64,000 nucleotides of DNA from the NCBI RefSeq assembly GCF_006345805.1, contig NC_043003.1, positions 37,014,001 to 37,078,000 on the forward strand, in the 5' to 3' direction. A model generated the notes under the pieces. It searched no databases, was not told where the DNA came from, and saw nothing but the letters and a program-made list of their open reading frames with translations. This stretch comes from Octopus sinensis. Taxonomy: Eukaryota. The translations under genes were made by a program, and so were the position numbers. Each line of letters opens with the position of its first letter. Position 1 is the stretch's first letter. Positions 1-64,000 of this stretch are shown here, one piece after another.

Positions 1-13302: not shown

Positions 13303-14790
13303 AGGTTCTATTCGAGTTAGAAAACAGTACCCGCGACCATTTTAAAGGTCCTGTAACTCACATGGGTGAAAGCGGGTGCGGTATCCTCAAATGGGGGGGG
13401 GTGGAATCTGAATGCTTTCAAAAGAGATGGATTAAGCTAAAGGCACCCAAGGTACAAAGTGATGTTAAACCAGGAGGCAGATTAAGTCTACGACCCAAGT
13501 AAGCCATAACGAGATTTTTAACTCGGAACAGAAAGAGCCAGAACAAGTAGAAGAAGGCATCGGTTCTGATAGTCTTATAGTTCCACCAACTCCCCACTTA
13601 GATTGATAATCTTTTTAACGACCTCGAAAAGATGAATGGCAAATATGTCAATAGTATGATTTGAACTCGGACCATAGAAACTGATGACAAATATTGAGAC
13701 ACATTCTATCAGACTTACTAACGATTCAGAAAATCCGGAGATGAAAGATATCTATTATTATGGGGTTAGAATGTATTTGAAATTTAAGAATTCCGTAATA
13801 AGTAAGTAACGAAATAATTAAATATCTGTATTCTATGCAATGTTTTCCTTATTCCTTAATTCAAATTTAAACTTACAATCCCGCCTAATATTATAAAGAA
13901 ATAGCTATCTCTCTTGTGTAAAATGTTTGCAAGGTCATACTACGTAGATAATATTAAACACTGAAAATAGGTATGTTGATCTCCTTTTGCAGACTTCAGA
14001 GCGTAAAATATATTATCTGCTTTCCACCACAAGAATATAAATGCATTTTTACTAAAATTACACGCTATTAAGTTTACCTTACTTCATACTCCAATAAGAA
14101 AAAAAAAAGGAAAAGTCACAATGCTGCGCGTATGACTTTTATCAATTGATTCGACGTTTACTGCTTTTTTATGTAAACCAGACTAATTTTGATGCATCCA
14201 AGGTTATTTTTTTCAGAGATCAGTTACATTGATGCGCTTCACATTAAGCTCAAACTATGAAAATCAGGGCTGAACCAACGATTGATCTGTTGAAAATACA
14301 TACTCAACAACGGCATCGTTCGCCGAATGTGATATAAAAAGTTGTTATTCATCATCTGGCCATTGACATTTAATCATGTTGACTAGGGTTTCTGTTTTTA
14401 ATTGTTTTTGTTTTTTTTTCACTATTTTGCAGCTGATCGTCGATCGTTGAAACCTTATTACTTGGATGATTAAACTTAGAACAGTCGACATATTTACGAG
14501 AATTAGACGAGTCTTACATTATCATCAATCAATTATAACTTCTTTATTCTTCAATCAATTATTTTTCAGACTGTTTCAGTAGACGAGAATAATTAAAGTT
14601 TAAGCAAATGGTTTGTTTTAAAACACAATATGACATTACTGTTATATATTTGGGACATCCAATTAAATTGCGACTTCTCCCAGAAACAGTAGCTTTCTAT
14701 TTAATGATGAGAAATTTATTGGGTATTGAATTCTCACCAAAACTGATACGCTCGTAGCAGATAACTAACACATGCATACATATGCACATA

Positions 14791-15603
14791 TGCGAGGGTG
14801 GATTGGATTGAAAGGTACATGAGCTGACCATGAATGAATGATGCTAGAGCTGTGAAATCTTACATGCATTAATTTCAACTCTTCTTATTAATAAATGCAT
14901 TGTTTCTTTCGTGGTAAACTGGCAACATAGCGGCTTTTCTTGAAAATGAACAAAATTTGGCATCGGAGTGTAGTCAATTAACTGCAGAAAAGGGGGTTAG
15001 CCTCCAATGACATTCATGCTAACGTGCTTGCTACATTAGGGAACAGCGCTCCAGCTTTATCAGCAGTGTAAATGTGGGCAGTTGAATTTAAGAGGAGAAG
15101 GAGGAGTCTTGAAGATTACCCAAGGTCTGGACATCCCGTGGCTGCTACCGCCGAGGAACACATTGATAGTGTTAAACACATGGTGATAGGCAATTGACTA
15201 TAAATCAAATGGCCAATGCAATTTAGCATATCCCGTGAGAAGGTTGAGAAAATACTGAACAATAAAGTGGACATGACGAAGGTTTCTGCTTGGTGGCTGC
15301 CACGTCTTCTGACACCGGATCAAAAACGTACCAGGCTGATCACATACGGGAAACTCTGAGATTGTTTGAGGTAGATCCAGCTGGTTTCCTTGAATGTTTC
15401 CTAAACCAGGATGGGTGTTGGTTTCATCACACTGAGCCAGAAACAAAGAGACAATCCATGCAGAAGAAATATCCCTCCTTACAGCTCCGAAGAAGGGAAG
15501 GAGATGGCTTCAGTTTGTTGAGAAGCAAAAGGCATTGCGTTTATTGACTATCTTTAAAACAGCCATATCATCAATGAAGAATACTATGCCAAGTTGCTGA
15601 GGA
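14791..15603 (+). mobile_element. Mariner (DD34D-type) transposon remnant, 3'-truncated
   Basis: TIR-like start tgcgaggg. From the ATG at 14946 the translation includes SLEDYPRSGHP, KVSAWWLPRLLT (WVPRLL motif), QDGCWFHHTEPETKRQSMQ and KGIAFIDYL...INEEYYAKLLR, with stops and frameshifts. Confidence 0.88.
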
Positions 15604-15919
15604 TTTTTAACCCATTATTAAAATACGCAACTGTGAACATAGAACATAGCGGCGTTTAAGGGAAGATGAGGGCTGATGGAATTATGCATATAACCATCGT
15701 GAGTAGGCCTTCATGTACCAAATTTTTGGGGTAATAAGAACGTCTTTTACAATTGAATTTCTACCATGACGGTTGGTGTGCGTGCACACGCGTGTGTGTT
15801 TGCACATGCGTGTGTGTGTTTGCACATGCGTGTGTGTGCACGCGTATATGTTTTTGAGTGTGTACATATAATATATAAACACACACAGATTTCTCTGCCT
15901 ATTTATAAACGAACACTGA

Positions 15920-16132
15920 AGGGAGAGACCTGGCAGGATCGTTAGTAAACCGGGCTTAATTGCTCAGCGGCATTTAGTCTGTCTTTATGTACTGAGTTCA
16001 AATTCCACCGAGGCAGATTTTGCTTTTATCTTCTCGGACCGATAAGATAAGTACAACTAAAACACTGCGGTCGATGTAATCAACTTACACACTCCCACCA
16101 AATTCTAGCCTTGTGCCAAAATTTGAAGCCAG
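15920..16132 (+). mobile_element. SINE family A, diverged copy
   Basis: Contains ctggcaggatcgttag, gagttcaaattccaccgagg and ccttgtgccaaaatttgaa. Confidence 0.75.
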
Positions 16133-16465
16133 TATATAGACACTAGAAAACATAAAAACGAAACAAATATGTTAAGAAAGTAGTCATATGTATTGCATAT
16201 ACCATGTGTGTGTGCGCGCGCGTGCGAGTTTGTATGCCTGTTCTTTAAATGTGCTTAACTGTTCAATTTATACACACATACACACACAAACACTCGTATA
16301 TTCTTACTTATATATATCTGCATATAATTAATATACGTATATATAAGATGTGTGTATGTATGTCCTTTTGTTGCCTTTTTAATTAATCCTGAAAAAAAAA
16401 TATATATATATGGATGTATATATATATATATATATATATGGATGTAGTATGGATGTATTGATATG

Positions 16466-16527
<62 letters not shown>

Positions 16528-17337
16528 TATTTATTTATATTTATATTTATATTATATTTATATTTATATTTATATTCATATTTATATTTATATATACATA
16601 TATATGGGTATGTGTGTGTGTGTGTGTCGACATACATGCATGTTATGGATTATAATTAAGATTTGACAAAAGCTTTATGATATAGCATAAAAGTAGTTAT
16701 TTTATTTTAAAACACGTATTTTGGAATATATTGTTATTGCATGCTGCGTTGTGCATGCCAGAGATGATACATAGTTGAACTTAAATTTTGCATTTTTTGG
16801 ACGACATATTCAAATAAATGAATTATTAAATAAGGTTTTATCTATAGACATGACTTCAATTATTTTCAACATGGTAAGCGTAATTGCACATAATGTACTC
16901 GCGTACTCACATTCGAGTAGAAGGAAAAACAGAATCACAAGTAATCACACACACACACACACACATATACACTCATTTGCGCATATATACATGTTTACTA
17001 TGGTTTCTTCTTTCTTTTCTTCCTCTTTGTTACTTATCTTCGAGATTTTTCATATATTATAATTACTTGAGCTTATCGTGATATGAAGTTTTGGGATCAA
17101 AAACTTGTTTTTTTTTTTATTTTTTTTTTTCGTTTTTTTTGGAGAAGCAGAAAACCACGAATTCATCGCAGGTATGTACAAGGTATGACGCAAGGAGATG
17201 GCTGATATTTGTTTTTAATTATTAATTATCGATCCCTCTTGTAGGTGGGTTAGGTTCTGTTTTAGGGACAACTTACTTTCGAATGTTGAAGTTAGCTTCT
17301 CTACAATCTCCACCCATACTACAAGACTGTTAATATA

Positions 17338-17543
17338 CTTTTCTACTCTAAGCACAAGGCTCGAAATTTCAGGGGAGGGGGACAGCCGATTAGATCGACC
17401 CCAGTACGCAACTGGTACTTAATTTATCGATCCTGAAAGGCAAAGTCGACCTCAGCGGAATTTGAACTCAGAACGTAAAGACAGACGAAATACTGCTAAG
17501 CATTTCGCCCGGCGTGCTAACGTTTCTGCCAGCTCGCCGCCTT
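17338..17543 (-). mobile_element. SINE family A with a target-site duplication
   Basis: Full head ends at 17543. It is flanked by direct repeats acaagactgttaatat (~17322) and acaagtttgttaatat (~17545). Confidence 0.9.
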
Positions 17544-17570
17544 ACAAGTTTGTTAATATTATACTATAAG

Positions 17571-18380
17571 AAGGCGGCGGGCTGGCAGAAACGTTAGCAC
17601 ACCGGGCGAAATGCTTAGCGGTATTTCGTCTGCCGTTACGTTCTGAGTTCAAATTCCGCCGAGGTCGACTTTACCTTTCATCCTTTCTGGGTCGATAAAT
17701 TAAGTACCAGTTATGCACTGTGGTCGATGTAATGGACTTAATACCTATGTCTGTCCTTGTTTGACCCCTCTATGTTTAGCCCCTTGTGGGTAATAAAGAA
17801 ACAGGTATTTCGTCTGTCTGAACATTCTGAGTTCAAATTCTGCCGAGGTTGACTTTGCCTTTCATCCTTGTGGGGTTGAATAAATAAGTACCAGTTACGC
17901 ACTGGGGTCGATATAATCGACTTAATCCGTTTGTCTGTCATTGTTTGTCCTCTCTGTGTTTAGCCTCTTGTGGGTAGTAAAGAAATAGAAATAGGTATTT
18001 CGTCAGTCTTTACGTTCTGAGTTAGAATTCCACCGAAGTCAACTTTGCTTTTCATCCTTTCGGGGTCTATAAAATGAGTACCAGTTGACTACTGAAGTTG
18101 ATCTTATCCACTTACCCACTAATCCGAAATTTCTGGCCTTGTACCAAAATTTGAAACTAATATTATAATAATATTATATTATAAAGCACACCGGACAAAA
18201 TGCTTAGCGGCATTTAGTCCGTCTTTGATTTCTGAGTTCAAATTCCGACAATGTTGTATTTTGCCTTTCGTCCTTTAGGGGTCGCTGAAAAAAGTGACTG
18301 TTGAGAATTGGGGGGGTTGATGTAATCGATTATCCCTTTAGCCCCAGAATCCTAGGCCTTGTGTCAATAGCAGGATGGAT
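17571..18380 (+). mobile_element. Multimeric SINE family A: one head plus three internal units, followed by a further degenerate copy
   Basis: The unit beginning gtatttcgtc recurs at ~17621, ~17805 and ~17995. Another copy lies at ~18185-18380. Confidence 0.9.
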
Positions 18381-18439
18381 TATATTATAAATAAGGTGGT
18401 TAGTTGGCAGAATCGTTAGCTAGCAGGAAAGATGCGTTA

Positions 18440-18890
<451 letters not shown>

Positions 18891-18917
18891 TGTTTCCCTA
18901 AAACCAGGAGAAATCCC

Positions 18918-19075
18918 GCTTTACGTTCTGAGTTCAAATTTCGCTAAGGCTGACTTCACCTTTCTTCTTTTTGAGGTTGATAAATTAAGTACGAGTTCAG
19001 CATGGACGTCGATGTAATAATCATCACCTCTGCTTTCCACCTTGATTTCAGGCTTTGAGTCAAGAGCAAAACGAA
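18918..19075 (+). mobile_element. SINE family A fragment
   Basis: tttacgttctgagttcaaatttcgc...gataaattaagtac. Confidence 0.7.
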
Positions 19076-21522
19076 TTATTATATTGTAAACGGCGTCAGA
19101 GTGAACAGTGCCAAACTAAACGTCAGTTTGAATCCCAGAATAAGAAGGAACTAATGAAGATCTCTGATTTACCGACAGTAACATGAAACCAAAAGAAGAA
19201 TTCGTGGGATGCTGAAATAATTTGTAACAGTGAGAAGTAGAAAATATATCGCTTAGGTCTCTTGGCCTTCTGCAGAAAGTAAAAGACGAAACGACCGTAC
19301 AGAAGCAAGTGTCGGATTTTGGTATTACCTCGTTACAGTTTTTTTCACCTCGTATCGCATTCGATTTCCATATTTATCATATTTTCGTTGTATATACATA
19401 GCAGTATGGAAAAGTGAATTCTATCAACGATACAGTCTTCTATACAATAGAATACAAACCTGGTGTAGTTTAAGTATTTAGAGTTTGTTTTGCGACTATG
19501 GTATTTCAGGGTCACTTCCATGGCGGATAACTTTGGTCAAACTTTTCCACAACAGCCTTAGATGAATAAAACCTTCAGTGAGATCCAAATTTAGTAGTGA
19601 GAACCTATATAGAATTTTGTTAGCGAAATTGCTTCTGTTCTTTAATGTTAGATTTGACCTATCACTCAGTTTGATTACTACCTGGCTGTAGGGTCGGTGG
19701 CTTTAGCTCTGTTACACGTCTTCCGGCAAGATCTCCGGTTTATCGGTAATGTCCTTCATTTTACCAATTTATTTCGGGGTCTTGAAATAGGTTATAGTTG
19801 TGTCACTCTTTCCCTGGCCAATTCATAAAAGAAAATTGAACTTGTGCCTTGTAAGAGAAATAAATTTTATTTCTTAAAACTTTTTCTTATATTTCATTAG
19901 AAAACTAATATTGGGCATTTGTGATATTGTATTTTTAGTGTAACAACATTTCTCTAAATAGATAAATATACTATAATGTACTGTGTCATATGTAATGCAT
20001 TCTTTCCAGACTGCCTTGAGTTACTAATGCTGTTGATAATGATAAACATCTATTTAATCATATTAGGTAATTACAACAATACTACATTGATACATCACAC
20101 TCCTTTATCTGCGTCCGCTTCATAGATTGATATCCGTTTGCAATGAATTAGCATTAGGTGTTTGATAAAACAAAATTGATAGATCTAAAATAAAAGGATG
20201 TGTTATATATTACCGACTAACATATTATTGATTATATTGATTTCATTGTTAAATTTAAATCTCACGCACTTAGCCCCAAATTGAATGCCAATAGGGCATT
20301 TTGAATAAGAAGATATATTTGAAGATAATAAACTACAGTTGTTTGATTTAATACTTACTATTACTATCATGCTTAGTACTAGCTACTACTATCAAAAGCT
20401 AGATAAATGTAAACTGTTTCAAATGTCCCAAAACGGATGTCAACTGATAAAGCAATAAATATAAGTGGGATCTTTTCTATTTCTACCATGTAGAAATCTA
20501 TCAACTTCTACAAAATAGCAGAATCCATTTGCCTGTAAATGCAGAGCCTACATGCGTCGTTGGCAATTTCTATTTTCATGTATAAGTACCTGAGCTAGGT
20601 GCTTAACGCAAAATTCATGTATTTCAATTTAATTCTTACTGGAGCCTTTACAGAACGTTTTATAAGGAGGGCAAATGAAATAATTCTCTAAAGTACATAA
20701 TTATCCTTACAATTCTCTGACAGATAACGAACCAGTGTTAATACACTTTCTGTCCAAAACTATTTACCAGCTTGCAATGCAAAATGCATTTCATTACATT
20801 CTTTAAAGAGCTATATGCAAAAGCTTTATTCCATTTCATTGTGTGTACACATAATTATTTCATTTACTTATTTAATGGTATAACGTCTTCAAAACTTATA
20901 CTATTATAATTTCGATTTTCCTTTAAATGTTTCTACATGTCAACTGTGCATTCATAGCGGTGTTTTAAGAAATTTGCTTTCCACACACGTGATTCCGGTT
21001 TTGACTACACTGTGTGGTTCGTTGGACGAGTGCCTTCGGGTTAGGAAATACTTTGCGAATTGGATTTGGAAGACTGATACTGTGCTGGAACAGATGTATG
21101 TATGTTGTGAACGTATGCTTGTGAGTTTATGCATGTATGTGTGCGTTTGTGTGTGCGTGTGACGCGTGTGTGAAATACGTTAGAACGTTGAGAAAATATA
21201 AACCGGTGAAAGGTAAGTAAAAGAAGTAGTTAGAAAAGTTAGTTCGTGCCTTTCATTTCGGTTCTGCCTTTGATGGTAAATGAGGATGGCTTCCTTGAGC
21301 TCGATTTTCCCAAAAGCATCCAAAACATAGATGTATATTTTTGAAGAGGATTAAGTCAGAAATACCTGTTTAATAATTTGGTTGTTTGCAATTTGACAAA
21401 ATTCATTGGAATAGCTATAGACTTTTCGTTCTGATACGTATTTATTTCCAAGCCTAAAAAAAATTAACGCATCTCATAACATTTTTTTTTTATCCACTCC
21501 ACCTGTAACGCGGATTATTCCT

Positions 21523-21603
<81 letters not shown>

Positions 21604-21977
21604 CACACATATGTATGTGCGTGTGTGTATCTGTCTATCTATCTATCTATATATATTATATATGGTTCTAATCCAGAAACGAATTTTCGTCTATAATTTA
21701 TCCAAATGGGCTGTGATTTCGTTATTTTCTTTCTTTTTGCCATATACGGGTTGCAAATTCTGATTGTTTGTGGAGACTTTTTTACTAGTAGGAGAAATGG
21801 TGACCTATTTGGCTGCCATTTCTAATATTTTCGGTATGTGGTTTTGAGCAACTTGTTGCAATTAACCCTTTATTCTAATTAATATAATCCTTACCAAATA
21901 TGGTCTTTTCCATACCGATAAAACTACTAGGTGAAATTTATTAATTTTATTAAATTAATTATATTTCACCCTTTTTG

Positions 21978-22016
<39 letters not shown>

Positions 22017-22113
22017 TATTTGCATACATGCATACCGAGCTACGTAAATATATATATATATATATACATGAACGGTTCTTCTTGCGTATACGAATCTATG
22101 TGTGTCAGGGGGA

Positions 22114-22150
<37 letters not shown>

Positions 22151-23299
22151 CCATAGAGAGAGAGAGCCAGAGAGAAAGAGAGACAGAGAGAGCGCGTGAA
22201 TGTTTGCGTGCTGCACACAGAACTTGCTTCGTAAGTAAAACTTTAAGATAAAATTGTTTTCTCTTTTTCTCTCGTTCTCTCACCCCTTCCATGTCTTTGT
22301 TTTCAACTTGCTCTCTCTCTCTCTCTCTCTCTTTAACCCCCACCCTTTCTCCCTCAGATCTTTCCATTTTGAGTTAACTGACGTTCCACTTCCAAACACA
22401 CTAAAAGACTTCTAATCTATTTTTCATAGGTTTTTATATCTTGTGTTTATTAGGTGTAATGTCAACACCTCGCTAATGCAACAGTCATAATGACCAGGGG
22501 TCCTTCGTCGATTCCTGTAGAAACTCCTTTGTTGATTCTCGTAGAGGTTACCTCGCTTGATCGATAAACTGGATCTCTCTCTTTGCTTCTTGCTAGTTGT
22601 TCGTGGTTCAAAGCTTAAAACAGCATGCCATATTAGAATCAAACAAACGGAAGATGTTGGAAGAGAAGAATAAAGGAAACCTGCGAGAACTGATCTTACA
22701 GCAAATGTTGGTTTTTATCTCAGAAAATAGAGGTGAAAGAACTGCATTAGAAAGCGCAATGAATATGAACTGCTTCATATTAAATCCTACATTGTAGGTT
22801 ATTAAAAAGATTTGCCGCATCTGATTTCATGATAGGAATATTCAGAAGATAGGAATTATGCAAATATTTTCAACATGAAAGATGATTTTATTGAAAATAT
22901 TACATCTAGAAAAGAAAAAAAAAACTTATTACATGTTAGAGATCGGGAAAGGGGCTCGATAGAGCGAGAGATGTTTAGGAAGTGAAGGAAAGGAATGAAG
23001 AGGGGTGGAATGGAAAACAAAAAGACAGAAGGTAATTTTATAAACTGGAGAAAAATTACATAGTGACGTAAAAGAACGTAGGGGAGTAGGTGGAGTAAAA
23101 GTGATGGAGGTGGACTAATAACTATGGAAGGATAAGTTATAAGAAACATTGGCATTATGCAGAGAGAAATGGGGAGGGGGAAATAGAGGTTGTTATGAAA
23201 ACAAGAAGAAAAAAAAACAAGAGAGTGAATAATAAGAATAATATACATAAATTGAAAGGAGATATTCATAGAGAATGAGAGCGCAATGTATAAATATAT

Positions 23300-27735
<4,436 letters not shown>

Positions 27736-28762
27736 TTTATATACATAGCTATTTACGCACAGAAATAAATATATGTATAGAAATACATATATAATAAGTA
27801 TAAAAGTATATATATAATCTACGCTTATACGTGTGGGTGTACACAAACCCTCCATCCATACGTACATACATTCACACATGTGTATCGTTCTATTTAGATA
27901 CATTATAAACAAGTTTTAAGCCTAAGCCTAATCCTCTCCTCTTAAATATGGCTGCCAACATTTGCATGGATTCATTTACACTGACTAAAGATCTGTATTA
28001 CAAGAACCGGCAAAAACAAATTTGCCATTTTAACAACTTCTTAATCTCCCTAATTTCCAACTAATCCACTGCGTTTATCTGTTTCTTTCTACCATTTGAT
28101 TTGTGCTTGTTTTTGTTTTTGTACTGTTTCTGAGATGATTTTCTTCGTATCTGTTTCTCTGTGTGTGTAAATGTGTTGTTTGTTTGCATATGTTCTCTTA
28201 TATATATGTGTGTGTGTGTTTATGCTTGTACACATGTGTGTGAGTGTGTGTGTGTGCGAGAGACACAGAGAGAGAGCGCGAGAGTGTGTGTATGTGTGTG
28301 TTCTAAAATACTCATAGCGCTGTTAGTTAATCATTTAACTTGTTAAATGCAACGAAAATTTGTATGACAAGATTAATTTTCTCGAGAGGATTAGTTACTA
28401 TTAACTTGAATTTAGTACAATAAGTTAGCAAAACGAATCAGCAACGAACTTAAATATTTCTCGCAGTATTTAGTTTTAGTTTCCATGCTCTGCTATCCGG
28501 TTTCAAACTGTTCTCGGATCGATATTTCATTTTTTCTCAGCCCGATAAAGTGGTATTCGTATTGCATGTCATGCGTAAGACTAGCAATGTTACTGTGAAA
28601 AGGGAGGAAAAAAGGCAAACGAAGTGGGTGGGGGCCTCCACCTCAGAGTGGAATGACGTTTACTGGTCAAAACCATTTTAGAGAAAAAGAGATGGGGAGA
28701 GATGGAAGCTAGCGAAAAGCATTGCCCACGACAGGAGGGCTATTCAATAATGGCAGCAGCGA

Positions 28763-28798
<36 letters not shown>

Positions 28799-28837
28799 AT
28801 TTAAGCCCAATACTGAGTGTTGTGGGTTTCTTGGTAC

Positions 28838-29283
28838 CTATTTCTTTACTACCCTCAAGGGGCCAAACACAGAGAGGGCAAACAAGGACAGACAGACAGA
28901 TTAAGTCGATTATATCGACCCCAGTGCGTAACTGGTACTTATTTAATCGACCCCGAACGGATGAAAGGCAAAGTCGACTCAGAACGTAACAGCAGACGAA
29001 ATACCTATTTCTTTATTACCCACAAGGGGCTAAACACAGAGGGGACAAACAAGGACAGACATAGGTATTAAGTCGATTACATCGACCCCAGTGCGTATCT
29101 GGCACTTAATTTATCGACCCCGAAAGGATGAAAGGCAAAGTCGACCTCGGCGGAATTTGAACTCAGAACGTAGCGGCAGACGAAATACCGCAAAGCATTT
29201 CGCCCGGCGTGCTAACGTTTCTGCCAGCTCGCAGACGAAATACCGTTAAGCATTTCGCTCGGCGTGCTAACGTTTCTGCCATC
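28838..29283 (-). mobile_element. Multimeric SINE family A with a duplicated head
   Basis: Two internal units, plus two head segments ending cgtgctaacgtttctgcca at ~29226 and ~29281. Confidence 0.9.
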
Positions 29284-29566
29284 AAACCCAATACGTTACT
29301 GTTACTTCATCTTATTGACTCCGGACGAATCGACGACAAAGCTGACCTCAGAAAGGCAAGATTATACAAATACCGCAAATCATTCTATTTGCTGCTCTAA
29401 ATCCACCACCACTGTCAACATACTGGAATCGTACTTTTATCGGGATTTTTACGTTATATCAAATCCTTTGAGTTACACCAATTCTTATTCTAAAGTAAAA
29501 ATTTCATTAAATTTTATTTCAGTTGTTATTGGGAAGAAATCCTGCTAAATAGTTAATATGTTATAT

Positions 29567-29968
29567 TCTCTTTTACTCTTTTACTTGTTTCGGTCATTTG
29601 ACCGAAGCCATGATGGGGCACCGCCTTTAGTCGAGCAAATCGACCCCAGGACTTATTCTTTGTAAGTCTAGAACTTATTCTATTAGCATATTTTGCCGAA
29701 CCGCTAAGTTACAGGTACGTAAACACACCAGCATTGATTCTCAAGCGATGTGGGCGGGGCACAAATACAAACACACAAACATATACACAAACATACATAT
29801 ATATATACATATATACGACGGGCTTCTTTCAGTTTCCGCCTACCAAATCCACTCACAAGGCTTTGGTCGGCCCGAGGCTATAGTAGAAGACACTTGCCCA
29901 AGGTGTCACGCTGTGGAACTGAAGCTGGAACCATGTGGTTCATAAGCAAGCTACTTACCACACGGCCA
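29567..29968 (-). mobile_element. Bipartite SINE family B, near full length
   Basis: 3' tail (aaaagagt)n, 3' half, (TA/TG) spacer and 5' half with accttgggcaagtgtcttctactatagcctcgggccgaccaaagcc. Confidence 0.9.
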
Positions 29969-30626
29969 TTCATACACCTTTAATTTTATTTTCATAATGC
30001 TGCTGTCGTTGTTGCCGTTGCAGTGGCGGCGGTGGCAGCCGCGGCGATTATTGTTTAGTCGTCCCAACCATCTTTTATCATCAACATTGTAATCTTAGGC
30101 CTTCCGCCGTGACCAAGTTCTTTTCCTTTCTGTTTTTTCATTTGATTTTATATGAACCCCAATCAAGAAGTAGATTTAAAACTCAGAAATGTCCGGAGAT
30201 TCAGTCAAGCTATAGTGATTATCAATTCCTAATATATTCTATCCTCTGAGTTGTGCTATTTAACTAACAAAGAAACTCAATTCCCACTGTGTGTGTCCAT
30301 CGAGATCTAAAACCGGAGTAAGCTAAATGTAGCGGAAATCTTGTAAAATAAATATGCCGCGTAAACGGTATACGAAACCTTTTTGTTTACATATAAATCA
30401 TTTCCAAATTGATGTTCACAAACCTTCATAGTCTTGTGCACATATTTCAACAAAAGCCTAAGACTATTTTTCTTTGAATTATTTGATGAGAGATTTTTCT
30501 TTTAATGTTCTGCTTTATAACATAATTGATCAGAGGATAAAGGGCACACGTCCTTCGCCATTTTCAGGAACTCTCGGGTTAGTGGAATGTAGAATCCTGT
30601 GACTAAAGTCATTACCCAAATAATCC

Positions 30627-30770
30627 TTTCTACTATAGGTACAAGGCCTGAAATTTGGGGTGGGAGTTTATTGTTTACAGTGTTCAACTAGTACTTATTT
30701 CATCGACTCTGAAAGGATGATAGTTGACTTTATTGGAATTTGAACTAGGAACGTATAGACGGGAGAAATG
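30627..30770 (-). mobile_element. SINE family A fragment
   Basis: ggtacaaggcctgaaatttgggg...gtacttatttcatcgac...gaaaggatga...ggaatttgaact. Confidence 0.7.
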
Positions 30771-31965
30771 TTCACTGGTAGCCATTCACACAATGTATTA
30801 AGCAACATTACATAGATATTTCGGCTGGCATGGGAATATCTCAAAAATGTTATACATAACGCTACATTCGTTCAACATCAACTTCCATTATAAATAAATT
30901 TCTAATAAAAAAGAACTCTGGGAATACATAGACATGGTTCTGTACTTAACAAGTGAGCTTCGCAGGCTACACGATCAGAGTTCGAAAACGTTCTAGGAAA
31001 ACCAAACATATATCTGGTGTTGTCAGCTTGACTGCCAATCTGCAGTTAGCCCTAGAGGAAGATGGAAATATATTTGGCCTCATGAGTGCACTACCTTTAA
31101 AAACACACAGTGGTTGGGTCCTAATAACTTAGTGCCTATCTATATGTGTTTCTAAGTAATATCCTATTTTTGTGTCCTAATTAGATATGAACGTCGAAAT
31201 TTAACATACGAATAGTGGGACTAAAATAACTTGTTTTGCCTTTTTTTAAATTTAAATTCATGATAGGTCTTATAGGTTGAAGATGACAAAGTATTAAAGA
31301 AGTTCGTTTCCTAAATTCGAACCCATTGCGTGGTATCTTCGGTAAGTACCAATTTCTGTTGAGTCTATACATACTTTGTGAGTGATGTTAGGTAGACGGA
31401 AACTGAAAAGAATCCCAGTGGATTGTTCCAGTAATCGAAAAGCTACAGCTTTGTCACACATTGTGTCATACTCATTTTGACTGGGAACTACATTAAGGGT
31501 ACCTAAGGGTCTGTGGCATACTCAACTACTTGCTCATTAATACAGGTACGCGTTATTCAGTTGATGAAATGACCAAATCCCTATCATCAAATGACAGAGA
31601 CTACATACACACACACCTGGGGTTTTTTTGACAAGTTTTATTTCAGTGTTCCCTGGATTCTGACTTTATTACCTGCTGAGGTCAAATCCGCCTTTCAAGT
31701 CTTGAGAGATCGATGAAAAATGCAGTGGATTGACAGAGCTGTAAAAACGCAGAACAGGATGCTTTGCAACACTTGTTCCAGCCTTTTACCTTCTAAATTC
31801 TATTGAAGACGCCACCCGGCATTCGGACCAGTTTTGCGATTTCAACATACCTTCTTACTTTCCTCCGACCAATCTCAAAGCCCTTGTATGGGGTCATAAA
31901 CACTACATGATTTCCTAACTAAAAGATAAAAAAAAAATACTTGGACCGTTACTTCTCATAAGAAT

Positions 31966-32603
31966 ATTGGTTTCAAATTTGGGCACAAAGCCAGCAGTTT
32001 TTTCTTTTTTTCGTGGAGTAAGTCGATGATATCGACGCCAGTCTTCTACTGGTACTTATTTTATTGACCTCAGAAGGATGAATGACAAAGTCGACCATAT
32101 CGGAATTTGAAGTCAGAGCATAAAGACGAACGAAATACCGCCAAGCATTTTGCCCGATGTGCTAACAATCGTGTCAGCTCGCCGCCTTATTTCTAATAAG
32201 AATATTGATTTCAAATTCTGGTACAAGGCCAGTAAGTTCGGAGTAAGGGATAAGTGGATTACATCGACCTAGTACTCAGCTGCTACTTATTTTATCGACC
32301 TCAGAAAAATGAAAGGCAATGTCAACCTTAGTGGGATTTGAACCCAGAATGTAAAGGCAGACGAAATGCCTATTTCTTTACTACCCACAAGGGGCTAGAC
32401 ACAGAGGAGACAAACAAGGACAGACAAACGGATTAAGTCGATTATATCGACTCCAGTGCGTAACTGGTACTTAATTTATCGACCCCGAAAGGATGAAAGG
32501 CAAAGTCGACCTCGGCGGAATTTGAACTCAGAACGTTACGGCAGACGAAATACGGCTACGCATTTCGCCCGGCGTGCTAACGTTTCTGCCAGCTCGCCGC
32601 CTT
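31966..32603 (-). mobile_element. Tandem and multimeric SINE family A copies
   Basis: Heads (gctcgccgccttat) end at ~32188 and ~32603. The flank ttc(t)cataagaatattg is repeated at ~31953, ~32190 and, degenerately, ~32606. Confidence 0.9.
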
Positions 32604-33391
32604 ATTTCACATAATGAATGTTGCGATTTATTCGAGTGCGGCTTCAGCTATCCTTAGAAAATAAGGATTTATTGGGGGTGAGGAGTGAAAGACAGGAACA
32701 AAACCAGTCGGATGTCAAAACTTAGAATATTCAAAACAACACATTCTTAAAATTCGCTGCACTAGAAAAAGGCAAAAAGAAAACAAAAAAAACAAACAAA
32801 TATATTCTATAGAAGACATAGCTGAGACTGTGTGACATTCATGGCCTTCTTAATGGGAAGAATGCGAGCAATTGACGTAAATTCACTTTCTACTTGGATT
32901 AGAAACCGTTTTCTGAACTTAGTTGTAAATCTACCACCCTCAACACATACTGCAAATAATATTTAAATCTGTTCAACGCATTATGGACTGAAATATTCCA
33001 CTCAGGTTATCAAAGGTATTACTCGTTTAGCATTACAGCTAAATTATGGAAATTCAATAACATTAATAGTATATGTATGTTTTGCATATTTACTTTCCTT
33101 TCATACACACTGATCAATTTGCACGTGCGGTAATAAATGTAAATGTGTCTATATGATGAAATCGCTTTATACCTATCGAAATCTTTCATTTCATCTTTAC
33201 TAGGCCCAGCGGTAAAATTACTAAATTGATGTTTCCAATTGGTCAATCAGCCATTTATGTGTCGACGTTCTAATGTTATAAACAGTTAGCTGAAATGACA
33301 GTATATTAAAAATGTGATTCTATTAGGAAATGTGTATTTGTGTTAGTCTGAGTGTGTAGACTATTTTGTCTATTTTCATAAAGCTTCCCGT

Positions 33392-33422
<31 letters not shown>

Positions 33423-34649
33423 TTGTGTATGCAGAGAGACACACACACACTCAAAGACTGAGAGTGACAGAGGTGTGTGTGTGTGTCGAAGAGTGTGTAT
33501 GAGTGCGTTTGTGAATATGTTACTATGTGTATAACTGTACAGCGTATCGTTGTTGTGTTTTCCTATCTTGCGACGACGATGGTAGCGACGAGAGGCGTCT
33601 GAAAGCATTTATCTTCGGACAAACATGATGATGTTATCTAAAAATTAAAATAAAAGAATGGATTCATACTACATCATAAATAGAATAAAGCAAATAATTA
33701 TGAATTATCAATTATACGGATTTTTTTTTCCTTTACATCAACAAATAACAAAATTTTAGAAATTACTGGAATTTTTTTTTTTTTTGCTTCTTTTGTTTTT
33801 TCATATTATTCAATCACGACTTCTTTAAAATGAGAACGTGATTTGGAGGTCAAATTGAAATGGATGATAATTTTTAAAGAATCGTCTATGATAGCCACGT
33901 AGCGGCAATATGCAGAATCGCAATATGCGTTAGTGAAATTAATTTGTCGTATTTGTTGCAGTTATTGATGTTTTCAGTTCAAATCACGCCGAGGTCAACT
34001 TTGCATGGTAACCTTCCGTGTTCATAAGATGAAGTAGCAGACAAGATTAATGGAATTGTGAAAGTGTTAAATGTAATGCTTTGCTGTATTTGTTACAGTA
34101 AGTCACTAAGAACATAAAGCGTTCGGAGTGGCTTGGGTAATACACGATGAAAGGCAAAAGGAGAAAATATACATATTCTGCCAAGGAAGTTCTATGGCAA
34201 ACACATACTGCTTGTCCATGAAATCGCTAAAAGTCATTTGTTGACTTGATAGTATGGAAAAATATCATGGATATATCAGTGAGATGTGATAGAAAAAGAA
34301 ATGATTCAACTATAGTCCTTTATAAGGAAACATAAAGGTTAAGCGAATATTTTTGAGTTGGTTATGTAAGATACTCTGATGAAGAAGGGCATCGCCACAA
34401 GACTTTCCAGACTATCTGAGAAAGTGGAGAATTTATGATTAGATGCAAGTCCTGGACTGAATGCTTGCAACAAAGTGTACTCCTGTAAAGCACCCAGGGC
34501 ATTGCAGTGCTATTAAACCGAGGAATGTCTTATTATATATAACATGTAAGAAGAGGAACGGTCATTCCTGCAGAAATCCCATTTAATTTTATAATATTTA
34601 ACTTGGAAGGATATGAGGCTATGGCAGAAGGCACCCATCTAAACATTTG

Positions 34650-34868
34650 TACGAGGGGTACTGAAGGTTTCTGGCTTTGGGTAAAAGATAATACATGAGG
34701 CGTCAGTTACTTATGATTTTAGTCTACATAGTCTCCTTTCAGATTTACAGACTTATTACAGCGGTCCTTCAATTTTTTTTTCTAACATGGTAAAAGAACT
34801 CAGAGCGTTGGGCCTCTAACCAGGCCTTTCACAATACTCTTAAAATCAGGAACTTTTCAACACCCTCA
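34650..34868 (-). mobile_element. Mariner-derived MITE
   Basis: TIRs tacgaggggtactgaaggtttctggcttt and aaaatcaggaacttttcaacaccctca. It is a reverse-orientation homologue of 49846-50066. Confidence 0.8.
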
Positions 34869-35153
34869 CCCACTCATACACTGGGTTCGAATCTTTAAAC
34901 ATGGTGGTAACAAATGAGCCTGAATTATTATAGTGATTTCACGTATGGCATTCCTAGATTTCATCAAAGCTACTTGCCACTAATACAAGGAGGAATATAT
35001 TTGCTGATGGTTTGGTTTTCATTATAATATCTGGTAGACGTGACTTTGTAGGAAAGAGTGTTACAAAAATGCGTTAGTCATTTGCAGAAAATGTAGTCTC
35101 GCAATCTAAAGTGTATAAAACTCATAGTCAGTCGTTCTGTTCTTTCTATAATT

Positions 35154-35237
<84 letters not shown>

Positions 35238-35247
35238 TTATCTATCT

Positions 35248-35402
35248 CTCCGTTTCTGGGATATATCAAGTGATAGGCTAGCCTGTCTGTACACTAGGTA
35301 TTCCGACATCAGAGACAAAGTGAGTATGTATGAAAGTTCGAGACAAGGAAATTCACAGTGCATTAGAAATAAAATAGAATAAAAGTAAAAGTAGATAGAA
35401 TA
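35248..35402 (-). mobile_element. Inverted, diverged copy of the hammerhead-bearing segment at 36627-36771
   Basis: The minus strand reads ctatctactttt...gaactttcatacatactcactttgtctCTGATGT...gctagcctatcacttg...atcccaGAAAC, truncated by (TC)/(TATC)n. Confidence 0.7.
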
Positions 35403-35789
35403 CAGACAGAATACATCTTTAGATTCTTCCATAGGTTCAAATGCAAGCAAAATCAACACACATAACACTTGCCTATATGCATCCACGGTTGTTACAATAT
35501 GCGTACATTTTTCCATTTATTTCTCTTCTCTATCAACATGAGTATCTTAGAAGCTATATAGCTTTAATTCTTTTAATTTAACTTTTTAATTCAACTTTTA
35601 ACCTTTAATTTTTATTTTAGTTAATTATTCATCCATTTAATTGTTGTCTTATACTATATATGCCCCCTTAAGCTAGGCAGCTATTTTTAGCTATCCCTAC
35701 TGACCGCTGAACTAAGTATTCTCTCTGACCACACCTAACCTAGAATTAATCGACATAAATACCTTCCTCCTCCACTTTACCAAATCCTT

Positions 35790-36182
35790 ATACCTATTTC
35801 TTTATTACCCACAAGAGGCTAAACATAGAGGGGACAAACAAGGGCAGACATAGGTATTAAGTCGATTACATCGACCCCAGTGCGTAACTGGTACTTAATT
35901 TATCGACTCCGAAAGGATGAAAGGCAAAGTCGACCTCGGCGGAATTTGAACTCAGAACGTAATGACAGACGAAATACCTATTTCTTTACTACCCACAAGG
36001 GGCTAAACACAGAGAGGACGAAAGACAAACGGGTAAAGTCGTTTATATCGACTAACTGGTATTTAATTATCGATCCCGAAAGGATAAAAGGCAAAGTCGA
36101 CGTCGGCGGAATTTGAACTCAGACGAAATACCGCTAAGCATTTCGCCCGGCGTTCTAACATTTCTATCAGTTCACCGCCTTA
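35790..36182 (-). mobile_element. Dimeric SINE family A with a target-site duplication
   Basis: Two internal units. It is flanked by accaaatccttatacc at ~35779 and ~36198. Confidence 0.9.
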
Positions 36183-36713
36183 CATTTCTACCAGCTCACC
36201 AAATCCTTATACCCTAACCTTTCAATCGACACTTTCGAGGAATAAACAGGCATCTTACCGCTATCTTTATATTTTAGTTGTTATCTTTTACTTTTGATTT
36301 TTGAATTTACTTTCGCTCTCATTCCTTTTTCCTTCAACCATCCCATTCCTTTTTTCTCTCTTTCTCGTCTCTCTTCTATCCATTCGCTCACAATCCATTT
36401 CTGTCTATCTTGATGATTGTCTTTCTCACTCTATATACCCACGTGGACCATTTACATGCTAGCTAACCACTTAATGCATTACATCAACATGAACGCATCA
36501 TTCAAAATACTACCAAAATACTGCCTGGATTTACCTAAGGATCTATACCTTCACGAAAGTACGGACAAATCTCCACACACTCTGAAAAATGATGAACTGT
36601 GAACTTCATTCTCCGGTTTATGTTCTTCTATCTACTTTTACCCTTTATTCTACTATTTTATTCCTTATAAACTGCAAATTTTCCTGTCTAGAACTTCCAT
36701 ACATATTCACCTT

Positions 36714-36782
36714 GTCTCTGACGATCCAGTGGATGGACATGCTAGCCAATCACTTGGCAAATCCCAGAAACAGCTGTAAGGC
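36714..36782 (+). ncRNA. Degenerate type I hammerhead ribozyme motif
   Basis: gtct CTGACGA ...tccca GAAAC agct GTA aggc. The stem III loop AGCT is palindromic and stem II is damaged. Confidence 0.55.
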
Positions 36783-37095
36783 TTCAAATTCACCTTACCC
36801 AAACTCAACTATTTTAAATTACTTGAGATACTGTTCTTACCTTGGTTTTTGTTGTCTGTTTTCCTCTAATATAATACATACCTGCTAACACGGAAGCCTA
36901 ATACGGATCCCTAGCCCTAGCCTCAGCTGTGAACAAGGAACCTAACAGATGACCAATTATAGCACTTACTCAGAGTACCTATTTGTTTAGATCACTAAAA
37001 CCCCTCATTTTATTTATAAGGGTTTTCTTCCCATGCTGCCACTTGATTTGATCATTATTTAGAATAACGCTCTTATCCTTATTCATGTATAAATT

Positions 37096-37130
<35 letters not shown>

Positions 37131-37186
37131 TATATGTATGTATTGGTATATATGTGTATTCAAGCAAACATATATATAGGTAGGTG

Positions 37187-37249
<63 letters not shown>

Positions 37250-37361
37250 AATTATCAAATAACCATTATAATGTATACGCATAAATTATAATGGTTATTT
37301 GACAATTTTTATCTTTCTTTCGGCATATTTGGCATTAGAATTTTTCTTTGCCTTTATTTTG

Positions 37362-37420
<59 letters not shown>

Positions 37421-37450
37421 ATAAAATATATACATGCACACATACATATA

Positions 37451-37489
<39 letters not shown>

Positions 37490-37494
37490 ATTTT

Positions 37495-37720
37495 TAGTTG
37501 AGTCGAACAAATCTACTCCACGACTTATTCTTTGTAAGCCTAGTACTTATTCTATCCGTCCCTGTTGCCGAATCGTTAAGTTACGGGGACGTAAACACAC
37601 CGAAAATCGGTTGGCAAGTGATGGTGGGGGTACAAACACAGACACACGCACATAAATATATACATTAATATGAACCCGGAACAATGTGGTTGGGAAGCAA
37701 GCTTTTACCACGCTTGCCCT
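37495..37720 (-). mobile_element. SINE family B, internally deleted
   Basis: cttattctttgtaagcctagtacttattctatc...taagttacggggacgtaaacacacc and tgaacccggaacaatgtggttgggaagcaagc. Confidence 0.8.
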
Positions 37721-37838
37721 TATATATATATATATATATATGAGTGAATGTGTGTGTATGTATATATATATATATATATTTGTTTGTGTGTGTGCATGTG
37801 TGTGCATATATAGATAGATAGATAAACTACTAACTTAG

Positions 37839-37882
<44 letters not shown>

Positions 37883-37894
37883 TAATATTAATAT

Positions 37895-38222
37895 AAGACG
37901 AGCTGGCAGAAACTTTAGCACGCCGGGCGAAATGCGTAGCCGTATTTCGTCTGCCGCTACGTTCTGAGTTCAAATTCCGCCGAGGTCGACTTTGCCTTTC
38001 ATCCTTTCGGGGTCTGTTAAACAAGTACCAGTTATGCACTGGGGTCGATATAATCGACTTAGTCCGTTCGTCTGTCCTTGTTTGTCCTCTCTGTGTTTAG
38101 CCCCTTGTGAGTAGTAAAGAAATAAGTATTTCGTCTGTCTTTAAGTTCTGAGTTCAAATACCGCCGATGTCGACTTTCTCTTTCACCCGTTCGGGAGCTG
38201 TTAATTTAAGTACCAGTTGCAT
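37895..38222 (+). mobile_element. Dimeric SINE family A
   Basis: Head gagctggcagaaactttagcacgccgggcg; the second unit starts at ~38126. Confidence 0.9.
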
Positions 38223-38523
38223 TGAACGAATTAATGTTCAATACGTTGTAATATACACAGTTTATTGAAACTTAAAACTATTTTCAAAACGGTATTTTCA
38301 TACCGCTGCAAGCGTCAGGTGAGACATTTCGCGATTCCGGTTAGCAATATATCTATATGCATTGACGTAGGTATGATTTCATAAGTTGCCTTAAGATCTT
38401 GTGCACCCATAGACGAAACTCGGAGTCATGAAGTAACGAATGACAGACACAACCCAAATACAATATATTATTAAACTCTTCTACAGTATAGAGTCTTCGT
38501 TTTCCCAACAGTCAAAACTAAAC

Positions 38524-38566
<43 letters not shown>

Positions 38567-38694
38567 ATGTATGTATGTATGTATGTATATCTATATATAC
38601 ATATATGTATGTATATACATATATATACATATTTGCATGTATATATATATATGTATACATATATGTATGTTTATTTATACATATTTTATGTATA

Positions 38695-38741
<47 letters not shown>

Positions 38742-39027
38742 CAAATATATATATATATATGTATATACAATATAATATTATATTACATTATATTTATGTG
38801 TGCATCTTGATTTGCTTTATGTATCTGTGTGCGCATGTGTGAACGTATGTGTCTACATCTAGGCACACCAATAGATATGGGTGTATATTAAATATGTTTA
38901 TATATGACGTAAAATGAAGGATAGGAAATGATATTTGTTTAATGTGGTTAAATCTGAAAATTTTATTTTTATTAAACCATAAAACTTAACTACATGAACC
39001 TACATATACATACATACATATATATAT

Positions 39028-39071
<44 letters not shown>

Positions 39072-39629
39072 GCACACACGCACACATACCTGTACACATG
39101 CATACCAATACACACGCATACACACACACATATCTGTGTTCTACATTTTTTGCTTACTGTCGCTTACGTGTTCTCCTCTTTCGCCTCTTTATTTTAAAAA
39201 TATTTAAATTTCTATTTAAATATCAGACTCTAGGTATACTTGCAGTCATTTGCAAGCAGCAACTGTTTACTTATCTATATTTTGTTTCATATTGATTTAA
39301 ATCCGATAATATAATTCGTCATTTGGTTTTACTACCAATATAAAAAGGAATTGCGATTTTTCATCTCTATTTTTTATATTCAAACCCACAAACATACATA
39401 CACACGTACCCTCGTATGCGTGTGTTTGCGTGTGTGAGTGTATTTTCTATACTGGAATATACAGTAATGGAGGAATATTAAATACGAAATGCTCATAAAA
39501 ATAGGAAACCATCTATAAGCGAAAAAACATAGATGTCTGTATACATATATGTGTGTGTGCGTGCATGTGTATGTGGGTCGGCTTTTCTGTGTGTCTATCT
39601 ATCTATATATATATATGTATGTGTGTGCA

Positions 39630-39673
<44 letters not shown>

Positions 39674-39675
<2 letters not shown>

Positions 39676-39838
39676 CGGAGGCGTGGCCGTGTGATAAGAA
39701 GCTTGCTTCCCAACCACATGGTTCCGGGTTCAGTCCCACTGCCTGGCACCTTAGATAAGTGTCTTCTACTATAGCCTGGAGCCGATCAAAGCCTTGTGAG
39801 TGGATTTGGTAAACGGAAACTGAAAGAAGCCCCACGTA
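39674..39838 (+). mobile_element. SINE family B, 5' half
   Basis: ggcggaggcgtggccgtgtgataagaagcttgcttcccaaccacatggttccgggttcagtccc...gaaagaagccc. Confidence 0.9.
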
Positions 39839-39862
39839 TATATATATATATATATATATATA

Positions 39863-40570
39863 TACAAAAATAGGACAAGAATGCAAAACATCCAGACAGG
39901 TGATACTACAAAAAAGAGGAAAAAAACAGACGATGCAAAGAAAACAAGGACCGGTCATTCGGAGTTTTCTATCCACAGTCGAGTTCCAGATTTTCTTTGC
40001 AATTTCGGCTGGTTATACTCGAGATTCCTCCAATCTGGCCAGCCCCAAGGAAAACTAAGCTTAGAGTATTAGATTCCTTGGAAGAAAGCAGCGAAAGTAT
40101 ACAAAAACAAGGACGAAAAAATGGAGAAATGTTACACAAATACAAATGCAAGTAACAGGACATAACAACAGGTGTCTTTCGACTAAGGACGAATTAAATT
40201 AAGCTGGTGTGTGTGGAAGTAAAATCTTACGGCTGGAACATAAGATTTAACAGGCACATGAAGGAATATAATTGTAGCGGGGATGGTAGTGGAACCAAGA
40301 AGGAAAAGTGAGGGTTGGCCGAACACCAGTCACGTGGGGAGAGAAGAGAGAGAAGCAGAGGCAGCGGGGTAGGAGAATTAAGGAGGGGCAAGAAAAAATG
40401 TAAGGACACCGTGAAGTAAAAAAAAAGGGGCGAAAGTGAGCATGAAGAGAAGACCAGGAAATGTAAGAGAGAGAGGGAACAAAAGAACGAAGAGTGGAAT
40501 GGATGAAGTAAGAGTGAAAGGGCTGATAAAAAGAAGGAAAGAATAGAAAGAATAAGAGAGTCGTACAAAA
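39863..40570. mobile_element. (TA)n-embedded dispersed repeat family D, longest copy; possible Penelope-like terminus
   Basis: The start ggacaagaatgcaaaacatccagac...ggtcattcggagtt...gcaatttcggctgg is shared with 40640-40871 and 44900-45032. A purine-rich tail follows. Confidence 0.7.
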
Positions 40571-40639
40571 TTTATATATATATATTTACTTAGATATAAG
40601 AGACCAAAGTGTACGTACGCCGCTATATACTTATATATT

Positions 40640-40871
40640 TAAAAAATACAAAAATGGGACAAGAACGCAAAACATCCAGACAGTTAGGTGACAAAAAAAG
40701 GGACTAAAAACATCCAAACAGACAATACAAAGAAAACAAGGACGGGTCATTCGGAGTTATCTATCCTCAGTTGAGTTCCAGATTATCTTTGCAATTCCGG
40801 CTAGTTATACTCGAGATTGCTCCAATCTGGCCATCCCCAAGGAAAAACTAAGCTAAGAGCATTAGATTCCT
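40640..40871. mobile_element. Repeat family D, copy 2
   Basis: Colinear with 39863-40078 and bounded by TA tracts. Confidence 0.75.
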
Positions 40872-40886
40872 CGATATATATACATG

Positions 40887-42130
40887 TTAGCAGAGGCTCC
40901 CGGCGTTGCCTGGGAATGAAATTGTTCCTGGTAGATTGGAAGAAAAAAGCAATATATGTTGTAAAGATATTTGTTATTCTAAATTAAATTTATTCTTCAA
41001 TCGGGAAATCAATTCTGAATTCATAATACAAAAATAATAATAATAATAATAATAATAATATAATAATAATAATAATAATAAAACACGAAATTTTTTATCA
41101 TATGCACAGTATTATTTTGGAAGAAATTTAGGTTCATATTCATTCACAAATGCAGCCAAGTCTGTCATACAATAATTTATATCCCTTGCTATGTCCCTTG
41201 AAGTTAAATCACTAATTTGACGGTTTGTTTTTGGCAGTCCACAGCCAGACTCTTGCAACTTTTTGCCTCCCATGGCCAAAACTTGATCTTCAATTTCAGT
41301 CGGTGCTTGTTTAAAAATTGTTTCTGAGAACTGAATTTTGATAATTGGGCTTGCCTGTTGAACTACATACTTTAAGTCCTCAGCCATGTCCTCACAATGT
41401 TTCATCCAAAGCAGTAGGGGACTGCCAAGCTGACACATGTTCAATATAATTGCAAAAAGGTTACAGAGTTTCCTTGGAGAATGATACTGATGCTTCATTC
41501 AATGCAAGGTCTCAATGCTCATCATTTTCTAAAAAAGCCTTGTTGATAGCATGCTTTGCTTTAGTTTCACACACATGATCATTTACCCTCCTCGAATCTT
41601 GGAATGATTTGGGACCACGTATTTCATGCAAAAAGAGCCGTAGATAGTAGCATTCTGCTTGCTTGGTGGGGGACACTGTAAATTTTGCATGAGCGTCCAC
41701 TCGTTTCCTCTAGTGCCATTTATTGTTTCCCTAAGTGTAATATTTGGGTAATTGTGAATAAAAGAGTTTTTTGCACCTTCATCTACTTGGCACAACTTAA
41801 AAAAGGCAGTAATGGGTAGTTTCTTTTCGAAAAAGTGTTTGCTGCAAGGATGTTTGTTTTGTAAAGATAACCCTGTGGCCATTCTCTAGATGGACACTCA
41901 GATGAATTTTGTCTGGGTGCCTCTCGTGAATGGGAAAATTGAAGATGCACCAAAATGTCTCATTGATACTGATGTATCTTGTTCTGTCATACTGTAGATC
42001 CTAGTCTTTTTCATTTATCTGCTGACGGCTATTTTGCATAACAAAGTATGTCGCAGCATCTAAACCTATGTTTATATATTTGCAAACATACGTAATAGAG
42101 TTAACAGAGTTTCAGAATTCAACATTGACT
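40887..42130 (-). mobile_element. Internally deleted Helitron: Rep-domain remnant joined to the 3' terminus
   Basis: Minus-strand translation gives NVEF*NSVNSITYVCKYINIG (Rep Tyr motif), RYISINETFWCIFNFPIHERHP...LSVHLENGHRV, ECYYLRLFLHEIRGPKSFQD and PRKLCNLFAIILNMC. A 3' hairpin cccaggcaacgccggg (40899-40914) precedes CTAA at 40887-40890. Confidence 0.88.
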
Positions 42131-42525
42131 CTAGCTACCTTGCTTCACTGTAGAATACTGATCATTTACATCTACCCCGACTCCTCTTGTAAAGAGCGAG
42201 AACATTGATCTCGGAGACTTTTTCGAAAATTAAAATGGGTATTAAATGAAAATGAGTTATGTGAATATCTTCAAAAGAGTCATTAAAATAAATGGCGATT
42301 TTGGAACGCCTCACGCATGCACGCACACTCACTCACATCCACCCACAACCACACACGCGCGCGCGTATACATACAGTATCAAACAGATGAAATGGACGTG
42401 TGTGAGAGAAGTGGTGTGTTGTCATGTATACGTACGTACATAAATAAATATGCATCCATTTTTGTATGTGTGTTCGTATGTGTGTGATAAAGAGAGAGTG
42501 TGTTACCTAGACACCACACTCCCTT

Positions 42526-42564
<39 letters not shown>

Positions 42565-43171
42565 CACACACACACATATATATATACAAAAATATGAACG
42601 CATAAGTATTTATATATGTATGTATACTGACAACACGTATACGTACATATATAATTCTCTCTCCCTCTTTCTCTCTTTTACACACACACACACACACATA
42701 CCTAAATGTATACAAACGTACATACAAAAACACACGCGTGCGTGTGTGACTGACTTGTGTGTGATAGAGAGAAAGAGGGGAGAGAGAACATTGCAAACAA
42801 TGAATAAAATAAGCATGAAATGAAAAATCGTATAAATAAAAGCTCAATAAAAACTATCTTGTACCGAATATTTAGAATTGTGAACATAGTAAATATTTCC
42901 TTCAGTAATTTGCCGTAGTTGTTTGCAAATAGCGAATTAAAACTTGAAATGAAGACATTAAAATATAGAGCGTGAGATCTTGCAAATGAAAACGGAAAAC
43001 ATCAACGTGGGCTACGTCAATACTGGAAGTTGACATTGAGAAATCTTTTTAAAGAAGCGCATCATATATATAAAGCAATATTATTTATTTTTAATGGAAA
43101 AAATAAAATGGAAACCCTATTATGTATCCGAGGTCGAATTATTCATGCATCTCAATATAATATATACATGA

Positions 43172-43205
<34 letters not shown>

Positions 43206-43209
43206 ATGT

Positions 43210-43415
43210 TTGTGTGTCTGTGTTTGTCCCTCACACACCAACGCTTGACAATCGACGTTGGTGTGTTTACGTTCCCGTCACTTAGCGGTTCGGTAAAAAA
43301 AGACCAATAGAATAAGTACTAAGCTTACAAAGAATAAGTCCAGGGGTCGATTCGTTCGACTAAAGGTGGTGCTCCAGCATGGCCGCAGTCAAGTGACTGA
43401 AACAAGTAAAAGAAT
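43210..43415 (+). mobile_element. SINE family B, 3' half
   Basis: cgcttgacaatcgacgttggtgtgtttacg...gctccagcatggccgcagtcaagtgactgaaacaagtaaaaga. Confidence 0.88.
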
Positions 43416-43631
43416 GAATATATATATACTCATATATATACTTATGTGTGTTAGTGTGTATATATAATATATACATGAATATATATATATATATATTATT
43501 CGGAAACTTGTATATAGATATATATTATATATATACAGAGAAAGATGGAGAGATAGAAAGATAACATATACAAACATATATATATATATATATATAATTA
43601 TATATACGTGTATATGCATGTACATGTATGT

Positions 43632-43669
<38 letters not shown>

Positions 43670-44512
43670 TGCATGTGAACATGTATGTATACATATATGT
43701 GTGTTATATAGTATACGAAATTAATCGATGTCTGTCTCGACATCCAAGTGTTTCAGCTACTTCATGACTAAAATTGTTGACGTCACGTTAGTCATGAAGC
43801 GACCAAAAGAAAAAAAAAACACATATTCATTTGTATATTGTAATTGTATATTATGTCCCGTAACGTCTTATTCATTTGTTTCATATACTGCCAGTAGTTG
43901 CACGCGCAAGATAATTTGTCTAACAAATGTTAACTGAAGTCAGAGACGGGTATGATCGACGAAAAAGAAAATTACAGAAATCCTGTTGATACAGCTGAGC
44001 CATATTCAATTACATCATGATAACACAATGAAAGGAAGATAGCTTGATACCCTAATGCAACTAAGTTACGGCAACGCCACATATCAAATGATATTTCAAC
44101 ATGGCGTCGAAGATGTTATGTAGTAATATACTGTTGAAATGAAATGTGTTTTCGTAATGTTATTGAGAAAAATCGTTGAAATTCACGAAATATGGTTTAA
44201 CTCTTTTTCTCTGCCTCCTTCTCACACCGTACTGTCGACTTTCGCTCTTCGAATGCACTGACTGACATCTTCATTTCATGACCCCCCTCCCTCTCTCTCT
44301 CTCTTCGTCTACCTTTTTTTTTTCGCTCGTCCTCTTTCACTGGAATAACAACACACATACACATACATAAATACATACATATATACAAACATACATACAT
44401 ACAAACATACATACATGCATGCATGCTTGCATACATACATACATACATACATACATACATACATACATACATACATACATACATACATACATACACACAT
44501 ACATACATAAAT

Positions 44513-44880
44513 GCAGGCGCAGCTATATAGTAAGAAGTTTGCCTTTTAACCTCATCGTTCTGATTTCAATCTCATTGCATGGCACCTTCAGCAAGTGTCT
44601 TCTACTATAGCCCCGGGTCCATCAAAGCCTTGTGAGTGGATTTGGTAGACGGAAACTGAAAGAAGCCCGTCGTATATGTATATTTATGAATCTGTTTGTA
44701 TGAATCTGCCTGTGCTTGTTGCCCACCACCACCTGACAACTGGTGTTGGCTTGTCTACGTCCCCGAAACTTTGGCAAAAGAGACCAGGCTTTAAATAATA
44801 TGTCATTCAGTCATTTGACTAAAATTCGTTCTAAGGCGGTGCCCCAGCATGGCTACAGTCCAATAACTGAAAGTGAAAGA
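44513..44880 (+). mobile_element. SINE family B, full length and diverged
   Basis: Both halves are present. Confidence 0.85.
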
Positions 44881-44899
44881 TAATATACATATATATAAA

Positions 44900-45030
44900 A
44901 AAAATTCAAAATGGGACAAGAACGCAAAACATCCAGATAGACGATACAAAAAACACGGACGGTTCATTCGAAGCCTTTATTCTTCAGTCAAGAACCAAAT
45001 CATCCTCGCAATTTCGGCTGATTAATCTTG

Positions 45031-45032
<2 letters not shown>
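44900..45032. mobile_element. Repeat family D, copy 3 (short)
   Basis: aaaatgggacaagaacgcaaaacatccaga...gcaatttcggctg, between TA tracts. Confidence 0.7.
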
Positions 45033-45086
<54 letters not shown>

Positions 45087-45103
45087 ATTATATATATATA
45101 TAT

Positions 45104-45384
45104 ATCACGCGAAACCGACCAGACCATCAGATGTTGCTACACATCGCTGGTCAGAATGCGTTCGCATTGATTTAGCCTTCGACTGACGCCACCCCGCTGG
45201 CTAAGCGAGTAGGCCAACAGAAGAAAAGTGGAGAGAAAGAGTGGTGAAAGAGTACAACATGGGTCACCACCCCCAATCGGAGCTCGTGGAGCTTTTAGGT
45301 GTTTTCGCTCAAAAACCACACACGATGTCTGGGAATCGAAACACGCGAGTCCGCTGCCCTAGCCACTGGGCCATTGCGCCTCCT
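45104..45384 (-). mobile_element. tRNA-derived SINE, family E, embedded in (TA)n
   Basis: The minus-strand head reads ggaggcgcaatggcccagtggctagggcagcggactcgcg...gtttcgattccc, with A and B boxes and part of the tRNA region deleted. Confidence 0.75.
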
Positions 45385-45387
45385 ATA

Positions 45388-45461
<74 letters not shown>

Positions 45462-45557
45462 TTAGAGACAAAACCACTATTATGCAAATCAAACAAAGAA
45501 AGACTTAAGCCAATACATAAAATAATTTATATAAATTTAGAATTTAACAATATAAAT

Positions 45558-45618
45558 AACCACTACGATCGTTTCATGTCTTATTTCAGCACATCTTTGA
45601 GACATTCTTCAGGTGGTT
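45558..45618 (-). ncRNA. Type I hammerhead ribozyme, antisense-arm copy
   Basis: Reverse complement of 45910-45970. Confidence 0.85.
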
Positions 45619-45909
45619 TCAAAACCAGACTCAATATTCAATAAACCATTAAATATTTAATATTTATTAATAAAATATTTATTAATACAATGAAAAACCA
45701 TGTATAATCTAACTATAATTAAAAACATAACCTAATTAACTAAAAAAATTATTATAATAAGTACTCCATATCACTTAGTATATTTATAATACTAGAACAA
45801 AAACCAATAAATAAGGAGCTATTTAGATGGTTTTTCATTGTATTAATAAATATTCTATTAATAAATATTAAATATTTAATGGTTTATTGAATATTGAGTC
45901 TGGTTTTGA

Positions 45910-45970
45910 AACCACCTGAAGAATGTCTCAAAGATGTGCTGAAATAAGACATGAAACGATCGTAGTGGTT
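45910..45970 (+). ncRNA. Type I hammerhead ribozyme
   Basis: aaccac CTGAAGA atgtct-[18 nt]-agacat GAAAC gatc GTA gtggtt. Stem I is 6 bp, stem II is 6 bp, the stem III loop is palindromic and the cleavage triplet is GUA. Confidence 0.88.
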
Positions 45971-46163
45971 ATTTATAATTGTTAAATTTCTAAATTTATA
46001 TAAATTATTTTATGTATTGGCTTAAGTCTTTCTTTGTTTGATTTGCATAATAGTGGTTTTGTCTCTAATTTAATATAATATAATATTTTACTATAAAATT
46101 GGATTCAATCCTAAATCTGATTTTTCCCTGTAAATTTGGATTTATTCCCTAATATTTATTATT

Positions 46164-46205
<42 letters not shown>

Positions 46206-46252
46206 CATACATACATACATACATACATACATACATACATACAACACAAAGC

Positions 46253-46291
<39 letters not shown>

Positions 46292-46674
46292 CGCACACAG
46301 AAAATGTGTGTCACTGACAAACGGACGCGTCAATATAGATATGGTAAGTTTTCGATTACCAAGAAGAAAACATGAATTGGGGTAGCCTTCAGTCTTTACA
46401 TTGAGAGGACTTCCTTCTAAGTATTTGTCTTATCGTAAGGCACGTGTTACGCTCATAACTTTTGGAGCAAATATCGTATCAGCTTTACCGCACTAATGCC
46501 GTAAATTCGAAACATCGTAACCAAAACAATCATAAGACATGTGTGTATGTATGCATGCATGTATGTATATATGCATGCATGTATGTATGCATGCATATGT
46601 ATGTATGTATGTATGTATGTATGTGTTTGTATATGTGTGTATGCATGTATGTCAGGGTTTTTTTTATACATTTT

Positions 46675-47037
46675 AAGCGCAAGCCTGGCTGTGTCATAAG
46701 AAACTTGCTTCCCGACCACACGGTACAGGGTTTAGTCTCACAGCGTGGCACCTTGACCAATTGCTTTATAGCCTCAGGCATACCAAAGTTTTGAGTGGGT
46801 TTGGTACACGGAAACTAAAAGAAGCCCGTTGTGTGTGTGTGTGAGACCATCGGTTGACAACCGGTGTTGGTGTGTTTACGTCCCTGTAACTAAGCGATTC
46901 GGCAAAAGTGACCGATAGAATAAGTACCATGTTTGACAATAACATAAGTACTGGGGCCGATTCATTCGACGAAGATAAATATTTCAAGGCGTTATCTCAG
47001 CATGGTCGCTGTCTAATGATTGAAACAAGTAAAAGAT
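46675..47037 (+). mobile_element. SINE family B, full length and diverged
   Basis: Both halves are present with a short (TG)n spacer. Confidence 0.85.
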
Positions 47038-47868
47038 AGCAGATAAAACGATAGAAAGAGAGAGATACATACATATTCACATACATAGATACATACATAC
47101 AGATCTGATTGCTAGATAGATACGTACATACATATTTATAGACATAGGTATAATAAATGCGAATGTTAATGTGTCAGTGTGTCACACTTTTTCAGCTTTA
47201 CTTCTAGAGACCGTAGCCCAACATATCATACCATTTTGGAATCAGGTTGACTCCTTGAGTAAATTGATAATATTCCCGGCCGAATCCGGACCCGCAATCC
47301 TGAAATTTTCATTATTGCGATTGTTTTCGTCGATTTTTACGTGATTTTTTGCGACGAATTTTTATTCCGAAAAAACTTTTTCCTCTCCCGAAATGCAATT
47401 CGTAAAAGTTTGCCATTTATCCGGATGTAATATAATGTAAACCTCACCCATGTGCTTCGTTTGATGTTGATCAGTAGCTGATCGGCTTAAGCGGGGCAGG
47501 GTCGTTGTTTATTTATAATACATTCAGGCCTGCTGATGATTACGTAAGTATGAAATCACTGTGATACAGGTCTATATTTTAAATGTCTTACTTTGAAAAA
47601 TTGCATTCGGTGGGATTAGTAAATTTTTGGTATAAATGACTAAATTGTCCCTCTTAGCGTTTGGCATGTAAGTATAATGCCTTCTGGCATGTATGTATAA
47701 TGCCCTCTATATATAAATTAATATGTTCAATAAGAAATAATTATTTCGAAATTTTTTCTCTTATGAGGTTTTTACGCTATCTACCTGACAATTTCTTGTT
47801 AAGTTTTCCCTTATTAAGTAGTTGTCCTTAATTGCTATATATATATAATATATATATATATATAAATA

Positions 47869-48240
47869 TATTAGAGACAAAACCACTATTTTGCAAAACA
47901 AACAAGGAAAGACTTAATCAATACATAAAATTTTAATAAATAGTCAAAAAAAACCGCCACTACAATTGTTCTCTTGTCTTGATCGACATCTTCAGGTGGA
48001 CTTCGAACTGACTTATTGGAAGTCCACCTGAAGATTGTCGATCAAGACAAGAAACAATTGTAGTGGTGGGTTTTTTTGACTATTTATTAAAATTTTATGT
48101 ATTGATTAAGTCTTTCCTTGTTTGTTTTGCAAAATAGTGGTTTTGTCTCTAATAATATTTTATAATATTTTACTATAAATTGGATTTAATCCTAAATCTG
48201 ATTTTTTCCCTGTAAATTTGGATTTTCCCTAATATTTATT
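47869..48240 (+). mobile_element. (TA)n-embedded fold-back element: 136-bp arms (47869-48004 and 48019-48154) plus tail
   Basis: Inverted arms. The tail aatcctaaatctgattttt...ccctgtaaatttggattt is shared with 46077-46162. Confidence 0.92.
48024..48066 (+). ncRNA. Minimal type I hammerhead ribozyme
   Basis: ccac CTGAAGA ttgtc gatcaa gacaa GAAAC aatt GTA gtgg. A slightly damaged antisense copy lies at 47957-47999. Confidence 0.88.
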
Positions 48241-48262
48241 ATATATATATATATATATATAT

Positions 48263-48593
48263 ATACAAGTAATGAGAGTCTACATGTGGTCACTCTAACG
48301 CTAGATATAGATCCACGAAGGGAGTCCACCACTAAAGAATTGTTCTCAAGAATTAGTTCAACGCGCCAAGAATGCTTACATTCTTGGTGCGTTGAACTAA
48401 TTCTTGAGAACAATTCTTTAGTGGTGATTCCATTCGTGGATCTATATCTAGCGTTAGAGTGACCACATGTGGACTCTCTCTCATTACTTGTATTAATAAT
48501 TTTTACTGTATCCCAGTTTTTTATACGCTAGGCCACTTGGTGTTTTAAATTGATGTTAGTAATTAATATTCAATTTTTTTCACCCTTATGTGA

Positions 48594-48600
<7 letters not shown>
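48263..48600. mobile_element. (TA)n-embedded fold-back element: ~112-bp arms, 4-nt loop, plus tail
   Basis: 48263-48374 is the reverse complement of 48379-48493. A unique tail runs to ~48600. Confidence 0.88.
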
Positions 48601-48660
<60 letters not shown>

Positions 48661-49154
48661 CACAGATGAAATCCATAGATTCTTCGTATACACGACACTT
48701 TGTAATGCTTAAAAGATTCAAACTTAGGCTCCGATGGGATCGATTCCACAAGGTAAAGAAAGGCTATAAGAGGGATCAAACTGAACAGGTATAGAGTCAA
48801 TTATGCGGGTAAACAAATCAGACACATTAAATATATCTAAAAATTTATAGTTTGGGTATGAAATATAAAATATTATATATGTATACATGTAAAACGAGAG
48901 AAAGCGAATGATGGAAACTTTCAGATGAGGAATTTTGAGTCTGAATACATAGATACTTATATTAATCGGTCAATCTTACACAGAGTACAAACAGCAAAGA
49001 AAATTCAAGCGATGGAAAAAAGGTACCCGTTTTGTAAGCGATAGTTTCCTGTCATCTGTAAAAATAAAGGAAGCAGAATAGTTCACTGATTAGCGTGTGG
49101 ATTGTATCCCTTTGCTTCAGTTGTTTAACAGTTTACAGTAGATTTTCCGTTTAT

Positions 49155-49580
49155 CGTCATCTGATGCAACTTCGAACATCATCAGTTATGTTTCTTAGGA
49201 TTATTAGGTGTTTGGTGTCTTTCAACATCAGATACACTTACCCATGTGATCTAATCGGGGTTAATCAAGCCAGCCCCAACTTGGTTCTAGTTAGTCTAAC
49301 CCTTTGTAGCACTGTCCGTTCCAGGGCTCGTAACCTCTCTTGCTTCCAAAAAACAACCTGATTGCTTCCTGCCTTCTACCTCCTGGCCACCGTAATTCCA
49401 AGCATGCTGTAACCTCTGGTCTGCAACCTTCTGCACCCCACCTTGATGGGATCGCCTCTTGCTTGCCACCAATTGCTTAGGTATAACTCCACGAGCTCTG
49501 CATATATCCTTCTCTTGCTCTCGTTAGTCTCCTTGATGCGGTCCTCCTCGAGAACAGAGAGCTCTAACAGAGCCATTTAT
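49155..49580 (-). mobile_element. 3' end of a restriction-like-endonuclease non-LTR retrotransposon (Hero-like)
   Basis: LLELSVLEEDRIKETNESKRRIYAELVE...WQARGDPIKVGCR matches the RLE pattern ELTVPWE..IEEAHERK..KY..LV....GW.....VEVGCRG. A structured 3' UTR follows. Confidence 0.7.
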
Positions 49581-49845
49581 TTAGATGCTTCACTGATGTT
49601 GAATAAACTTTGAAAATGATCACAGATGACTATCTGCACAATACTACTCAGTGTAAATGATGAAAGTTAGTCTAAACTAAGATAGGTTCATTCGGATCAA
49701 AGTCGAGCAGATCGAGAATCGTATGTAAAGTCACAAATATGTTAGTATGGTTTATAACTGTAAGACTTAACTGTAGACGTGACTACATAAAAATGCATAT
49801 TAAAAACAGAGTAACATGCCACTGATTTGGTTTAGTGCTTCTGCA

Positions 49846-50066
49846 TACGAGGGACTGCCGAAAAGTTCCTGGCTTTAAGCGAGTCGTGAAAGGCCTGGTT
49901 GGAGGCTTACCCTTCCGAGTTCTTTTACAGGGCTTAGAAAAACTGAAGGACTGCTGCAATAGGTGTGTGAATCTGAGAGGGGAATATGATGAATAAATTC
50001 ATGATTAACTGATTCGCCTGTATTTTCTTTTACGTAAAGCCGGGAGCTTTTCAGAGCCTTCCCGTA
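49846..50066 (+). mobile_element. Mariner-derived MITE
   Basis: TIRs tacgagggactgccgaaaagttcctggcttta and taaagccgggagcttttcagagccttcccgta. It retains the transposase C-terminus LQGLEKLKDCCNRCVNLRGEYDE*. Confidence 0.85.
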
Positions 50067-50459
50067 TAGTTAATAGAGTCAGGATGTGCGTTTCCAAATT
50101 GTTCAATGGAAAGTTATTTAAGAGGTAAACCATACCAAAAAACTCCTATTCTATACTTCAATACTTTTACGAACTCTTGATGCCGTTCACTGTAATGCTT
50201 CTTCTTTATGCATAATTAACATTGTCCTGGCAGTTTGTGAATGATCTACTCATCTCTAGCATCTTACATATTTCGTACCTGATGTTATTTTAGACACCGG
50301 ATGTAATTAGACAAGGCTGTGGCACTTCTCAGATACATATGTGTACATGTTACTATGTAAGTGAATACATGTGTATCTCTTAGTATGCACATGTATACAT
50401 ATGCATGAATATGCTTGTGTGCATATATATGTGTTCGTAAAGCATGCATATTAATGCGT

Positions 50460-50462
50460 TTG

Positions 50463-50497
<35 letters not shown>

Positions 50498-51097
50498 GCG
50501 TATGTATATATATATATGTGTGTGCTGTAATGTATATATATATATGTACACATAAATTATACATATATATGTAATATAAGCATATACATATACATACATA
50601 CATACATACATATATATATATATATATGTACACATAAATTATACATATATATGTAATATAAGCATATACATATACATACATACATACATATATATATATA
50701 TATACTTATACATACACACATATATATGCCAAATACCTACATATATATATGTGTGTGCTGTAATGTATATATATATGAACACACATGCATATGTGATCAT
50801 ATATATATATGCACACACACATATATGTATATATATATATGTACACATAAATTATACATATATATGTAATATAAGCATATACATATACATACATACATAT
50901 ATATATATATACTTATACATACACACATATATATGCGCAAATACCTACATATATATATATGTGTGTGCTGTAATGTATATATATATGAACACACATGCAT
51001 ATGTGATCATATATATATATATACGCACACACACACATATATGTATATATATATATATGTGTGTGTGTGTATGTGTGTGTGAGTGTGTGTGTGAGTG
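50460..51097. repeat. TA/CA-derived compound minisatellite with higher-order duplication
   Basis: Blocks gtgtgctgtaatgt and gtacacataaattatacatatatatgtaatataagc each occur three times. Confidence 0.85.
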
Positions 51098-51592
51098 TGA
51101 AATAATATTTGTTTAATGAGGTAAAATCTGAAAATATACAGAACATTTTATAAACAACAATACAAAACTAAATGAAACTATAAATTTGCTCTATAGTTTA
51201 TATATTATCTCAGTGTTTTTCCTCATTTTACGTCTTTATTTTGAAAATATTTAAATTTCAGTTTATATATCAAAACTTAAGTATATGCACAGTCATTCGC
51301 AGGAAGCAACGGTTTATGTATATCTCGCATCATATTGATTTAATATAGATGGTACAACACGTCATTTCATTTTAATAACAATAAAAAAAAAGATGTAGTT
51401 TTTCATCTCTACTTTTGATATTCACACACATATACTAAGCTTTCTAAGCTAGAAGATACCATAATAGAATATTAAATGCAGAACACGCATAAAAAGAGGC
51501 AGTATGCTGTCAACCAAAAGATACAGGTAGATGTGTAAGTGTGTGTGTATCGATAAAGAAAGAGAGAGAGAGACAGAGGTGTGTGTATGCCT

Positions 51593-51725
51593 TACTTGCT
51601 GTAGCCATTAGACTGCGGCCATGCTGGGGCACCGCCATGAAGGGTTTTAGTTGAGCATAGTTTTGTTTTAAAGCCTGGTATTTTTCTATTGACCTCTAAG
51701 CTACAATGATGTAAACAAACTAGCA
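51593..51725 (-). mobile_element. SINE family B, 3' fragment
   Basis: cattagactgcggccatgctggggcaccgcc. Confidence 0.75.
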
Positions 51726-51840
51726 CAAAACACGCGCGCGTACGCACACATGCATGCAAACACAGACACACACAAATGCGCAAACATACATATAGAGATA
51801 GTAGACAGATAGAAAGTAGACAGACAGATAAATAAGTATG

Positions 51841-51905
<65 letters not shown>

Positions 51906-51951
51906 TTGATGGTGCAAAGAGGGGAAATAGAGCTGTATACTAGGAAGTACA

Positions 51952-51992
<41 letters not shown>

Positions 51993-52553
51993 GGATGTCT
52001 TAGAAATATATTCCGAACATACAATAACAGCCATACAAAAAATCCAATCTACCTCTATCATCAGCTGCCCCACGGATATCACTATTGTTTCGACACCTGG
52101 GCAGTACCATTCAATCCGGTGATGTCAACAGCACTAAAATAGGTGTTGTTTGGGTACAAACATACCTTAGGTATCATTAGGTATCACCACATTCATTCAA
52201 TCTTAACACTAGGAAGGATGGATTAAACACTAACATTATTAAACTACAACAAAAAAAAAACACATTTATCCTACGTACAAAAGCAGCATCGGTAAATAAA
52301 ATCAATAAGTAAATCTATAACTAACTCCAAAATCATCTAACTAAATAGCAACCTAGCCCTTGGGGTGAGTGGACAAACGAAAGAAAGGCACTCGACCAAT
52401 TTATTGGGAGTTACATGTAAGAGATCAAAACAGTTTGATTCAACTTCGTTTGTACTCTTGAGTTTCAAGCATGATGGCAGATGACTAACATCATGCTTGA
52501 AACTCAAGGGTACCAACGAATTTGAATCAAACTGTATTGATCCATATATAGAG

Positions 52554-52614
<61 letters not shown>

Positions 52615-52616
52615 CA

Positions 52617-52648
<32 letters not shown>

Positions 52649-52806
52649 CGTATATATATGTGTATATGCGTATACATGTGGATAAGTGTATATACATATG
52701 CATGCACATGCCCCACACACACATACACACACGTGTAGTGCCCTAGCATAGCCACAGACTTAGGGTTGAAACACGTAACAGAATATACATACATACATAC
52801 ATCACA

Positions 52807-52856
<50 letters not shown>

Positions 52857-53134
52857 ATATATATATATCATGGATTTTTTTGTATCCGAAATAACTTCCC
52901 TTTCATCATGAACATGTTTTTTTCAGAAATCACCTTTGCCCATTACTTTTCTCTTAACCTAGGACCCTCTCTATATTTTAGTTATTGCTCTGATAGGGGC
53001 CATTTGTTTCCAAATGCCTATTGCAGATGGACATTCTCTCCTCTCTTCCTCTCACACCTACTTCCTCCCACCCACCTCTCCTCACATACATACATACATA
53101 GATACATACATGTGTGTGTGTGTGTGTCTGTGTG

Positions 53135-53195
<61 letters not shown>

Positions 53196-55115
53196 TGTCT
53201 TCATAGAAATCTATATTAAACTGGCATATATTACTCTCATCAACAGAATTACTAGGATTTTTATGTGGGTATTTTGATAGTTTCGAAATGGTATTTCCGA
53301 TTCTATGCACCGGTAAATTTTATTGGTCAAATACGACGTGGAAGAAGGAGTGAGTCTATTTATTTTCTTTGCTTTGATATATAAATTTTTTGCGCTCTAC
53401 TCATTTTCGTTTCATTAATTTCATTCGTTTCATTAATTTTTACACCTCGAACTAATTGAATTTAGGAATGATCTTTATTTTTCATATATAAGATAATTTG
53501 CTTTCGTTAACTTAAAAATATTTTCTAAGAGTGGTGATTTGATGTAGACATTAATGTTACTGAAAAAATACATATTAGAGTATTTACTTACCTCAACAGA
53601 AGTGACTTAGCTTTAATTCTCCCCGTAGTCGATGAAATAAACGGCAACATGATACTGCAGGCCATTATAATCATTTAGCATCCCGTCCTTCAATAGTCGC
53701 ACTTGAATCTGATGAGAAAATGAATTTAGACATTTTTATCCCATTAGGTACATTAGTGAAAGATATATTCAAGAAACCACAACACCTGTATTTACAGTAA
53801 AAGGATATGCATTCTATGGGATATTTTAGTATCGTCGGTTCTCCTTCGAGTTTCTCTCTTTATATATATATATATATATATTTCTCTCTCTCTCTTTTTC
53901 TTTCTCCGTCTCTCTCTTCTTCTCTCTCTCTCTCTCTTTCTCTCACATAGACACAAACACTCTCTTTCTCTCCTTCTCTCACGACCTTCCTACCGCTATC
54001 TATATATGTATATATATATATATATATATATAACTATACACATATACAGATATATGTACATACGTACACACACACACACATATTCAAGCATATGTGTGCG
54101 TATGTGTGTGTGAGTATGTATGTATTATATGTGCATACATGTATGTATGTGTATATGTGAGTGTGTCTATGTATGTACATATGCATGTATATGTGCTTGT
54201 CTTATTACCAATGTCTGTACAGAAATAAGTTCAACGCTCGATATGAGATATGTGTACTTTATCATATATAAACGCATTTTTCGTTTTCCTACGAAGAAAT
54301 CTTACAGCTAAAAACACAAATCAAAAAAAAAATGTTAATGTTGCTAAAATATATTGCGAATTACAAGATAGTCTTACCGAAATTTACTGGAGTATCATCA
54401 GCTTGAACGTAACTGTAATATCGATTTAATTTGAATACAAATACCTTGTATAATATATTTAATTCGGTTTTAGGGGATATCTGCCGCAGACTTAAGACTA
54501 TATGCCCGATGAAAATTACAGCACTGTGGCGCCATTATTCGTTATATGAATTAACAAATACTGTAAATATGATATTTATACTCAATGTCACGATGACTCT
54601 CACATGGGTTCATTATATATACGTTTATATATATAAATATATTTATATATATATATATATAGAGAGAGAGAGGGGGGAAGAGGAGGGGAGGGGGAGACTG
54701 AGGTATATAGATTTGCAAAGAGCGCTACCTGATAAAAAAAATCGATTTTCAACAATATCAAGAAATTGATGTATGTGTGCGTGTGTGTGTGCGTGTGTGT
54801 GTGCGTGTGTGTGTGCGTGTGCGCGCGCTTGTGGCTTTATGTATGCGTGTGCTTATGTATATGAATGTAAATATATATATATATATGTATGTATGTATAT
54901 ATATACACCCATATGTAAACGTATATATGATTATATACAAATATAGAAGTATACATATATATATAATATAAATGCATATATGTATATATGCTAATGTTTA
55001 TGTTTATCATACACACGTCGATGCACAGACATATATATATATATAATATATATTCGTGCTTGTGTATATGTATGTGTGTGTGTGAGAGAGAGAGAGAGAG
55101 AGTGTGTGTGTGTGT

Positions 55116-55161
<46 letters not shown>

Positions 55162-55519
55162 TGGGCATGAGCGTGCAGCCATTCAGCATCCAGAGAGTAC
55201 TCAATGACTACACAGAAACTTGAGGGGAATTGAATAATTTATCTGCAGATCAAAAAACAGGTCGAAATACTTGCAAGGGAGTAAACCTTGCTAAATTCAT
55301 ACAAGAACAAATCCTGTAGTGTTGGCAGATCGCAAAACGCAAAGAGCAGAGGGAAATTCCACGATGCATTATGTCGTCATTCTAAAACCTAAATTAGAGA
55401 ATGTTAGGCATCGGCTTTGGGCATTAATGGCCGTTTAATTAATGGGTAATTATTCGTGATACTTAGTTTATGTCGCATGTTATCCCCTCCTACGCAGTAA
55501 AGTATATATAAAGAACAGA

Positions 55520-56850
55520 GTGCAACTAGAAAATTTGTACAAGTCTCAGAAAGTAGACTTGCAAAAAGAATTCAGGAGGATTAAAGACACTTGGTGGAGA
55601 AAATTGTCTGAGGAAGTACAGGCGGCCTATGACAGGAAAGACATTAAAAGTTTTTATACTTTATTGCAGCAAGCTTTTGGACCCCAATCTTCACCATATG
55701 TTTCCTTGAAGTCAAAAGATGGAAATGAGGAACTACACAGAAACATGTAAGTTCAGGTAGTCTTTAATGGTGAGCTATCTTGTGAATTTTCGGTGGACAA
55801 CGGTGTCAAACATGGAGATATTCCTGCACCTACACTTTTGCCTATTTATTTTGCTGCATTGCTTTGGTATGCTTTCAAGGGTTGCAATAGGGGAGTCAGA
55901 ACCAGATTTCAGACATCTTGTCTCAAATGAAATGGGCTGGACATGTTATTACAAAGAAAGATGAGCAGTTACCAAAGCGTCTTTTTTATGGTGATCTCAA
56001 GTCTGGTAAGCGACCACAACATAAGCCGAGGAAAAGGTGTAAAGACTGTATGAAGAAAACCCGAAGAAACTAGATCTGAACAAATGTGATAGGGAAATTG
56101 ATGTTCTGGATCGGAACAAGTGGAGAGGTACTATTAGGACTGGTTGCAGTTCCTGGGAGGAAAAATCTGACCCGGTTTAACTGCAAAGCAAAATACTTGT
56201 AAGAGAATTACTCCACGCTAATGATCCTGATTTGTTGGTACACTCAGACGTGGATATGCAACATTTAATGGACAGAGTTGGCACTGCATGTGTACATTTC
56301 GGACTCACAATTAATCTTGAGAAAACCAAAGGAATGTTTACTCCTCTGACTGGACAAACATTTACTGATACACGCCTTCTTGCGAATGGAACAAGGTTAG
56401 AAGTCGTTGATACTTTTATTTACCTTGGAAGCACACCGTCAAGAGATTGTGGTCTTGATGTAGAGATATACTATCGAATAGGGAAGGGAAGTGCTGTATT
56501 TGGAAAGCTCGAAAAGTGAGTATGCGCAGATACAGGTATTTCCCTGCAGACAAAAATCAGTGTGTATAAAACGTGTGTATTGACTGCACTTCTTTATTCG
56601 AGTGAGACGTGGACAACTTACAGGCGTCATATGAAAATACTGGAGAGATTTCATCAAAAGTGCCTAAGAAGTATCTTAGGAGTCAAGTTGGAATGTTCCA
56701 TACCAGAATGTTTCATGCTCATGGCATGTTGTAGCTCAGTTGAACAACATGTTATCTTGGCTCAAATGAAATGGGCTGGATATGATATTACAATGAAAGA
56801 TGAGCAGTTGCCAAAGCGTCTTTTACTATGGTGAGCTCTGGTAAGTGGCC
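55520..56850 (+). mobile_element. RTE-clade LINE remnant, degenerate and rearranged
   Basis: Motifs NGVKHGDIPAPTL, ELLHAND (cf. LFADD), FGLTINLEKTK, FIYLGS, VYKTCVLTALLYSSETWT, LERFHQKCLRSILGV and QMKWAG...DEQLPKRL. Confidence 0.88.
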
Positions 56851-56945
56851 ATAACATAAGCCGGTACGCGGTGGCCACAACATAAGCCGTACCAAGCCCG
56901 TACGCGATGATGTCTATCTTTATGTGTATATATATATATATATTT

Positions 56946-57022
56946 TCCCCTGATGAAGGAGGTATTACCTGGATGCACCCTAGTGCTTTAAACATAATAC
57001 ACCCCTGAAATGGCCATAGGGA
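56946..57022 (+). ncRNA. Type I hammerhead ribozyme from a second, unrelated family
   Basis: tccc CTGATGA agg-aggtatta...taatac-acccct GAAA t ggcc a TA ggga. Stem I is tccc/ggga, the stem III loop GGCC is palindromic and the triplet is AUA. It directly follows (TA)n. Confidence 0.82.
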
Positions 57023-57568
57023 TAAGTAAATATGGTTCCCTTTTTAACTATAAGGCTTCTTTTACTTGAATAATTATTTAATAAGATTTCTAAACGATGA
57101 ACTTTTATTTTATTTACATGATATATATTATAATTTTTATATGCTCCTATATGTATATATATTTTATATATTTTTATATACCTATATATTTTTATATATT
57201 ACTTTATATTATATTTTTACTTTCTAGGTGTTGTAATGTTTTAAAAAAAAAAATGTATTTTTCTGAATCGCTAAAGTATTAACTCTAAACTGTGGAAAAA
57301 AAAAAAAATTTTTCTCGCACCTTATTATTATTATTATTATTATATGCTTGTATGCTTGTATAGATGAATTATGTTCCATCTTGCGAGATGTTTATATGTA
57401 TATTCTATGATTAAATGTTCGAATTATGAAATGATATGCGGATGACCTTGCATTTGTTTGTTCAATAACTTTAGTTTGATATTTTTGTCTCTTTCAATAG
57501 AGCACTTCTATAGCAGTCCTATTAATCTTTTTGTACCTGACAAGAAACAATCACTGTATTATCGATAT

Positions 57569-57667
<99 letters not shown>

Positions 57668-57672
57668 TATAT

Positions 57673-57726
<54 letters not shown>

Positions 57727-64000: not shown

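Follow-up and report, generated by a model that had tools for sequence, protein, structure and literature searches.

The window analysed here, a 64 000-nt stretch of the Octopus sinensis genome, carries a hairpin-shaped insertion at 45453–46162, lying between TA-rich microsatellites (Table 1). Its inverted arms, 45453–45704 and 45824–46077, are identical in 250 of 254 aligned columns, with two mismatches and two single-base gaps, and an RNA read through the insertion is predicted to fold as one long hairpin (−387.5 kcal/mol; z = −61 against 20 shuffles). A reading made earlier from the sequence alone had described near-perfect inverted arms of ∼250 bp, (TA)n flanks, an intact hammerhead ribozyme on each strand and no ORF; all four descriptions stand, the element being free of overlapping ORFs of ≥170 aa. 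Because the left (TA)n array fuses with the end of the left copy, no target-site duplication is readable. The left copy terminates, without the tail, at the first of two end sites, which in the right copy lies at 46077–46086, blurred by AT-rich sequence.

Table 1. Features of the hairpin insertion and its flanks (window coordinates).
Feature	Position	Strand	Remarks
Left (TA)n target microsatellite	45384..45457	.	3′ ends of other copies likewise enter TA repeats
Left copy	45453..45825	-	200 nt of element 3′ UTR (45825–45626) spliced to exon 2 (45625–45453)
Minus-strand type I hammerhead	45558..45618	-	Identical to the plus-strand copy; core from 45612; predicted cleavage after 45564
Left-copy splice junction	45625..45626	-	3′-UTR donor joined to acceptor
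Apparent spacer, 119 nt	45705..45823	-	Further 5′ reach of left copy within element 3′ UTR; not foreign DNA
Head-to-head inversion junction, 2-nt overlap	45824..45825	.	Both copies map to these positions
Right copy, final 79 nt of 3′-UTR exon	45824..45902	+	96% to L031
Right-copy splice junction	45902..45903	+	∼1.86 kb removed relative to L031
Exon 2 of pseudo-LTR with hammerhead	45903..46077	+	Ends at first end site
Minimal type I hammerhead	45910..45970	+	2-bp stem III, palindromic loop; predicted cleavage after 45964
‘Tail’, 76–85 nt, element 5′ UTR	46078..46162	+	Stops at second end site
Right TA/TACA microsatellite flank	46152..46243	.	

Elsewhere in the window, the minus strand of 5217–8223 holds broken frames of a non-LTR retrotransposon, which we take to resemble an AP endonuclease, a reverse transcriptase (RT) and a C-terminal zinc-binding region, and SINE-like units form tandem arrays, of 184-bp units at 17620–18086 and of 167-bp units at 28835–29281.

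The plus-strand hammerhead can be parsed as a conserved core with three stems in which every pair is Watson–Crick: stem I is 45910–45915/45965–45970, stem II 45923–45928/45947–45952, and stem III, with its palindromic 4-nt loop, 45956–45963. The first core strand is 45916–45922, the second starts at 45953, and H17 is 45964; the same motif is present on the minus strand. A scan against Rfam, which the sequence-only reading had proposed as a check, returned no hammerhead match at E ≤ 1, just microsatellite-driven noise, and the hammerhead call therefore rests on the hand-parsed fold and its variation across the family. Fold prediction gave the active monomer a probability of 1e-4 and placed the active dimer (−28.4 kcal/mol) close to the optimum (−28.8 kcal/mol), in keeping with the minimal, dimer-type motif suggested earlier; these energies leave out tertiary contacts and protein help. 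The ribozyme thus modelled likely works only as a dimer, the partners probably being the two hammerheads of one full-length transcript. They would not be the two ribozymes of the hairpin, and joint action of the opposite-strand motifs is not supported: one RNA strand contains one ribozyme and its complement, and because all 61 of its 61 nucleotides are predicted to pair with the opposite arm in a read-through RNA, the two cannot partner each other here. Transcription through the insertion is instead predicted to mask the ribozyme. The dimer activity of such motifs has been described as low, and opposite-strand pairs as lying 100–700 bp apart (PMC4209133).

Ribozyme-bearing ends were collected from the genome by demanding a near-match to the first core strand, and of 166 such ends ∼128 parse as complete hammerheads by hand count, the remainder being mutated or parsing artefacts. 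Covariation was judged from a table of subfamily variants. Twelve variants are represented by at least two copies; among them position 7 is A, U or C, H17 is always A, and 16–38 nt separate the core strands. Their loop III takes one of two palindromic forms, in 7 and 4 variants respectively, the remaining variant having a wobble-compatible intermediate. This pattern of sequence variation is consistent with the active lineage being selected for a dimeric ribozyme. Constraint is not confined to the core, since conservation is also high at both end sites and in the tail.

A search of the 2.72-Gb genome with 45880–46160 turned up 1240 first-look candidates; scoring 40 of them yielded 60 matches at 88–100% identity, and the 97–100% identity of the top copies bears out the earlier proposal of a young family. 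Thirty of the top loci were fetched, and in 24 of them (two of the 24 being the same site) we found an inverted, 5′-truncated copy lying head to head, with an optional tail at one end, a feature of EN+ Penelope-like elements. All 24 partner arms end before the tail; the query included the tail, so that the main arm was selected for it while the partner arm was not. Arm lengths vary freely at the inner ends, and the two outer ends differ by the tail. The displayed 3′ ends all enter TA or TTA repeats (29 of 29), in agreement with the TA targeting inferred previously. Two side observations concern these loci: in L006/L012, itself duplicated in tandem, and in L016, unrelated sequences of ∼240 and ∼460 nt lie between the arms and were possibly captured by template switching. 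We dropped the idea that an extra 5′ G records copying of a cap, as it was confined to a few short copies (L003, L008) and was mostly explained by overlap of the inverted arms.

The sequence preceding the ribozyme exon is of three kinds in these copies: an intron with AG at its end, a directly joined 28-nt exon, or the 3′-UTR sequence seen in the window. In the related copy L031 the 28-nt exon is followed by GT and a 943-nt intron, and the sequence found upstream of the ribozyme exon in the window sits 1.86 kb further upstream, directly preceded by an ORF with a GIY-YIG domain; 45626–45825 is 94% identical to this 3′ UTR, beginning ∼20 nt past the usual ORF stop. Twenty-four other loci were matched by the 3′ UTR: 18 retain the donor unspliced, mostly as GT and in a few cases with a point mutation, five have the spliced join, and one has no site. 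In unspliced copies GT follows directly after the base matching 45902 and AG directly precedes the base matching 45903. Because the unspliced loci continue with a donor at this point, 45902/45903 is an exact GT–AG splice from a donor in the 3′ UTR, donor 1. Donor 1 and donor 2, the latter following the 28-nt exon, use one common acceptor, 13 nt before the ribozyme core.

Counts of exact junctions in the subfamily of the window gave 50 unspliced, 35 donor-2-spliced and two donor-1-spliced, the last being the two arms of this very insertion, while reversed-pattern controls gave 0. Across subfamilies, donor-1 joins were matched 20 times, in 16 insertions with 10 acceptor-side words; since five of the 10 words also follow the intron end in unspliced copies, donor-1 splicing has recurred independently. 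A DNA-level deletion or recombination that happened to remove the intron, with the hairpin as a DNA repair product or a TA-targeting MITE, could be entertained in view of the one base of microhomology at the junction and the MITE-like appearance of TA-flanked inverted arms. However, many subfamilies and both donors have the break at GT and AG, and freely varying inner ends combined with outer ends that differ by the tail are unlike terminal inverted repeats; we give this explanation very little credence. As splicing acts on sense RNA, the spliced copies were templated by sense transcripts. A genome-wide ratio of spliced to unspliced donor-1 sites was abandoned, as most of the 250 unspliced matches listed lie in one 38-bp minisatellite; this array extends over several kb at G000:C1:205141149-205146217 and beyond, and its unit contains donor-1 sequence. 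Sequencing contigs, whose RNA origin is only guessed, showed no informative joint at either donor and no RNA end.

A smaller fold-back insertion, of a sister subfamily, lies 1.7 kb downstream of the hairpin at 47865–48240, with TA arrays on both sides. Its plus-strand hammerhead is intact (core from 48028) and its minus-strand hammerhead mutated, and the insertion retains 9 nt of the small exon, which abut the ribozyme exon at 48014/48015; as L088 and L096 show GT at that position, it is a donor-2-spliced copy.

The autonomous parent can be assembled from related copies. In 5′ to 3′ order it consists of a ribozyme exon, the tail, a start codon, an ORF of ∼800 aa (RT, CxCx5C linker, GIY-YIG), ∼220 nt of 3′ UTR, donor 1, an intron of 1.9–2.6 kb containing the 28-nt exon and donor 2, the shared acceptor, the hammerhead exon, end site 1, the tail and end site 2. 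The suspected link to Penelope-like elements is thereby borne out, as is the expected partner encoding RT and GIY-YIG, whose ORF lies directly upstream of, and contiguous with, 3′ UTR matching that of the window. The tail, on the other hand, had been called unique at ∼86 bp; it is common to the whole family and aligns to the 5′ UTR, continuing in ORF-bearing copies for ∼60 nt to the start codon. Pseudo-LTRs formed by partial tandems are seen in L065, L089, L091 and L101, which carry the ribozyme exon before and after ORF sequence. The hammerhead-to-hammerhead length is 4.9–5.6 kb in genomic copies and would be ∼2.9 kb after donor-1 splicing.

A query with the RT region gave 6247 candidates, of which 150 were scored. 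Among 26 long loci scanned (L096–L099 being checked by alignment) there was no unbroken start-to-stop ORF, the best being 762 aa from a start codon and 859 aa lacking the N-terminus; assembly indels may contribute to these breaks. In the exact subfamily of the window, no ORF copy was seen to reach beyond the endonuclease part. Sequence searches of the ORF against Pfam and PDB returned no RT or GIY-YIG match, and the RT and endonuclease motifs were read from an alignment with homologues (six in databases, at 33–44% identity) and matched by eye to a published alignment. The ORF has DKT in place of DKG, the CxCx5C linker, CxxC and CxH around conserved E and N, and an N-terminal KWK where four of five aligned homologues have RWK or RWR. 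The Hydra clade is defined by DKT, the RWK motif, the CxCx5C linker, CxxC and CxH (PMC8557442, section 11). Neptune and Nematis were considered and rejected, since they require a CX2-5CxxC linker and DKG. Going by these motifs and the by-eye comparison, we place the parent as a Hydra-clade EN+ Penelope-like element. An Asn-rich insert of ∼80–95 aa follows the RT thumb in L090:4048-6291 (minus strand) and is absent from the five aligned homologues; it differs in this from the Hydra clade and recalls the N-rich inserts carried by rotifer Penelope ORFs (PMC3846280).

The sequence-only reading had taken the insertion for a member of an independent non-autonomous family. Viewed against the parent, it is a truncated, spliced piece of a Hydra-clade autonomous element; it has neither a promoter exon nor an ORF and is likely dead. 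A self-cleaving retrozyme or SINE-like family borrowing a Penelope enzyme would account for the ORF-less locus and for the many short ORF-less copies in the genome, nearly identical to one another, that make up the 35 donor-2 junction matches. Yet the whole insertion maps onto the autonomous element, the exact donor-1 form of its subfamily occurs once, and the head-to-tail hammerhead-to-hammerhead units that define animal retrozymes are absent, as are partner arms beginning at the cleavage site. The short copies themselves look as by-products should: in 30 of the 35 that were examined, ≤29 nt lie upstream of the junction, the sequence stopping at or inside the 28-nt exon; their ends are the same two end sites, entering TA repeats except at two loci with no readable end, and none continues into the ORF. 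An independent family of this kind is thus very improbable.

The 5′ limit of the donor-2 copies likely marks a transcription start inside the long intron. In eight ORF-bearing copies the 5′ ribozyme is still preceded by intron sequence, and no donor-2-spliced copy is among them. We had considered a rule that spliced RNA never yields ORF-bearing copies and dropped it, because numbers are small and L186 (G000:C9:94007500-94016499) is a counter-example: there a donor-1-spliced ribozyme exon continues via the tail into the whole ORF region, an arrangement that implies a spliced tandem read-through transcript as template.

How two arms come to lie head to head can be approached through their splice states. 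We found 26 distinct head-to-head pairs, of which 18 can be classified on both sides, and in all 18 the splice states match (seven donor-2, seven unspliced and four donor-1); in the other eight, one arm is truncated or too diverged for the script. Each of the four donor-1 pairs has exactly one tail, the tailed arm being longer 5′ in two pairs and the tail-less arm in two; it is the tail-less arm that extends further 5′ in the window and in L175/L176. Because neither arm of the window contains the other, each needed the RNA, and because both lack the same intron, the hairpin was likely copied twice from one spliced RNA. Both arms span the predicted cleavage site, and among the 30 loci fetched, 24 of them two-armed, no partner arm begins there (the nearest starts are 45960, 45969 and 45972); the template RNA was therefore uncut at the ribozyme.

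Matching splice states would also be expected if, from the same parent and a spliced template, the second arm was made by self-priming of the folded-back first cDNA combined with template switching, or was copied from another RNA molecule of that isoform. The overlaps or palindromes at inversion junctions, 2 nt here and larger in L007 and L019, fit self-priming of the sort described in PMC3846280. Pure fold-back, however, cannot give a tail-less arm that reaches further 5′ than its template, as seen in the window and in L175/L176, and two independent RNAs should produce mixed pairs, of which there are none among the 18 although both forms are common. We regard such an origin of the second arm as unlikely. 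Later conversion between the arms could also make them match. With good confidence, then, we interpret the hairpin as a head-to-head pair of 5′-truncated copies, each derived from the 3′ end of an autonomous Hydra-clade Penelope-like retrotransposon and each lacking the same intron. A single insertion event, in which one spliced sense-strand RNA was primed twice, likely produced both.

The simplest model would have one RNA primed twice at a single TA site. In LINE-1 twin priming, two primings on one RNA likewise give an inversion within one insertion, the sites being the poly(A) and a variable internal position. In the octopus element both primings would instead use two fixed internal sites, with the result that the same segment is copied twice. 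On the model of the anole element, whose protein in vitro cleaves and extends both strands, beginning at a pair of internal sites on either side of the tail (PMC11167929), the octopus protein would cut the (TA)n repeat on both strands, and reverse transcription would be primed from each nick within an RNA left uncut at the ribozyme, one at site 1 and the other at site 2; the two cDNAs would extend unequally far and be joined head to head through a 2-nt overlap.

Much of the visible anatomy is already known, and the two-ribozyme hairpin is an ordinary product of Penelope-like elements: inverted 5′-truncated copies, tails, TA targeting and a hammerhead on each strand have been published (PMC8557442). 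The Hydra clade (Craig et al., 2021; PMC8557442) resembles our family in the C-terminal GIY-YIG, DKT, the CxCx5C linker, CxxC, CxH and (TA)n targets, and its type I hammerheads have an extra base after the first core strand, as here. Penelope-13_HM is listed there with a 5′-truncated inverted copy and a hammerhead on each strand. The supplement of the same paper includes an octopus member, Hydra-1_Obim, with a hammerhead and (TA)n targets, so that the earlier statement that cephalopods had no such description was wrong at the level of the clade; Hydra-1_Obim has other ribozyme stems and a protein clearly divergent by eye, and is a different family. The tail is ∼76–85 nt here as against 30–40 bp given for the Hydra group, and published members are mostly <3 kb, a described tendency rather than a strict criterion, with no intron noted (PMC8557442), whereas the genomic copies here reach 4.9–5.6 kb because of the 3′ intron.

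Penelope of Drosophila virilis also has a pseudo-LTR intron soon after the transcription start, with its 3′ end abutting hammerhead helix I, coexisting spliced and unspliced RNAs, and inverted terminal copies (PMC2377424; PMC4209133). Its intron, however, is single and 75 bp long, while the family studied here has a longer intron, with a further donor in the 3′ UTR, that encloses one of 943 nt, and the spliced genomic retrocopies found here have no counterpart in what those sources report for D. virilis. PAc/Poseidon of Anolis carolinensis, known from work in vitro, has two end sites bounding a tail downstream of the hammerhead, AT-rich targets and an uncut RNA template; it belongs to another clade, and its tail lies inside the ORF, whereas ours is in the 5′ UTR and is known from genomic sequence (PMC11167929). 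Metazoan non-LTR retrozymes share a type I hammerhead with weak stem III, an ORF-less locus and dependence on a Penelope-type enzyme (PMC7761336; bioRxiv 10.64898/2026.07.22.740005). They comprise two or more head-to-tail hammerhead units, with abundant circular RNA as another of their marks, however, whereas the window has a head-to-head pair only, and a direct spliced fragment of an autonomous element.

In the literature searched, outside which lay Repbase, Dfam and older subscription papers, we found no account of the introns of this family or of spliced genomic copies; two donors with one acceptor, retrotransposed spliced and unspliced forms and matched splice states between arms were not found in print. 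The formation of inverted ends and the retention of introns are stated as open questions (PMC8557442, section 15; PMC3846280, Discussion), and for the latter the Discussion of PMC3846280 proposes an antisense template and leaves an unspliced sense template open.

Taken together, the observations admit a joint reading that we would as soon expect to fail as to hold. Both spliced sense isoforms and the unspliced RNA would be reverse-transcribed, so that retention of introns would need no antisense template, and twin priming of a single RNA, at two fixed sites, would give rise to the arms. With the start exon and probably the promoter located within an intron, spliced retrocopies would be dead ends and selection alone would keep the introns, while splicing would leave a ∼2.9-kb message that begins and ends with the same ribozyme exon and is thus poised for dimeric cleavage.

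In this family the splice state labels the template RNA like a natural barcode. It demonstrates copying of spliced sense RNA and points to a single molecule as the source of both arms. With its nested introns, spliced retrocopies and matched arms the family is useful for both open questions. As there are dozens of young copies, the pattern of arms and splicing can be counted in a whole-genome census, and the young copies are ready substrates for the existing in vitro assay. The family thus likely offers a genomic test of how these elements insert and of why their introns are usually retained.

Follow-up and report, generated by a model that had tools for sequence, protein, structure and literature searches.

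The window analysed here, 64,000 nucleotides of Octopus sinensis contig NC_043003.1 (assembly GCF_006345805.1, positions 37,014,001 to 37,078,000), contains six short fold-back units set in (TA)n tracts, together with interspersed repeats, LINE remnants and microsatellites (Table 1). A tail-blind fold-back scan of the repeat-masked window (score at least 18, spacer up to 400 nt) returned 10 loci, comprising 13 diagonals, and 0/20 local shuffles gave any. The 10 are the five fold-backs described in an earlier note on this DNA, here termed F1, F2, A, B and C, all present where that note had placed them, a sixth unit that it had overlooked, two pairs of interspersed repeats, and loci at 52423-52542 and 59809-59850, the latter a tandem 18-mer. 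The sixth unit, which has TA tracts on both sides, surfaced among the segments between TA tracts.

The geometry of the units is simple. Two arms, inverted relative to each other, enclose a spacer or centre of 125 (A), 96 (F2), 14 (B, F1) or 4 nt (C, sixth unit), and exactly one arm is tailed in all six, the tails being ~48 (F1), 100 (F2), 88 (A), 85 (B), 110 (C) and ~54 nt (sixth unit) long. One end of every unit is thus an unpaired tail, so the ends are not mutual inverted repeats, i.e. a feature of MITEs and other elements with TIRs is absent. The arms within units differ by 1-9 substitutions plus indels, which argues against fold-back read chimeras. ADAR editing was considered as a source of these differences and rejected, there being no A>G excess (2 A>G, 1 G>A and 11 C/T among 22 substitutions).

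Among the original five units, 9 of the 10 possible pairs have no similarity on either strand, A and B being the sole homologous pair, and no further copies of these units were found within the window. A distant homology of C to A and B, suspected from short look-alike motifs, was rejected (z=0.5 for B-C, z=-0.3 for A-C). The earlier description, that of fold-backs from four unrelated families, set in (TA)n and with a tail of ~50-110 bp on one side only, therefore holds: the families are unrelated at the sensitivity used, and the tails, measured at 48-110 nt, are all on a single side.

Table 1. Fold-back units, TA tracts and other features of the window (positions as in the window; arm identities as identical/aligned columns)
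Feature	Position	Strand	Remark
F1 arm pair	1337-1394/1409-1466		49/58
F1 tailed arm (1337-1394) with 48-nt tail (1289-1336)	1289..1394	-	No hammerhead found
F1 14-nt spacer and tail-less arm (1409-1466)	1395..1466	+	
F2 arm pair	9677-9774/9871-9968		94/98
F2 tail-less arm, running through central spacer	9677..9855	-	Complete hammerhead; core 9790, within spacer; predicted cleavage after 9713
F2 central junction	9856..9870	.	11-nt exact copy of arm sequence
F2 tailed arm (to 9968) with 100-nt tail	9871..10068	+	Arm has only the hammerhead 3' part
Sixth unit	37249..37362	+	28-nt arms 37249-37276/37281-37308, 4-nt centre, ~54-nt tail
A arm pair	45454-45701/45827-46076		247/250
A tail-less inverted arm (to 45701) with 125-nt central spacer	45458..45826	-	Spacer tentatively assigned to this arm
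A tail-less arm hammerhead	core starts 45612	-	Predicted cleavage after 45564
A tailed arm	45827..46072	+	Type I hammerhead core 45916, predicted cleavage after 45964
A tail, ~88 nt	46073..46160	+	Homologous to B tail, same end base; predicted stem-loop inside
B arm pair	47869-48004/48019-48153		132/137
B tail-less inverted arm (to 48004) with 14-nt spacer	47869..48018	-	
B tailed arm	48019..48154	+	Hammerhead core 48028, predicted cleavage after 48062
B tail, ~85 nt	48155..48239	+	
C arm pair	48263-48374/48379-48493		107/116
C tail-less arm	48266..48374	-	4-nt centre 48375-48378; no hammerhead found
C tailed arm (to ~48490) with ~110-nt tail	48379..48600	+	Orientation from tail and strand composition
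(TA)n left of A	45384..45457	.	Presumed target
Matching (TA)n tracts, A/B/C	46163-46201, 47836-47864, 48601-48657		
Matching (TA)n tracts, F2/F1	9636-9670, 10073-10178; 1275-1288, 1467-1489		
Matching (TA)n tracts, sixth unit	37189-37244, 37368-37412		
(TA)n tract common to B tail end and C tail-less end	48240..48265	.	
A/T-only stretches beside tail-less arm end	46073-46100, 48155-48180, 48491-48515, 9969-9980		
Fold-back with long extension	51988..52542		54-nt arms (50/54 identical), 12-nt centre, beside short TA/GATA microsatellite
Hammerhead-like motif	56944..57570	+	Type I; core 56950, palindromic helix III, interrupted helix II
Broken APE-type LINE	5117..8223	-	Exo_endo_phos, RVT_1, zf-RVT; unrelated to fold-backs
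Decayed LINE-like stretch	56181..56926	+	Resembles, by eye, C-terminal part of another LINE ORF; no Pfam match
Open frame, 128 codons	41115..41498	-	Ordinary composition, no Pfam match
Inverted pairs of abundant interspersed repeats	17389-17733, 61107-61509		Not TA-flanked
AT-rich segments	38761-39603, 51059-51500		Homologous-looking by eye; interrupted/flanked by microsatellites

Several of the other features bear on the composition of the window. The two inverted repeat pairs appear SINE-like, and the family at 17.4 kb occurs over a dozen times in the window, in part as tandem copies. For the reverse transcriptase of the broken LINE, the named relatives among the 120 listed are a cuttlefish protein (57% identity) and one from a fish. 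The fold-back at 51988-52542 has a possible hammerhead 3' half in each arm and 435 nt of strongly strand-biased sequence running leftward to a TA tract; it is a possible seventh unit, one whose extension would be far longer than those of the others, and is kept outside the count of six.

The association of the units with TA tracts is close. None of the 12 outer ends is more than 7 nt from a (TA)≥5 tract, whereas the eight ends of the other four fold-back loci lie 39-1221 nt from the nearest such tract; as background, a distance of 15 nt or less holds for 3.6% of non-tract positions. TA tracts are also re-used as targets, in that B and C, which are unrelated, stand back to back (47869-48600) around one 26-nt TA tract, with A 1.7 kb away. 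In five units, F1 being the exception, an A/T-only stretch lies at the end of the tail-less arm or begins just beyond it.

The homologous pair, A and B, is informative with respect to the ends of the units. The two are homologous over arm and tail (z=30, 0/300 shuffles) and ~83% identical, with total lengths of ~705 and ~370 nt. The final base of the tail is the same in both, and one short A/T-only stretch contains the ends of both tail-less arms; since this stretch merges with the TA tract, the common outer point is resolved to roughly ±5 nt. The claim that the inverted arm starts at the same point in both thus survives in the sense that both outer ends are common, at this resolution and with n=2. 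Their arm lengths do differ, as had been claimed, but at ~83% identity the pair is no within-family test against a fixed master.

Four sites in the window match a strict type I hammerhead descriptor that requires a palindromic helix III, all inside fold-backs (two in A and one each in B and F2); 0/200 shuffles gave a match. The predicted hammerhead in the tailed arm of A has 6 bp in helix I, 6 bp in helix II and a palindromic helix III; in the tail-less arm of B the core is broken by indels and is absent from the strict scan. Over the four A/B arms, 49/51 cells remain paired, and helix II and helix III both contain double changes; this compensatory pairing is supporting rather than decisive evidence for a hammerhead, given that there are only two independent lineages, that the structure is read from A and that the main measures are equalled in 13-25 of 500 shuffles. 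In F2 a U-U pair closes helix II, for which an axolotl hammerhead is a precedent (PMC7229834), and the A and B hammerheads are without the G10.1-C11.1 pair typical of hammerheads from Penelope-like elements (PLEs).

With relaxed stems, no full motif was found in C, F1, the sixth unit or the 52423 locus, and no strict match to a variant U3-A8 core in the window. No hammerhead is present among the 150 of 332 Rfam matches listed; every listed match falls below its gathering score, and nearly all involve microRNA models placed on a microsatellite or a hairpin. Free folding recovers helix I in A, B and the motif at 56950, but not in F2, and the full hammerhead fold in none. The 56950 motif itself passes a loose hammerhead scan and fails the strict one. 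It has no inverted arm; a TA tract directly precedes it, and T-rich sequence fills the ~540 nt before the following tract. It is possibly a solo PLE fragment at the end of the decayed LINE-like stretch.

Judged by the hammerhead strand, the tail is 3'-terminal, and in 6/6 units leave-one-out strand composition gives the same orientation. As the strand of the putative ribozyme sets the orientation, the units can be read as two 5'-truncated 3' ends placed head to head, one of which bears the tail.

F2 is the one clean case for how such pairs arise. On the strand of the tail-less arm its spacer supplies the 5' half of a hammerhead, and the motif is complete only when read in this way (0/20000 spacer shuffles), so each arm has sequence missing from the other: neither arm of F2 is a plain copy of the other. 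The 11-nt junction copy was matched in 0/2000 shuffles, with the window for this comparison picked post hoc, and is read as a templated insert; one of four tested junctions has such an insert, which resembles polymerase-theta-type joining. Assignment of the spacer to the tail-less arm is firm in F2 only, with A, B and F1 leaning the same way, weakly. In A it comes from strand composition (LLR 7.9, a value reached by ~18% of background windows), and in B homology gives 16 versus 14.

The available literature describes PLE insertions with an inverted 5'-truncated copy and a 30-40-bp tail at one end, a bias to microsatellites and untraceable target duplications (PMC8557442, PMC3846280, PMC8969392, PMC2377424), and with a TA bias alongside the untraceable TSDs (PMC8557442). 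The units here have the head-to-head inverted 5'-truncated copy, the 3' tail at one end (6/6) and the (TA)n bias; the type I hammerhead with short palindromic helix III near the 3' end, a further PLE feature, is present in 3/6. Their tails, at 48-110 nt, are longer than the published 30-40, which is a typical value and not a defining limit. On this basis A, B and F2 very probably belong to the PLEs, and the Penelope-like reading of the earlier note gains independent evidence from the hammerheads. C, F1 and the sixth unit are likely PLEs as well, either truncated short of the motif or Naiad-like.

A search against Pfam of 280 frames (at least 48 codons, passing a low-complexity filter) gave no PLE coding sequence; the 3/280 with matches all come from the unrelated APE-type LINE. 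Since no PLE coding sequence was found, we infer membership from the non-coding features, more weakly for the three units that have no hammerhead, and regard the units as new examples of a known PLE layout. No tandem direct pLTR copy lies next to any unit, an absence expected in such short truncations, and there were no matches in prokaryotic genomes.

Ordinary MITEs or fold-back DNA transposons at TA microsatellites, replication-error palindromes and assembly artefacts, for which the existence of TA-targeting DNA transposons (PMC4486113) and the want of a ribozyme in C, F1 and the sixth unit can be cited, are a very improbable source of the units and are largely refuted for A, B and F2, given termini that are not mutual inverted repeats, strand-specific hammerheads with compensatory changes, arms that differ by substitutions and indels, and homologous A/B tails; the earlier note's argument against ordinary MITEs is thus supported.

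With regard to mechanism, the work on an Anolis PLE is of particular relevance. The purified protein, a predicted dimer, cuts AT-rich DNA and extends both strands; its reverse transcription in vitro begins at two sites that bound the tail, to which the tail ends were mapped, and the two strands did not differ in start-site use (PMC11167929). The defined priming step that had been proposed for the units agrees with this mapping. The explanation favoured here combines PLE identity with two-sided priming, and stands at about an even chance of being right in both parts. Each unit would be one insertion of an endonuclease-bearing PLE, or of a non-autonomous derivative, reduced to two 5'-truncated 3'-end copies lying head to head within a (TA)n tract. 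The GIY-YIG/RT complex would open the TA tract and prime cDNA from both sides, the distal start giving the tailed arm and the proximal start the tail-less arm; both cDNAs would stop early, at variable points, and then be end-joined centrally, sometimes with a templated insert. With start sites fixed and stops variable, outer ends would be fixed and inner ends variable. The fixed outer point of A and B, two copies that agree to about ±5 nt, is probably the proximal reverse-transcription start site, and a short pairing of this start with the TA target is possible, though not required in vitro.

The constancy of the single tail is a difficulty for this reading. With no strand difference in start-site use in vitro, independent choice of start site gives at most 1/2 per unit, and so at most 1/64 for one tail in 6/6; some coupling must therefore be added to the two-sided model, which needs an asymmetric complex. 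A single hairpin intermediate, again of PLE origin, yields the asymmetry directly: a cDNA or antisense RNA (Arkhipova et al.) would self-prime and be copied out to the tail end, after which the endonuclease would remove the tail of the first, longer arm, either ahead of integration or in the course of it. Self-priming with endonuclease resolution has already been suggested in print (PMC8557442, PMC3846280), and the hairpin would give one tail in 6/6 units with no added assumption, fits a spacer on the tail-less arm (firmly in F2, with A, B and F1 leaning that way) and could account for the 4-nt centres of C and the sixth unit, which resemble fold-back loops. Spacers of 96 and 125 nt are, by contrast, long for a fold-back loop, and the in vitro study reports target-primed extension of both strands rather than a hairpin, at least in the material considered (PMC11167929). 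Two-sided priming is thus ranked modestly above the hairpin, because extension of both strands has been shown in vitro and spacers reach 96-125 nt; the hairpin itself is considered a possible but rather unlikely route.

Less probable again, and best described as doubtful, is a palindromic non-autonomous master for each subfamily that is copied whole, whether through RNA by a PLE enzyme or in the manner of a fold-back DNA element, such that the ends and the inner junction are inherited. The window contains no two copies of one subfamily, and A and B, at ~83% identity, may be two subfamilies with two masters, as such copying would allow. The arms within each unit (247/250 and 132/137) are, on the other hand, far closer to each other than A is to B, so that separate origins or homogenisation would be needed; there is also a different junction in each of the five sequence types, and a long hairpin RNA would presumably be a poor template for reverse transcriptase.

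The snap-back step that the earlier note had coupled with priming fares worse than the priming itself. In its simple form, in which a tailed first-strand cDNA folds on itself and templates its own copy up to a fixed stop, it is compatible with C, F1 and the sixth unit (4-14-nt centres) but predicts a spacer belonging to the tailed arm; the F2 spacer belongs to the tail-less arm (0/20000 shuffles), which contradicts it, and A and B lean likewise, weakly. Simple snap-back is hence regarded as highly improbable.

If two-sided priming is retained and coupling is added, a more specific proposal follows, one that is put forward tentatively and as a whole is unlikely: a PLE dimer would integrate asymmetrically at the two sides of a break in (TA)n, with one distal and one proximal start on two RNA templates, each inverted insertion having exactly one tail and a tail-less arm that tends to be the longer, and such products would occur about once per 10 kb in cephalopod genomes, going by the six in 64 kb here. 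The literature searched, which was thin on subscription papers including older Penelope reviews, contains no statement of this model. Were it correct, the junction statistics of minimal products at this density (~one per 10 kb) would be enough to read the mechanism, and, more speculatively, the units could be the source of much of the self-contained double-stranded RNA that underlies the high A-to-I editing reported in octopus.

The earlier note had presented the architecture as notable; the same layout has already been published as a PLE insertion signature, and six units in a 64-kb window are an ordinary finding for a PLE-rich genome. Their value is rather as a test bed for the PLE mechanism. 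How PLEs form inverted copies and tails has been named as an open question (PMC8557442), and inversion is left unaddressed in the in vitro study, so far as consulted (PMC11167929). Two counts from the window bear on it, i.e. one tail in 6/6 units and a spacer on the tail-less arm in one clean case; they come from six units of a single window, with the spacer firmly assigned in one, and both are scalable to thousands of genomic copies. Units of this sort are likely to be mislabelled as MITEs or unknown repeats. If transcribed, they are ready-made hairpins, and octopus has exceptionally many near-perfect loci that form double-stranded RNA (PMC5625713). As far as searched, the departures from print are the 48-110-nt tails, the coupled two-ended model and these cephalopod units, for which no description was found in a mostly open-access literature.

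Comparison with known systems places the units closest in layout to the endonuclease-bearing (EN+) PLEs with hammerheads, i.e. the Neptune and Penelope/Poseidon clades, including Pen2a_Av of Adineta vaga and PAc of Anolis carolinensis. These have the same inverted, truncated copy on the 5' side and a tail at one end, and the same type I hammerhead with palindromic helix III in the terminal region, at AT-rich or microsatellite targets. The units differ in that they are known from non-coding ends alone, with no tandem pLTR and without the ORF for a telomerase-like RT and GIY-YIG endonuclease that EN+ PLEs carry, and have tails of 48-110 rather than 30-40 nt. Naiad PLEs, whose GIY-YIG domain is N-terminal and which resemble Neptune in their (TA)n microsatellite bias and indiscernible TSDs, combine a TA target with an inverted copy and tail but have no canonical hammerhead, which fits C, F1 and the sixth unit, whereas A, B and F2 carry full ones; C, F1 and the sixth unit may equally have lost the motif by truncation. 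Naiad_Obim and Naiad_Ovul, both from Octopus, are described with a (TA)n preference (PMC8557442 supplement), and five 17-20-nt motifs from A/B, C and F2 gave 0 exact matches in the text of that supplement.

The paired hammerheads also have parallels. In Schistosoma mansoni, opposite-strand pairs of minimal hammerheads lie 100-700 bp apart and are read as truncated PLEs (PMC4209133); the opposite-strand pairing is the same here, with the A cores ~300 nt apart. Non-LTR retrozymes are similarly short, non-coding and PLE-related, with type I hammerheads (PMC7229834; bioRxiv 10.64898/2026.07.22.740005). By contrast, they are head-to-tail tandem monomers whereas the units are head-to-head pairs, and over the hammerheads of the window no tandem array was found, the paired motifs being on opposite strands. 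In L1 twin priming, as in two-sided priming, two target ends each prime a cDNA and the products are joined at a central inversion junction. The second primer of L1, however, anneals internally on the same RNA, so that the inverted part is a different, upstream sequence, whereas in the octopus units both arms cover the same 3' end.

What the first reader, a model, noticed from the sequence alone, without database searches (positions are those of the whole stretch)
47869..48240. Sister element shows sequence change with preserved pairing in the ribozyme stems
Seen: same family as 45453-46162. Stem II is ttgtc/gacaa with a 6-nt loop instead of atgtct/agacat with an 18-nt loop. The stem III loop is AATT instead of GATC, both palindromic. 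CTGAAGA, GAAAC, GTA and ccac/gtgg are invariant. Inference: selection has acted on the RNA structure, including the dimerisation palindrome, during amplification of the subfamilies.
Basis: partly seen in the sequence, partly recalled or inferred. Interest (0 to 1): 0.85.

Follow-up and report, generated by a model that had tools for sequence, protein, structure and literature searches.

The report
Hammerhead ribozyme in a Penelope retrotransposon

Summary
The sequences are as described. 47869-48240 is a 5'-truncated, spliced copy, an inverted partial copy and a tail of a Penelope-like element (PLE) in a (TA)n tract; longer copies carry a GT-AG intron and an RT + GIY-YIG reading frame. The hammerhead motif has 3667 exact matches, plus 1550 with another base at position 7. 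The stem II inference fails: TGTC/GACA is identical in both window elements, and the one swapped pair (A-U to U-A) is unpaired in 18 of 32 aligned rows. Selection shows as conservation instead: no recurrent core substitution in an unconditioned sample, free change at position 7 and loop II. The palindrome claim holds loosely: loops are GATT 1771, AATT 1303, GATC 301, ATTT 242, other 50; 44% are strict palindromes, 92% self-pair if G-U is allowed. Covariation is not significant (28 of 500 shuffles), and CpG decay can give GATC to AATT. PLE hammerheads with palindromic stem III are published. New member of a known kind; cleavage untested.

The parts
47828..47868 (.). (TA)n target tract, left side
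   Evidence: TA tracts flank most of the 30 closest copies
47869..48004 (-). Inverted partial copy (left arm), without the tail
   Evidence: self-alignment; whole element folds as one hairpin of -222 kcal/mol
47957..47999 (-). Damaged hammerhead of the left arm (one base lost in stem II, one added in GAAAC)
   Evidence: may be decay or assembly error
48005..48014 (+). Last 10 bases of the element's first exon; spliced junction at 48014/48015
   Evidence: longer copies have GTAAGT after this exon and TTTTAG before the next, 1.3-1.8 kb apart
48024..48066 (+). Minimal type I hammerhead motif: stem I 48024-48027/48063-48066, core 48028-48034 and 48051-48053, predicted cut after 48062
   Evidence: cleavage not tested; no Rfam hammerhead hit
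48035..48050 (+). Stem II: conserved TGTC/GACA (48036-48039/48046-48049), 6-nt loop, and a first pair 48035/48050 that is not maintained across subfamilies
48054..48061 (+). Self-complementary octamer (stem III plus AATT loop), predicted dimer helix, -6.4 kcal/mol
   Evidence: loop counts
48067..48164 (+). Rest of the pseudo-LTR shared by both arms; holds the 17-mer anchor with 10,433 genomic matches
48165..48240 (+). Tail present on one arm only; in L018 and L123 it runs on into the start of the reading frame
45453..46162 (.). Sister element of a GATC subfamily, two intact hammerhead motifs on opposite arms

Best explanation
This is a truncated, spliced, folded-back copy of a Penelope-like retrotransposon whose terminal repeat carries a minimal hammerhead motif that likely self-cleaves weakly and only as a dimer, and whose core and inner stems were likely kept by purifying selection in the source elements. 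Shown: copy number, the 5' intron ending 9 bases before stem I, spliced and unspliced copies, an RT then GIY-YIG frame between motif copies, and the pattern of conserved and free positions. Inferred: a transcript running from an upstream repeat through the frame into the downstream repeat carries two motifs, which would pair through the octamer and cut after the GUA; selection would act on master elements, not on dead copies such as this one, whose two arms would pair and bury the motif. Selection tolerates G-U and even U-U in the dimer helix and any base at the first stem II position, so it is loose.
For: RT and GIY-YIG pieces upstream of intron + motif in L130 and L128, RT between two motifs in L123, RT after the motif in L018; feature look-alikes with RVT_1 and GIY-YIG. 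Intron GTAAGT...TTTTAG; in the window's stem II class 28 unspliced, 34 spliced, 18 other of 80 arms. Sample anchored outside the motif: 52 of 99 arms span it, 40 of 52 are exact in core and stem I, no substitution recurs at two loci (one C lost from a C run in two), while position 7 is A 31, T 6, C 3. Stem II, not fixed by my patterns: three pairs identical in 32 of 32 rows, the fourth in 27 of 32; 3 changes against 8.4 expected, P 0.03. Outer palindrome pair kept in 32 of 32 rows; GATT amplified (1771) whereas the equally reachable AATC (0.3 kcal/mol duplex) is within the 50 left-over matches. Loop state is a template property: 22 of 23 two-armed loci concordant, 28 of 28 unspliced arms linked to an intron marker. 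Literature: PMC4209133.
Against: No cleavage data. The G10.1-C11.1 pair that PMC4209133 calls highly conserved is absent. Monomer folding in 7 native contexts gives P(stem I) at most 0.16 and P(stem II) at most 0.46. No spike of 5' junctions at the cut: of 31 TA-joined loci 4 start exactly there and 4 more are compatible, 6 start 4 bases upstream (counted by eye), and the next window downstream has 94 reverse-strand junctions against 13. Flank and tail are conserved too (tail 21 changes in 79 columns), so part of the conservation may serve splicing or RT binding. Covariation is not significant. Pfam gave no RT or GIY-YIG hit on the four linked frames.
Confidence: 0.72

Rival explanations
1. 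One reading: compensatory base-pair changes in stem II and a strict dimer palindrome were selected during subfamily amplification.
For: Pair 57-60 has 14 both-side changes and is never broken; 5 of 6 parsimony changes in loop III can keep pairing, P 0.005-0.11 depending on the mutation model; the long-stem subfamilies show one real swap, CTGC/GCAG against CTGT/ACAG, and a wobble form.
Against: First stem II pair unpaired in 18 of 32 rows; covariation reached by 28 of 500 shuffles; GATC to AATT is a single edge of the tree and is the CpG-decay product with probability 0.3-0.6 if CpG is hypermutable; strict palindromes are 1604 of 3667; ATTT amplified to 242.
Confidence: 0.15
2. The motif is a catalytically dead relic; its sequence is held by another constraint (second exon next to a 3' splice site, protein binding) and loop changes are CpG decay and drift.
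For: No canonical G10.1-C11.1; poor predicted folding; no junction spike at the cut; the most numerous classes have the weakest duplexes apart from ATTT; about half of arms extend through the motif, so the downstream motif was uncut in those templates.
Against: The free positions are exactly position 7 and loop II, as a hammerhead allows (established knowledge); AATT to GATT arose at least twice and creates a CpG; AATC never amplified.
Confidence: 0.1
3. The element is a non-coding retrozyme, SINE or fold-back DNA transposon (MITE) with terminal inverted repeats.
For: 372-bp palindrome with thousands of short copies and no frame in the window copy.
Against: Arms break at variable points, the tail is on one side, copies are spliced or unspliced, and longer copies join to an RT + GIY-YIG frame. 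Some long copies lack the frame (L031, L036), so deletion derivatives exist.
Confidence: 0.03

Closest known systems
Minimal type I hammerheads of metazoan Penelope-like elements (Cervera and de la Pena 2014, PMC4209133; Lunse et al. 2017, seen only as cited in PMC6765202 and PMC7761336)
   Same: [quoted passage not shown]
   Different: No G10.1-C11.1 pair next to the core; a free 1x1 position precedes U-A, G-C; helix II 4-5 bp in the dominant subfamilies; wobble palindrome is the commonest state.
Drosophila virilis Penelope
   Same: Spliceosomal intron in the 5' repeat ending at the start of helix I, spliced and unspliced genomic copies, palindromic helix III (PMC4209133, PMC8557442 passages).
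   Different: Intron 1.3-1.8 kb against 75 bp; ends 9 bases before stem I; (TA)n target; Cys-rich linker before the endonuclease.
Neptune-type C-terminal-endonuclease PLEs
   Same: RT then Cys-rich linker then GIY-YIG; microsatellite targeting; inverted 5'-truncated copy and one-sided tail (PMC8557442 passages).
   Different: Clade not tested by phylogeny; the label rests on domain order and recalled motifs; tail about 75 bp against 30-40 bp.
Non-LTR retrozymes of animals (PMC7761336 passages)
   Same: Type I hammerhead, tandem copies, weak helix III.
   Different: This family links to its own coding frame and an intron; no tandem 170-400-nt monomers shown as the unit; no Rfam hammerhead hit.

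Membership tests
Penelope-like element (C-terminal EN+) | Single frame with RT followed by GIY-YIG | tested here: met
   L130, L128: RT then EN on the motif's strand; look-alikes 0.93-0.96 with RVT_1 17-48% and GIY-YIG 11-32% of members; frames are broken, Pfam silent on them, weak RVT_1 and GIY-YIG hits on a related family
Penelope-like element (C-terminal EN+) | Pseudo-LTRs: partial tandem, inverted 5'-truncated copy, one-sided tail | tested here: met
   (L123, L124 direct pairs)
Penelope-like element (C-terminal EN+) | Spliceosomal intron retained in some copies | tested here: met
Neptune clade | Placement in RT phylogeny; CX2-5CxxC linker | not tested
   Cys-rich linker seen but spacing is CxCx5Cx5C; no reference proteins on hand
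Minimal type I hammerhead of PLEs | Core CUGANGA, GAAA, UH in type I order | tested here: met
Minimal type I hammerhead of PLEs | Helices I and II | tested here: met
   stem I pairs 29-32 of 32, stem II inner pairs 27-32 of 32; by conservation, not covariation
Minimal type I hammerhead of PLEs | Short palindromic helix III | tested here: met
   3375 of 3667 self-pair with G-U allowed, 1604 strictly
Minimal type I hammerhead of PLEs | G10.1-C11.1 pair closing stem II (highly conserved, PMC4209133) | tested here: not met
   0 of 32 rows have G-C there
Minimal type I hammerhead of PLEs | Self-cleavage, as a dimer | not testable with these tools
   junction survey gave no spike at the cut
Rfam hammerhead families | Covariance-model match | tested here: not met
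   none among 11 matches at E up to 10 in 47400-48300

The most novel reading that the evidence does not exclude
A hammerhead variant that has dropped the canonical G10.1-C11.1 pair, leaving a hypervariable base before G12, and whose dimer helix was weakened step by step (GATC -10.0, AATT -6.4, GATT -5.8, ATTT -2.9 kcal/mol) along the lineage that amplified most: cleavage is being tuned down, not maximised, because uncut RNA is the template for new copies. Some 30 subfamilies with copy numbers would form a natural allelic series for the open question of what PLE hammerheads do.
Probability: 0.15. Interest if true: 0.62.

Novelty: new member of a known kind. Interest (0 to 1): 0.3.

Why it matters
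Hammerheads in Penelope-like elements are known, but their role in the cell is stated to be unknown (PMC8557442 and PMC7761336 passages). This family offers over 5,000 motif copies in about 30 subfamilies, which separates held positions (core, TGTC/GACA, outer palindrome pair) from free ones (position 7, the base before G12, loop II). That makes dimer cleavage and its tuning easy to test. It is not a new kind of system, and the specific covariation flagged is weak.

Tried and rejected
Rfam: whole window, 150 of 254 matches listed, mostly hairpin miRNA models on microsatellites, no hammerhead among them; region search, none. The RT/GIY-YIG frame in L039 was first taken for the partner, but it lies beyond a TA tract and none of its 12 closest loci holds this motif's 5' half within 1.5 kb: a different PLE family, used only as a query. 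Expression: no RNA holder listed; four runs only guessed to be RNA were laid as contigs and cannot show strand, ends or cleavage; not used as evidence. Cleavage footprint at 5' junctions: no spike; the control window is more AT-rich and covers more subfamilies, so the comparison is rough. The single AGCT-loop match (L219) has no family sequence downstream: left out. Post-insertion CpG decay as the source of the AATT class: rejected by arm concordance and marker linkage. One row (second arm of L228, one-base deletion) entered by mistake and was dropped and from the stem II count. Pfam on the captured host exon gave nothing. No earlier findings matched. Lunse et al. 2017 is not held in the library.

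Full report
Observation. 48024-48066 is ccac CTGAAGA ttgtc gatcaa gacaa GAAAC aatt GTA gtgg, and the sister at 45912-45968 has atgtct/agacat, an 18-base loop and GATC. The element is a near-perfect palindrome (47869-48164) with a one-sided tail (48165-48240) in a (TA)n tract. The left arm's motif is damaged by two one-base indels, which may be decay or assembly error. The genome is 2.72 Gb in 13,516 contigs; its repeat landscape suggests an octopus (recalled, from no call).

What the element is. The 3' part has 449 first-look candidates, the 40 scored 95-100% identical; a 17-base anchor outside the motif has 10,433 matches. Copies come in two forms. Some have TTTTAG before the exon that carries the motif and, 1.3-1.8 kb upstream, GTAAGT; others, the window copy among them, have the two exons joined. 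In the window's stem II class 28 arms are unspliced, 34 spliced and 18 other of 80. Longer copies reach a broken frame with RT then GIY-YIG on the same strand: L130 and L128 upstream of intron and motif, L123 between two motifs, L018 after one. Pfam found nothing relevant on four such frames; feature look-alikes carry RVT_1 and GIY-YIG in part of their members, and the frames are 50% and 36% identical to another family's frames with weak Pfam hits. Partial tandems, an inverted truncated copy, a one-sided tail, a retained 5' intron and TA targeting are the described anatomy of Penelope-like elements (PMC8557442, passages). So this is a dead, truncated, spliced PLE copy.

Stem II. TGTC/GACA is the same in both window elements; only the first pair and the loop differ. 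I aligned 30 subfamily representatives (22 classes seen at two or more fetched loci, 8 with one fetched locus that recur in the search listings) and the two window copies. The first pair is A-U in 10, U-A in 4 and unpaired in 18 of 32 rows, with A-A, A-C, A-G and U-U all amplified. On a tree built from sequence outside the motif, its 3' base changes 10 times against a flank mean of 71 changes in 68 columns. It is not a selected pair. The inner pairs are held by conservation: three are identical in 32 of 32 rows and one in 27 of 32; 3 changes against 8.4 expected, P 0.03. The covariation score for the whole structure is reached by 28 of 500 shuffles. One real swap lies further out, in long-stem subfamilies: CTGC/GCAG against CTGT/ACAG, with a wobble form.

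Core. My motif patterns fix the core, so they cannot test it. The anchor sample can: of 99 arms from the first 100 anchor places, 52 span the motif, 7 hold its 3' half and 40 stop short. Of the 52, 40 are exact in core and stem I; no substitution among the other 12 recurs at two loci (one C lost from a C run in two). Position 7 is A 31, T 6, C 3, and 1550 genomic matches have a base other than A there. Change at the one free core position and not elsewhere supports selection on a hammerhead. The two-copy comparison alone does not: P about 0.10.

Palindrome. Of 3667 matches the loop is GATT 1771, AATT 1303, GATC 301, ATTT 242, other 50. Strict palindromes are 44%; with G-U pairs 92%. In the first 100 matches with another base at position 7: GATC 44, GATT 33, AATT 22, one unrelated AGCT (counted by eye). 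Duplex energies are GATC -10.0, AATT -6.4, GATT -5.8, ATTT -2.9, AATC +0.3 kcal/mol. The states belong to templates: 22 of 23 two-armed loci agree and 28 of 28 unspliced arms link loop to an intron marker. On the tree GATC/AATT is one edge (bootstrap 63), GATT arises at least twice among AATT subfamilies and ATTT once. Five of six parsimony changes can keep pairing, P 0.005-0.11. Against: GATC to AATT is two CpG transitions and is expected with probability 0.3-0.6 if CpG is hypermutable, and ATTT amplified. For: AATC, as easy to reach, stayed within 50 matches, and AATT to GATT creates a CpG. The evidence is suggestive of loose selection for self-pairing. The direction of change is not fixed; the tree is unrooted.

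How it likely works. A PLE transcript starts in an upstream repeat, may splice the intron, passes the motif, the frame and the downstream repeat. Two motifs would pair through the octamer and cut after GUA; additive estimates favour the dimer for this subfamily (-18.8 against -13.0 kcal/mol). This is inferred from PMC4209133 (parts 1-2 of 4 read) and PMC6765202 (passages), which report weak dimer-dependent cleavage. Against efficient cleavage: no G10.1-C11.1 pair, low monomer stem probabilities in 7 native contexts, and no spike of 5' junctions at the cut: 4 of 31 TA-joined loci start exactly there and 4 more are compatible (by eye), with 94 against 13 reverse-strand junctions in the next window. 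A read-through transcript of this copy would form a -222 kcal/mol hairpin that buries the motif, so selection concerns master elements only.

Known and new. Palindromic minimal hammerheads in PLE repeats, opposite-strand pairs, family-level compensatory changes and an intron ending at helix I are all in PMC4209133. Searches for Penelope, hammerhead or ribozyme and octopus listed no paper on this family; supplements were not opened, and Lunse et al. 2017 was seen only as cited. What is particular here is the free position before G12, the wobble palindrome as the majority state and the size of the allelic series. Verdict: observation confirmed, interpretation partly supported, new member of a known kind, interest 0.3.

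Noticed in passing
L019:1225-1500 (G000:C8:46917439-46917714); host exons L241, L242 on C24: Two spliced exons of a host gene are joined, exactly at the second exon's GTAAGT donor, to this element's acceptor exon, and the chimera is inserted with an inverted copy on another contig. The frame ends in NHQST, like an acyltransferase such as AGPAT5 (recalled; Pfam silent). A host transcript trapped by the element's 3' splice site and retrotransposed.
   Followed up: yes
L042:535-804: An open, coding-like stretch directly before the acceptor exon in both arms; possibly a second trapped host exon.
   Followed up: no
window 47499-47572 +: Another hammerhead-like motif 300 bases upstream: 6-bp stem I, CTGATGA, short stem II that also opens with U-U, interrupted palindrome with a one-base centre, AUA cut. 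No other copy in 242 loci.
   Followed up: partly
window 56946-57020 +: Hammerhead-like motif after a TA tract with palindromic octamer ATGGCCAT and a long loop II; probably another PLE family.
   Followed up: no
window 48263-48610: A second palindrome-plus-tail element of different sequence abutting the same TA tract, no hammerhead core found; related sequence precedes the family copy in L027.
   Followed up: partly
window 48050 and its counterpart in all subfamilies: The base before G12 changes 10 times on the subfamily tree, ten times the flank mean; unexplained, may reflect template switching between subfamilies.
   Followed up: partly
L039:3547-5644: A different, very abundant PLE family (17,653 first-look candidates for its endonuclease piece).
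   Followed up: partly
L039:1613, L125: Intron-retaining copies whose donor reads GAAAGT instead of GTAAGT: a branch that may no longer splice yet still spread.
   Followed up: no
L131, L132, L141, L114: Short direct tandems of the motif or repeat, 330-510 bases apart, which would put two motifs in one short transcript; not checked whether they are element tandems or local duplications.
   Followed up: no
window 17568-18003, 28835-29232, 32015-32606, 35779-36022, 37899-38185: Another interspersed repeat family with at least five copies in the window, 86-94% alike.
   Followed up: no
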